Source of the DNA: Escherichia coli
Lineage (GTDB): Bacteria > Pseudomonadota > Gammaproteobacteria > Enterobacterales > Enterobacteriaceae
Direction: 5' to 3' (one strand)
NCBI RefSeq assembly: GCF_003334405.1
Contig: NZ_QOWM01000011.1
Length of the DNA stretch: 64,000 nt
Positions 1-64,000 of the stretch are shown here, one piece after another (the first letter of the stretch is position 1; the number at the start of each line of letters is the position of its first letter). The notes under the pieces are model-generated. The model had not been told where the DNA came from and did not search any database. It saw only the letters and a list, made by a program, of their open reading frames with translations. The translations under genes were made by a program, and so were the position numbers.

Positions 1-45
1 TCTCTGAGTGCTTTTGACTACCTGATTCGCACCAAAACTGCATAA
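1..45 (+). CDS. ahpF: Alkyl hydroperoxide reductase subunit F, 3' end only (last 14 codons plus stop)
   Basis: In-frame translation SLSAFDYLIRTKTA* at window start, followed by an intrinsic terminator; matches the AhpF C-terminus from memory. Confidence 0.5.
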   Translation, partial: SLSAFDYLIRTKTA

Positions 46-75
46 GAAGAAGTAAGATTCACCTGCAATTGCTTA

Positions 76-106
76 GCCGCCGGGGTCAAACCTGGCGGCT
101 TTTTTA
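76..106 (+). terminator. Rho-independent terminator downstream of ahpF
   Basis: GC-rich hairpin (gccgccgg...ctggcggc) followed by a run of six T. Confidence 0.6.
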
Positions 107-113
107 TGGCATT

Positions 114-150
114 AAAAAGCCCCGCCGGGATGGCTCCGGGCAGGGCGGGA
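114..150 (-). terminator. Putative intrinsic terminator downstream of uspG
   Basis: Imperfect GC-rich hairpin (cccgcc...ggcggg) followed on the minus strand by a U-run; lies just past the uspG stop. Confidence 0.4.
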
Positions 151-165
151 TACTTATTCTGGCAA

Positions 166-594
166 TTAACGCACAACCAGCACCGGCAGATTGGCGTGGC
201 GGATCACGCTCGAGGCGTTAGAACCTAACAGATGGGTCGAAATCGATGGGTTGCGAGAACCAATAACTACAACATCAGCCCCCAGTTCTTCTGCCAACTC
301 ATTGACTTCATCCCGCACGCTACCAAAACGGACATGTTGTTTAATGCGGGAAGGATCGATGGTGAAGTGGCTGACCATCGTTTGCAGACGTTCTTGTGCT
401 TCATGTTGCAGATGCTCTTCAAAACGACGCACATCAGCGGCAAAACGGTGCAGGCTCAGGCTGGCTGACCCGGGTAGTACGTGAAGTAGATGAATAACTC
501 CGTCATCCTGGGCGAGGAATTCAGCGTGGCGAACAGCTTTGTCGCTCAATTCCATTTCAAATACATCAACTGGCATAATGATTGTCTTATACAT
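166..594 (-). CDS. uspG: Universal stress protein G (UspA family)
   Basis: 142-aa ORF recognised as UspA-family protein; position next to ahpF. Confidence 0.9.
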
Positions 595-814
595 AACCCT
601 TTCTCCCTGTTAATCATGAACAAATCATTCGCCATGATTATAATATTTATCCCTGATATTTGTCTGGTTCTTTTTCCTTACGAACTGTTTCTGTGATGAA
701 TATATTCTCACTGAACACCAGGAATTCTCCCAAAACCTGTGGTACCGCCCGTTTTCCCGCTGTGATAGCTACCCTTAAAGACTGACTCTTTTTTGAACTG
801 TCTCTGGAGGTTGC

Positions 815-2053
815 ATGAAAGCATTGACTTATCACGGCCCACATCACGTTCAGGTAGAAAATGTTCCCGATCCGGGCGTTGAACAGGCAGATGATATTAT
901 TCTGCGTATTACGGCAACGGCGATCTGTGGCTCTGACCTCCATCTTTATCGAGGCAAAATACCTCAGGTTAAACATGGCGATATTTTTGGTCATGAATTT
1001 ATGGGGGAAGTAGTTGAAACCGGAAAGGACGTAAAAAATTTGCAAAAAGGCGACCGAGTGGTAATTCCGTTCGTCATTGCTTGTGGCGACTGTTTTTTCT
1101 GTCGATTGCAACAATATGCCGCCTGCGAAAATACCAATGCGGGTAAAGGCGCTGCGCTCAATAAAAAACAGATACCAGCTCCAGCGGCATTGTTTGGTTA
1201 TAGTCACCTGTATGGCGGCGTTCCTGGTGGGCAGGCGGAATATGTCCGCGTCCCTAAAGGGAATGTGGGGCCGTTTAAAGTACCGCCTTTGCTTTCAGAT
1301 GATAAAGCGCTTTTCCTTTCTGATATTCTGCCAACGGCATGGCAGGCAGCAAAAAATGCGCAGATCCAACAAGGTTCAAGCGTTGCAGTCTATGGTGCTG
1401 GTCCTGTGGGATTGTTGACAATCGCCTGTGCACGGTTGCTCGGTGCGGAACAGATTTTTGTTGTTGATCATCATCCCTACCGCTTGCATTTCGCCGCCGA
1501 CCGCTACGGCGCGATCCCGATTAATTTTGATGAAGACAGCGATCCGGCACAGTCAATTATTGAACAAACGGCAGGTCACCGGGGCGTGGATGCAGTAATA
1601 GACGCCGTCGGTTTTGAAGCGAAAGGCAGCACCACGGAAACGGTGCTGACTAACCTGAAACTGGAGGGCAGCAGCGGTAAAGCGTTGCGTCAGTGTATTG
1701 CGGCGGTCAGGCGTGGCGGCATTGTTAGCGTACCGGGCGTCTACGCTGGATTTATTCACGGTTTCCTGTTTGGCGACGCCTTTGATAAAGGGTTGTCGTT
1801 TAAAATGGGACAGACCCACGTTCACGCATGGCTGGGAGAATTATTACCGTTAATTGAGAAAGGATTACTGAAACCAGAAGAAATTGTTACCCACTATATG
1901 CCGTTTGAAGAGGCCGCCCGGGGATATGAGATTTTCGAAAAACGTGAAGAGGAGTGCCGTAAGGTGATTCTGGTACCCGGTGCACAAAGCGCAGAGGCGG
2001 CGCAGAAGGCGGTTTCAGGTCTGGTGAATGCGATGCCGGGGGGAACAATATGA
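815..2053 (+). CDS. ybdR: Zn-dependent alcohol dehydrogenase-like oxidoreductase
   Basis: 412-aa ORF with GHE.MGEVVE and CGSDLH zinc-ADH motifs and a GxGxxG Rossmann motif; GGAGG Shine-Dalgarno upstream. Confidence 0.9.
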
Positions 2054-2283
2054 TCGTCAGGAGTGGTTTTCGAGGTAAAGGACAGCCATGACGATAATCG
2101 CCGCCATAATCAGAAATCCTATCAGGATGTAAAATGCTTCTGCCATGGTTATTCCCACAAACGAAACGGAATAATTTTGCAGCAAAAGTGAACAGTGAGA
2201 ACCAGGAAAAATTGCTGATTTTGCGTAAAGAGGATGCGAGTGCATCCTCTGGGCAAAGCGAGTTATCGCTTGTGCAGATGGGA

Positions 2284-2694
2284 TTAAAGCAGGTAGTCGC
2301 CAGCAGCTTCTGGCTGGTATTCGAGTTCCAGCACTTCAAGGTGGGTTGCAACGCCGCCCGGAAGTTCCCAGTGAATGGAATCGCCAACGCGCAGCCCCAG
2401 CAGTGCGGCACCTACCGGAGCCATAACGGAAAGCTGAGTATTGCTATCGGTCATTTTTGCCGGATACACCAGCGTGCGCACACGCACTTCGCCATCGCTA
2501 AGATTGCGGAATTTAACCCGGCTGTTCATTGTCACCACGTCGTGTGGCATCTCTTCTGGCGAACACATTTGGGCGCGATCCAACTCTGCGTTTAACGCGT
2601 CGGCGATTGGCAAACCAGCATAGGCGGGTTGCTCCAGCAGAATATCGATGCGTTCGGCATCCAGGTCGTTAATGATGATAGTTGGTCTGGACAT
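2284..2694 (-). CDS. rnk: Regulator of nucleoside diphosphate kinase (GreA/GreB-like)
   Basis: 136-aa ORF recognised as Rnk. Confidence 0.9.
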
Positions 2695-2923
2695 TTTTAC
2701 TCCATGTCGTCGGTGCTGCGAGTGTCGCAGATAAACATACCCAAAAGAAAACCCTCACCGTCAGGCGGCGAGGGTTTAACTCACATGATGATACTGACTG
2801 TTGCTCACTCTTTGAAGTGATTTGCGTCACATTCAGGGAATTCCTCAATGCAGCGCATTATGTATAAATCTTAATCGCCTTGGTTTATGGAAGACGAATT
2901 AGCGTGTTTTGTAAATCAGATGA

Positions 2924-3730
2924 TTAATAACCCGCTTTATCAATCACAAAGGTTTTGCCACAGTTACCTGGGTGAGGTTGTGGCAAGAATGAGTTTGCAG
3001 AAAGCGGAGCGTTGATGGCGTCAGCTTTGATCGAGATCTGAATTTCAGTCAAATACGCAGGGTTACCCTGGCACGTTAGCTTAACTGCTTTCACGTTCTC
3101 TTTTCCCCAGCTTTTGGCAAAGGCGGCGTCAAAGTCACGGCGGCTCACTGTTTTACCGTAATTATCCGCAAGGAATTTTCCGGCTTCGCTCTCTTTAATT
3201 TCTTGATTCAGGCGTACCATCGTACCGAAGTATGCGTCCGGATCAAAACCAAAGCAGGCACCGTGTTTGGCATATTCGTAGCGTTCCAGGCAGGAACGTC
3301 CGCCAGCTCCTGGCATGACTTCACTTAGTTTAGCGGCCGTTTCCAGTGATAATCCGGTTTCCGGCGATGAACACATTCGGCTGGCGCGCGCTTCTGGTAG
3401 ATTCGGGATTGGGCGAGTAGCGCAACCGAAGCGCATCCAGCGGCGTTCATCAACACCACGGGCAGCAACCGATTTAGGCAATCCTGGCCACAGACCATGT
3501 ACGGTCAGAAAATCAGCTTTGTTGGTCGTTTCGGTTTGCAGGCGACATTCATCTCGTTCGTTACGATTTCGATCGTGTTGACTCTGGCAAAATCCGGTTT
3601 GCCAGGAGAGGGCCAGGACATAGCGATCAAAATCGCCATACTGTTTTGCCTGCAACGCTAAGGCGTTGGCAGAAGAGAAGGGAAGCAGAGAAACCGCGAG
3701 CAACGCGGCGTTACGCCAGAATGCTTTCAT
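2924..3730 (-). CDS. rna: Ribonuclease I (RNase T2 family), periplasmic
   Basis: ORF 2924..3748; the start at the second in-frame Met gives the signal peptide MKAFWRNAALLAVSLL... and the remembered 268-aa length. Confidence 0.85.
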   Translation of the reverse strand: MKAFWRNAALLAVSLLPFSSANALALQAKQYGDFDRYVLALSWQTGFCQSQHDRNRNERDECRLQTETTNKADFLTVHGLWPGLPKSVAARGVDERRWMRFGCATRPIPNLPEARASRMCSSPETGLSLETAAKLSEVMPGAGGRSCLERYEYAKHGACFGFDPDAYFGTMVRLNQEIKESEAGKFLADNYGKTVSRRDFDAAFAKSWGKENVKAVKLTCQGNPAYLTEIQISIKADAINAPLSANSFLPQPHPGNCGKTFVIDKAGY

Positions 3731-3778
3731 AATGGGTGTGGAACTCATACATACACTGAATACTATCTATTAAATCAT

Positions 3779-3811
3779 AAAAAAGCCCGCCAGGTGGGCT
3801 TACCTGGCGGG
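3779..3811 (-). terminator. Rho-independent terminator downstream of citT
   Basis: Perfect 11-bp stem (gcccgccaggt/acctggcgggc) followed on the minus strand by a six-U run. Confidence 0.7.
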
Positions 3812-3843
3812 CGTGATGATTTATTCAGCGTTTGGCGAACGTA

Positions 3844-5307
3844 TTAGTTCCACATGGCGAGAATCGGCCAGCCAACCAACAGCAACATAGAGATGTAAAT
3901 CACCCCGAAGATTGCGCCAAGACGCCAGTAATCTTTTGATTTCACATAGCCACAGCCGTAAATAATCACCCCAGGACCGGTTGCATACGGCGTCAGACAG
4001 CCCATGATACCGATAGACAGCACCAGCAGGATACACAGTTGTTCCATTGGTACGCCCGGAATACCTTTACCGACGGCCAGAATAACCGGCAGCATGGTTG
4101 CGGTGTGCGCAGACAGGCTGGCAAACAGGTAGTGTGCAAAGTAGAACACCAGAACCAGTACAATCACCGTTGCGTTTGGTGAGAATCCTTCCAGGTGCGT
4201 ACTCATGGTACCGGCGAACCAGTCAATAAAACCAGAACGAGTCAGGCCGTTAGCCATCACAACCAGAGTTGCCAGGTTGACCAGTGTGTTCCATGCGCTG
4301 TTATAGCGGGTAATGTCTTTCCAAGGCACAACGTGCAGGGCCAGCATTAGCGAAACTGCCAGCAGACCAACCGCAGTAGCATTAATGACTTCACTGCCAA
4401 ATACCCACAAACCTAAGCTGAGCAATACAAGGCCAATCAGTGTCCACTCTCTGCGTGTCAGCGCACCCATGGTTTTCAGTTCATCACCCGCCCAGGTTGC
4501 CACTTCTTCACTGTGTGTGATTTCCGGTTTGTACAGCACGTAGGAAAGCCACGGCGCAATGATAAGCAAGATAACCCCAACCGGCAGGAAGCAGAGGAAC
4601 CACTGCAACCAGCTAATCTGGATACCGGCAATTTTGCTGACGAACTCCAGACCCAGCACGTTTGGTGCCGCACCGGTGACAAACATGGACGAACTCAGAC
4701 TGGTACTAATGACCATCATCCACATCAAATAGCCGCCAATACGACGCGCGGACGGATCGTTCGGGAATGATTTAAACAACGGCGGCAGGTTTTTAATGAC
4801 CGGAAAAACCGTACCCCCGGTACGCGCGGTGTTGGAAGGTGTAAACGGTGCCAGCAGAATGTCGATAATGACAATCGCATAACCCAACGTCAGCGTGCGT
4901 TTGCCCATGAATTTCACCAGGAAAAGGGCAATGCGACGACCTAACCCGGAAACTTCATACCCTAATGCAAAAATAAATGCGCCAAATACCAGCCATACCG
5001 TGGTGCTGGAAAAACCAGCCAGGCCCCATTTCAGCGCCTGTTTTTGCGCATTAAACGCTGGGTCAGCTAATTCTTTGGCATCAAAGAGCAGGTAATTACT
5101 GCCAATAACGCAAATAGTAACCGCAATAAAACTGATCGCTGTTGCCGGAATTGGCTCGAGGATCATGCCGACAATCATTGCCACAAACACAGCGAAGTAA
5201 TGCCATGCCTGCGGCGGCATACCGTCGGGGACAGGGATAAGAAACATGACACCCATCACCACCAGTGGGGCCAATAGTTTCCATATATTATCTTTTGCTA
5301 AAGACAT
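3844..5307 (-). CDS. citT: Citrate:succinate antiporter
   Basis: 487-aa polytopic membrane ORF recognised as CitT; adjacent to the citrate lyase genes. Confidence 0.9.
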   Translation of the reverse strand: MSLAKDNIWKLLAPLVVMGVMFLIPVPDGMPPQAWHYFAVFVAMIVGMILEPIPATAISFIAVTICVIGSNYLLFDAKELADPAFNAQKQALKWGLAGFSSTTVWLVFGAFIFALGYEVSGLGRRIALFLVKFMGKRTLTLGYAIVIIDILLAPFTPSNTARTGGTVFPVIKNLPPLFKSFPNDPSARRIGGYLMWMMVISTSLSSSMFVTGAAPNVLGLEFVSKIAGIQISWLQWFLCFLPVGVILLIIAPWLSYVLYKPEITHSEEVATWAGDELKTMGALTRREWTLIGLVLLSLGLWVFGSEVINATAVGLLAVSLMLALHVVPWKDITRYNSAWNTLVNLATLVVMANGLTRSGFIDWFAGTMSTHLEGFSPNATVIVLVLVFYFAHYLFASLSAHTATMLPVILAVGKGIPGVPMEQLCILLVLSIGIMGCLTPYATGPGVIIYGCGYVKSKDYWRLGAIFGVIYISMLLLVGWPILAMWN

Positions 5308-5357
5308 ACGGGTTCTCCGAAAATTAATATTTCCAAATTTATCAAGTGCTTAAATAA

Positions 5358-6762
<1,405 letters not shown>

Positions 6763-6765
6763 GGC

Positions 6766-8298
6766 TTATTCCTTCACCTGATGCACAACATCGATCACCG
6801 AGCCATCGCGGTAACGCACAACGGCAACGACGCGGTCTGTGAATTCAATCGGCTGTGGTTCACCGGTCAGCAGACGCGCACGTTCGCGCAGCCACTCAAT
6901 GGAAACCACTTTAATGCCCGCTTCCTGCAGACGTTCTGCCAGTTCCGGACGTGCCGGGTTAACTGCGATACCGTGGTCTGTGACCAGAATATCGACACTG
7001 GAGCCTGGGGTGATGCAGGTCAGTACGTTATCCACCAGAGTCGGAATACGACCGCGTACCAGCGGCGCGACGATGATGGAAAGCGCAGAGGCAATCGCGG
7101 TATCGCAGTGACCACCGGAAGCACCACGCAGTACGCCGTCAGAGCCGGTCAGCACGTTAACGTTGAACTGGGTGTCAATTTCCAGCGCGCTCAGTACCAC
7201 CACGTCGAGACGATCAACCGATGCGCCTTTCGAACCCCAGTTAGCGTACTGGTTGGCGCTGATTTCGATGTGATTGGGGTTACGGGCCAGCGATTGCGCA
7301 GCATGGCTGTCAAAGCTCTGCACATCCAGCAGTTTGCGGATCAGACCTTTTTCGTGCAGGTCAACCATCGTCGCGGTAATACCGCCAAGGGCGAAGTCGG
7401 CGCGAATATCGCGGCTACGCATTTTGTCTTCCAGGAAACGGGTTACCGCCAGCGATGCGCCGCCGGTGCCGGTTTGCATGGAGAAACCTTCTTTGAAGTA
7501 GCCAGAGTTGACAATCACATCCGCAGCGCTACGGGCAATAAGCAGTTCGCGCGGGTTAGTGGTCATACGGGTCGCGCCAGCGCCGATTTTTGCAGCATCG
7601 CCAACGCGGTCAACTTTGACGATCAAATCAACCTGATCTTGCTCAATGCTTGCCGGATTATGCGGATAAGGCAGCAGTTCTTCGGTAAGCATCACGACCT
7701 GTTTTGCGTTGTCGGCATCAACCATTGCATAGCCGAGGGAGCCGCAGCAGGCTTTACCGGTGTAGCCGTTGGCATTACCGAATTCATCACAGGACGGGAC
7801 GCCGAGGAAAGCCACGTCGATATTCAGTTCGCCGCTCTGTACCAGATGCACACGACCGCCGTGAGAGTGGATCTGCACCGGTTCTGCCAGCAGACCACGG
7901 GAGATCTCTTCCGCCAGTGGACCACGCAGGCCGGAGGTATAAATGCGGGTAACCACGCCCTGGCGAATGTGTTCTACCAGCGGCGCATGGCAATCACTCA
8001 GGGAGCTGGACGCCAGGGTCAGGTTTTTAAAGCCCATCTTCGCGATGACGTCCATCACCATATTGACGGTCAGGTCACCGCCACGGAAAGCGTGATGGAA
8101 GGAAACCGTCATGCCGTCCTGTAAACCAGAGCGACGAATCGCTTCTTCCAGGTTGGCGCACAGTTTGCGATCGCGCGCTTTTTCAGCCTGGTAGGTTTGC
8201 TTTGGCGAGTTCTGGAAAGCGGCAAGATCGCATTCAGCGCGACGATTCCAGGCCGCTACCCGTTCTTGTCGTTGAGATTGTTCAATTTTCTGCGTCAT
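6766..8298 (-). CDS. citF: Citrate lyase alpha subunit (citrate CoA-transferase)
   Basis: ORF 6766..8340; the internal start MTQKIEQSQ... gives the remembered 510-aa product. Confidence 0.9.
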   Translation of the reverse strand: MTQKIEQSQRQERVAAWNRRAECDLAAFQNSPKQTYQAEKARDRKLCANLEEAIRRSGLQDGMTVSFHHAFRGGDLTVNMVMDVIAKMGFKNLTLASSSLSDCHAPLVEHIRQGVVTRIYTSGLRGPLAEEISRGLLAEPVQIHSHGGRVHLVQSGELNIDVAFLGVPSCDEFGNANGYTGKACCGSLGYAMVDADNAKQVVMLTEELLPYPHNPASIEQDQVDLIVKVDRVGDAAKIGAGATRMTTNPRELLIARSAADVIVNSGYFKEGFSMQTGTGGASLAVTRFLEDKMRSRDIRADFALGGITATMVDLHEKGLIRKLLDVQSFDSHAAQSLARNPNHIEISANQYANWGSKGASVDRLDVVVLSALEIDTQFNVNVLTGSDGVLRGASGGHCDTAIASALSIIVAPLVRGRIPTLVDNVLTCITPGSSVDILVTDHGIAVNPARPELAERLQEAGIKVVSIEWLRERARLLTGEPQPIEFTDRVVAVVRYRDGSVIDVVHQVKE

Positions 8299-8308
8299 TT
8301 TGATTGCC

Positions 8309-9217
8309 TTATTCTTCGCGGATGCCGGAAAGTTCTGCACGGGAGAGCACCAGACGGGCGCGATCGATAACCGGACCGTCCACCATCTTGCCGTTCAGGG
8401 AAACCACGCCGAGGCCTTCGCGAGCGGCGGCTTCAGCGGCTTCTACGACGCGGCGGGCGTGATCCACTTCTTTCTGGGTCGGTGCGTAGAGGTTGTGCAG
8501 CAGATCAATCTGACGCGGGTTGATCAGCGATTTGCCGTCAAAGCCCAGCTGTTTGATGTGGGCGGCTTCTTGCAGAAATCCGGCTTCGTTGTTAGCGTCG
8601 GAATAGACGGTATCGAACGCCTGAATACCCGCAGAGCGCGCGGCCTGCAAAATGGAACAGCGTGCGAACAGCAGTTCAGTTCCTTCCGGGGAGCGTTCTG
8701 TACGCAGGTTGCGCACATAGTCTTCTGCACCGAGGGCGATACCGATCAAACGCTCGGAAGCGTGAGCGATTTCCACTGCGCGGGTAATCCCCAGCGGAGA
8801 TTCAATCGCCGCCAGCAGGCCGGTGCTGCCGGGTTCACGACCACAGGCTTTTTCGATACGCAGGATCTCTTTTTCAATATCCAGAACATCCTGAGCGGTA
8901 TCGGTTTTCGGCAGACGCACAACGTCCGCACCACCGCGAACGACGGCTTCCAGGTCGTTAACACCCCATTCGGAATCCAGCGCGTTGACACGCACAATGG
9001 TTTCAATATCGCGATACAGCGGATGTTGCAGCGCGTGGTAAACCATGCGGCGGGCGGTGTCTTTTTCACGCAATGCTACGGAGTCTTCGAGGTCAAACAT
9101 CAGGGCATCAGCCGGGTAGATGAAGGAGTTGCTGACCATCGCGGCATTGGCACCAGGCACAAACAACATGCTGCGGCGGGTGCGAGTTTTACGTTGTTGC
9201 AGCGAAGCGGAAATCAT
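8309..9217 (-). CDS. citE: Citrate lyase beta subunit (citryl-CoA lyase)
   Basis: ORF 8309..9232; the start at [10 protein letters not shown]... (302 aa) overlaps the citD stop in an ATGA arrangement. Confidence 0.9.
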
Positions 9218-9510
9218 TGGCAATCCTCCCATGGCAGAGCCGGGATACCGCTGGCGCGTGCCAGCAGGGCTTCCAGTCGTGCACGTAAAATGCAGTCCAG
9301 TGCGCCTTTGTCATCGACATTCAGCTGTACGCCGCGCACGTTGTAGCGGGCGAGAACGTCCAGAATGGTGGTGCGAATTGCATCGCCAAACTGTTTCTCA
9401 ACGCTGCTATTGATTTGCAGGTCGATATCCTGCGTATCGAGTGGGGCGATGCGTATCATCACATCCCCAGACTCAAGGGTGCCTGCAACGGCGGGCTGGT
9501 TTATTTTCAT
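9214..9510 (-). CDS. citD: Citrate lyase gamma subunit (acyl carrier protein)
   Basis: 98-aa ORF recognised as CitD. Confidence 0.9.
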
Positions 9511-9524
9511 TTTTCACCTGTTTC

Positions 9525-10583
9525 TCATGCGGGGGTCTTTTGACGAGCTGCCGCGTCCTGGCGGGAGTGCTCAAGCAGGTTCTGCAAATAATGCAGCGTG
9601 ACTGCAGGGACCAGCGGCGCGATAGCCGTGAGATCGTTTTTCGCCAGCAGTTGACGTACCCGGGAAGCGGATATCGGCATCTCCTGGTAACGCAGCCGCT
9701 CAATTTCAACCAGTTCGATGGGCGGTGCGGAGATAGTCGGCGTTTCCAGCCAGTAGCGCATATCCTGGTTGTACTGGGCGGTAACGCGACAAAAGGGTTC
9801 AGTACCGACAAAGCGGTGAGTTACACCCAGCGCGGGAGCGAGGTACTGACGGAAAATCTTCAGATCAATTTCGGTGTAACAATGGTTAATGACGCTCTGT
9901 TCTTTAATGAAGTAGCAAGGGAACGTAGCGCGGGAGATGATGTATTCGGAGCCACGATGCACAGTCAGGCGTGGAATATCGGCGGTGCCTTTTAACACCA
10001 AATCCAGCCGGTCTTCATAGGGGAAGCGTGAAGAATCTTCTTTGACTAAAAACAGATGCAACCAGTCGCACTGTGCCGCAGCCTGTTGAATCAGATAACG
10101 GTGACCATTCGTAAAGGGATTGGCGTTCATCACAATGCAGCCAATCTTGTTCCCTGGATGACGAAATTTTTTCAGCGATTCGGCATAGCGTTTCAGTCGC
10201 GTGGCGCTGTTTTCCATCAGCACCATCACGCCGGGTACGCTGGTCAGCGTGGAAAAACCGCACTGGCGGAACAGCGCCTCGTATTCGGTTTTGGTATAAA
10301 TAAACAGATGCGTGCTGTGCCGCTCATAGGCGAGGTTTATCAATTCAGTGGCTAATGTCAGCGCCAGTCCTTCACCGCGGACGGATTCACTGATAGCAAC
10401 GCATTTAATAATATTTCCGGCAATTCCACCGCACGCGATAAGCTTTTCATCGCGGGTTACGGTAATAAATACTTCGACTGTGGTGTCAACGCTCAAATCA
10501 TTTTCATGCAGGAATTGGGCGATTTCCGCCATTTTTTTATTTTCTGAACGTTTTACGCGGGTGAAAATATCATTGCCGAACAT
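9525..10583 (-). CDS. citC: [Citrate (pro-3S)-lyase] ligase
   Basis: ORF 9525..10670; the internal start MFGNDIFTRV... gives about 352 aa, the length I remember; exact start uncertain. Confidence 0.8.
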   Translation of the reverse strand: MFGNDIFTRVKRSENKKMAEIAQFLHENDLSVDTTVEVFITVTRDEKLIACGGIAGNIIKCVAISESVRGEGLALTLATELINLAYERHSTHLFIYTKTEYEALFRQCGFSTLTSVPGVMVLMENSATRLKRYAESLKKFRHPGNKIGCIVMNANPFTNGHRYLIQQAAAQCDWLHLFLVKEDSSRFPYEDRLDLVLKGTADIPRLTVHRGSEYIISRATFPCYFIKEQSVINHCYTEIDLKIFRQYLAPALGVTHRFVGTEPFCRVTAQYNQDMRYWLETPTISAPPIELVEIERLRYQEMPISASRVRQLLAKNDLTAIAPLVPAVTLHYLQNLLEHSRQDAAARQKTPA

Positions 10584-10961
10584 AATAAATAGTATCCTGA
10601 AGGTGCATGTTGTTATCGATTTGCAACGAATGTTGTTCAATGTTGCAAACTGATAACCTTTTATTTTCACTTGGGAGAAAGGGGGTGATCGAGGTATATC
10701 TTTTTCTCCTTTCGCTATACATCCTAAGGAGTATTTCGGCGTGAAATTTTGATTTATTTCACATAGAGTTAGTGGTTTTTTATTTATTTAATGATTTTAA
10801 GTTTTTTAATTAATGTAATTACGAAATGACTCGCAGGTTTAAGTGATTTAATTGATTTAATGAATAAAATTTGCCACGATCATAATTAATATCTATGTAT
10901 TTTGATTCAACATTTTAATTACATCCGTCAAAGAGGCTCGGGACAACCCGCAAGGAAAACA

Positions 10962-12620
10962 ATGTTGCAGCTTAACGAGAATAAACAGTTTGCATTTTTC
11001 CAAAGACTGGCATTTCCGCTGCGTATCTTTTTGCTGATTCTGGTGTTCTCAATATTTGTCATTGCAGCCCTGGCGCAATATTTTACGGCCAGTTTTGAGG
11101 ACTATTTAACGCTTCATGTACGCGACATGGCAATGAATCAGGCGAAAATTATTGCCTCCAATGACAGTGTCATCTCTGCGGTGAAAACGCGTGACTACAA
11201 ACGGCTGGCGACCATCGCTAACAAATTACAAAGAGATACCGATTTTGATTATGTGGTGATTGGGGACCGGCACTCGATCCGCCTTTACCATCCTAATCCG
11301 GAGAAAATTGGTTATCCTATGCAGTTCACCAAACAGGGCGCGCTGGAGAAAGGGGAGAGCTACTTCATTACCGGGAAAGGGTCAATGGGGATGGCGATGC
11401 GCGCCAAAACGCCAATCTTTGATGACGATGGAAAAGTCATCGGCGTGGTGTCGATTGGCTACCTGGTGAGTAAAATCGATAGCTGGCGGGCTGAGTTTTT
11501 ATTACCGATGGCAGGTGTGTTTGTCGTGCTGTTAGGGATTCTGATGTTGCTGTCGTGGTTCCTGGCCGCGCATATCCGTCGGCAGATGATGGGCATGGAG
11601 CCAAAGCAAATCGCACGCGTGGTCCGTCAGCAAGAGGCGCTGTTTAGTTCGGTTTATGAAGGGCTGATTGCGGTGGATCCGCATGGTTACATTACCGCCA
11701 TCAATCGTAACGCAAGAAAGATGCTGGGGCTGAGTTCCCCCGGACGGCAATGGTTGGGTAAACCCATTGTTGAAGTGGTCAGGCCCGCCGATTTCTTTAC
11801 CGAACAGATTGATGAAAAACGTCAGGATGTGGTGGCGAACTTTAACGGTCTGAGCGTTATTGCCAACCGGGAAGCTATTCGTTCAGGTGATGATTTGCTG
11901 GGGGCCATTATCAGCTTTCGTAGTAAAGACGAAATTTCCACCCTCAATGCGCAACTGACGCAAATAAAACAATACGTTGAGAGCCTTCGTACATTGCGAC
12001 ACGAGCATCTCAATTGGATGTCGACGCTCAATGGTCTGTTGCAGATGAAAGAGTATGATCGCGTGCTGGCGATGGTGCAGGGGGAGTCTCAGGCCCAGCA
12101 ACAGCTTATTGACAGCCTGCGCGAGGCGTTTGCCGATCGCCAGGTGGCGGGGCTGCTTTTTGGTAAAGTGCAGCGCGCCCGGGAACTGGGGCTAAAAATG
12201 ATCATTGTCCCCGGTAGCCAGCTTTCGCAACTGCCGCCAGGACTGGATAGCACCGAGTTTGCAGCCATTGTGGGCAATTTACTTGATAACGCCTTCGAAG
12301 CCAGCCTGCGTAGCGATGAAGGAAACAAGATCGTTGAATTATTCCTCAGCGATGAAGGCGATGATGTGGTGATTGAAGTCGCCGATCAGGGCTGCGGCGT
12401 TCCAGAGTCTCTACGAGACAAAATATTTGAGCAGGGGGTCAGTACGCGTGCTGACGAGCCCGGTGAACATGGCATTGGGTTGTACTTGATTGCCAGCTAC
12501 GTAACGCGCTGCGGTGGTGTTATCACTCTCGAAGATAATGATCCCTGCGGTACCTTATTTTCAATCTATATTCCGAAAGTGAAACCTAATGACAGCTCCA
12601 TTAACCCTATTGATCGTTGA
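10962..12620 (+). CDS. dpiB: Sensor histidine kinase of the citrate-responsive two-component system
   Basis: ORF 10902..12620; start at MLQLNENKQF... (552 aa); two transmembrane segments flanking a periplasmic domain; HATPase motifs DQGCGVP and GIGLYL. Confidence 0.9.
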   Translation: MLQLNENKQFAFFQRLAFPLRIFLLILVFSIFVIAALAQYFTASFEDYLTLHVRDMAMNQAKIIASNDSVISAVKTRDYKRLATIANKLQRDTDFDYVVIGDRHSIRLYHPNPEKIGYPMQFTKQGALEKGESYFITGKGSMGMAMRAKTPIFDDDGKVIGVVSIGYLVSKIDSWRAEFLLPMAGVFVVLLGILMLLSWFLAAHIRRQMMGMEPKQIARVVRQQEALFSSVYEGLIAVDPHGYITAINRNARKMLGLSSPGRQWLGKPIVEVVRPADFFTEQIDEKRQDVVANFNGLSVIANREAIRSGDDLLGAIISFRSKDEISTLNAQLTQIKQYVESLRTLRHEHLNWMSTLNGLLQMKEYDRVLAMVQGESQAQQQLIDSLREAFADRQVAGLLFGKVQRARELGLKMIIVPGSQLSQLPPGLDSTEFAAIVGNLLDNAFEASLRSDEGNKIVELFLSDEGDDVVIEVADQGCGVPESLRDKIFEQGVSTRADEPGEHGIGLYLIASYVTRCGGVITLEDNDPCGTLFSIYIPKVKPNDSSINPIDR

Positions 12621-13269
12621 GGACGAAACGCCGCTGGCAGAGATGCATGCGGAATATATTCGTCACATTCCCGGATTCAGTCAGATATTACTGGCGGGAA
12701 ATCTGGCGCAGGCCCGAATGATGATCGAGCGTTTTAAGCCGGGGCTAATCTTGCTCGATAACTATCTTCCTGACGGTAGAGGGATTAATTTACTGCATGA
12801 ACTGGTGCAGGCGCATTATCCCGGCGACGTGGTGTTTACCACTGCAGCCAGCGATATGGAAACGGTGTCTGAAGCCGTACGTTGTGGTGTATTTGATTAT
12901 CTCATTAAGCCCATTGCCTATGAACGGCTGGGGCAAACGCTAACCCGTTTCCGCCAGCGTAAACATATGCTGGAAAGTATTGATAGCGCCAGCCAGAAGC
13001 AAATTGATGAGATGTTTAATGCTTATGCTCGCGGTGAACCTAAGGACGAGCTACCGACCGGCATTGACCCCTTGACGCTAAACGCGGTGCGAAAACTGTT
13101 TAAAGAGCCTGGTGTGCAACATACGGCAGAAACGGTGGCGCAGGCACTGACCATCAGCCGCACCACTGCCAGGCGTTATCTTGAATATTGCGCCAGCCGC
13201 CATCTGATTATTGCTGAAATTGTTCACGGCAAAGTTGGCAGACCACAACGCATATACCACAGTGGGTGA
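12589..13269 (+). CDS. dpiA: Response regulator (CitB family)
   Basis: 226-aa ORF with a receiver domain and C-terminal HTH; start overlaps the dpiB 3' end. Confidence 0.9.
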   Translation: MTAPLTLLIVEDETPLAEMHAEYIRHIPGFSQILLAGNLAQARMMIERFKPGLILLDNYLPDGRGINLLHELVQAHYPGDVVFTTAASDMETVSEAVRCGVFDYLIKPIAYERLGQTLTRFRQRKHMLESIDSASQKQIDEMFNAYARGEPKDELPTGIDPLTLNAVRKLFKEPGVQHTAETVAQALTISRTTARRYLEYCASRHLIIAEIVHGKVGRPQRIYHSG

Positions 13270-13270
13270 C

Positions 13271-13310
13271 ATGATAAAGCCGGAGGAAACTTGCCTCCGG
13301 CATTACTATT
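13271..13310. terminator. Bidirectional hairpin between convergent dpiA and dcuC
   Basis: 8-bp GC stem (gccggagg/cctccggc) with U-rich flanks on both strands. Confidence 0.5.
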
Positions 13311-14695
13311 TACTTGCCTGTGACCGCTGCTGCCGTTCCTGGCACCATCAGCTCTGTAGCAACGATAACAATCACCAAACCAACAAGCACCGGTACCGAG
13401 GTGCGTTTTACGACTTCAAACGGCGAGATCTTCGCCATCCCGGCAACCGCAACGACTACGCCAGAAACGGGCGAAAGGGTACGGCCAAGGTTTGACGCCT
13501 GCAGCATCGGGATAGTCAAATACGCCGGGTTAATGCCGGAAGAGTGCGCCAGTTTCGGGATCATCTCAACAAACGCATAAAACGGCGCATTGCCTGAACC
13601 GGTCGTGACTGCCGCCAGCATTGTCAGAATCACCAATACCAGCATCAGGATGATACTCGCCGAACCAAACGAGGTAGCGATAGAAATCAGACTTTGAATA
13701 AAGCCGATGGTGCTAAGCCCCTGAGCGAATACCCCAGCGGCAACCAGCAGCATCACCACGTTAGCAAACGCATCTGCCATCCCGCGATAAGCCACTTCCA
13801 GACCAGAGAAAACTTTCTGGGTATTAAAGCTGCGGAGGAACTCCAGAATGGAGGCAATCAGCATACAAATCACCAGAATAGTGATGATGTGTAATTGCGG
13901 ACCCCATTTACCGTCAAAAATCAGTACACCGATGATCGGCGTGAACGGCAAAATGGCATAAAACGCAGGAGCAGTGGTGGTGATTTCACTGACATCTAAC
14001 ATTTCATGAGAGATGTGCTCTTTTTTATCCAGATAACGTTGCCAGAAGAAGTGGGCGATCGCCATGCCGATAATTGCAGCAATTGAGATAGGCAGCGTCG
14101 TTTTGAAGGCGAAGTCAATCAGCGACATTTCGGAAGCTTGCGCCGCCAGCACCACATCCCCTGAAGTCGGTGCGAGAATAATCGCCGCCGGGGAGGCACA
14201 AATGGCAGCAGCTGCGCCACGACTGATACCAACGTTTACCATCACCGGAAATAGGGTTGCCATCAGCAAAACACCCAGACCGGTTGCGGAAGAGACGGCC
14301 AGAGACATCAGACAGGCGACAAAATAGGCGGCAATCATCAGCAGGTAAGGGGAGTTAATATACTGCAATGGTTTTGACGCCAGCTTGACCACCATATCAT
14401 TCGCGCCGATATGGGTCATGTAAGCGGCAAATCCACACAGCATCATAATCATCATGCCGAGGTCGCCGCCGCGGCTCATTAGTAATATTTTAACGTATTC
14501 AACGATATCCGTGGCGCTGTAGCCTGTTGAAGCCTGGCTGGACGGTAACACTTTGTGCCCCATAATGGCACTGATAATCAGCAATAACAGGCCACCGACA
14601 AATAACACACCAGTGGCGGAATACCCTTTAATGATGTAGCGAGCTACACCCACAATAACCACAACCCCAATAAGGAGCTCAATGAATGTCAGCAT
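13310..14695 (-). CDS. dcuC: Anaerobic C4-dicarboxylate transporter
   Basis: 461-aa polytopic membrane ORF recognised as DcuC. Confidence 0.9.
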   Translation of the reverse strand: MLTFIELLIGVVVIVGVARYIIKGYSATGVLFVGGLLLLIISAIMGHKVLPSSQASTGYSATDIVEYVKILLMSRGGDLGMMIMMLCGFAAYMTHIGANDMVVKLASKPLQYINSPYLLMIAAYFVACLMSLAVSSATGLGVLLMATLFPVMVNVGISRGAAAAICASPAAIILAPTSGDVVLAAQASEMSLIDFAFKTTLPISIAAIIGMAIAHFFWQRYLDKKEHISHEMLDVSEITTTAPAFYAILPFTPIIGVLIFDGKWGPQLHIITILVICMLIASILEFLRSFNTQKVFSGLEVAYRGMADAFANVVMLLVAAGVFAQGLSTIGFIQSLISIATSFGSASIILMLVLVILTMLAAVTTGSGNAPFYAFVEMIPKLAHSSGINPAYLTIPMLQASNLGRTLSPVSGVVVAVAGMAKISPFEVVKRTSVPVLVGLVIVIVATELMVPGTAAAVTGK

Positions 14696-14784
14696 AATTT
14701 TTCCTGTCTCCAGGCCCCAAAGTAAATAATAAAAAATTCCTAAAGCTTAAGGAAAAAATATGCCCAATAAATTGGCGATGAATG

Positions 14785-14798
14785 CTGATTAAAATCAA
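14785..14798. promoter_or_regulatory. Putative FNR binding site upstream of dcuC
   Basis: cTGATtaaaATCAA matches the FNR consensus TTGAT-N4-ATCAA at 9 of 10 positions, about 90-105 nt upstream of the dcuC start codon. Confidence 0.4.
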
Positions 14799-15283
14799 TA
14801 AAAACTGCCATTAAGACATTGAAGTTGCTGTTTTTATACATAGATAACAAAACGCATATTTAGCGGTTGGCAATTATCACATAATAATGTGTGCAAATTG
14901 ATGGTGGATTGATGCAAATTTGTTAATTGCAATGGTGTTAGCTGCGGCTGTGCGCTCAAAAAATAATCTAATATGAGCATAGGTTGACGATATATATTAT
15001 ATACTTCGTTAAGATGATTGTTGTATCTCGTTAAAAAATAAAATAATTTTTCCTTGATTGCATTTTGTCATCAAAAAAGACTTGGTTTTTCTTTTTTGAC
15101 TATTCCCATCGCAGAAAACGACGCATCATCTTTAATCGATGCGCGGAAATATTTAACTTGAACAAGCGGAAATAAATAGAGCAGCTATTCAGATTATTCT
15201 TTATGTTGGGTCTATTAAGGTTATGTTAATTGTAGCTTTGCTATGCTAGTAGTAGATTTTTGATAAATGTTTTATGGTCACAA

Positions 15284-15844
15284 ATGAACGTGAGTAAATA
15301 TGTCGCTATCTTTTCCTTTGTTTTTATTCAGTTAATCAGCGTTGGTAAAGTTTTTGCTAACGCAGATGAGTGGATGACAACGTTTAGAGAAAATATTGCA
15401 CAAACCTGGCAACAGCCTGAACATTATGATTTATATATTCCTGCCATCACCTGGCATGCACGTTTCGCTTACGACAAAGAAAAAACCGATCGCTATAACG
15501 AGCGACCGTGGGGTGGCGGTTTTGGCCTGTCGCGTTGGGATGAAAAAGGAAACTGGCATGGCCTGTATGCCATGGCATTTAAGGACTCGTGGAACAAATG
15601 GGAACCGATTGCCGGATACGGATGGGAAAGTACCTGGCGACCGCTGGCGGATGAAAATTTTCATTTAGGTCTGGGATTCACCGCTGGCGTAACGGCACGC
15701 GATAACTGGAATTACATCCCTCTCCCGGTTCTACTGCCATTGGCCTCCGTGGGTTATGGCCCAGTGACTTTTCAGATGACCTACATTCCGGGTACCTACA
15801 ACAATGGCAATGTGTACTTTGCCTGGATGCGCTTTCAGTTTTGA
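15284..15844 (+). CDS. pagP: Lipid A palmitoyltransferase (outer-membrane beta-barrel)
   Basis: ORF 15260..15844; start at [10 protein letters not shown]... gives the 186-aa precursor with a signal peptide. Confidence 0.9.
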
Positions 15845-16018
15845 GACAAATGAAGTTTTAGTAACTTCTTTAAAATCAATAGCTAAAATAAGTAACATCA
15901 AAAATAACGCGACTTTTATCACTTTTTAGTAAAGTTACACTGGACAAAGCGTACCACAATTGGTGTACTGGTAACCGACACAGCATTTGTGTCTATTTTT
16001 CATGTAAAGGTAATTTTG

Positions 16019-16228
16019 ATGTCTAAGATTAAAGGTAACGTTAAGTGGTTTAATGAGTCCAAAGGATTCGGTTTCATTACTCCGGAAGACGGCAGCAAAG
16101 ACGTGTTCGTACACTTCTCTGCAATCCAGACTAATGGTTTTAAAACTCTTGCTGAAGGTCAGCGCGTAGAGTTCGAAATCACTAACGGTGCCAAAGGCCC
16201 TTCTGCTGCAAACGTAATCGCTCTGTAA
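16019..16228 (+). CDS. cspE: Cold-shock-domain protein E
   Basis: ORF 15989..16228; start at [20 protein letters not shown] (69 aa) with the RNP1 motif KGFGFI. Confidence 0.95.
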
Positions 16229-16244
16229 GATACGTCAGCAAGAA

Positions 16245-16277
16245 TTCAAAACCCGCTTAATCAGCGGGTTTTTTTTG
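16245..16277. terminator. Bidirectional rho-independent terminator between cspE and crcB
   Basis: aaaacccgcttaatcagcgggttttttt: 7-bp stem flanked by an A-run and a T-run. Confidence 0.8.
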
Positions 16278-16281
16278 GTCT

Positions 16282-16665
16282 TTAGTGTGCGGTTGAGGCC
16301 GAAAACAGCCAGAATGCCAGTGCGGTCATGGCAAAAGACCCCAGAAGGTTGACGAAAACGTTCAGTAATGCCCAGCCAAAGCGGCCCTCTTGTAACAAAA
16401 ACACCACTTCTGCCGAAAATGTTGAGAAGGTTGTTAGACCGCCACAAAATCCGGTGGTGATTAATACTTTCCACACTGGATCAATGTTCGTCATCCTGCT
16501 GAACCATGCGAATCCTATTCCTATGATGAATGCCCCAATCAGGTTTGCTGTCAGCGTCCCCAACGGAATCGCCTGATGCAGTGGGTTAAATCGCATACTT
16601 AACAGCCATCTCGCCACGCTTCCCGTACCACCGCCAATAAAAACTGCTAAAAGAAGTTGTAACAC
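16282..16665 (-). CDS. crcB: Fluoride ion channel (CrcB/Fluc)
   Basis: 127-aa small membrane ORF recognised as CrcB. Confidence 0.9.
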
Positions 16666-16751
16666 TGCAAAATCCTGCTATTTGATTTGTATGAGTGATA
16701 AGTGTAACGCCGAATAATCGTCGTTGGCGAATTTTACGACTCTGACAGGAG

Positions 16752-17545
16752 GTGGCAATGCTGGTTGCCGCAGGACAGTTTGCTGTTACATCTGTGTGGG
16801 AAAAGAACGCTGAGATTTGTGCCTCGTTGATGGCGCAGGCGGCGGAAAACGACGTATCGCTGTTTGTCCTGCCGGAAGCATTGCTGGCGCGCGATGATCA
16901 TGATGCAGATCTATCGGTTAAATCAGCACAGCTGCTGGAAGGCGAATTCCTCGGACTTTACGGCGAGAAAGTAAACGTAACATGATGACGACAATTCTGA
17001 CGATTCATGTTCCTTCAACGCCGGGGCGCGCATGGAATATGCTGGTGGCACTTCAGGCAGGAAACATCGTCGCCCGTTATGCCAAACTGCATCTCTATGA
17101 TGCATTTGCCATTCAGGAATCACGCCGTGTTGATGCTGGTAATGAAATCGCTCCGTTACTGGAGGTGGAAGGGATGAAGGTCGGTCTGATGACCTGTTAT
17201 GACTTACGCTTTCCAGAGCTGGCGCTGGCACAGGCATTACAGGGAGCTGAAATCCTGGTACTTCCTGCCGCCTGGGTTCGCGGGCCGCTCAAAGAGCATC
17301 ACTGGTCAACGCTGCTTGCCGCTCGTGCGCTGGATACCACCTGTTATATGGTGGCGGCGGGGGAGTGCGGGAACAAAAATATCGGTCAAAGCCGGATTAT
17401 AGATCCCTTTGGCGTCACCATTGCGGCAGCGTCAGAAATGCCTGCACTCATTATGGCGGAAGTGACGCCCGAACGTGTGCGTCAGGTGCGCGCGCAACTG
17501 CCCGTCTTAAACAACCGTCGCTTTGCGCCGCCGCAATTATTATGA
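16752..17545 (+). pseudogene. ybeM: Carbon-nitrogen hydrolase family gene disrupted by a frameshift
   Basis: Two consecutive ORFs in different frames (16752..16985 and 16982..17545) together resemble one CN-hydrolase protein; the frame break is near 16980. Confidence 0.6.
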
Positions 17546-17673
17546 TGTTTTTTTACTCGGCGCTTGATTCACCTTGTTACAGATTGCTATTGTGTGCGCG
17601 CGTCGAATGACCGTTAATATTCTCTGGTTTTTAAGGCGCGTTCTGTTGCCGGTTATATGTCAAGAAGGTATCT

Positions 17674-17877
17674 ATGGGTGAGATTAGTATTACCAAACTG
17701 CTGGTAGTTGCGGCGCTGGTCGTTCTGCTGTTTGGGACTAAGAAGTTACGTACGCTGGGCGGAGACCTTGGAGCGGCCATTAAAGGGTTCAAGAAGGCGA
17801 TGAATGATGACGATGCTGCGGCGAAAAAAGGCGCAGACGTTGATCTTCAGGCTGAAAAGCTCTCTCATAAAGAGTGA
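17674..17877 (+). CDS. tatE: Twin-arginine translocase subunit TatE
   Basis: 67-aa ORF with an N-terminal transmembrane helix typical of TatA/E. Confidence 0.9.
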
Positions 17878-17916
17878 CGTGGCGAGCAGGACGCTCCCTC
17901 AATATCTTGTTCGATA

Positions 17917-17948
17917 CAAAAAACCCGCTTCAAAAAGCGGGTTTTTTA
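17917..17948. terminator. Bidirectional rho-independent terminator between tatE and lipA
   Basis: aaaaacccgcttcaaaaagcgggtttttt: 8-bp stem flanked by an A-run and a T-run. Confidence 0.8.
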
Positions 17949-17977
17949 TCAGACAGATGTAAGTAATTATTACAGGA

Positions 17978-18943
17978 TTACTTAACTTCCATCCCTTTCG
18001 CCTGCAAATCGGCGTGGTAAGAAGAGCGGACAAACGGACCGCATGCAGCATGGGTAAAGCCCATCGCCAGCGCTTCGGCTTTCATTTCGTCGAACTCATC
18101 CGGGCTAACGTAACGTTGAACCGGCAGGTGATGGCGGCTTGGCTGCAAATATTGCCCCAGCGTTAACATCGTCACACCATGACGGCGCAGGTCGCGCATT
18201 ACCTCAATAATTTCTTCATTGGTTTCACCCAGTCCCACCATCAGACCAGACTTGGTCGGGATTTCCGGATGCGCTTCTTTAAAGCGTTCCAGCAGCTTCA
18301 GCGACCAGTTGTAATCTGCACCAGGCCGTACCTGACGGTAAATACGCGGTACGTTTTCCAGGTTATGGTTGAACACATCTGGTGGCGTTGCAGTCAGAAT
18401 ATCCAGAGCACGATCCATACGACCGCGGAAATCCGGCACCAGAGTTTCAATTTTGATTTGCGGGCTTTTTTCCCGAATGGCAGTAATGCAATCCGCAAAG
18501 TGCTGGGCACCGCCATCGCGCAGGTCATCACGGTCAACGGAGGTGATAACCACATAACGCAGCGCCATATCGGCAATGGTCTGAGCCAGTTTCACTGGTT
18601 CATTGGCATCAGGAGCTACCGGGCGACCGTGGGCAACATCACAGAACGGACAACGGCGGGTACAAATAGCGCCGAGGATCATAAACGTTGCTGTGCCGTG
18701 GTTGAAGCATTCCGCCAGGTTAGGGCAGGAGGCTTCCTCGCAGACAGAATGCAGGCCATTTTTGCGCATTGCGGCTTTGATGCCCTGGATACGTGTAGAG
18801 TCCGCTGGAAGCTTGATTTTCATCCATTCCGGCTTGCGCAGCAGGGCTTCGCGCTCTGTTGCCACGTTTTTAACCGGGATAAGGGCCATCTTATCGGCAT
18901 CGCGGTATTTAACACCGCGTTCCATCACAATGGGTTTACTCAT
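17978..18943 (-). CDS. lipA: Lipoyl synthase (radical SAM)
   Basis: 321-aa ORF with the radical-SAM cysteine motif CTRRCPFC. Confidence 0.95.
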
Positions 18944-19151
18944 AGCGTGCGTGTTCCAGTTGCGAATTACGAAGGAAAGCGTTTCAATTCAATAGATTGT
19001 TGTAATTATCAACTATTTTTGAATTAACGACTGGCAGTATATCATTGAAACGGACCTGAAAGCAGCCAAAGCGGTCGCGAAAATGTAAAATTGTTGTTGG
19101 ATTGTGCCATTTTATCGTTCTGCGCTGTGATCTGGCTGTAACAATACTTTT

Positions 19152-20105
19152 TCAAAATGCATTACGGATAACATCTATTACTCCGTGCAGGATGGGATCA
19201 CGCAGGCTGAATTTGTTGTAGTGGATAGAGAAATCTATTTGCTCCTCATTTAAGGACGGAAAAGGCAGTTTTTCCAGCGGCCAGCAGCGGCTAAACAGGT
19301 TATAAAAACGGCTGGGAATAATCGCTAACATGTCACTGTTGGCAACCAGTGCAGCGATTGTCAAAATGTTGTAGCTGGTGAAATTGATTTGCCGGTCCGG
19401 AAACATTTCTTGAACTCTCTGCCGCAGACCGCTGAAATTTTGCTCTTCCGGTAACAGAAGTACATGCGCAGCGTTGTCGATAGTCTCTCTGTCATCTTCT
19501 AAAGAGAGTAGTGGATTTCCCTCGCGGCAAATTAACACCATATTGTCGGTGAACAGAACATGATGTTGCACCGTACGATTGGTGCAAAACATGTTATCGA
19601 TGATGAGATCGGTTTGAAACTGACTGAGTTGGTTTTCCGCGTCGCTGATGGGCGGGTTGCGCAGTAAAAGCTGCGGATAGTGAGTTTTAATCGCCCGATA
19701 GATGACAGGAAGGACCAGTGCTCCGACCGAGGGAGTGGTCGCAATAGTTATCGTTCGTTGCTTATCATAGCTTCCTTCGATATCCAGCGCGCCAAGAATG
19801 GACTCAAGGCCCTGACTGATATACTCATGTAGATGCATCGCAAATGCGGTAGGAGTGACACCCTGGCCTTTGCGAATAAACAATGGGTCAGGGAATATAA
19901 CGCGCAGTTTCTGAATAGACTGACTGATTGCCGAGGGGGTCAGATTAAGCACTTTCGCTGCATTAACGATCCCTTTATGTACATATACAGCTTCAAAAAT
20001 AGTCAGAAGGTTAAGATCAATATTTCGTAAGGTTGTAAATATTTGTGGTTTACCTTCTGACGACTTTCTGCTTAAACAGGGTTCAATTTGATTATTACTA
20101 TCCAC
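19152..20105 (-). CDS. ybeF: LysR-family transcriptional regulator
   Basis: 317-aa ORF with an N-terminal HTH and LysR substrate-binding domain. Confidence 0.85.
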   Translation of the reverse strand: MDSNNQIEPCLSRKSSEGKPQIFTTLRNIDLNLLTIFEAVYVHKGIVNAAKVLNLTPSAISQSIQKLRVIFPDPLFIRKGQGVTPTAFAMHLHEYISQGLESILGALDIEGSYDKQRTITIATTPSVGALVLPVIYRAIKTHYPQLLLRNPPISDAENQLSQFQTDLIIDNMFCTNRTVQHHVLFTDNMVLICREGNPLLSLEDDRETIDNAAHVLLLPEEQNFSGLRQRVQEMFPDRQINFTSYNILTIAALVANSDMLAIIPSRFYNLFSRCWPLEKLPFPSLNEEQIDFSIHYNKFSLRDPILHGVIDVIRNAF

Positions 20106-20363
20106 GCACTTACTCCAATTTTATTCATGGAAAAATAATATTTAAAAAATTACAATAATCTTATGTCTAATTGGAACGGAACGCTTTTGCTCACCATAAT
20201 CAACTATTTCAATAGGTTAATCAATGGGGTGAGTTACGGAGCAAGGCGTGGCACCGCATTTCTGCAAGTGATAAAGAAAATATACAAACGCGAAGGAGAT
20301 GTAAAGCATTAGCAGATATTATGAGTAATGACCCAGTGTAAATTGGGCCATTGATGTATGGAA

Positions 20364-21005
20364 TTAAGCGGTAATATATTCGAAGTCCGGATTGTTTAGT
20401 AGCGCTAAAATATTTTCCAGTAAACGTGGAGCAATATTATTAGTCGTCGCTTCGGGTTTCCATTGTGATATTTTAGCCATTTCCATTCCGGCATACCCAC
20501 AAGGATTAATACGTAAAAATGGTGAAAGATCCATATTGACGTTTAATGCCAGACCGTGGAATGAACAACCGCGTCGAATACGTAAACCCAGTGAGCAAAT
20601 TTTCTTTTCCCCAACATAGACACCTGGCGCGTCAGCCCGAGGATGCGCTTCTATACCCAGTTCAGCCAGGGTATTCACCACTGTTTGCTCAAGCAAGGTC
20701 ACCAGTTCACGCACACCGAGTTTACGGCGTTTCAGGTTAAGCAACACATACATCACCTGTTGCCCCGGCCCGTGATAAGTCACCTGCCCACCGCGATCGC
20801 TCTGGATCACCGGAATATCACCCGGCATTAAAATGTGCTCCGCTTTTCCTGCCTGACCTTGGGTGAATACCGGATAGTGCTCGACCAGCCAGATTTCATC
20901 AAGGGTACTATCATCGCGGGTATCGGTGAATTCATGCATAGCCTGGGAGATTGGCTCGTAAGGCTGAAGACCGAGCTGGCGGACAAGAATTTTATCCTGA
21001 TACAA
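20364..21005 (-). CDS. lipB: Octanoyltransferase (lipoate-protein ligase B)
   Basis: 213-aa ORF recognised as LipB. Confidence 0.9.
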
Positions 21006-21105
21006 AACGGCATCTCCGTGGAGAATGAGTAAAAGTGGGGGAAAAGTATATCACAGCGAGGAGAGGGGAGTTACCCGACCAGGAGCCGGGTAACGGAGAA
21101 GCGAG

Positions 21106-21369
21106 TTACAGAACCATGCGGACAATATCGATTTTGCCCAGTTCTTCATACAGTGTTTCAACCTGCTCGATATGAGTGGCGTTGATAGTGATAGATACCG
21201 AGTGGTAGTTGCCTTTGCTGCTTGGTTTTACCGTTGGGGTGTAGTCACCTGGCGCATGGCGCTGTACCACTTCAACCACCTGATCAACCAGCTCAGGTAA
21301 CGCCTGCCCCATAACTTTGTAAGTAAAAGGAGTAGGGAATTCAAGCAGTTCGTTAAGTTTGGTTTTCAT
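21106..21369 (-). CDS. ybeD: UPF0250 protein YbeD
   Basis: 87-aa ORF recognised as YbeD; lies between lipB and dacA. Confidence 0.9.
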
Positions 21370-21478
21370 GTCAGCTCCGGCGTAACGTAATTAAATAGCA
21401 ACTCCCGCCAGAAGGCGGGAGTTTTTTACTGATGCTTAGTATATGGGGACGGAAATTACACTTTCAAGTGTTTAATTT

Positions 21479-22690
21479 TTAACCAAACCAGTGATGGAAC
21501 ATTAATTTAATGTAATCAATGATTTTGCCGAAGAAGTTACCTTCCGGGATTTCTTGCAACACAACCAGCGGGCGTTGCTCGATCGTTTTGCCATCAAGCT
21601 GGAAGTTGATAGTTCCGACGACCTGATTCTTTTGCAGCGGCGCATGCAATTCACTGCTGTTCAGCACATAGCTGGCTTTCAGATCTTTCATGCGACCACG
21701 CGGAATGGTCAGGTACACGTCTTTATCAACCCCTAACGAAGCGCGATCAGAATCACCAAACCAAACCGGTTCAGAGGCGAACTCTTTACCTACTTTCAGT
21801 GGGTTAACGGTTTCAAAGAAACGGAAGCCCCAGGTTAGCAGTTTTTTACTTTCGGCTTCACGGCCTTTAAAAGTACGTCCGCCCATTACCGCAGAAATCA
21901 AGCGCATCTGGCCTTCAGTCGCAGAAGCAACAAGGTTGTAACCTGCTTTGTCAGTGTGTCCGGTTTTGATGCCGTCGACATTCAGGCTGTTATCCCATAA
22001 CAGGCCGTTACGGTTCAGCTGGCGAATACCGTTAAACGTAAATTCTTTTTCTTTATAGATCGAGTATTCATTCGGTACGTCACGGATCAATGCCTGGCCG
22101 ATCAGCGCCATATCTCGCGCGGAGCTGTACTGACCATCAGCATCCAGACCATGTACCGTCTGGAAGTGGGTATTTTTCAGGCCCAGTGCGTTAACGTAGC
22201 TGTTCATCAAGCCAACAAAAGCGTCCTGGCTACCAGCGGCAAAATCGGCCATGGCGACACAAGCATCGTTACCCGATTGCAGGTTAATACCGCGGATCAG
22301 CTGAGAAACCGGAACCTGCATGCCCGGTTTGAGGAACATCAGCGAAGAACCTTTAAACACCGGGTTACCGGTGGCCCATGCGTCGTTGCCGATAGTGACT
22401 AAATCAGTTTCTTTAAATTTACCGGCTTTCATTGCCTGGCCGATAACGTAACTGGTCATCATTTTGGTCAGGCTGGCAGGATCGCGGCGGACATCTGCGT
22501 TCTGTTCGGCGAGCACTTTGCCGGAGTTATAGTCAATCAGGATGTAGGACTCCGCATCGATCTGCGGTACACCCGGGATCATAGTTTTGATATTCAGGTC
22601 ATCGGCATGTGCAGCAGAGATAAAGGCTGTGCAAAGAGCCGTGGTGAGCGCCAGGCGCTTCATGATACGAGCGGAAAAAATGGTATTCAT
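21479..22690 (-). CDS. dacA: D-alanyl-D-alanine carboxypeptidase PBP5
   Basis: ORF 21479..22762; start at [17 protein letters not shown]... (403 aa); SxxK active-site motif SLTK. Confidence 0.9.
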
Positions 22691-22828
22691 GGTCTGAACT
22701 ACGACATCCGTGATGGAATTAAAAAAGTGCCCTACTATAGCAAATGCACTACCGGCAGGCATCTGACTTTCCGCGTGACTTTGTTAACGTCATTTACAGA
22801 AATTGACACATCAGATGCCTGCTTTACG

Positions 22829-23917
22829 CTACTGCGCGGTAGTAATAAATGACTGTAATTGGGCTTCGGTTTGCAAACGTTGCTGCAAGGTACTGGCTTC
22901 GGCTTTGCTGGCGAATGGGCCAAGCTGGATCCGCCAGACCGCGCCATTTTGAGTTACGCGACCGGGGACGCCGAACTTCTGTCCCAGTTGCTGTTGGTAC
23001 TGTTGCGCACGAGCCTGATCGCTTACGGCCCCGACTTGCACCATAAAGTTGCCGCTGGCGCTTTGCGAGACGGCTTGCGGTGTCACCATTGCAGGCGAGG
23101 TTGCAGGCGTTGTCGACGGAGCTGTAACAACGGGCTGTGGCGCAGGCGTCGGTTCGCTGCCTTCCAGTACACCAGGCGCTAAGGTCGTTGGTGCGCCGAG
23201 GAAACCGCTACTGGTTACCGGCGCGCCGGTCGGATCTTCGCTTTTTAGCGTCGAATTACTGACCGGAAGAATGTCACCCTGCGGGCCAGACACTGAACTT
23301 GTTCCCGCGCCACCGCTTAAATCGGGAGGTGCAGGCAGGGCGTAAGTCTGTTTGGCGACTGTGGTACAAGCCATACCAGGACCAGAAAGCGAACCATCCT
23401 GGGCAACAATAATCGGATCGATACGAACTTTGGTGTTGTTTGACGTGTTAAGACGGTCAGCTGCCGCGCGAGAAAGTGAAATAACGCGGTCGTTGCCGTA
23501 AGGGCCGCGATCATTAATGCGCACCACGATCATTCGCCCGTTAGCCAGGTTAGTGATTCTGGCGTAGCTGGGGATCGGAAGCGTTGGATGGGCTGCCGTC
23601 AGCTGTGTCGGATCGAATGCTTCGCCAGAGGCCGTCAGGTTACTGCCGGGTTCGGCATCATAGATTGCCGCCAGTCCCGCCTGGCTAAATCGAGACGGAT
23701 CCTGCACGATTTTGTAGCTTTTACCGTCGCGCTGGTAATCCTGATTTGCCGTCGCGTTCAGTGGTTCGAAACGCGGGTCCGCCCCGCTAATTTCAACTAT
23801 AGGGCCGTTACATACCGCAGGCTGCGGTACACTTACCGTCTGTTGCTGACCATCATCGCTTGTACATGCCGCGAGCATTCCTGCCGCGATGCAGATCCCG
23901 AGCCACTGCTTACGCAT
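22829..23917 (-). CDS. rlpA: Septal lytic transglycosylase / rare lipoprotein A (DPBB and SPOR domains)
   Basis: 362-aa ORF with a lipoprotein signal peptide (LAACTS), a Pro/Thr/Ser-rich linker and a C-terminal SPOR-like domain. Confidence 0.9.
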   Translation of the reverse strand: MRKQWLGICIAAGMLAACTSDDGQQQTVSVPQPAVCNGPIVEISGADPRFEPLNATANQDYQRDGKSYKIVQDPSRFSQAGLAAIYDAEPGSNLTASGEAFDPTQLTAAHPTLPIPSYARITNLANGRMIVVRINDRGPYGNDRVISLSRAAADRLNTSNNTKVRIDPIIVAQDGSLSGPGMACTTVAKQTYALPAPPDLSGGAGTSSVSGPQGDILPVSNSTLKSEDPTGAPVTSSGFLGAPTTLAPGVLEGSEPTPAPQPVVTAPSTTPATSPAMVTPQAVSQSASGNFMVQVGAVSDQARAQQYQQQLGQKFGVPGRVTQNGAVWRIQLGPFASKAEASTLQQRLQTEAQLQSFITTAQ

Positions 23918-23927
23918 TGCGCACCTC

Positions 23928-25040
23928 TTACACGCTTTTCGACAACATTTTCCTGTGGGTGTGGATTGACATTACAATCCCGAACCCAGCCATCAGCACA
24001 ATTAGCGCCGATCCTCCATAACTGACCAGTGGGAGCGGAACCCCTACAACCGGCAGAATACCGCTTACCATACCAATATTTACGAAGACATAAACGAATA
24101 ATATCAGCATTAAGCCGCCAGCCATGACGCGACCAAAGGTGGTTTGCGCTCTGGCGGCTATCCACAGCCCGCGCATGATCAGCAGAATGTAGAGAGCGAG
24201 CAGAATCAGAATGCCCACTAATCCCAGCTCTTCCGCCAGTACCGCGAAGATAAAGTCAGTATGGCGTTCGGGGAGAAATTCAAGCTGTGACTGAGTGCCG
24301 TGCAGCCAGCCTTTGCCGCGTAATCCGCCGGAGCCAATAGCAATTTTAGACTGAATAATGTGATAGCCCGCGCCGAGTGGGTCTGATTCCGGGTCCAGGA
24401 GCATCATTACGCGCTGGCGCTGGTAATCATGCATCAGGAAGAACCACAGAATCGGAATGAACGCCGCTACCAGCACTACTGCGACGCCAATCAGACGCCA
24501 GCTAAGGCCAGAGAGGAACAGTACAAACAGACCGGAAAGCGCAACGAGGATTGATGTTCCCAGGTCAGGCTGTGCAGCCACCAGCAGCGTGGGCATAAAT
24601 ATCAGCACCAGCGCGATGCCAGTGTTCTTCAACGATGGCGGGCAAACGTCGCGGTTGATAAAGCGCGCAACCATCAGTGGTACGGCTATTTTGGCAATTT
24701 CCGACGGCTGAAAACGAACAATACCGAGGTCCAGCCAGCGTTGAGCACCTTTAGAGATGGCACCGAAAGCATCTACCGCCACCAGCAAAATAATACAGAT
24801 GATATAGAGATAGGGGGCCCAGCCTTCATAAACGCGTGGAGGAATTTGCGCCATCACCACCATGATGACCAGACCCATCGCGATTTGGCCGATTTTACGC
24901 TCCATCATGCCAATATCCTGACCGCTGGCGCTCCAGATAACCAGGGCGCTGTAAACCAGCAATGCCAGTAAGATCAGCAGCATTGTGGGATCGAGATGGA
25001 CTTTATCCCAGAATGTTTTTTTATTCGGATTATCCGTCAT
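23928..25040 (-). CDS. mrdB: Peptidoglycan glycosyltransferase RodA (SEDS family)
   Basis: 370-aa polytopic membrane ORF recognised as RodA. Confidence 0.95.
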
Positions 25041-25042
25041 GA

Positions 25043-26944
25043 TTAATGGTCCTCCGCTGCGGCAACCGCTGGATTTTCCGCAGGCAGATCGGTGTTGTTA
25101 TCACCCAGCATAATGTGGTCGAGGATCTGGCGCATCAGTGTACCAACCGCCGGACCCGCACCACCGTTCTCCAGAATCATGGCGACAGCCACTTGCGGAT
25201 TGTTGTATGGCGCAAAGGCGGTCATCAGTTTGTGGTCACGTAAACGCTCGGCAATTTTGTGCGCATTATAGGTTTCGTTCGCTTTCAGACCGAAGACCTG
25301 AGCGGTACCGGATTTCGCCGCAATTTTGTACGGTGCGCTAGCAAAGTATTTATGCGCCGTACCGTTAGGGCGGTTAGCAACACCGTACATACCGTCTTTC
25401 GCCAGCTCCCAGTAACCGGAATGAATATCGCCGACGGGCGGTTCATGCGGCTGTACCCATGGCACCTGTTTGCCGTCTTCGGCGGTGCTCATCAGCAAAT
25501 GAGGAACCTTCACGATACCGTCATTAATCAGGATCATCAGTGCCTTACTCATCTGGATTGGGGTCGCTGTCCAGTAACCCTGACCGATACCAACCGGAAT
25601 GGTGTCACCCTGATACCACGGTTTTTTAAAGCGTTTCTGTTTCCATTCGCGGGTAGGCATGTTGCCGGAACGTTCTTCCGCCAGGTCGATACCGGTGTAA
25701 TGACCATAACCGAATTTACCCATCCATTCGGAGAGGCGATCGATCCCCATATCGTAGGCCACCTGATAGAAGAAGGTATCCGCAGATTCTTCCAGCGATC
25801 TTGTGACATTCAGACGCCCGTGGCCCCATTTTTTCCAGTCACGATAACGTTTTTCCGAACCTGGCAGTTGCCACCAGCCTGGGTCAAACAGCGTCGTATT
25901 GCGCGTGATCACCCCGGCGCTCAATGCCGAAACCGCCACATAGGGTTTAACTGTAGACGCGGGAGGATAAACCCCCTGTGTGGCGCGGTTCACCAGCGGT
26001 GTATTCGGATCGTTCAACAAGGCGGAATAATCTTTGCTGGAGATACCGTCAACAAACAAGTTTGGGTCATAACTAGGCGTGGAAACCAGCGCCAGCACCC
26101 CACCTGTACGCGGATCGGTGACTACCACAGCTGCGCGGCTACCCGCCAGCAGCGTTTCAATATATTGCTGGAGTTTGAGATCCAGCGTCAGGTAAATATC
26201 GTGTCCGGCTTGCGGTGGTACTTCTTTTAACTGGCGAATAACACGCCCACGGTTGTTAACTTCAACCTCTTCATAACCGGTCTGACCGTGCAGCACATCT
26301 TCATAGTAACGCTCAATGCCCAGCTTACCGATATCATGCGTTGCCGCATAGTTGGCCAGTTTGCCGTCATTATTCAGGCGTTCGACGTCTTTATCGTTGA
26401 TTTTCGACACATAGCCGATGACGTGGGTCAACGCCGAACCGTAAGGATAGTAACGACGTTTATAGCCTTTAACTTCGACACCCGGAAAACGGTACTGATT
26501 GACGGCAAAGCGAGCTACTTGTACTTCGGTCAGGTTAGTTTTCACCGGAATAGAGGTGAAACGGTGTGAACGTGCGCGCTCTTTTCGGAATGCAGCAATA
26601 TCGTCATCGGTCAGATCTACCACGCTGCGCAAAGCGTCCAGCGTTTGCTGCACGTTATCGACTTTCTCCGGCATCATTTCTATCTGGTAGATAGTGCGGT
26701 TGAGGGCCAGAGGGATACCGTTACGATCGTAGATAATGCCGCGGCTGGGCGCGATAGGCACCAGCTTAATGCGGTTTTCATTAGAGCGGGTCTGGTAGTC
26801 GGTAAAGCGAACAATTTGCAGATTATACAGGTTGGCGATAAGCACGCCGGTCAGCAGCAAAATCCCCAAAAAGGCGACCAGCGCCCGGCGCACAAACAGC
26901 GCGGACTCTGCCGTATAGTCGCGAAAAGAGTTCTGTAGTTTCAT
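25043..26944 (-). CDS. mrdA: Penicillin-binding protein 2 (elongasome transpeptidase)
   Basis: 633-aa ORF with the SxxK motif STVKP. Confidence 0.95.
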
Positions 26945-26974
26945 CCGCTGCGTTTTCTACTCAAAGCTCCCTTA

Positions 26975-27442
26975 TCACTCACGGTGATAAGGATGGTTGG
27001 TGGTGATGCTCCACGCCCGGTACAGACTCTCTGCGACCAGCACGCGAACCAGCGGATGGGGGAGGGTAAGCGCCGACAGCGACCAGCTCTGCTCAGCCGC
27101 CGCTTTACAGGCAGGCGACAACCCTTCAGGCCCGCCAATCAGTAGACTGACGTCGCGACCATCCAGCTTCCAGCGTTCCAGCTCAGCGGCTAACTGCGGC
27201 GTATCCCAGGGCTTGCCTGGAATATCGAGGGTGACAATGCGGTTTTTGCCTGCGGCCGCCAACATCTGCTCACCCTCTTTGTCGAGTATGCGCTTGATGT
27301 CCGCATTCTTGCCGCGTTTTCCGGCCGGAATTTCAATCAGCTCGAAGGGCATATCTTTCGGAAAACGACGCAGGTACTCGGTAAAACCGGTTTGTACCCA
27401 GTCCGGCATTTTCGTTCCCACGGCGACAAGTTGCAGCTTCAC
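26975..27442 (-). CDS. rlmH: 23S rRNA (pseudouridine1915-N3)-methyltransferase (SPOUT)
   Basis: 155-aa ORF recognised as RlmH. Confidence 0.9.
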
Positions 27443-27445
27443 GCA

Positions 27446-27781
<336 letters not shown>

Positions 27782-28022
27782 TCAAATAGATAAAAATGGT
27801 CTGTCAGTATACCTGAACCAGAGGCGATTTCGGGACAATTGTCGCCGAATCGGCTTTCGAAAGTGGGCTATCATCCCACCCCGCGCCGCAGATTGCATCG
27901 CCATTTTTGTAAAACAATTTCTACAAAGTCGTGTCTGGCGGAAAAAGTCTGGCTGCGGAGAATATCAGCCTGCCCGGGTCTGTCAATGGTCGTTGCGGCT
28001 TACCCGTAAAAAAACAGAAAAG

Positions 28023-28637
28023 TCATGCATTCTCGACCCCGATGGCACGGCTATTGAGGACGCGTAGCGTCGCGAATTTTTGGTTGATATCAATGGCGCT
28101 CCAACACCCCTGGTCAACGCGAAAATGCCACATAGCCTCGGCAGGCATGCCAATTAAACGGGCGATTAACAGACTCAGTACACCCTGATGGCTGACGACT
28201 AAAATATTCTGATAGTGCTGAAATTCACTAAGCCTTGCGATAAAGCGTTCCACACGTTGCGAAAATGCCTGAAATCCTTCACCGTTCGTGGGGATTGCAT
28301 GCTGCCAGTCATTGCACCACGCGCTATAGTTTTCGGCATCTTCTTGCATGAGGTCGCGATGATGTCGCATCTCCCAGTCGCCAAAAAACATTTCGTTGAG
28401 TTCAGGTATGATTTGCACGGGGAGCTGGCGGTCACTGAGAACCAGTCGCGCGGTATGCTGTGCCCGTTCCAGTTCACTGCATAAAACCAGATCAAAGGAA
28501 ACACCATGTAGCAGCGTATGCAGATTTTGCGCTTGCTCAATACCGCGCGCGGTCAGGGGGGTGGGCGCATGACCGCTGTAAAGACCATCGATATTCGCTT
28601 GCGTTTCACCATGACGAATTAACCACAGTCGCATCAT
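28023..28637 (-). CDS. cobC: Histidine-phosphatase superfamily protein (adenosylcobalamin/alpha-ribazole phosphatase)
   Basis: ORF with the RHGET phosphohistidine motif; the true start may be the second Met (28634). Confidence 0.85.
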   Translation of the reverse strand: MMRLWLIRHGETQANIDGLYSGHAPTPLTARGIEQAQNLHTLLHGVSFDLVLCSELERAQHTARLVLSDRQLPVQIIPELNEMFFGDWEMRHHRDLMQEDAENYSAWCNDWQHAIPTNGEGFQAFSQRVERFIARLSEFQHYQNILVVSHQGVLSLLIARLIGMPAEAMWHFRVDQGCWSAIDINQKFATLRVLNSRAIGVENA

Positions 28638-28657
28638 GCCCTCCGTAACGACAGGTA

Positions 28658-29299
28658 TCAGCGATACAAGCCTTGTTGGTTAATGTAAGTCAGTACCGGT
28701 TCCGGCAATAAATCCTCACATGATTCACCGTTTTGCAAACGTTCGCGGATGATGGTCGCCGAGATGTTAAACCACGGCGTTTCAGCCAGATAAATTTTAC
28801 CGGCAGGCTGAAGGTGAAGATCTTCCGGGTTATGTGTCAAATGATCTTCCAGCCATTGCTGGTATTGCGGTTGCGCCATTTCAAGTGGGTAACCTGGACG
28901 CCGACAGACGATCAAATGTGCATTGTCGAGTATCGTTTCGTATTCGTACCAGGTCGGAAAGGTCAGCAGTGAATCCTGACCAATAATAAACGCCAGCGGC
29001 ACGTCCGGTCCTTGTTCCTGCCGCCACTCTTTCAGTGTTTGCGCAGTGTAAGAGGGGGCATTGCGCTTTAGCTCGCGTTCATCAAGAGTAAATAATGGCT
29101 TGTCGGCAATCGCCAGTTCAAGCATGTGTTTACGCTGCACGCTGTTCGCTTCCGGCTGGGGACGATGCGGAGGAACATTATTAGGGATGATTGTGACCCG
29201 CGTCAGACCAATCAAATTCGCCAGCGTTTCCACGGGTTTTAGATGACCATAGTGCACCGGATCAAAGGTGCCGCCAAACAGAGCCTGTAAAGATTTCAT
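28658..29299 (-). CDS. nadD: Nicotinate-mononucleotide adenylyltransferase
   Basis: 213-aa ORF with the nucleotidyltransferase motif [11 protein letters not shown]. Confidence 0.95.
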
Positions 29300-29300
29300 A

Positions 29301-30332
29301 TCAACCGTCGATAAATACGTCCGCCAGGGGTTTATGGCACAACAGAAGAGATAACCCTTCCAGCTCTGCCCACACTGACTGACCGTAATCTTGTTTGAGG
29401 GTGAGTTCCGTTCGTGTCAGGAGTTGCACGGCCTGACGTAACTGCGTCTGACTTAAGCGATTTAACGCCTCGCCCATCATGCCCCGGCGGTTCTGCCATA
29501 CCCGATGCTTATCAAACAACGCACGCAGTGGCGTATGGGCAGACTGGCGTTTCAGGTTAACCAGTAACAACAGTTCACGTTGTAATGTGCGCAACAAAAT
29601 AACCGGTTCGCTGCCTTCCAGACGCAGTTGCTGAAGAATATGCAATGCGCGCTTACTTTTTCCCATCAACAAAGCATCAACCCAATGAAAAGGGGTGAAA
29701 TGCGCGGCATCATTCACCGCCTGTTCAACGCGCGGTAATGTCAATTTGCCGTCTGGCCAGAGCAGCGATAAACGCTCCAGTGCCTGAGCCAGCGCCAGCA
29801 GGTTACCTTCATAACAGTAGCAGAGCACCTGATTTGCCGCGTCATCCAGTTCTAAGTTGAGCTGTTTTGCGCGCGCAGCAACCCAGCGGGGAAGCTGAGC
29901 CTGCTCCGGTGTCTGACAGGTCACCTGCACGCTGCGATTCGCAAGCGCAGTAAACCAGGCGGCATTTTCTTGCGCTTTGCTTAATTTATTACCGCGGACG
30001 ATCAACAGCAGGTCGTCATGCAGAAGTCCGGTGAGTGTGAGAAGTTGCTCATTGATCGCCGCATTCGGTCCGTTTTCTGGTAACAACAGCAATAGCGTTT
30101 GTCGACTGGCAAACAGACTCATAGCCTGGCATAACGAAAAGATCGCATTCCAGTCAGTGTTGGGATCAATGGAAAAAGTGTGGTGTTCTTCGAATCCTTG
30201 TGCCGCAGCTACCTGACGAACAGCGTCCTGGCTTTCCTGCAATAACAGAGGATCGTTACCAAGTAAAAGATACGCCGCGCGCAGCCCTTCATTGAGCTGC
30301 GCGCGGAGTTGTTCCGGGTACAACCGAATCAT
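29301..30332 (-). CDS. holA: DNA polymerase III delta subunit
   Basis: 343-aa ORF recognised as HolA; conserved lptE-holA-nadD context. Confidence 0.9.
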
Positions 30333-30913
30333 CAGTTACCCAGCGTGGTGGAGACGCGTGCAGGCGTTGCCGGAGTATCCGTTGTGGTCGACGTCTGTTC
30401 TTCGTCGGAACGAATATCCGCAGCACGGATGCTTGGCAGCTTACGAATCAGCTGTTCGGCAGCACGGTCGTACATCTCTTTTACGATCATGTCTTGTTCG
30501 TTATCTTTCGCTAACGCCATTTGCGGGTTATCGAAGAACGAACGGAAGACTTTGGCGCTAATCGGGTAGATATCACGGCCGGGGATCAACACGGTCGCAT
30601 TAACCGTCATGATCATCTGATACTCTGCTGTTTGACCGTTACGGAATACCGATGCGGTATCTTTCGCGATGCTCACTTTACCCAAACGCAAGGATGGAAC
30701 GTCCTTACGCGTGGTTTCTTTATCAAGCAACTCGACACCATTCAGACGTAACTGGTTACGCACCGCACGGCTTAATGGCCCGTTCGGATCGCCTGAGTCC
30801 AGGATCATGACCTTCATAGTGGAAGGAACCTGCGTGGTATCACGCAGATGCCAGCCACACCCGGCGGTGATTAACACCGCCAGAGATAACAACAATGTTG
30901 CCAGATATCGCAC
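30332..30913 (-). CDS. lptE: LPS-assembly lipoprotein LptE
   Basis: 193-aa ORF with lipobox LITAGC; 1-nt overlap with holA. Confidence 0.9.
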
Positions 30914-30927
30914 GCTTCCTCCCGCGC

Positions 30928-33510
30928 TTAGCCAACGACCAGATTGAGGAGTTTACCTGGTACGTAAATCACTTTACGTACAGTAACGCCATCAAGATAT
31001 TTTGCTACCAGATGTTCCTGGCCAGCACGTTCGCGAACCTGTTCTTCCGTTGCGTCCACCGGAACGGTGATTTTGGCACGGACTTTACCGTTAACCTGCA
31101 CCACGACCAGCGTGGAGTCTTCCACCATCGCTTTTTCGTCAGCAACCGGCCACGGCGCGTTGTCGATATCGCCTTCGCCTTTCAGTTCCTGCCACAGCGT
31201 GAAGCAGATGTGCGGGGTGAACGGGTTAAGCATACGGACAACGGCCAGCAGTGCTTCCTGCATCAGAGCGCGATCCTGCTCGCCATCGGTTGGTGCTTTC
31301 GCCAGTTTGTTCATCAGCTCCATAATCGCCGCAATTGCGGTGTTGAAGGTCTGACGACGGCCGATATCATCGGTCACTTTAGCGATCGTTTTATGCACAT
31401 CGCGACGCAGCGCTTTCTGATTTTCAGTCAGCGCATCAACGTTCAGTGCCGCAACATCACCTTTTGCTGTGTGCTCGTAAACCAGTTTCCAGACACGTTT
31501 CAGGAAGCGGTTAGCCCCTTCCACACCGGATTCCTGCCATTCGAGAGTCATATCAGCCGGAGAAGCAAACATCATAAACAGACGAACGGTGTCCGCGCCG
31601 TAACGTTCAACCATCACCTGCGGGTCGATACCGTTGTTCTTCGACTTGGACATTTTGCTCATGCCGGTATAAACCAGTTCATGGCCTGCCGCATCTTTCG
31701 CTTTCACGATACGGCCTTTCTCGTCACGTTCAACGATAGCATCAACCGGGGAAACCCAGTTACGTTCGCCGTTTTCGCCAACATAGTAGAAGGCATCTGC
31801 CAGCACCATACCCTGACACAGCAACTGTTTCGCTGGTTCGTCAGAGTTCACCATGCCTGCATCACGCATCAGTTTGTGGAAGAAGCGGAAGTAGAGCAGG
31901 TGCATAATGGCGTGTTCAATACCACCAATGTAGATATCCACCGGCAGCCAGTAGTTAGCCGCTTCGGAATCCAGCATACCTTCTTTGTACTGCGGGCAAG
32001 TGTAGCGCGCATAGTACCAGGAGGACTCCATAAAGGTGTCGAAAGTGTCGGTTTCACGCAGTGCTGGCATACCGTTAACGGTAGTTTTCGCCCACTCCGG
32101 ATCTGCTTTAATCGGGCTGGTAATGCCGTCCATTACCACATCTTCCGGCAGGATCACCGGCAGCTGGTCGTCCGGGGTCGGCATTACGGTACCGTCTTCC
32201 AGCGTCACCATCGGAATCGGCGCGCCCCAGTAACGCTGACGGGAAACACCCCAGTCGCGCAGGCGGTAGTTCACTTTACGCTCGCCAACGCCCATCGCAG
32301 TCAGTTTATCGGCGATGGCGTTGAAGGCCGCTTCATGGTCAAGACCGTTGAACTCGCCAGAGTTGAACAGCACGCCTTTTTCAGTCAGGGCTTGCTGAGA
32401 AAGATCTGGCTCAGAGCCGTCAGCTGCCAGGATAACCGGTTTGATGTTCAGGCCGTATTTAGAGGCAAACTCGTAGTCGCGCTGGTCGTGCCCCGGTACC
32501 GCCATAACTGCGCCCGTGCCGTACTCCATCAATACGAAGTTTGCTGCCCAAACGGGAATTTCTTCGCCCGTTAATGGGTGAACCGCTTTAAAGCCAGTAT
32601 CGACGCCTTTTTTCTCCATCGTCGCCATTTCAGCTTCGGCAACTTTGGTGTTACGGCATTCGTCAATAAAGGCCGCCAGTTCAGGATTATTTTCCGCCGC
32701 TTTCTGCGCCAGCGGATGACCCGCAGCTACCGCCAGGTAGGTACAACCCATAAAGGTGTCCGGGCGGGTAGTGTAAACGGTCAGCGTGTTGTCATAGTCG
32801 TTAACGTTGAAGGTGATCTCCACGCCTTCGGAACGACCGATCCAGTTACGCTGCATGGTTTTAACGGTGTCTGGCCAGTGATCCAGTTTATCCAGATCGT
32901 TGAGCAGCTCGTCAGCGTAAGCAGTGATTTTGATAAACCACTGCGGGATCTCTTTACGTTCAACTTTAGTATCGCAGCGCCAGCAGCAGCCGTCGATAAC
33001 TTGTTCGTTCGCCAGTACGGTCTGGTCGTTCGGGCACCAGTTGACCGCAGAAGTCTTCTTATATACCAGGCCTTTTTTATACAGCTCGGTGAAGAATTTC
33101 TGTTCCCAACGGTAGTATTCCGGCGTACAGGTTGCCAGCTCGCGGCTCCAGTCATAACCAAAGCCCAGCATTTTGAGCTGGTTTTTCATATACGCGATGT
33201 TGTCGTACGTCCACGGTGCCGGAGCGGTGTTGTTTTTCACCGCCGCGCCTTCCGCAGGCAGACCAAACGCGTCCCAGCCGATCGGCTGCAGGACGTTTTT
33301 GCCCAGCATACGCTGGTAGCGGGCGATCACGTCACCGATGGTGTAGTTACGTACGTGGCCCATGTGTAGTCGACCAGAAGGATAGGGAAGCATAGACAGG
33401 CAGTAATACTTCTCTTTGCTCTCGTCTTCGGTTACTTCAAATGTGCGCTTCTCATCCCAATGAAGCTGTACTTTGGATTCTATCTCTTCCGGGCGGTATT
33501 GCTCTTGCAT
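30928..33510 (-). CDS. leuS: Leucyl-tRNA synthetase
   Basis: ORF 30928..33651; start at [11 protein letters not shown]... (860 aa); class I HMGH and KMSKS motifs. Confidence 0.95.
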
Positions 33511-33744
33511 GGCAGCCAGTGGTCCTGTTTTCAATACGGCTACAAATGTAGCGTTGAGGTGGTTTTTCAGATCCGCATAGCATAGCCCAAACGTCCGCGT
33601 CAAAACAGCCTTTCGCGCACTCGACGTTGAAATGATGCCCGGATTATTCATACATTAATTTACAGAGTTTGTGGGCGTATTAGCAAAGCAAGGAACAAAG
33701 AACGTCTATTATTATAGTCAGTTAACGACCCGGGAGATGAAACG

Positions 33745-34227
33745 ATGAACAAGGTTGCTCAATATTACCGTGAACTGGTTGCGTCACTGAGCGAACGCCT
33801 GCGCAATGGCGAACGTGATATCGACGCACTGGTGGAACAGGCGCGCGAGCGCGTAATAAAAACAGGGGAGTTAACGCGAACCGAGGTCGATGAGCTGACG
33901 CGAGCTGTCAGACGTGACCTGGAAGAGTTCGCCATGAGCTATGAAGAGAGCCTGAAAGAAGAATCTGACAGCGTCTTTATGCGGGTGATTAAAGAAAGCT
34001 TGTGGCAGGAGCTGGCAGACATCACCGATAAAACGCAGCTTGAATGGCGCGAAGTTTTCCAGGACCTCAATCATCATGGGGTTTATCACAGCGGAGAAGT
34101 GGTCGGGCTGGGAAATCTGGTCTGCGAGAAATGTCACTTCCATCTCCCGATCTACACACCGGAAGTGCTGACGCTATGCCCGAAATGTGGTCATGACCAG
34201 TTCCAGAGACGCCCGTTTGAGCCGTAA
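33745..34227 (+). CDS. ybeL: DUF1451-family protein with a C-terminal zinc-ribbon (CxxC...CxxC)
   Basis: 160-aa ORF with CEKCHFH...CPKCGH. Confidence 0.85.
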   Translation: MNKVAQYYRELVASLSERLRNGERDIDALVEQARERVIKTGELTRTEVDELTRAVRRDLEEFAMSYEESLKEESDSVFMRVIKESLWQELADITDKTQLEWREVFQDLNHHGVYHSGEVVGLGNLVCEKCHFHLPIYTPEVLTLCPKCGHDQFQRRPFEP

Positions 34228-34260
34228 TAGTCTGATTTCGCACAGCAATAAAGAGAATAT

Positions 34261-34293
34261 GGGCCGAATGAAATTCCCCGGCCCTTGTTTTTA
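34261..34293 (+). terminator. Putative intrinsic terminator after ybeL (between convergent ybeL and ybeQ)
   Basis: Stem gggccg/cggccc followed by ttgttttta. Confidence 0.5.
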
Positions 34294-34296
34294 TCT

Positions 34297-35280
34297 CTAC
34301 AGTAAATCTTCAGTCTCACGAATTTCCTGACTGACATCTCTGGTTCCGGATGACTGAACTTTACGATACAGGTCGAGAGCCTGTCGGAGATCGACAGGTC
34401 TTCCTTCTCCGTAGTGATACATAATGGCCAGGTTATACCAGGCAGTGGCGTCATTGCATTCAGCGGCTTTCGTAAACCATTCAAAGGCAGCCTGATAATC
34501 TTTCTCAACGCCTTGTCCGTGTTTATACATATAACCGATGTTGACGTAAGCGCCGACGCTCCCCTGAGCGGCAGCCTTCAGATACCAGTACATCGCTTGC
34601 TTATAGTCCTGGTCCACCCCTTCGCCAGCGTTATAATCCCATGCAATTTGAAACTGGGCGTGCCGATTACCCTGCTGTGCGCTTTTCAAATACCAGAATG
34701 CGGCGAGTGTCTTGTTTTGAGCAACGCCTTTTCCGTCTTCATAAAGATCGGCCAGATTGTTTTGCGCGTCACTATGGCCTTGTAATGCAGCTTGTTTGTA
34801 CCAGAAAAATGCCAGCGCATAGTCTTTTGCGACTCCGTTGCCATTTCTGTACATCCACCCAAGATTATTTTGCGCATAAGACATTCCGCTCTCCGCGGCT
34901 ATCTGATACCAGACAACCGCTTCTTTATAATTGGGGGCTTCTCCACGATCCAGTGTCCAGCCAAGGGCGTTGGAAGCGAAAGTATGGCCTTGTAGGGCAG
35001 CTTTTTTCAGCCAGAAGATGGCTTGCTCATTATCTTTATGACGGCTTTTATCCTCGGTATACTTTTGCCCTAAGGAATACTGTGCTTCACAATGACCTTG
35101 CTCAGCGGCCAGCTTCAGCCAGTAAAAGGCTTTTTCGTCGTCCGGAGAATCAATTGCGCTATCGCGATTATAATAAAACCCAACAATATATTGAGCCTCG
35201 CAATCGCCTTTTTCAGCACGTTCGATAATCTCATCTATTGATAAATTATCGCAGCAACTTGACGTGAAAATCATTATCAT
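34297..35280 (-). CDS. ybeQ: Sel1-like repeat (TPR-like) protein, no signal peptide
   Basis: 327-aa ORF with about eight repeats of the pattern A..W(Y)..AA.QG...AQ..LG..Y..G.GV..D. Confidence 0.85.
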   Translation of the reverse strand: MIMIFTSSCCDNLSIDEIIERAEKGDCEAQYIVGFYYNRDSAIDSPDDEKAFYWLKLAAEQGHCEAQYSLGQKYTEDKSRHKDNEQAIFWLKKAALQGHTFASNALGWTLDRGEAPNYKEAVVWYQIAAESGMSYAQNNLGWMYRNGNGVAKDYALAFFWYKQAALQGHSDAQNNLADLYEDGKGVAQNKTLAAFWYLKSAQQGNRHAQFQIAWDYNAGEGVDQDYKQAMYWYLKAAAQGSVGAYVNIGYMYKHGQGVEKDYQAAFEWFTKAAECNDATAWYNLAIMYHYGEGRPVDLRQALDLYRKVQSSGTRDVSQEIRETEDLL

Positions 35281-35437
35281 TTCCTTATGGTTGCAGATAA
35301 AACATATTATATTTTTATGTGTTCCATTTTTGCGTAAGCCTTATTTTATGCGTATTATGTCGCGTCAGAAAAGTATAAATAAACGAGCCTCGCAATGCGG
35401 CTAATATTCATTTAATGAATATTTAAGGATAAATTAT

Positions 35438-36145
35438 ATGGACATGGAGTCGCAAAAAATATTGTTTGCACTTTCCACTCCGATGGAAATACGCAATGAA
35501 TGCTGTTTACCTTCGCATTCATCACCCAAAATGTATTTAGGTACATGCTTTTTTGACCTTTCTTCCTCATGGGGAATTGATGACCGTGATGACCTGCTGC
35601 GCACAATTCACCGAATGATCGATAACGGTCATGCCGCTCGGTTGGCAGGGTTTTATCACCGCTGGTTTCGTTATTCGCCATGTGAATGGCGTGACTATCT
35701 TGCTGAACTAAATGAGCAAGGTCAGGCTTATGCGCAATTTGTCGCCAGCACCGCCGAATGCTGTGGCGAAGGGGGAATCAAAGCCTGGGATTATGTCCGG
35801 ATGGGTTTTTTAAGCCGAATGGGCGTACTTAATAACTGGTTGAGCGAAGAAGAAAGTCTATGGATCCAGTCGCGCATTCATCTACGGGCTCTACGTTATT
35901 ATAGTAACTGGCGGCAATACTTTGCCGGTTATACCTTTGGTCGGCAATATTGGCAGTCTCCCGAAGATGATCATCTGCCTTTATTACGCGAATTCTTAGC
36001 GCGTAAAGAATACGACGATTCCGGCAATGATATGTTTTATCAATTATTTGCCAGTGATGATGCGTATTACCCTACCTTGTCCTGGCAACCATTGGCTTAC
36101 TATTCTGCATGCCCGGAAACGCTTAAGGATATGAGCGACCTATGA
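35438..36145 (+). CDS. ybeR: DUF1266-family protein (paralog of ybeU)
   Basis: 235-aa ORF about 60% identical to the ybeU product by eye; stop overlaps the djlB start (ATGA). Confidence 0.85.
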
Positions 36146-37569
36146 AAAATTGCTGGAAGATCCTCGATATAGAGGAAACGACTGACGTCGATATTATCCG
36201 CCGCGCTTATCTGGCGCTGTTACCGTCCTTTCATCCAGAAACCGATCCGCAGGGTTTTAAACAACTTCGTCAGGCGTATGAGGAGGCGCTACGGATTGCG
36301 CAGTCGCCTGCTAAATCTGTTTGGCAACCAGAAGAATATGAGGTAGCAGAACATGAAATTCTGCTCGCCTTTCGTGCGTTACTTGCCTCTGATAGTGAAC
36401 GTTTTCTGCCCTCCGCCTGGCAGCGATTCATTCAGCAATTAAATTATTGCTCGATGGAGGAGATTGATGAATTACGCTGGTCGCTGTGCACAATCGCCAT
36501 GAACACTGCCCATTTATCCTTCGAGTGCGTGGTGTTATTAGCAGAAAGATTGCGGTGGTTACAGGAGGAAAATACCGGGGAAATAGACGAAGAAGAACTG
36601 GAATCCTTTTTATATGCCATTGCGAAGGGGAATGTTTTTAACTTCCAGACCATTCTGCATCTGCCCGTTGCCGTGCAAAATGACACCATCGATTTTTACC
36701 AAATGTTCGCTCGGATTTGGTCATCGCATCCACAATGGCTGACATTGTATTTAGCGCAACATCGCGCAGTGATTATCCCCGATGATGCAAAACTGCACAG
36801 AAATTTACTCCGCTGGTATAGCGCAGGTCGCCTGGATATCCCCGAACTTCTGGATTACGCCCAGTCATGGCGGGAAACTGAACCTGATAATGAAGATGCG
36901 CCTTATTATGAATACGCGCAACGCGTCTATTGTGGAGAAGGCGAAAGCCTGTTGGCAGAACTTTGTGACTACTGGCGCGAGTATCCCTCCACCCAGGCGG
37001 ATGCTTTAATGTTGCAATGGTGCCGTCAGCATCGGGTCGATTATTACCCATTACTGGTGATGATGATTGAAGCGCGTGATCTGGTTAACGATCAGGGAAA
37101 ACCGCTACTTTATGTCCCCGGCGACAGCGCCCGTACGCGTTTTCATTTATACGAAATACTCAGCGATGAAAAACTCTCTGCGCTGGGGCGTTCACTGGTC
37201 GAGATGGTTTTGCACAAAGGACGTAAGCCGCGGATCTCACTCACGCGTGATACAGAACATACCTTATGGCCATTATATCTAGTTGCCAAACAATTAGTGC
37301 AGGCCTGCCAACCTACAGAAGAATCATTAATGCCGATTGTGAGCCGCCTTGATGCAGAAAATCGTTGTCCACTGGAAGCATTAATTATTCGTCGATTATT
37401 AATTCAGGCGGCGAATTTTACCGAGAAGCAAACTGTTGAACCGGAGCCGCAACCGCAGCCAATGCCCGTTGACGATGGTGGGCCAGGCTGTCTGGGCATC
37501 ATTAAAATTATTTTCTATATTTTTATCTTTGCTGGTTTGATAGGGAAAATACTCCATCTGTTCGGGTGA
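36142..37569 (+). CDS. djlB: J-domain-like protein with a C-terminal transmembrane tail anchor (putative HscC co-chaperone)
   Basis: 475-aa ORF; N-terminal J-like helix pattern with HPE in place of HPD; C-terminal hydrophobic segment [20 protein letters not shown]. Confidence 0.85.
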
Positions 37570-37578
37570 CAGTCGACG

Positions 37579-38133
37579 TTAATGTGCGGGAAGCCCGGCA
37601 AGTAATCTTTCCGCATTTTTGTAATGTTGTTTGGCGGCCAGTTTTAACCATTTTTGAGATTCATAATGGTTAACATTAATACCTGAGCCATTTCTGTAGA
37701 TCAAACCTAAAGTATATTGAGCATGAGCATACCCTTGTTCAGCTGCTTCCTTATACCAGAGAATTGCTTTACGGGTGTCGGGTTTGACCCCCAGACCTTT
37801 GAGGTAGATCCACCCCAGTTTACTTTGCGCGCGTGGATTTTCCTGTTCCGCTGATTGCTCATACCAGTATCTCGCCTGTGTATAATCCAGTGGTTTACCG
37901 TCGCTACCATGAAGATAAAATTCTCCAAGGCGATATTGCGACGTTGAGTGACCATGAATCGCGGAAAGCTCCGTGGCTGCCGTGGTGAATGGAAGACTGC
38001 CCGGTGAGCTTAAATAATCAAAGGCATAATTCACCATGGCTTTATCACGCAACGTCGTTTTCTTGGGTTGGCTAATACAGGTAATTGCTGCAACTATAAA
38101 AATTGCGAATATATACATTAATTTTTTATTCAT
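37579..38133 (-). CDS. ybeT: Sel1-like repeat protein with an N-terminal signal peptide or anchor
   Basis: 184-aa ORF; N-terminal [19 protein letters not shown] followed by three Sel1-type repeats. Confidence 0.85.
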
Positions 38134-38234
38134 GTGTGAATGCTTCGATTTTCTTTTTATTTTGAAAGCGTCAAGTTTATACTCATCAATAATAAAAAAG
38201 TAGTCAGTTAATGCACTTAAGGGATTATTAACAA

Positions 38235-38942
38235 ATGAATAAGGAAGAACAATATCTTCTTTTTGCGCTTTCTGCGCCCATGGAAATACTTAATCAGGGT
38301 TGCAAACCCGCGCATGACTCGCCAAAAATGTATACTGGGATAAAAGAATTCGAGCTCTCATCATCCTGGGGAATAAATAATCGTGATGATTTAATTCAGA
38401 CTATTTATCAGATGACTGATGATGGTCATGCCAATGATTTAGCTGGCTTATATCTGACATGGCATCGCTCTTCCCCTGAAGAGTGGAAAGCATTAATTGC
38501 TGGTGGCTCGGAGAGAGGGTTGATTTATACCCAATTCGTTGCCCAAACCGCTATGTGCTGTGGGGAAGGGGGAATCAAAGCCTGGGATTATGTTCGAATG
38601 GGGTTTCTGTCACGGGTCGGTGTGCTCAACAAGTGGCTGACGGAAGAAGAGAGTTTATGGCTGCAATCGCGCGTCTATGTACGAGCTCACCATTACTATC
38701 ACAGCTGGATGCACTATTTTTCCGCCTATTCGTTAGGACGTCTCTACTGGCAATCTTCTCAGTGCGAAGACAACACTTCGCTACGCGAGGCGCTAACCCT
38801 GTACAAATACGATAGCGCCGGGAGTCGTATGTTCGAAGAGCTGGCAGCGGGAAGCGATCGTTTCTATGCCACGCTTCCCTGGCAGCCATTAACTGTCCAG
38901 TCTGAATGCCCGGTAACGCTTAAGGATGTGAGCGACCTATGA
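38235..38942 (+). CDS. ybeU: DUF1266-family protein (paralog of ybeR)
   Basis: 235-aa ORF; stop overlaps the djlC start (ATGA). Confidence 0.85.
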
Positions 38943-40390
38943 AAACATGTTGGCAAATCCTCGAAATTGAAAGCACGACGCAAATAGACATTATCCGCCA
39001 GGCTTATCTTGCTCGCTTACCGTTGTGTCATCCCGAAACCGATCCGCAAGGGTTTAAAGCATTACGCCAGGCCTATGAAGAGGCCCTGCGACTGGCGGTA
39101 AATCCTGTCGAGGAAGCAGATGATGAAGAAAAAGATGCTGCCGCTGAACATGAAATACTACGTGCATTCAGGACATTACTGGATTCAGAAAGTGATCGTT
39201 TTCAGCCTTCCGCCTGGCAGAAATTTATTCAGCAATTAAATACCTGGAACATGGAGGATGTCGATCAATTACGCTGGCCGCTGTGTGCAATCGCCATAGA
39301 AGCGCGATATCTTTCATTAAATTGTGCTTCTTTGCTGGCAGAGCGTTTGAACTGGCATTCATTTAATGACAGCGAAGGAATGGATGAGGAAGAAAGGGAG
39401 GCTTTTCTTGAGGCCATTCAGGCTGGTGATTGTTTCGATTTCCTTAGCCTTCTGGAATATCCCATTGCGTTGCAGAACCAGACTGTTGAGTATTACTTCG
39501 CGCTGGAACGTTGCTGCCGTTACCATCCTGACTATGTCACTGCGTTTTTGGCGATGGAAGGTCCGTGGTTAATTCCTGATGATGCAAAGTTACATCGCAA
39601 ACTGTTGCGCTGGTACAGCTCGGTGCAAACAGGTATGGCGGAACTCATTCCTGTCGCTCAACAGTGGCAAACGGAAGAACCAGAAAGCGAAGATGCCCGG
39701 TATTACTTGTGTGCACAACGTTTGTACTGCGGCGAGGGGGAAAGCCTGCTTGCCGATCTCTGCGCGTACTGGGAAAGTTACCCATCTACACAAGCTGATA
39801 ATTTGTTGTTGCAGTGGAGCAAGCGTCATTGCCCGGATTATTTCGCGTTATTAGTGATGGTTATCGAAGCGCGGAGCATGGTAGATGCGCAAGGTCAACC
39901 GCTGAAATATGTTCCTGGTGAGAGCGCCCGGACGCGGCTGTTATGGGCGGAGATTTTACATAGCGGAAAATTATCGCCGTTAGGTCAATCGTTTATTGAG
40001 TCGTTATTCTTCAAGCGCAAAGCATGGGCGTGGTGGAAATCGAGAGTCGGTAGCGAGACAGAGCAAGATTCACCGTTCCTGGATTTGTATCGGGTAGCGG
40101 AACAGGTAGTACTTGAAGCGTTTCCGAAACAAGAGATGCTGGCCCGTCTTAATACAAGGCTGGAAGGCGGAGATGCTCATCCATTAGAGGCCATTGTCAC
40201 CCGGATGCTTTTGACGAAAGTGAAACTCGAGCCGGAGGATGAAGATGTCGATGAGCCAACACCTGAAAATCATGAAGAAAAAAATGATGAGGGTGAAAAA
40301 CCACAGAGCATTACCAGCATTATCAAAATCAGTTTAACGGTGCTGGTGATAGGTTATGCTCTCGGCAAAATCGCGATGTTGTTTAGCTGA
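38939..40390 (+). CDS. djlC: J-domain-like protein with a C-terminal transmembrane tail anchor (putative HscC co-chaperone)
   Basis: 483-aa ORF paralogous to djlB; HPE motif; C-terminal hydrophobic segment [21 protein letters not shown]. Confidence 0.85.
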
Positions 40391-40410
40391 CGATGTGTTT
40401 TTTGCGCCGA

Positions 40411-40442
40411 TGCCGGATGCAGCGTTTACGCCGCATCCGGCA
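40411..40442. repeat. REP-like palindrome between convergent djlC and hscC
   Basis: tgccggatgcagcgtttacgccgcatccggca resembles the REP consensus (GCCGGATGCGGCG...). Confidence 0.45.
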
Positions 40443-40449
40443 GCCGTGT

Positions 40450-42120
40450 TTATGGGATCTCAATGGCTAAATAATCGCTCGCCCGCCGCCGAACTTCATC
40501 CACGCGGGCCATATCGTTTGACTGCAACGCCGCATCAAAATCGGTGATCACCCGGCCGATCTCTTCTCGCTCGTCACCCAGCGCCCGCGCCCACAACTCT
40601 TCCAGTTTGGCTTTAAAGGTGCGATTGATGAGCATATCGCGCGGATAAATTTTCAATGCGGATAACCGCGTCCGACTCTCTTCAATCTGCTGCGCGCTCA
40701 ATGTTACCGGGCTGTGGTTAATCACTCTGGACTTAACGCTGCCGTCTTCCAGAAGCACGTCAACTTCAAGCAACCCGTTGATATCATAACTAAAGCGAAT
40801 ATCAATCGACTGATAAGCCCCGGTTTTCTTCAACGGCACATCGAAGGATTCCACCAGAATGTTGTTTTTAACTTTGTGGTTTTCTCCCTGATAGACGTTA
40901 ACCGTAATTGAATCCTGTTCCGGGTGCATGGTTGAATAAGTTTCTACACGCGACACGGGCACAGTGGTGTTTCGTTCAATAATCGGCGAGAAAATGCCGG
41001 AAACGCCCTGGCGGTTAACTTCAACGCCCAACGAGTAAGGGCAAATATCAGTGAGGATTACCTCTTCAATATCTTCACTGCGTAAGCGGCAGGCGGCCTG
41101 GATTGCTGCGCCCAGCGCGACAATGGTGCTCGGATCGTAACTTTGATACGGTAATTTGCCAAACAGACGCACGGCGATTCGCTGCACCAGCGGCATTTGT
41201 GACGCGCCGCCAACCAGCACCAGACTGTCGATTTGACTCGGCTTCAGACGCGCATCGCGCAACGCCTGTTCAATCGGCACTCGCAAGCGATTGAGCAGCG
41301 GCAACCACAAATCTTCCAGTTCGTTCTCGTAAAATTCGCATTCCCGCGTTTCTTCCTGATACTGCCAGCGAATGTGCAATGGCGATTGATTGCTACATTT
41401 TGCCGCTTCCACACAGGCGTACAAGGCTGCCAGTTCACTCTCGTTAAGCGTGGTCCTGGCGACATCCGCGCGTTTTAAAACCTCATCGACCAGCATATGG
41501 GTAAAATCTTCGCCACCAAGAAAGTTGTCGCCAGCGGAGGCGTGAACTTCAATCACCGGCGTGGCGTACTCAAGCACCGTAACGTCAAACGTGCCGCCAC
41601 CGAGATCAAACACCAGCGAACGGGTATTTTGTTGGGTATGCAGGCCATACGCCATCGCAGCTGCTGTGGGTTCATTAATTAAGCGTACCGCATTTAACCC
41701 GGCTAACTCCGCTGCTAAACGGGTATGCTTGCGTTGTTCATCGCTGAAATAAGCCGGAACGGAGATCACCACATCTTTAATCGGACGTTGCAGAAATTCT
41801 TCGGCATCTTCTTTTAATGAGCGTAATACCAAAGAGGACAGTTCTGGCGCGTTAAATGTGTCGCTGCCTAACCGCCAGTTGGTATTACTGCCCATTGCAC
41901 GTTTAAATAACGCTGCCGTTTTATCCGGATGCGAAGTACGCCGTGATACAGCCGGTTTTCCGACTAAAATATGATTATTTTCATCCATGCTAATTATGGA
42001 TGGTGTTAAATATTCACCGAACTTATTTGGAATTAATTGCGCGGCACCGTCTTTCCAGACGGCAATTAAACTATTGGTAGTACCGAGATCGATACCAATG
42101 GCGAGTTCTGCATTATCCAT
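40450..42120 (-). CDS. hscC: Hsp70-family chaperone HscC (Hsc62)
   Basis: 556-aa ORF with Hsp70 signatures IDLGTTNS and DLGGGTFD; shorter than DnaK. Confidence 0.9.
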   Translation of the reverse strand: MDNAELAIGIDLGTTNSLIAVWKDGAAQLIPNKFGEYLTPSIISMDENNHILVGKPAVSRRTSHPDKTAALFKRAMGSNTNWRLGSDTFNAPELSSLVLRSLKEDAEEFLQRPIKDVVISVPAYFSDEQRKHTRLAAELAGLNAVRLINEPTAAAMAYGLHTQQNTRSLVFDLGGGTFDVTVLEYATPVIEVHASAGDNFLGGEDFTHMLVDEVLKRADVARTTLNESELAALYACVEAAKCSNQSPLHIRWQYQEETRECEFYENELEDLWLPLLNRLRVPIEQALRDARLKPSQIDSLVLVGGASQMPLVQRIAVRLFGKLPYQSYDPSTIVALGAAIQAACRLRSEDIEEVILTDICPYSLGVEVNRQGVSGIFSPIIERNTTVPVSRVETYSTMHPEQDSITVNVYQGENHKVKNNILVESFDVPLKKTGAYQSIDIRFSYDINGLLEVDVLLEDGSVKSRVINHSPVTLSAQQIEESRTRLSALKIYPRDMLINRTFKAKLEELWARALGDEREEIGRVITDFDAALQSNDMARVDEVRRRASDYLAIEIP

Positions 42121-42203
42121 TGCATTTATATCTTGAAAGAAAAAGAGATAAACAGATTAAGACCACCCAGGTAACGCGTGGTGATCTTAATCAATGACGT
42201 GTG

Positions 42204-43139
42204 TTAAGCGTAAAATTTCAGACGATCAGCCAGTAAATCAACAAAGCCCTGACGATCAACATCGACCATTACGGTGGCATTCGGTTTATTGCCTGTCAGA
42301 TAATAATAATCAACAACCGTCATACCCTGGGTATATTTCCCCTGTGTTTCCACGCCAACCCAGCGCTCAACAGAGGTAAATAACTCCGGTTTCAACAGCC
42401 AGGCGATGGTGCATGGGTCATGCAGTGGTGCGCCGACAAAGCCCCATTTTTCGTCTTTATGATATTCGAGGAAGAAATCCAGCAGTTCGGCAACAATGGT
42501 TGAAACAGGGTTACCAATCGCGCGGAAACGCTCGGTGTCTTCAACGTGGATTTGTGCTTTATGAGTAACATCCAGACCGGCCATCACCACCGGGATCCCT
42601 GACTGGAAGACAATTTCTGCCGCTTCCGGGTCAACGTAAATATTAAATTCAGCCGCAGGCGTCCAGTTACCCAGCCCCATAGCGCCACCCATAATCACGA
42701 TACGGGCAATTTTGCTATGCAGTTCCGGATGGCTATTGAGCAGCAAGGCAACGTTAGTTTGCGGTCCGGTAGACACAATGGTGACAGGTTCCGCACTTTC
42801 ACGCAGCGTTTTCGCCATCAGCTCTACCGCCGTACAGTTTTGCGGTGCGAATGTCGGTTCCGGTAATGCCGGGCCGTCGAGACCGCTTTCGCCGTGCACA
42901 TTGTCCGCGATAATCAACTCACGCATTAACGGTTTTACCGCGCCGCCTGCTACCGGAATATCGGTGCGATTAAGCAAGGTCAGCATACGCAGAACATTGC
43001 GTAAGGTTTTTTCTGGTGTCTGGTTTCCGGCGGAAGACGTAATTGCTTTGACATCAAGCTCTGGTGAGGCGAGGGCGAGAACTATTGCGATAGCGTCGTC
43101 ATGACCTGGGTCGCAATCTAACAGAATTGGCAGTGCCAT
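42204..43139 (-). CDS. rihA: Pyrimidine-specific ribonucleoside hydrolase
   Basis: ORF 42204..43172; start at [16 protein letters not shown] (311 aa) with the nucleoside-hydrolase DxDxxxDD motif. Confidence 0.9.
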
Positions 43140-43256
43140 TGTTGCTCCTTGTTGTGTGCTTCTTTGCGACAAGGGTAACGCCAGGATGTAACAGATACGA
43201 GGGGCGAAACGATAAAGCGTGAGATGGCGCGCAATTGGGTATGCGCGCCAGAGTGA

Positions 43257-43982
43257 TTAATGCAGGATTTTCGCGAGGAAGTCTTTTGCGCGGTCCGATT
43301 TCGGATCATCGAAGAAAGCGTCTTTCGGCGAGTCTTCGACAATTTTACCCTCGTCCATAAAGATCACCCGATTCGCCACTTTACGGGCAAAGCCCATTTC
43401 GTGGGTCACCACCATCATGGTCATTCCTTCGTTCGCCAGTTCCACCATCACGTCCAGTACTTCGTTGATCATCTCCGGATCCAGCGCCGATGTCGGTTCG
43501 TCAAACAGCATCGCAATAGGATCCATACACAACGCGCGAGCGATTGCCACACGCTGCTGCTGACCGCCGGAAAGCTGCGCCGGAAACTTATTGGCGTGAG
43601 CAGAAAGCCCGACACGCTCCAGCAGTTTCAGGGCTTTTTCACGAGCCGGCGCTTTATCGCGTTTAAGCACTTTCACCTGCGCCAGGGTCAGGTTTTCGAT
43701 AATCGACAGATGAGGGAACAGCTCGAAATGCTGGAATACCATCCCGACGCGGGAACGCAGCTTTGCCAGATCGGTTTTCTTGTCGTTAACCACGATACCA
43801 TCGACGGTGATTTCACCTTGCTGCACCGGTTCGAGGCCGTTGACGGTTTTAATCAGCGTTGATTTGCCGGAACCAGACGGGCCGCAAACCACCACCACTT
43901 CGCCTTTTTTCACTTCGGTTGAGCAGTCGGTCAGCACCTGAAAGTGACCATACCATTTTGAAACATTTTTCAGGGTAATCAT
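43257..43982 (-). CDS. gltL: Glutamate/aspartate ABC transporter ATP-binding protein
   Basis: 241-aa ORF with Walker [10 protein letters not shown] and ABC signature LSGGQQQR. Confidence 0.95.
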
Positions 43983-44656
43983 TATGCTGTCCTTCTTTTC
44001 AAGTAGCTGACCAACAACGACGCGCTAAGACTAATAACGAAATAAACAAATCCGGCAAACAGGATCATCTCAACCTGCGTACCATCACGCTCACCAATGG
44101 TTGAGGCGGTACGGAAGAAATCGGCCAGGGATAACACATACACCAGTGAGGTATCCTGGAACAGTACGATGCCCTGAGTGAGCAGCAGCGGCACCATCGC
44201 GCGGAACGCCTGCGGCAGAATAATCAGTTTCATCGACTGCCAGTGAGTCATTCCCAACGCCAGCGCGGCGCTCGATTGACCACGAGAAATACTTTGAATA
44301 CCAGCACGGATAATCTCTGAATAGTAGGCCGCTTCAAACATCGAAAACGCCACCATCGCCGAAATTAAACGGATATCATTTTTTGGCGATAATCCCAGCA
44401 CGTTTTGCAGAAAACCCGGCACGATCAGGTAAAACCACAGCAAAACCATAACTAAAGGAATCGAGCGGAATACGTTAACGTAGGCTTTGGCAAACCACGC
44501 CACGGGCGCAAAGCTGGATAAACGCATCACCGCCAGCATCGTGCCCCACAAAATACCAATCACTACCGCCGTGACGGTGATTTTCAGGGTGATCACCAGC
44601 CCGTCGAGCAGATATGGCAGGGAAGGGACAATGGAACTCCAGTCAAACTCGTACAT
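43982..44656 (-). CDS. gltK: Glutamate/aspartate ABC transporter permease
   Basis: 224-aa membrane ORF; 1-nt overlap with gltL. Confidence 0.9.
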
Positions 44657-45396
44657 TATTTGCCCCCCATGTTGCCAGGCAGGCGAACTTTACGTTCAAC
44701 CAGCGTCATCACCAGCATGATAAAAGCGTTAATCAACACATACGCCAGCGTAATGGCGGTAAACGACTCCCAGGCATGGGCTGAGTAATCGAGCAATTTA
44801 CCCGCCTGCGCCGCCATATCCACCAGACCGATAGTCGAGGCGATGGCGGAGTTTTTCACCAGGTTCATCATCTCTGAGGTCATCGGCGGGACGATAACGC
44901 GATAAGCATTAGGCAGCAGTACGTATCGATAAGCCTGCGGTAGCGTCAGGCCCATCGCCAGCGCGGCATTTTTTTGCCCTCGCGGCAGCGACTGAATCGC
45001 GGCGCGTACCTGTTCGCAAACACGGGCGGCGGTAAACAGCCCCAGGCAGAGCATGGATGAAAGGAAAAACTGAATATTGGGATCCAGCTCGGCCTTAAAC
45101 CACATGCCGATTTTCTCCGGCAGCAGCTCCGGGATCACCAGATACCAGGTAAAGAATTGCACAATCAACGGCACGTTGCGGAACAGTTCGACATACAACG
45201 TACCCAGACCAGAGAGAAAACGGTTTGGAACGGTACGTAAAATGCCGAAAAATGAACCGACGAGGAAAGCGATAATCCAGGCGCAGATCGACAAAGCGAT
45301 CGTCACCTGAAAACCACTCCAGATCCAACCAAGATAGGTGGTGTTGCCGAACGGGGCTTGTTGTAAAAAAATACCCCAGTTCCAGTCTATAGACAT
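44656..45396 (-). CDS. gltJ: Glutamate/aspartate ABC transporter permease
   Basis: 246-aa membrane ORF; 1-nt overlap with gltK. Confidence 0.9.
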
Positions 45397-45407
45397 AAAT
45401 CTACTCC

Positions 45408-45443
45408 AGAAAAAAGAGGGTAGCAGCGTTAACTGCTACCCTC
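45408..45443 (-). terminator. Intrinsic terminator in the gltI-gltJ intergenic region (likely SroC 3' end)
   Basis: Perfect 11-bp stem gagggtagcag/ctgctaccctc followed on the minus strand by six U; ends about 2 nt before the gltJ Shine-Dalgarno. Confidence 0.7.
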
Positions 45444-45570
45444 GAAGATTGTTACCCAGCGTATTGCGGTTTTCAGGCCCGATGGGGAACGACCATCAGG
45501 CGTATAGTCTGTCCGTGCTACGTAACAATCGAGAGGGCTGGAATTTCCGCCCCTGGTTCTTGTAATTAGT
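45410..45570 (-). ncRNA. sroC: SroC small RNA region (3'-derived from the gltI transcript)
   Basis: Position in the gltI-gltJ intergenic region ending at the intrinsic terminator; assignment from remembered K-12 annotation; 5' end not determinable from sequence. Confidence 0.45.
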
Positions 45571-46474
45571 TCAGTGCCTTGTCATTCGGTTCTTTGAACA
45601 GTGCTTTCATTTCGTCTGACAGTTCGAAATTCATGTTCAGGTTTTTCGGCGGAATTGGATTTTTGAACCACTTATCAAACCATTTTTCCGCTTCACCGGA
45701 GGTCTGCACCTGAGCGATGGTGTCATCCATCAGCTTTTTGAACTGCGGATCATCTTTACGCAACATACAACCGTAGGCCTCCTGAGACTGCGGCTTGCCG
45801 ACGATTTCCCAGTTGTCTGGTTTCTTCGCTTTCGCACGTTCACCGGCCAGCAGAGCGTCATCCATCATAAAGGCAACGGCACGACCGCTTTCCAGGGTGC
45901 GGAAAGAGTCACCGTGATCTTTGGCGCTGATGATGCGCATATTCATTTTTTGCTCTTCATTCAGTTTGTTGAGCAAAACTTCAGAGGTAGTGCCGGAAGT
46001 GACGACTACGGCTTTGTCTTTCAGGTTGGCAAAATCTTTGATATCGCCACCCTTTTTGGTCAACAGGCGCGTACCGACCACGAAAATAGTGTCAGAGAAA
46101 GCCGCCTGTTTTTGGCGTTCGACGTTGTTGGTGGTAGAACCACATTCAAAATCGAAAGTGCCGTTTTGCAGCAGTGGAATACGGTTTTGTGAGGTAATCG
46201 GAATCAGTTTTACCTGCAAGTCCGGTTTGTTGAGTTTCTTTTTCACTGCTTCAACAATGGCGTTGGAGTAATCCTGCGAGTAACCCACCACTTTTTGCTG
46301 ATTGTCGTAATAAGAGAAAGGCACTGAAGATTCACGGTGACCGACGACAATCACACCGTTTTTGGCGATTTTGTCCAGAGTACTGCCCGCTGCCGGGGCG
46401 GCGTCATCTGCCTGTGCCAGTCCTGCGGAAAGCGCCAGGGCGAGGATTGCTGTGGCAGGTTTACGTAATTGCAT
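45566..46474 (-). CDS. gltI: Glutamate/aspartate periplasmic binding protein
   Basis: ORF 45566..46549 (TTG-initiated in the track); probable true start MQLRKPATAILALALSAGLAQA signal peptide (302 aa). Confidence 0.9.
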   Translation of the reverse strand: MQLRKPATAILALALSAGLAQADDAAPAAGSTLDKIAKNGVIVVGHRESSVPFSYYDNQQKVVGYSQDYSNAIVEAVKKKLNKPDLQVKLIPITSQNRIPLLQNGTFDFECGSTTNNVERQKQAAFSDTIFVVGTRLLTKKGGDIKDFANLKDKAVVVTSGTTSEVLLNKLNEEQKMNMRIISAKDHGDSFRTLESGRAVAFMMDDALLAGERAKAKKPDNWEIVGKPQSQEAYGCMLRKDDPQFKKLMDDTIAQVQTSGEAEKWFDKWFKNPIPPKNLNMNFELSDEMKALFKEPNDKALN

Positions 46475-46870
46475 ATCCAACTCCTTTATCTTCTGCGTTA
46501 AGAACGCATGGATACCCGTTGTGAGTGTTTGTGTTGTTATCGTCTGCAACTTTATTGTGCAGTGTTGTGCCTGTTAGGTAACATTTAGTTTGGCTAAATG
46601 TAAAGATATTGCTGTTTTATTGTTTGTTTTTGCGAGATGCGCCGCACCATTCCGAAGCAAAATTCTTAAAATGCACTCTTTTAGTGCTACCGCTGGATTA
46701 CTGTGGTGCAACTAGGTTGTACTGATGCTGATTCAGGGTTTGCCTTGTATAACAAAGCAATAGATGTGCCAAAGTTGGATAGGAGAATATTGTTATCCGG
46801 ATAATGCACTGATGCCGCATCCGGTGAGCGTGCCGAAATATGGGATGTATTCCGGCACGATAAGAAGGGA

Positions 46871-48409
46871 TTATTTACGTCGCTGACGCAGACTCATCAA
46901 CACAGCAGCAAAACCAAACAATGCCGTCAGCACCCACAGCGGCCAGTTGCCGGTACGTGCGTATGGTGTGAGTCCGGTGGTCGGCGTCACGTTAGTGGTT
47001 AACACCTCGCGGGTGAACTGCGGGATCATCGCCTGAATCTCACCCTGCGGGCCAATCACCGCCGTAATGCCGTTGTTGGTGCTGCGCAACAGTGGGCGCG
47101 CCAGCTCCAGCGCACGCATTCGCGCCATCTGGAAGTGTTGCCATGGACCAATAGATTTACCAAACCACGCATCGTTGGAGATAGTCAGCAGATAGTCGGT
47201 ATCCGGGCGGAAGTTATCGCGCACTTGCTCGCCGAGAATGATCTCGTAGCAAATAGCCGCAGTAAGCTCAATACCATTTGCCGACAGCGGCGGCTGGATA
47301 TATGGCCCACGGCTGAACGACGACATCGGCAGATCAAAGAACGGTGCTAACGGACGCAGAATCGACTCCAGCGGGACAAACTCGCCAAACGGCACCAGAT
47401 GGTTTTTGTTATAGCGATCGGCTGATTCGTAGCTGTACGGCGCACCTTTACCCAGCGTGATGATGGTGTTGTAGGTATCGTAGCGGTTCTGCTTATTGAG
47501 ACGCGCGTCGACAATCCCGGTTACCAGCGAGCTACCTTTATCACGCAACTCACCGTCCAGTGCTTTGAGGAACGGTTGCTGATTAATTTCCAGATCGGTT
47601 ATCGCCGACTCCGGCCAGATAATCAACGATGATTTGCCCATCAGCGGTGCCGTTGCGTTGTAGTAAATCTTCAGCGTATTAAGAAGCTGGCCTTCGTCCC
47701 ATTTCAGCGATTGCGGAATATCGCCCTGAACCATCGAAACCTGAATGGTTTTCTCCGGTTGTGGGGTAAACCACTGGATGTAACGCAGCGGGAAGGGAAG
47801 GGCAAACAGCACGACGGCCACCACCAGCGGACGCCAGTTGCGTTTGACCAACGCCAGTGCCAGCAGGCCACTAACCATCATCAGCAGGAAGTTAATGGCT
47901 TCCACGCCCATTATCGGTGCCAGCCCTTTTAACGGGCCATCAATCTGGCTATAGCCGAACTGTAACCACGGGAAGCCGGTCAGTACCCAACCGCGCAGAA
48001 ACTCGGTCACTTGCCAGAGGGCAGGGGCGGCAATCGCTACGCGCAGCCAGGTGGTTTTCGGCCACAGACGCGACAGCACGCCAGCAAACAGTCCGGTATA
48101 CAGCGACAAATACGCCGCCAGCAGCACCACCAGGAAGATGTTAACCGGGCCAGGCATTCCGCCAAAGGTCGCGATGCTGACATAGACCCAGTTAATACCG
48201 CTGCCAAAGAGGCCAAATCCCCAGCAAAAGCCAATAGCGGCAGACTGGAGTGGACGGCGGTTAAAGGTCAACGCCTGAAGCCCCATCAGCGAAATAATCG
48301 CCGCAGGCCAGACGTCGTAAGGAGAGAAGGCCAGCGTTCCGCAGGCACCGAATAATAACGCCAGCAGCAGGCGAATGCGCTGGCGTTCAATTAATGAGGC
48401 AAAAGCCAT
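46871..48409 (-). CDS. lnt: Apolipoprotein N-acyltransferase
   Basis: 512-aa ORF with N-terminal transmembrane helices and a CN-hydrolase domain. Confidence 0.95.
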
Positions 48410-48433
48410 GTAGTTATCTATCCAGTTTCGGTT

Positions 48434-49312
48434 TTATTCATCCAGCTTCGGCTGGGGTGAGTCATCCGGGATTTTGACATGAACCTGAATAATACGCCGA
48501 CTGTCGGCCATCGCCACTTTGAACTGGTAACCGTCGATGTCGATAGTTTCGCCACGCGCCGGAAGATGCCCAAATGCCTGCATCACCAGACCACCGATAG
48601 TGTCGACTTCTTCATCGCTAAAGTGGGTGCCGAACGCTTCGTTGAAGTCTTCAATGGAAGCCAGTGCGCGTACGGTCCAGGTATGACGACTCAGCTGACG
48701 GAAGTCGATATCATCTTCTTCGTCATACTCGTCTTCAATCTCACCAACAATCAGTTCCAGGATGTCTTCAATGGTCACCAGACCGGAAACCCCACCGAAT
48801 TCGTCAATAACGATCGCCATGTGGTAACGCTGAGAGCGAAACTCTTTCAGCATCCGGTCTACGCGCTTACTTTCAGGAACGACAACCGCCTGACGTAACA
48901 CTTTGTCCATGCTGAAGGCTTCAGCATCGCTGCGCATAAACGGCAGCAAGTCTTTCGCCATCAGAATCCCTTCAATGTGATCTTTGTCTTCGCTAATCAC
49001 CGGGAAACGTGAGTGGGCGGACTCGATGATGACATCAAGACATTCGTCCAGCGTCTGGTTGCGTTTCAGGGTAATCATCTGGGAGCGGGGGATCATGATG
49101 TCGCGAACGCGTTGGTCTGCGATGTCCATCACCCCTTCGAGCATATCGCGCGTATCTTCGTCGATAAGGTCGTTCTGCCCGGAATCACGGATCAGCGCCA
49201 GCAGTTCGTCACGGTTTTTCGGTTCACCGTGGAAAAGTTGGCTGAGTAACAGGGAGAAAAATCCCTTCTTGTTGCTTATCGTGTCACTACTGTGTGAATT
49301 GTCGTCGCTCAT
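48434..49312 (-). CDS. corC: CorC/YbeX-family protein (CBS pair and transporter-associated domain)
   Basis: 292-aa ORF recognised as CorC; ybeZ-ybeY-corC-lnt context. Confidence 0.9.
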
Positions 49313-49401
49313 GGCGTCGTATGGGTTCTCATGTTAGTTAATCAAAACGCCGTCGTTAATCACCAACGGCGGGGACGTCTGCCAGTCAAATGCCTGGCAA
49401 A

Positions 49402-49869
49402 TTATTCTTTCTCGGCAATGTACGGATCCTCATAGCCCAGAGCAAGCATAATCTCTGTTTCGAGGGCTTCCATTTCTTCTGCTTCGTCATCTTCGATGTG
49501 ATCGTAACCTAACAAATGCAGACTGCCGTGCACCACCATATGCGCCCAGTGCGCCTCCAGTGGTTTGCCTTGCTCCTGAGCTTCCTTCTCAACCACCTGA
49601 CGGCAGATAACCAGATCGCCCAGTAGCGACATTTCCATGCCAGGCGGCACTTCAAACGGGAAGGAGAGCACGTTGGTCGGCTTATCCTTACCGCGATAGG
49701 TCAGATTCAGACTGTGGCTTTCGGCGGTATCGACCACGCGAATCGTCACTTCCGATTCTTCCTGAAACTGCGGGATCACCGCATTCAGCCATGTCTGAAA
49801 CTGGCTCTCTTCCGGTAACCCGGAATTATCTTCACATGCCAGTTGTAAATCGAGGATCACCTGACTCAT
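49402..49869 (-). CDS. ybeY: Endoribonuclease YbeY (rRNA maturation factor)
   Basis: 155-aa ORF with the zinc motif [11 protein letters not shown]. Confidence 0.95.
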
Positions 49870-50906
49870 TTTTGTTCCTGTTCTTCGCGCTTGCGTTCTG
49901 CTGCCAGCGCCGCTTTTCGTTTTTGTTCGGCTTCTTCCCAGGCTTCATAGGCGTTAACGATACGCGCCACCACAGGGTGACGAACCACGTCTTCGCTGTG
50001 GAAGAAGTTAAAGCTGATCTCTTCGACATCGGCCAGCACTTCGATGGCGTGACGTAAGCCTGATTTAGTATTACGCGGCAGGTCGATCTGTGTGACGTCG
50101 CCGGTGATAACCGCTTTTGAGTTAAAACCGATACGGGTCAGGAACATCTTCATCTGTTCGATGGTGGTGTTCTGGCTCTCATCGAGAATGATAAACGCGT
50201 CGTTCAGCGTACGACCACGCATATAGGCCAGCGGTGCGACTTCAATAACGTTGCGCTCAATCAGTTTCTCGACTTTCTCAAAGCCCAGCATTTCAAACAG
50301 CGCGTCGTACAGCGGGCGCAGATACGGGTCTACTTTCTGGCTTAAATCGCCAGGCAGGAAGCCCAGTTTCTCACCGGCTTCTACTGCCGGACGAGTCAGC
50401 AGAATACGGCGAATTTCCTGACGCTCCAGGGCATCAACTGCCGCAGCCACTGCCAGGTAGGTTTTACCCGTACCCGCCGGGCCAACGCCGAAGGTAATGT
50501 CATGGTCGAGAATATTGGCGATGTACTGCGCTTGGTTTGGCGTGCGCGGCTTAATTACGCCGCGTTTGGTTTTGATATTGACCGCTTTGCCGTACTCCGG
50601 CACGCTCTCCGCGCTTTGCTCCAGTACCCGCGCTTCTTTAATCGCAAGGTGGATCTGTTCCGGTTCGATATCCTGAATCTGACCGCGCATCGGGGCAGTA
50701 TCGACATACAGGCTACGCAGAATGTCTGCCGCAGCGGTGACGCAAATCGGACGGCCGGTCAGTTTAAAGTGGTTATCGCGGCGATTGATCTCGATGCCGA
50801 GACGGCGTTCGAGCTGCTTGATGTTGTCATCAAACGGGCCGCACAGGCTCAACAGACGCGCATTGTCTGCTGGCTCCAGGGTGATTTCGCGAGTGTCTAT
50901 GTTCAA
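49866..50906 (-). CDS. ybeZ: PhoH-like ATPase
   Basis: Walker [12 protein letters not shown] track starts at ATG 50945, but a TTG at 50906 is preceded by AAGAGGA at about 7 nt and gives 346 aa. Confidence 0.8.
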
Positions 50907-51058
50907 ACCGTTCCTCTTATCTGTATGCCGCCGGAAGCTGAACATTCACCGGCCTATAAGGAAATTATTCACGCCACAGGAAAAAGGCGCAAGCATTGCA
51001 ATAAAGATGGGGATAAAGAGAGAAAAAACAAGGCCCACCGGAACGGCAGGCCTGAGAA

Positions 51059-52483
51059 TTACGGCTGATAATAACCCACGCCAAGGTCGTTTTCTTTGCG
51101 GGTACGGGCAATCACTGATTCCGGTGTTTCTGCCACGCGCAGACCCATTTCATCTTCAGTACGCACCACTTTACCGCGCAGAGAGTTCGGGTAGACGTCG
51201 GTAATTTCTACATCGACGAATTTACCGATCATATCCGGCGTGCCTTCGAAGTTGACCACGCGGTTATTTTCCGTACGCCCGGAAAGCTCCATGATGCTCT
51301 TACGCGATGTACCTTCTACCAGAATACGCTGGGTGGTGCCGAGCATCCGGCGGCTCCACGCCATCGCTTGCTGATTAATGCGCTCTTGCAGAATATACAG
51401 ACGCTGCTTCTTCTCTTCTTCCGGAACATCATCAACCATATCGGCGGCTGGTGTACCCGGACGTGCAGAGAAGATAAAGCTGTAGCTCATGTCGAAATTG
51501 ACGTCGGCAATCAGCTTCATCGTTTTCTCGAAGTCTTCGGTGGTTTCGCCAGGGAAGCCAACGATGAAATCAGAACTGATCTGAATATCTGGACGCGCCG
51601 CACGCAGTTTACGGATGATCGCTTTGTACTCCAGCGCCGTATGGGTACGGCCCATCAGGTTCAGAATGCGATCGGAACCGCTCTGTACCGGCAGATGCAG
51701 GAAGCTCACCAGCTCCGGCGTGTCGCGATACACTTCGATGATATCGTCGGTGAATTCGATCGGATGGCTGGTGGTAAAGCGAATACGATCGATCCCGTCG
51801 ATCGCAGCAACCAGACGCAGCAGATCGGCAAACGATCCGGTGGTGCCGTCGTAGTTTTCACCACGCCAGGCGTTCACGTTCTGACCGAGCAGGTTGACTT
51901 CACGCACGCCCTGAGCCGCAAGCTGGGCAATCTCAAACAGAATATCGTCGGACGGACGGCTTACCTCTTCACCACGGGTGTAAGGCACCACGCAGTAGGT
52001 GCAATATTTATTGCAGCCTTCCATGATGGAGACAAACGCGGTCGGCCCTTCGGCGCGCGGTTCCGGTAGACGGTCAAACTTCTCGATTTCCGGGAAGCTG
52101 ATATCTACAACCGGGCTGCGGTCGCCACGCACGGAGTTGATCATCTCCGGCAGACGGTGCAGCGTTTGCGGCCCAAAAATAATATCGACATAGTGGGCGC
52201 GCTGGCGAATGTGCTCGCCTTCTTGCGATGCCACGCAGCCACCGACGCCGATAATCAGGTCTGGATTCTTCTCTTTTAACAGTTTCCAGCGACCCAACTG
52301 ATGGAAGACTTTTTCCTGAGCCTTCTCGCGGATTGAGCAGGTGTTCAGCAGCAGCACATCCGCTTCTTCCGCCACGTCGGTCAGTTGATAGCCGTGGGTG
52401 GCATCCAGCAGATCGGCCATCTTCGATGAATCGTACTCGTTCATCTGACAGCCCCAGGTTTTAATATGGAGTTTTTTGGTCAT
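51059..52483 (-). CDS. miaB: tRNA-i6A37 methylthiotransferase (radical SAM)
   Basis: 474-aa ORF with the radical-SAM motif CNKYCTYC and a C-terminal TRAM domain. Confidence 0.95.
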
Positions 52484-52628
52484 CGACTTGCTCTTGCGAA
52501 ATAGTAGCCAGGAATGCAGGGCGCATAGTGTAATGCTTTGCTGCCGTTGTGACCAGTATGAGCGTTATCAGCCCTTAGGGGTAAAAATCCTGTAAACTTA
52601 AAGCATATTGCTAACAGGATGATTGACC

Positions 52629-53804
52629 ATGACAAATCAACCAACGGAAATTGCCATTGTCGGCGGAGGAATGGTCGGCGGCGCACTGGCGCTGGGGCTG
52701 GCACAGCACGGATTTGCGGTAACGGTGATCGAGCACGCAGAACCAGCGCCGTTTGTCGCTGATAGCCAACCGGACGTGCGGATCTCGGCGATCAGCGCGG
52801 CTTCGGTATCATTGCTTAAAGGGTTAGGGGTCTGGGATGCAGTACAGGCTATGCGTTGCCATCCTTACCGCAGACTGGAAACGTGGGAGTGGGAAACGGC
52901 GCATGTGGTGTTTGACGCCGCTGAACTTAAGCTACCGCTGCTTGGCTATATGGTGGAAAACACTGTCCTGCAACAGGCGTTGTGGCAGGCGCTGGAAGCG
53001 CATCCGAAAGTAACGTTACGTGTGCCAGGCTCGCTGATTGCGCTGCATCGCCATGATGATCTTCAGGAGCTGGAGCTGAAAGGCGGTGAAGTGATTCGCG
53101 CGAAGCTGGTGATTGGTGCCGACGGCGCAAATTCGCAGGTGCGGCAGATGGCGGGAATTGGCGTTCATGCATGGCAGTATGCGCAGTCGTGCATGTTGAT
53201 TAGCGTCCAGTGCGAGAACGATCCCGGCGACAGCACCTGGCAGCAATTTACTCCGGACGGACCGCGTGCGTTTCTGCCGTTGTTTGATAACTGGGCATCG
53301 CTGGTGTGGTATGACTCTCCGGCGCGTATTCGCCAGTTGCAGAATATGAATATGGCACAGCTCCAGGCGGAAATCGCGAAGCATTTCCCGTCGCGTCTGG
53401 GTTACGTTACACCGCTTGCCGCTGGTGCGTTTCCGCTGACGCGTCGCCATGCGTTGCAGTACGTGCAGCCAGGGCTTGCGCTGGTGGGCGATGCCGCGCA
53501 TACCATCCATCCGCTGGCGGGGCAGGGAGTGAATCTTGGTTATCGTGATGTCGATGCCCTGATTGATGTTCTGGTCAACGCCCGCAGCTACGGCGAAGCG
53601 TGGGCCAGTTATCCTGTCCTCAAGCGTTACCAGATGCGGCGCATGGCGGATAACTTCATTATGCAAAGCGGTATGGATCTGTTTTATGCCGGATTCAGCA
53701 ATAATCTGCCACCACTGCGTTTTATGCGTAATCTCGGGTTAATGGCGGCGGAGCGTGCTGGCGTGTTGAAACGTCAGGCGCTGAAATATGCGTTAGGGTT
53801 GTAG
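52629..53804 (+). CDS. ubiF: FAD-dependent ubiquinone-biosynthesis hydroxylase
   Basis: ORF 52623..53804 (TTG in the track); ATG at 52629 gives MTNQPTEIAIVGGGMVGG with an FAD-binding GxGxxG (391 aa). Confidence 0.9.
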   Translation: MTNQPTEIAIVGGGMVGGALALGLAQHGFAVTVIEHAEPAPFVADSQPDVRISAISAASVSLLKGLGVWDAVQAMRCHPYRRLETWEWETAHVVFDAAELKLPLLGYMVENTVLQQALWQALEAHPKVTLRVPGSLIALHRHDDLQELELKGGEVIRAKLVIGADGANSQVRQMAGIGVHAWQYAQSCMLISVQCENDPGDSTWQQFTPDGPRAFLPLFDNWASLVWYDSPARIRQLQNMNMAQLQAEIAKHFPSRLGYVTPLAAGAFPLTRRHALQYVQPGLALVGDAAHTIHPLAGQGVNLGYRDVDALIDVLVNARSYGEAWASYPVLKRYQMRRMADNFIMQSGMDLFYAGFSNNLPPLRFMRNLGLMAAERAGVLKRQALKYALGL

Positions 53805-53814
53805 CCTTACAACA

Positions 53815-53900
53815 TTGCCGGATGCGTGCCAACCGTAGGTCGGATAAGACGCGGCAGCGTCGCATCCGACATTGAAGGATAAGACGTGTCAACATCGCAT
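53815..53900. repeat. REP/BIME palindromic elements downstream of ubiF
   Basis: tgccggatgcg...taggtcggataagacgcg...cgtcgcatccgacatt match REP-type palindromes. Confidence 0.6.
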
Positions 53901-53925
53901 TCGACATTGAATGAACGCAGAAAAG

Positions 53926-53953
53926 CAAAAAGCTCGCCGAAGCGAGCTTTTTT
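53926..53953. terminator. Bidirectional rho-independent terminator between ubiF and the tRNA operon
   Basis: aaaaagctcgccgaagcgagctttttt: 7-bp stem, GNRA-like loop, flanking A- and T-runs. Confidence 0.8.
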
Positions 53954-53957
53954 AATG

Positions 53958-54032
53958 TGGCTGGGGTACGAGGATTCGAACCTCGGAATGCCGGAATCAG
54001 AATCCGGTGCCTTACCGCTTGGCGATACCCCA
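53958..54032 (-). tRNA. glnV: tRNA-Gln (anticodon CUG)
   Basis: 75-nt reverse complement matches the tRNA-Gln cloverleaf with anticodon loop TTCTGAT and 3' CCA; could equally be called glnX. Confidence 0.9.
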
Positions 54033-54079
54033 ACAAATTGGTTTTGAATTTGCCGAACATATTCGACACATTCAGAATT

Positions 54080-54156
54080 TGGTGGCTACGACGGGATTCG
54101 AACCTGTGACCCCATCATTATGAGTGATGTGCTCTAACCAACTGAGCTACGTAGCC
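54080..54156 (-). tRNA. metU: tRNA-Met elongator (anticodon CAU)
   Basis: 77-nt reverse complement GGCTACGTAGCTCAGTTGG...CCA with anticodon loop CTCATAA. Confidence 0.9.
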
Positions 54157-54171
54157 AGATTGTTTCTTCGA

Positions 54172-54246
54172 TGGCTGGGGTACCTGGATTCGAACCAGGG
54201 AATGCCGGTATCAAAAACCGGTGCCTTACCGCTTGGCGATACCCCA
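54172..54246 (-). tRNA. glnW: tRNA-Gln (anticodon UUG)
   Basis: 75-nt tRNA-Gln with anticodon loop TTTTGAT; could equally be called glnU. Confidence 0.9.
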
Positions 54247-54269
54247 TCCGTACAACGCTTTCTGGTGAA

Positions 54270-54354
54270 TGGTGCGGGAGGCGAGACTTGAACTCGCACA
54301 CCTTGCGGCGCCAGAACCTAAATCTGGTGCGTCTACCAATTTCGCCACTCCCGC
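54270..54354 (-). tRNA. leuW: tRNA-Leu (anticodon UAG)
   Basis: 85-nt reverse complement GCGGGAGTGGCGAAATTGG...CCA with a long variable arm and anticodon TAG. Confidence 0.9.
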
Positions 54355-54363
54355 AAAAAAAGA

Positions 54364-54440
54364 TGGTGGCTACGACGGGATTCGAACCTGTGACCCCATC
54401 ATTATGAGTGATGTGCTCTAACCAACTGAGCTACGTAGCC
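54364..54440 (-). tRNA. metT: tRNA-Met elongator (anticodon CAU)
   Basis: 77-nt copy of the same tRNA-Met as 54080..54156. Confidence 0.9.
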
Positions 54441-54480
54441 ATCTTTTTTTTCGCGATACCTTATCGGCGTTGCGGGGCGC

Positions 54481-54509
54481 ATTATGCGTATAGAGCCTTG
54501 CAGCGTCAA
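54481..54509 (-). promoter_or_regulatory. Putative sigma70 stable-RNA promoter of the tRNA operon
   Basis: On the minus strand: TTGACG, 17-nt spacer, CATAAT, then the GC-rich discriminator GCGCCCCGC, about 40 nt upstream of the first tRNA. Confidence 0.55.
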
Positions 54510-54819
54510 CCTCTTTTTCAAGGAAAATTGCTCGAAAGTGACTGTTTGGTTAGGTTGCGAACAGCGTGGCGCTATATTCGTCAATTATTGTTTACTTTGT
54601 GTTTTTTCCCACCCTACAGCCATTCTTTTGTCATACAGGATGAAATTCGGAATTTAACAATAGTGGTGGGAAATTAATCTATGAAATACTGGCCTACAGT
54701 GATGAGTTGTCAAACAGTGATGTGGCAAACCCGGAACATTTCCTTACTGCATATCAGAATCAACAAGCACCTCAATAACTGAAACAGCCCCGGATTTCAC
54801 CGGGGCTGTTTCGCATTTC

Positions 54820-56484
54820 TTACTTATACGCCGACTGGTGAACACCAACCGCGCGACCAGACGGATCGTCCATTTTCTTGAACGCTTCATCCCATTCGAT
54901 CGCTTTAGCGGAAGAACAAGCGACGGAAGGACCGCCCGGCACGCACTCAGCGGCGCTCGGAAGCGGGAATAGTTCTTCAAAGATCTCCCGATACAAGTAC
55001 GCTTCTTTAGAGGTTGGCGTGTTGTACGGGAAGCGGAAGCGGGCAGTTTCCAGTTGCTGATCAGAAACCTGCTGCGCAGCCACTTCTTTCAGGGTGTCGA
55101 TCCAACTGTAACCGACGCCATCGGAGAACTGCTCTTTCTGCCGCCAGGCCACGCTTGCAGGCAGATACGCTTCAAAACATTCACGCAGGATGTGTTTTTC
55201 CATTTTGCCGTTACCGCACATTTTATCCTGTGGGTTAATACGCATCGCCACATCAAGGAATTTTTTGTCGAGGAACGGAACGCGTGCTTCCACGCCCCAG
55301 GCTGACATCGCTTTGTTGGCACGCGCGCAGTCATACATATGCAGGGCCAGCAGTTTACGCACCGTCTCTTCATGCAGTTCTTTGGCATTCGGTGCTTTGT
55401 GGAAGTAAAGATAACCGCCGAACACTTCATCAGAACCTTCACCGGACAGCACCATTTTAATGCCCATCGCCTTGATCTTACGCGACATTAAATACATCGG
55501 TGTTGAAGCGCGAATAGTGGTCACATCATAAGTTTCGATGTGGTAAATCACGTCGCGGATGGCATCCAGACCTTCCTGTACAGTGAAGTGAATTTCGTGA
55601 TGCACCGTGCCCAGATGGTTTGCCACTTCCTGGGCTGCTTTCAGATCCGGTGAACCCGGCAGACCTACAGCAAAGGAGTGTAACTGCGGCCACCAGGCTT
55701 CAGAGCGTTCCTGATCTTCCACGCGACGGGCTGCGTATTTCTTGGTGATAGCGGAAATAATTGAGGAATCCAGACCACCAGAAAGCAGCACACCGTAAGG
55801 CACATCAGACATCAGATGGCTTTTAACTGAATCTTCCAGTGCCTGACGCAGCTCGTTTTTGTCGGTCACGTTATCTTTCACCGCATCGTAGTCGAACCAG
55901 TCGCGATGATAGTAAGAACGGATTTCGCCGTCCTGGCTCCACAAATAGCTCCCCGCCGGGAACTCTTTAATCGTGCGGCAAACTGGCACCAGCGCTTTCA
56001 TTTCTGAGGCCACATACAGCTGACCGTGTTCGTCATACCCCATATACAGTGGGATGATCCCCAGATGGTCGCGACCAATCAGGTAGGCATCTTTTTCGCT
56101 GTCGTACAGTGCAAAGGCAAACATGCCCTGCAAGTCGTCGAGAAATTCCGGCCCTTTTTCCTGATACAGCGCGAGGATCACTTCACAGTCAGACCCGGTC
56201 TGGAACTGGTAACGATCGCCATATTCGGCGCGCAATGCCTGGTGGTTGTAGATTTCACCGTTTACCGCCAGTACGTGGGTTTTTTGTTGGTTGTAGAGAG
56301 GTTGCGCCCCCGCGTTAACGTCAACAATTGACAGACGTTCGTGGGCGAGAATGGCGTTATCGCTGGCATAAATACCGGACCAGTCCGGGCCACGATGACG
56401 CATCAGGCGTGACAGCTCGAGGGCTTTCTTACGCAGCTCAACTGCGTCTGTTTTGATATCGAATACGCCAAAAATTGAACACAT
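54820..56484 (-). CDS. asnB: Asparagine synthetase B (glutamine-hydrolysing)
   Basis: ORF 54820..56565; start at MCSIFGVFDI (554 aa) with N-terminal Cys nucleophile and PP-loop SGGLDSS. Confidence 0.95.
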   Translation of the reverse strand: MCSIFGVFDIKTDAVELRKKALELSRLMRHRGPDWSGIYASDNAILAHERLSIVDVNAGAQPLYNQQKTHVLAVNGEIYNHQALRAEYGDRYQFQTGSDCEVILALYQEKGPEFLDDLQGMFAFALYDSEKDAYLIGRDHLGIIPLYMGYDEHGQLYVASEMKALVPVCRTIKEFPAGSYLWSQDGEIRSYYHRDWFDYDAVKDNVTDKNELRQALEDSVKSHLMSDVPYGVLLSGGLDSSIISAITKKYAARRVEDQERSEAWWPQLHSFAVGLPGSPDLKAAQEVANHLGTVHHEIHFTVQEGLDAIRDVIYHIETYDVTTIRASTPMYLMSRKIKAMGIKMVLSGEGSDEVFGGYLYFHKAPNAKELHEETVRKLLALHMYDCARANKAMSAWGVEARVPFLDKKFLDVAMRINPQDKMCGNGKMEKHILRECFEAYLPASVAWRQKEQFSDGVGYSWIDTLKEVAAQQVSDQQLETARFRFPYNTPTSKEAYLYREIFEELFPLPSAAECVPGGPSVACSSAKAIEWDEAFKKMDDPSGRAVGVHQSAYK

Positions 56485-56730
56485 AACCTTCTCCGTTAAC
56501 CTGGTATTTGTTGCTTGTTGTGTTTGCTTGTTTAAAAAAATGCCGCAAAGCAGCACTGTGCGCAAGCGATTTGGCGGTGAAAAAATAAAAAACGTAATGG
56601 TGATTGTCGATTGGTGAAAAAAGGTCTGGTGTGAGGATATATTTATTGATGAATCGATAATTTTTAGCGGGTTTTATTGAATGTTTATATTTTACGGGGG
56701 CCAAATTGCTGACAAAGTGCGATTTGTTCA

Positions 56731-56830
56731 TGCCGGATGCGGCGTGAACGCCTTATCCGGCCTACAAAAGCATGAAAATTCAATATATTGCAGGAGCTGC
56801 GTAGGCCTGATAAGCGTAGCGCATCAGGCA
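56731..56830. repeat. REP/BIME cluster between asnB and umpH
   Basis: tgccggatgcggcgtgaacgccttatccggcctac and gtaggcctgataagcgtagcgcatcaggc match REP consensus palindromes. Confidence 0.65.
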
Positions 56831-56880
56831 GTTTGGCGTTTGTCATCAGAGCCAACCACGTCCGCAGACGTGGTTGCTAT

Positions 56881-57633
56881 TCAGATAACGTCGATTTCAG
56901 CGACTGACGGGTAAATCCAGCTGGGGCGGAAAGGCATACTGTCGATATCGTCGAGCGACGAAACACCAGAAAGCACCAGAATCGTCTCCAGACCTGCCTG
57001 GAAGCCGGCCAGAATATCGGTACGCAGGTTATCGCCGACAATCACCGTTTCTTCCGAATGCGCCTGCATTTTGTTTAATGCTGCGCGGATGATCCACGGG
57101 CTGGGCTTACCAACATAGAACGGTTTGCGCCCGGAGATTTTCTCAATCCCTGCACACAACGCGCCACAAGCGGGATAAAAACCGCGCCCGTGGGTGTCCG
57201 GATTGGTGGCGATAAAACGTGCACCGTTAGCGACGAAATAGGCTGCTTTATGCATCATGTCCCAGTTGTAGGAACGCGTTTCGCCAACAATCACGAAATC
57301 AGGGTTCACATCGGTAATAGTGAAACCGGCTTTGTACAGTTCATGAATCAGTGCGCCTTCGCCCACCACATACGCTTTCTTGCCTTCCTGGCGACGCAGG
57401 AAATCGGCAGTCGCCATCGCAGAGGTATAAAACACGCTGTCAGGTACATCGACACCTGCGGTGGCAAAGCGGTTCGCCAGATCTTGCCCAGTCTGCGAAG
57501 GATAGTTGGTCAGCAACACCAGCGGCAGGCCTTTATCCATAATCCCGTGCAAAAATTCCGCTGCACCCGGTACGGCGACGTTATCGTGCATCAGCACGCC
57601 GTCGATATCGCAAATTACATTTTTAATGGTCAT
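56881..57633 (-). CDS. umpH: HAD-superfamily UMP phosphatase
   Basis: 250-aa ORF with the HAD motif I DIDGVL. Confidence 0.9.
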   Translation of the reverse strand: MTIKNVICDIDGVLMHDNVAVPGAAEFLHGIMDKGLPLVLLTNYPSQTGQDLANRFATAGVDVPDSVFYTSAMATADFLRRQEGKKAYVVGEGALIHELYKAGFTITDVNPDFVIVGETRSYNWDMMHKAAYFVANGARFIATNPDTHGRGFYPACGALCAGIEKISGRKPFYVGKPSPWIIRAALNKMQAHSEETVIVGDNLRTDILAGFQAGLETILVLSGVSSLDDIDSMPFRPSWIYPSVAEIDVI

Positions 57634-57680
57634 GGACTACCCAGAATATTGACAACAATAAGCGCCACTATAAAAGCACA

Positions 57681-58901
57681 TTAATTTTCCAGCAAATGCT
57701 GGAGCAAAATACCGTTGAGCATGGCGCGTTTTACCAGCGCAAAAGCGCCGATTGCCGAGCGGTGATCCAGCTCAGAACGTACCACCGGCAGATTAGTGCG
57801 AAACGCCTTCAGCGCCTGGGTATTAATGCAGCTTTCAATAGCAGGGAGCAGCACTTTATCGGCTTCGGTGATTTCACCGGCAATAACAATTTTTTGCGGA
57901 TTAAATAAGTTGATAGCAATGGCGATGGTTTTACCCAGATGACGACCGACATACTCAATTACTTCCGACGCCAGACTATCGCCTTTGTTCGCGGCTTTGC
58001 AGATAGTTTTGATGGTGCAGTCGTCCAGCGGCACGCGGCTCTGGTAGCCCTGCTTTAACAGATTCAACACCCGTTGTTCAATGGCAGCGTTGGCAGCGAT
58101 AGTTTCCAGGCAGCCAAAGTTGCCGCAGTGGCAGCGTTCACCCAGCGGTTCGACCTGAATATGGCCAATTTCACCGACGTTGCCGTTGCGGCCAATAAAA
58201 ATGCGCCCGTTAGAGATAATCCCGGCCCCGGTTCCGCGATGGACACGCACCAGAATGGAGTCTTCGCAATCCTGACTTGCACCGAAGTAGTGCTCCGCCA
58301 GCGCCAGACTACGGATATCGTGACCAACGAAACAGGTCACTTTAAAACGTTCTTCCAGAGCTTCTACCAGCCCCCAGTTTTCTACCTGAATATGCGGCAT
58401 GTAATGAATTTTGCCGCTGTCCGGGTCAACAAGCCCTGGCAGGATCACCGAAATCGCGATCAGCTCGCGCAGTTTGCGCTGGTAGCTATCAATAAACTGA
58501 GCAATGGCATTCAACAGGGCATGTTCCAGCGTTTGCTGGGTACGTTCCGGCAGCGGGTAATGTTCTTCTGCCAGCACTTTGCTGCTGAGATCAAACAGAG
58601 TGATGGTGGCGTCATGACGACCAAGCCGTACGCCGATTGCGTGGAAATTGCGGGTTTCGGTGACGATGGAGATAGCGCGGCGGCCCCCGGTGGAGGCCTG
58701 CTGATCAACTTCTTTGATCAGCCCGCGTTCGATAAGCTGACGCGTAATTTTGGTTACGCTGGCGGGGGCAAGCTGGCTTTGCTCGGCAATCTGAATCCGC
58801 GAGATTGGCCCGTACTGGTCAATCAGGCGATAAACCGCCGCGCTGTTAAGCTGTTTTACGAGATCAACATTACCTATCTGAGCTTGTCCGCCTGGTGTCA
58901 T
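57681..58901 (-). CDS. nagC: N-acetylglucosamine repressor (ROK family)
   Basis: 406-aa ORF with an N-terminal HTH and ROK sugar-kinase-like fold. Confidence 0.95.
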   Translation of the reverse strand: MTPGGQAQIGNVDLVKQLNSAAVYRLIDQYGPISRIQIAEQSQLAPASVTKITRQLIERGLIKEVDQQASTGGRRAISIVTETRNFHAIGVRLGRHDATITLFDLSSKVLAEEHYPLPERTQQTLEHALLNAIAQFIDSYQRKLRELIAISVILPGLVDPDSGKIHYMPHIQVENWGLVEALEERFKVTCFVGHDIRSLALAEHYFGASQDCEDSILVRVHRGTGAGIISNGRIFIGRNGNVGEIGHIQVEPLGERCHCGNFGCLETIAANAAIEQRVLNLLKQGYQSRVPLDDCTIKTICKAANKGDSLASEVIEYVGRHLGKTIAIAINLFNPQKIVIAGEITEADKVLLPAIESCINTQALKAFRTNLPVVRSELDHRSAIGAFALVKRAMLNGILLQHLLEN

Positions 58902-58909
58902 ACTTTCTC

Positions 58910-60918
<2,009 letters not shown>

Positions 60919-61010
60919 TATTCACCTCAATAAGTAAAATGTAAGCCGTTGGCGGATTAGGCATCTTTAAGCGTAACCTGGATTTGCGCAGACAGGCGTC
61001 AATCCGACCT

Positions 61011-61033
61011 GATTTTTTGAATGATAAAATAAG
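61011..61033. promoter_or_regulatory. Putative NagC operator, nagB-proximal
   Basis: AT-rich pseudo-palindrome gattttttgaatgataaaataag, about 95 bp from the second box. Confidence 0.35.
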
Positions 61034-61077
61034 TTTTCTGGTTTAGCCAGTAAAAGGGAGTGATGATAACGATATTT

Positions 61078-61093
61078 GGTGACAAAACTCACA
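61078..61093. promoter_or_regulatory. Putative CRP binding site in the nagE-nagB divergent region
   Basis: GGTGA-caaaac-TCACA matches TGTGA-N6-TCACA at 9 of 10 positions. Confidence 0.45.
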
Positions 61094-61106
61094 AAAGACA
61101 CGCGTT

Positions 61107-61128
61107 TAATTTGCGATACGAATTAAAT
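61107..61128. promoter_or_regulatory. Putative NagC operator, nagE-proximal
   Basis: Pseudo-palindrome ttaatttgcgatacgaattaaa resembling NagC/Mlc-type operators. Confidence 0.4.
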
Positions 61129-61250
61129 TTTCACACACTCTGTAGCAGATGATCTAACAATCTGATTACAGAACATCGGCAGTACAATTTGCAGCAAAAT
61201 AAAAATACGGCTTGAAACGAGCCAAATAGGGTTCTCGTAGGGGGAATAAG

Positions 61251-63197
61251 ATGAATATTTTAGGTTTTTTCCAGCGACTCGGTAGGGCGTTACAGCTCCC
61301 TATCGCGGTGCTGCCGGTGGCGGCACTGTTGCTGCGATTCGGTCAGCCAGATTTACTTAACGTTGCGTTTATTGCCCAGGCGGGCGGTGCGATTTTTGAT
61401 AACCTCGCATTAATCTTCGCCATCGGTGTGGCATCCAGCTGGTCGAAAGACAGCGCTGGTGCGGCGGCGCTGGCGGGTGCGGTAGGTTACTTTGTGTTAA
61501 CCAAAGCGATGGTGACCATCAACCCAGAAATTAACATGGGTGTACTGGCGGGTATCATTACCGGTCTGGTTGGTGGCGCAGCCTATAACCGTTGGTCCGA
61601 TATTAAACTGCCGGACTTCCTGAGCTTCTTCGGCGGCAAACGCTTTGTGCCGATTGCCACCGGATTCTTCTGCCTGGTGCTGGCGGCCATTTTTGGTTAC
61701 GTCTGGCCGCCGGTACAGCACGCTATCCATGCAGGCGGCGAGTGGATCGTTTCTGCGGGCGCGCTGGGTTCCGGTATCTTTGGTTTCATCAACCGTCTGC
61801 TGATCCCAACCGGTCTGCATCAGGTACTGAACACCATCGCCTGGTTCCAGATTGGTGAATTCACCAACGCGGCGGGTACGGTTTTCCACGGTGACATTAA
61901 CCGCTTCTATGCCGGTGACGGCACCGCGGGGATGTTCATGTCCGGCTTCTTCCCGATCATGATGTTCGGTCTGCCGGGTGCGGCGCTGGCGATGTACTTC
62001 GCAGCACCGAAAGAGCGTCGTCCGATGGTTGGCGGTATGCTGCTTTCTGTTGCTGTTACTGCGTTCCTGACCGGTGTGACTGAGCCGCTGGAATTCCTGT
62101 TCATGTTCCTTGCTCCGCTGCTGTACCTCCTGCACGCACTGCTGACCGGTATCAGCCTGTTTGTGGCAACGCTGCTGGGTATCCACGCGGGCTTCTCTTT
62201 CTCTGCGGGGGCTATCGACTACGCGTTGATGTATAACCTGCCGGCCGCCAGCCAGAACGTCTGGATGCTGCTGGTGATGGGCGTTATCTTCTTCGCTATC
62301 TACTTCGTGGTGTTCAGTTTGGTTATCCGCATGTTCAACCTGAAAACGCCGGGTCGTGAAGATAAAGAAGACGAGATCGTTACTGAAGAAGCCAACAGCA
62401 ACACTGAAGAAGGTCTGACTCAACTGGCAACCAACTATATTGCTGCGGTTGGCGGCACTGACAACCTGAAAGCGATTGACGCCTGTATCACCCGTCTGCG
62501 CCTTACAGTGGCTGACTCTGCCCGCGTTAACGATACGATGTGTAAACGTCTGGGTGCTTCTGGGGTAGTGAAACTGAACAAACAGACTATTCAGGTGATT
62601 GTTGGCGCGAAAGCAGAATCCATCGGCGATGCGATGAAGAAAGTCGTTGCCCGTGGTCCGGTAGCCGCTGCGTCAGCTGAAGCAACTCCGGCAACTGCCG
62701 CGCCTGTAGCAAAACCGCAGGCTGTACCAAACGCGGTATCTATCGCGGAGCTGGTATCGCCGATTACCGGTGATGTCGTGGCACTGGATCAGGTTCCTGA
62801 CGAAGCATTCGCCAGCAAAGCGGTGGGTGACGGTGTGGCGGTGAAACCGACAGATAAAATCGTCGTATCACCAGCCGCAGGGACAATCGTGAAAATCTTC
62901 AACACCAACCACGCGTTCTGCCTGGAAACCGAAAAAGGCGCGGAGATCGTCGTCCATATGGGTATCGACACCGTAGCGCTGGAAGGTAAAGGCTTTAAAC
63001 GTCTGGTGGAAGAGGGTGCGCAGGTAAGCGCAGGGCAACCGATTCTGGAAATGGATCTGGATTACCTGAACGCTAACGCCCGCTCGATGATTAGCCCGGT
63101 GGTTTGCAGCAATATCGACGATTTCAGTGGCTTGATCATTAAAGCTCAGGGCCATGTTGTGGCGGGTCAAACACCGCTGTATGAAATCAAAAAGTAA
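61251..63197 (+). CDS. nagE: PTS N-acetylglucosamine-specific EIICBA component
   Basis: 648-aa ORF with N-terminal EIIC membrane domain, EIIB cysteine region (CITRLR) and C-terminal EIIA. Confidence 0.95.
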   Translation: MNILGFFQRLGRALQLPIAVLPVAALLLRFGQPDLLNVAFIAQAGGAIFDNLALIFAIGVASSWSKDSAGAAALAGAVGYFVLTKAMVTINPEINMGVLAGIITGLVGGAAYNRWSDIKLPDFLSFFGGKRFVPIATGFFCLVLAAIFGYVWPPVQHAIHAGGEWIVSAGALGSGIFGFINRLLIPTGLHQVLNTIAWFQIGEFTNAAGTVFHGDINRFYAGDGTAGMFMSGFFPIMMFGLPGAALAMYFAAPKERRPMVGGMLLSVAVTAFLTGVTEPLEFLFMFLAPLLYLLHALLTGISLFVATLLGIHAGFSFSAGAIDYALMYNLPAASQNVWMLLVMGVIFFAIYFVVFSLVIRMFNLKTPGREDKEDEIVTEEANSNTEEGLTQLATNYIAAVGGTDNLKAIDACITRLRLTVADSARVNDTMCKRLGASGVVKLNKQTIQVIVGAKAESIGDAMKKVVARGPVAAASAEATPATAAPVAKPQAVPNAVSIAELVSPITGDVVALDQVPDEAFASKAVGDGVAVKPTDKIVVSPAAGTIVKIFNTNHAFCLETEKGAEIVVHMGIDTVALEGKGFKRLVEEGAQVSAGQPILEMDLDYLNANARSMISPVVCSNIDDFSGLIIKAQGHVVAGQTPLYEIKK

Positions 63198-63399
63198 TCT
63201 GCTTTATGCCTGATGCGACGCTTGAGCGTCGCATCCAACAATGACAAGCGGTGGAGATCTTCTCTGCCGCTTTTTTTTTCATCAATCATCCCCATAATCC
63301 TTGTTAGATTATCAATTTTAAAAAACTAACAGTTGTCAGCCTGTCCCGCTTATAAGATCATACGCCGTTATACGTTGTTTACGCTTTGAGGAATCCACG

Positions 63400-64000
63400 A
63401 TGAGTGAGGCAGAAGCCCGCCCGACTAACTTTATCCGTCAGATCATCGATGAAGATCTGGCCAGTGGTAAGCACACCACAGTACACACCCGTTTCCCGCC
63501 GGAGCCGAATGGCTATCTGCATATTGGCCATGCGAAATCTATCTGCCTGAACTTCGGGATCGCCCAGGACTATAAAGGCCAGTGCAACCTGCGTTTCGAC
63601 GACACTAACCCGGTAAAAGAAGATATCGAGTATGTTGAGTCGATCAAAAACGACGTAGAGTGGTTAGGTTTTCACTGGTCTGGTAACGTCCGTTACTCCT
63701 CCGATTATTTTGATCAGCTCCACGCCTATGCGATCGAACTGATCAATAAAGGCCTGGCGTACGTTGATGAACTGACGCCGGAACAGATCCGCGAATACCG
63801 CGGCACCCTGACGCAACCGGGTAAAAACAGCCCGTACCGCGACCGCAGCGTTGAAGAGAACCTGGCGCTGTTCGAAAAAATGCGTGCCGGTGGTTTTGAA
63901 GAAGGTAAAGCCTGCCTGCGTGCGAAAATCGACATGGCTTCACCGTTTATCGTGATGCGCGATCCGGTGCTGTACCGTATTAAATTTGCTGAACACCACC
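63400..64000 (+). CDS. glnS: Glutaminyl-tRNA synthetase, 5' part (runs off the window)
   Basis: Open frame from ATG 63400 (GAGGAA Shine-Dalgarno upstream) translating [20 protein letters not shown]... with class I HIGH motif (LHIGHAKS); no stop before the window end. Confidence 0.9.

What the first reader, a model, noticed from the sequence alone, without database searches (positions are those of the whole stretch)
61011..61128. nagE-nagB divergent region has two operator-like palindromes flanking a CRP-like site
Two AT-rich pseudo-palindromes (61011..61033 and 61107..61128) are about 95 bp apart, roughly nine helical turns, with GGTGA-N6-TCACA (61078..61093) between them. This fits repression by NagC through DNA looping over a CRP-activated divergent promoter pair.
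Basis: partly seen in the sequence, partly recalled or inferred. Interest (0 to 1): 0.3.

Follow-up and report, generated by a model that had tools for sequence, protein, structure and literature searches.

The report
Known NagC loop operators with CRP site

Summary
The window is E. coli chromosome: nagD-nagC-nagA-nagB on the minus strand, nagE on the plus strand, with a 332-bp spacer.

- **Operators.** Window 61011..61033 is an exact match (reverse complement) to the published nagB NagC operator. Window 61105..61127 is an exact match to the published nagE operator. The centres are 94 bp apart, about 9.0 helical turns.
- **Independent scan.** A weight matrix built only from eight other NagC operators ranks these two sites first and second of 63,978 positions in the window.
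- **CRP site.** GGTGA-N6-TCACA lies exactly at 61078..61093. It sits next to the nagE operator, not at mid-loop.
- **Conservation.** In 58 of 60 other species' spacers (Enterobacterales, Aeromonas, Vibrionaceae) the two best NagC hits are 93 or 94 bp apart. The CRP core stays at a fixed offset.
- **Literature.** NagC binds both operators cooperatively by DNA looping, the weak nagE operator depends on the strong nagB operator, and GlcNAc-6-P is the inducer.

The only less expected item is a side observation. The NagE membrane (IIC) domain comes in two deeply divergent forms, and the changeover starts about 13 bp past the nagE operator.

The parts
61011..61033 (.). nagB operator (BoxB), the strong NagC site. 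It is a 23-bp quasi-palindrome with TT/AA at +/-5,6 and G at both +/-11.
   Evidence: Exact reverse-complement match to the published CTTATTTTATCATTCAAAAAATC. PWM rank 2 in the window. Conserved in 58 of 60 other species; 44 of those 58 have G/G at +/-11.
61105..61127 (.). nagE operator (BoxE), the weak or 'hybrid' NagC site. It has TT/AA at +/-5,6 and A/T at +/-11.
   Evidence: Exact match to the published TTTAATTTGCGATACGAATTAAA. PWM rank 1. A/T at both +/-11 in 58 of 58 orthologous sites. PMC4288165 describes it as dependent on the nagB operator through looping.
61075..61096 (.). cAMP-CRP (CAP) site. The core GGTGA-N6-TCACA is at 61078..61093 and the centre is 61085.5.
   Evidence: Sequence read. 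9 of 10 core match. Half-sites are conserved and the N6 spacer is variable. Core with <=2 mismatches at the fixed offset in 54 of 58 species. CRP involvement at the nag divergent operons is stated in PMC2946308. Footprint details come from Plumbridge & Kolb 1991 and are my own knowledge; that paper was not held.
61021..61026 (-). Inferred nagB -10 hexamer TATCAT, inside BoxB.
   Evidence: Inference from the sequence. TATCAT, TATGAT or TATTAT at this place in 46 of 58 species. Consistent with a nagB start near 61014, which would put CRP at -71.5 (recalled, not verified here).
61044..61049 (-). Inferred nagB -35 (TGGCTA on the minus strand). It overlaps the conserved GCCAG block at 61046..61050.
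   Evidence: Conserved block between BoxB and the CRP site. It lies 17 bp from TATCAT. This is inference only.
61134..61139 (+). Inferred weak nagE -10 (CACACT), with -35 TTGCGA at 61111..61116 inside BoxE.
   Evidence: Inference from the sequence and from a recalled nagE start near 61147 (CRP at -61.5). The consensus promoter scan found nothing here, as expected for a weak CRP-dependent promoter.
60118..60918 (-). nagB (glucosamine-6-phosphate deaminase), first gene of nagBACD.
   Evidence: ORF. RefSeq annotation of an identical E. coli region.
61251..63197 (+). nagE (GlcNAc PTS transporter IIABC).
   Evidence: ORF. Annotation. NCBIfam NF007608 at 1448.6 bits.
57681..58901 (-). nagC, the gene for the repressor that binds both operators. 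It lies in the operon it represses.
   Evidence: ORF. Annotated as DNA-binding transcriptional regulator NagC.

Best explanation
This is the nagE-nagBACD divergent control region of E. coli.

1. NagC, a ROK-family repressor encoded in the same operon, binds a strong operator over the nagB -10/+1 region (61011..61033) and a weak operator over the nagE -35/spacer region (61105..61127).
2. The two centres are 94 bp apart, about nine helical turns, so both bound repressors lie on the same face of the DNA. They interact, looping out the intervening DNA and shutting both promoters.
3. The weak nagE operator is occupied only through this cooperativity.
4. A cAMP-CRP site centred at 61085.5 lies inside the loop next to the nagE operator. 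It is about 6 turns from BoxB and about 3 turns from BoxE. It activates both promoters from class-I-type positions once NagC is released by the inducer GlcNAc-6-phosphate.

Shown here: identity of the two sites with the published operators, their statistical distinctness, and deep conservation of sites, spacing and CRP offset.

Taken from the literature: binding, looping, inducer and CRP dependence.

Inferred or recalled: the exact transcription starts and the -10/-35 hexamers.
For: - Exact matches to the published operators.
- A PWM trained without the nag sites ranks them first and second of 63,978 positions. Shuffle P = 0.0006 for the best site and 0 of 5000 for the pair.
- E. coli nag gene order is confirmed by annotation.
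- In 58 of 60 other species the two best NagC hits are 93 or 94 bp apart, against 1 of 380 control segments of the window.
- The CRP core is held at a fixed offset with conserved half-sites and a variable N6 spacer.
- The strong/weak asymmetry at +/-11 is conserved.
- Literature: looping and dependence of the nagE operator on the nagB operator (PMC4288165). A phasing change derepresses both operons, and CRP is involved (PMC2946308). Two sites and looping are required at nagE-B (PMC5401889). GlcNAc-6P is the inducer (PMC8964723; PMC10634360; PMC3551598).
Against: Nothing contradicts it. Four limits apply.
- The primary footprinting papers (Plumbridge & Kolb 1991, 1993, 1998; Plumbridge 2001) are not in the held library. 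The CRP footprint position and the transcription starts therefore rest on my recollection and on sequence inference.
- The CRP core alone is not enriched in the window.
- The consensus promoter scan does not find the two promoters.
- The NagC and Mlc logos are essentially indistinguishable, so the PWM does not by itself name the protein.
Confidence: 0.95

Rival explanations
1. The two sites are operators for Mlc, the NagC paralogue, rather than for NagC.
For: The Mlc and NagC logos are essentially indistinguishable (PMC4288165). The nagE operator has A/T at +/-11, the Mlc-type signature, and is described as a hybrid site.
Against: [quoted passage not shown] The nagB operator has G at both +/-11, the NagC-type signature, conserved as G/G in 44 of 58 species. 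nagC itself sits in the operon.
Confidence: 0.02
2. NagC binds both sites, but each operator blocks its own promoter independently, and the 94-bp spacing is incidental.
For: Each operator overlaps its own inferred promoter elements, so simple occlusion is physically possible (sequence inference).
Against: A nagE fusion with only its own wild-type operator is not regulated by NagC (PMC4288165). Altering operator phasing derepresses both operons (PMC2946308). The 93/94-bp spacing is kept in 58 of 60 species while the sequence between the sites varies freely.
Confidence: 0.03
3. These are chance AT-rich pseudo-palindromes in an AT-rich spacer (38.6% G+C), or generic nucleoid-protein sites.
For: The spacer is AT-rich. 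The nagB operator is only 5 of 11 symmetric. The repeat finder did not report either site.
Against: Dinucleotide-preserving shuffles almost never reach these scores. Both sites are exactly the published operators. Both are conserved from Vibrionaceae to Escherichia.
Confidence: 0.005

Closest known systems
E. coli K-12 nagE-nagBACD regulatory region (NagC BoxB/BoxE plus CAP site; Plumbridge & Kolb 1991, 1993, 1995, 1998; Plumbridge 2001)
   Same: It is this very locus. Both operator sequences are identical to the published ones, the spacing is 94 bp, the CRP core is present, and the flanking genes are the same.
   Different: Nothing of substance. The strain is not necessarily K-12: the window is 99.99% identical to strain 300709 over 50 kb, and the tRNA cluster has 5 genes.
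Other two-operator NagC targets (glmUS, chbBCARFG, fimB, manXYZ)
   Same: [quoted passage not shown]
   Different: Distances and outcomes differ. For example, NagC activates glmUS. Here the loop is short, at 94 bp, and encloses a CRP site shared by two divergent promoters.
Classical short repression loops that involve CRP (lac O1-O3 with CAP, deoP2 CytR/CRP)
   Same: A repressor bridges two in-phase operators with a CRP-bent segment inside or beside the loop (general knowledge).
   Different: A different repressor family (ROK rather than LacI/GalR), two divergent promoters are repressed at once, and the design pairs a strong with a weak operator.
Mlc operators (ptsG, ptsHI, manX, malT, mlc)
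   Same: A nearly identical logo. BoxE carries the A/T at +/-11 typical of Mlc sites.
   Different: BoxB has G at +/-11, and no physiological regulation by Mlc is reported.

Membership tests
NagC (ROK family) operator | 23-bp quasi-palindrome with invariant TT at -6,-5 and AA at +5,+6 | tested here: met
   BoxB has TT at 61016-17 and AA at 61027-28. BoxE has TT at 61110-11 and AA at 61121-22. The rule is from PMC4288165.
NagC (ROK family) operator | Identity with experimentally defined operators | tested here: met
   Exact matches to the nagB and nagE entries of FITBAR Table 1.
NagC (ROK family) operator | C or G at +/-11 (high-affinity, NagC-specific sites) | tested here: met
   Met for BoxB (G/G). 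Not met for BoxE (T/A), which is exactly what PMC4288165 reports for the wild-type nagE operator.
NagC repression loop | Two operators in helical phase | tested here: met
   94 bp is 8.95 turns. The spacing is 93 or 94 bp in 58 of 60 other species, against 1 of 380 control segments.
NagC repression loop | Repression requires both operators and correct phasing; NagC is released by GlcNAc-6P | not testable with these tools
   Literature only: PMC4288165, PMC2946308, PMC5401889, PMC8964723.
NagC repression loop | Cognate repressor gene present | tested here: met
   nagC at 57681..58901, minus strand, within nagBACD.
cAMP-CRP class I activator site | TGTGA-N6-TCACA core | tested here: met
   GGTGA-CAAAAC-TCACA matches 9 of 10 core positions. 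Half-sites are conserved and the spacer is variable. <=2 mismatches in 54 of 58 species.
cAMP-CRP class I activator site | Centre near -61.5, -71.5 and so on from the transcription start | tested here: inconclusive
   Inferred -10 hexamers give starts near 61147 (nagE) and 61014 (nagB), which would put CRP at -61.5 and -71.5. The starts are recalled or inferred, not verified; the promoter scan found neither.
cAMP-CRP class I activator site | cAMP-CRP dependence of expression | not testable with these tools
   PMC2946308 states that CRP is involved at the NagC-regulated divergent operons. The primary papers were not held.
Mlc operator | A/T at +/-11 and repression by Mlc in vivo | tested here: not met
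   BoxB has G/G. BoxE has A/T, but no cross-regulation occurs at physiological levels (PMC4288165).

The most novel reading that the evidence does not exclude
The operator-CRP-operator module is an ancient, rigid unit: 93/94-bp spacing, fixed CRP offset, and a strong BoxB paired with a weak BoxE, from Vibrionaceae to Escherichia.

It also marks the left edge of a replaceable nagE segment. The nagE 5'UTR and the IIC domain (partly also IIB) exist in two forms that are only about 44% identical. The changeover starts at about window 61140, 13 bp past BoxE, while the IIA domain and nagB follow species relatedness.

The E. coli-type IIC may have spread laterally between Enterobacterales by recombination anchored in the conserved control region. 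I found no description of this in the held literature, but the search was shallow.
Probability: 0.3. Interest if true: 0.35.

Novelty: already known. Interest (0 to 1): 0.1.

Why it matters
For the finding itself there is little new. It re-identifies a classic model of repression by a short DNA loop at a pair of CRP-dependent divergent promoters, worked out from 1990 to 2015.

The comparative result has modest value. It shows that the exact spacing, the CRP offset and the deliberate strong/weak operator asymmetry are conserved across three orders of gamma-proteobacteria. That supports the published view that loop geometry, and not just operator presence, is under selection.

The nagE IIC dimorphism seen in passing could matter for understanding how PTS transporters are exchanged while their regulation is kept.

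Tried and rejected
- The repeat finder (seed 6, minimum length 8) did not report either operator as an inverted repeat. The arms are short (7 nt for BoxE) or imperfect (BoxB).
- The consensus sigma-70 scan found neither promoter. Its only hit is CTTACA-17-AATAAT at 60945..60917, overlapping the nagB ribosome-binding site and start codon, at the rate expected by chance.
- Primary papers could not be read: PMC29661, PMC2446801, PMC394474, PMC147383, PMC177988 and PMC208918.
- A full-text search for the CRP site sequence found no paper. A search for 'nagE-B' with CAP and loop gave only reference-list hits.
- The CRP core count in the window is not significant on its own.
- I did not build a CRP or Mlc PWM, because no verified site list was at hand.
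- Other NagC-PWM hits were set aside. Those at 941..963 and 980..1002 lie inside the ybdR coding sequence. The one at 60916..60938 overlaps the nagB start codon.
- A megablast search for the B-type nagE 5' part in 5,426 complete E. coli genomes found nothing.

Full report
**What is there.** The window is E. coli chromosome. ORFs of 250, 406, 382 and 266 aa on the minus strand (56881..60918) and one of 648 aa on the plus strand (61251..63197) correspond to nagD, nagC, nagA, nagB and nagE. This follows from the RefSeq annotation of a strain whose sequence is identical over 60880..61290. That stretch is found in 5,425 of 5,426 complete E. coli genomes, and 5,410 of them are at least 99% identical. 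The spacer is 60919..61250, 332 bp, 38.6% G+C.

**Checking the observation.**
- Reading the sequence confirms GATTTTTTGAATGATAAAATAAG at 61011..61033 and GGTGA-CAAAAC-TCACA at 61078..61093.
- It also confirms TTTAATTTGCGATACGAATTAAA at 61105..61127.
- The operator centres are 61022 and 61116. They are 94 bp apart, 8.95 turns at 10.5 bp per turn.
- The CRP centre at 61085.5 is 63.5 bp (6.05 turns) from the first operator and 30.5 bp (2.9 turns) from the second.
- The three proteins would therefore lie on roughly the same face. The CRP site is adjacent to the nagE-side operator rather than in the middle.

**Are these the real operators?** The list of experimentally known NagC operators in the FITBAR paper (PMC3098098, Table 1) was compiled from El Qaidi & Plumbridge 2008 and J. 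Plumbridge, personal communication. It gives CTTATTTTATCATTCAAAAAATC for nagB and TTTAATTTGCGATACGAATTAAA for nagE. Both occur exactly once in the window. The first is the reverse complement of 61011..61033 and the second is at 61105..61127.

**Statistics without circularity.** I built a symmetrised weight matrix from the eight other operators in that list (chbB, manX, fimB1, fimB2, glmU, ydeN1, ydeN2, ybfM).
- Scanned over the whole window, it ranks 61105..61127 first (19.99 bits) and 61011..61033 second (14.38 bits) of 63,978 positions.
- In 5000 dinucleotide-preserving shuffles of the spacer, the best score reached 19.99 in 0.06% of shuffles. No shuffle gave two non-overlapping hits of 14.38 or more.
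- The CRP core by itself is unremarkable: 4 matches with at most 1 mismatch in the window against 2.1 expected.

**Comparative evidence.** A scan of one genome per species for NagB relatives returned 80 loci.
- 60 of them have a divergent nagE-like gene 250-500 bp upstream.
- In 58 of these 60, the two best hits of the same matrix in the spacer are 94 bp apart (49 loci) or 93 bp apart (9 loci). The window itself is a further 94-bp case. The control was 1 of 380 segments of equal length from the rest of the window.
- These loci span Enterobacterales (Citrobacter, Enterobacter, Yersinia, Serratia, Pectobacterium, Photorhabdus and others), Aeromonas and Vibrionaceae.
- The CRP core sits 27 nt before the nagE-side operator with at most 2 mismatches in 54 of 58.
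- Column conservation shows four sharp blocks: BoxB; a short GCCAG at 61046..61050; the two CRP half-sites with a variable N6 spacer between them; and BoxE. Sequence between the blocks is free to vary, which is the signature of protein-binding sites held at a fixed geometry.
- The functional asymmetry is conserved too. BoxB has G/G at +/-11 in 44 of 58 loci, and at least one C or G in 57 of 58. BoxE has A or T at both +/-11 in 58 of 58.

**Mechanism, from the literature that could be read.**
- PMC4288165 states that NagC and Mlc sites share invariant TT/AA at +/-5,6, and that high-affinity NagC sites have C/G at +/-11.
[quoted passage not shown] A nagE fusion with only its own operator is not regulated by NagC.
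- PMC2946308 summarises that altering the phasing between the NagC operators derepresses both divergent operons because the repression loop cannot form, and that CRP is involved.
- PMC5401889 lists nagE-B among targets that need two sites and looping.
- GlcNAc-6-phosphate is the inducer that removes NagC from DNA.
- The primary footprinting papers were not available.
- From my own knowledge of those papers, CAP was footprinted at this site next to the nagE operator and stabilises the loop. The two starts are about 133 bp apart, which would put CAP at -61.5 (nagE) and -71.5 (nagB). These points are recalled, not verified here.

**Promoters (inference).**
- On the minus strand, TATCAT at 61026..61021 lies inside BoxB. 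It is TATCAT, TATGAT or TATTAT in 46 of 58 species.
- 17 bp upstream of it is TGGCTA (61049..61044), which overlaps the conserved GCCAG block.
- This fits a nagB start near 61014, so BoxB would cover about -19 to +4.
- For nagE, TTGCGA (61111..61116, inside BoxE) and CACACT (61134..61139) fit a start near 61147, so BoxE would cover about -42 to -20.
- The consensus scan did not pick up either promoter, as expected for weak activator-dependent promoters.

**Rivals.**
- Mlc binding is disfavoured by G at +/-11 of BoxB and by the reported lack of cross-regulation.
- Independent occlusion without looping is disfavoured by the reported single-operator result and the phasing result, and by the conserved 93/94-bp spacing.
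- Chance is excluded.

**Verdict.** Interest is low.

**Seen in passing: two forms of NagE.** The NagE protein next to this control region comes in two forms.
- Relative to the window's NagE, the IIC domain is either 86-99% identical (11 species: E. albertii, Enterobacter cloacae, Citrobacter, Kluyvera, Superficieibacter, Cedecea sulfonylureivorans, Rahnella bruchi, Budvicia and others) or only 42-45% identical (nearly all the rest, including Enterobacter asburiae).
- The IIA domain and NagB track species relatedness.
- In L002 (labelled E. coli, but only 94.7% identical in DNA over nagC-nagB), NagE is 44% identical in IIC, 64% in IIB and about 99-100% in IIA.
- In both L002 and L005, DNA similarity to the window stops at 61140, 13 bp after BoxE.
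- Both forms pass the NCBIfam GlcNAc-specific IIBC cut-off.
- No complete E. coli genome carries the second form at megablast level.
- In Rahnella bruchi and Budvicia the E. coli-type IIC (90.7% and 85.9% identity) is closer to E. coli than their NagB is (83.8% and 80.8%). This hints at lateral spread.
- I found no paper on this, but I did not look hard.

Noticed in passing
window 61141..~62435 (nagE 5'UTR, IIC and part of IIB); loci L002-L081: The NagE IIC domain is dimorphic across species: 86-99% or only 42-45% identical to E. coli, while IIA and NagB follow species relatedness. L002 NagE is a mosaic (IIC 44%, IIA about 100%). The left junction is at about window 61140, just past the nagE operator. 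E. coli-type IIC in Rahnella bruchi and Budvicia is more similar to E. coli than their NagB is, which suggests lateral replacement. No complete E. coli genome has the other type.
   Followed up: partly
window 61046..61050: A short GCCAG block between the nagB operator and the CRP site is conserved across about 50 species. It is probably the nagB -35 (TGGCTA on the minus strand, 17 bp from TATCAT), but no experiment was seen.
   Followed up: partly
window 941..963 and 980..1002: Two NagC-matrix hits (13.0 and 14.2 bits, third and fourth best in the window) lie 39 bp apart inside the ybdR coding sequence. They are probably chance matches.
   Followed up: partly
window 53958..54440 (minus strand): The tRNA cluster has five genes (Gln-CTG, Met, Gln-TTG, Leu-TAG, Met). 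From my own knowledge, K-12 carries seven here (glnX-glnV-metU-glnW-glnU-leuW-metT), so this strain has a shorter array.
   Followed up: no
window 45408..45570 (-), 2740..2848 (-), 15834..16276 (+), 56766..56808 (+): Rfam matches above gathering score: sroC sRNA (downstream of gltI), rnk leader, a cspA-type thermoregulator model over cspE, and ES036 sRNA near nagD/asnB.
   Followed up: no
window 16758..17545 (L082 16537..17324): In the near-identical strain 300709 the deaminated-glutathione amidase gene (ybeM) is annotated as frameshifted, a pseudogene. I did not check this in the window itself.
   Followed up: no
window 60917..60945 (minus strand): The only consensus promoter-like hit in the spacer (CTTACA-17-AATAAT) overlaps the nagB ribosome-binding site and start codon. 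The count matches chance expectation.
   Followed up: no
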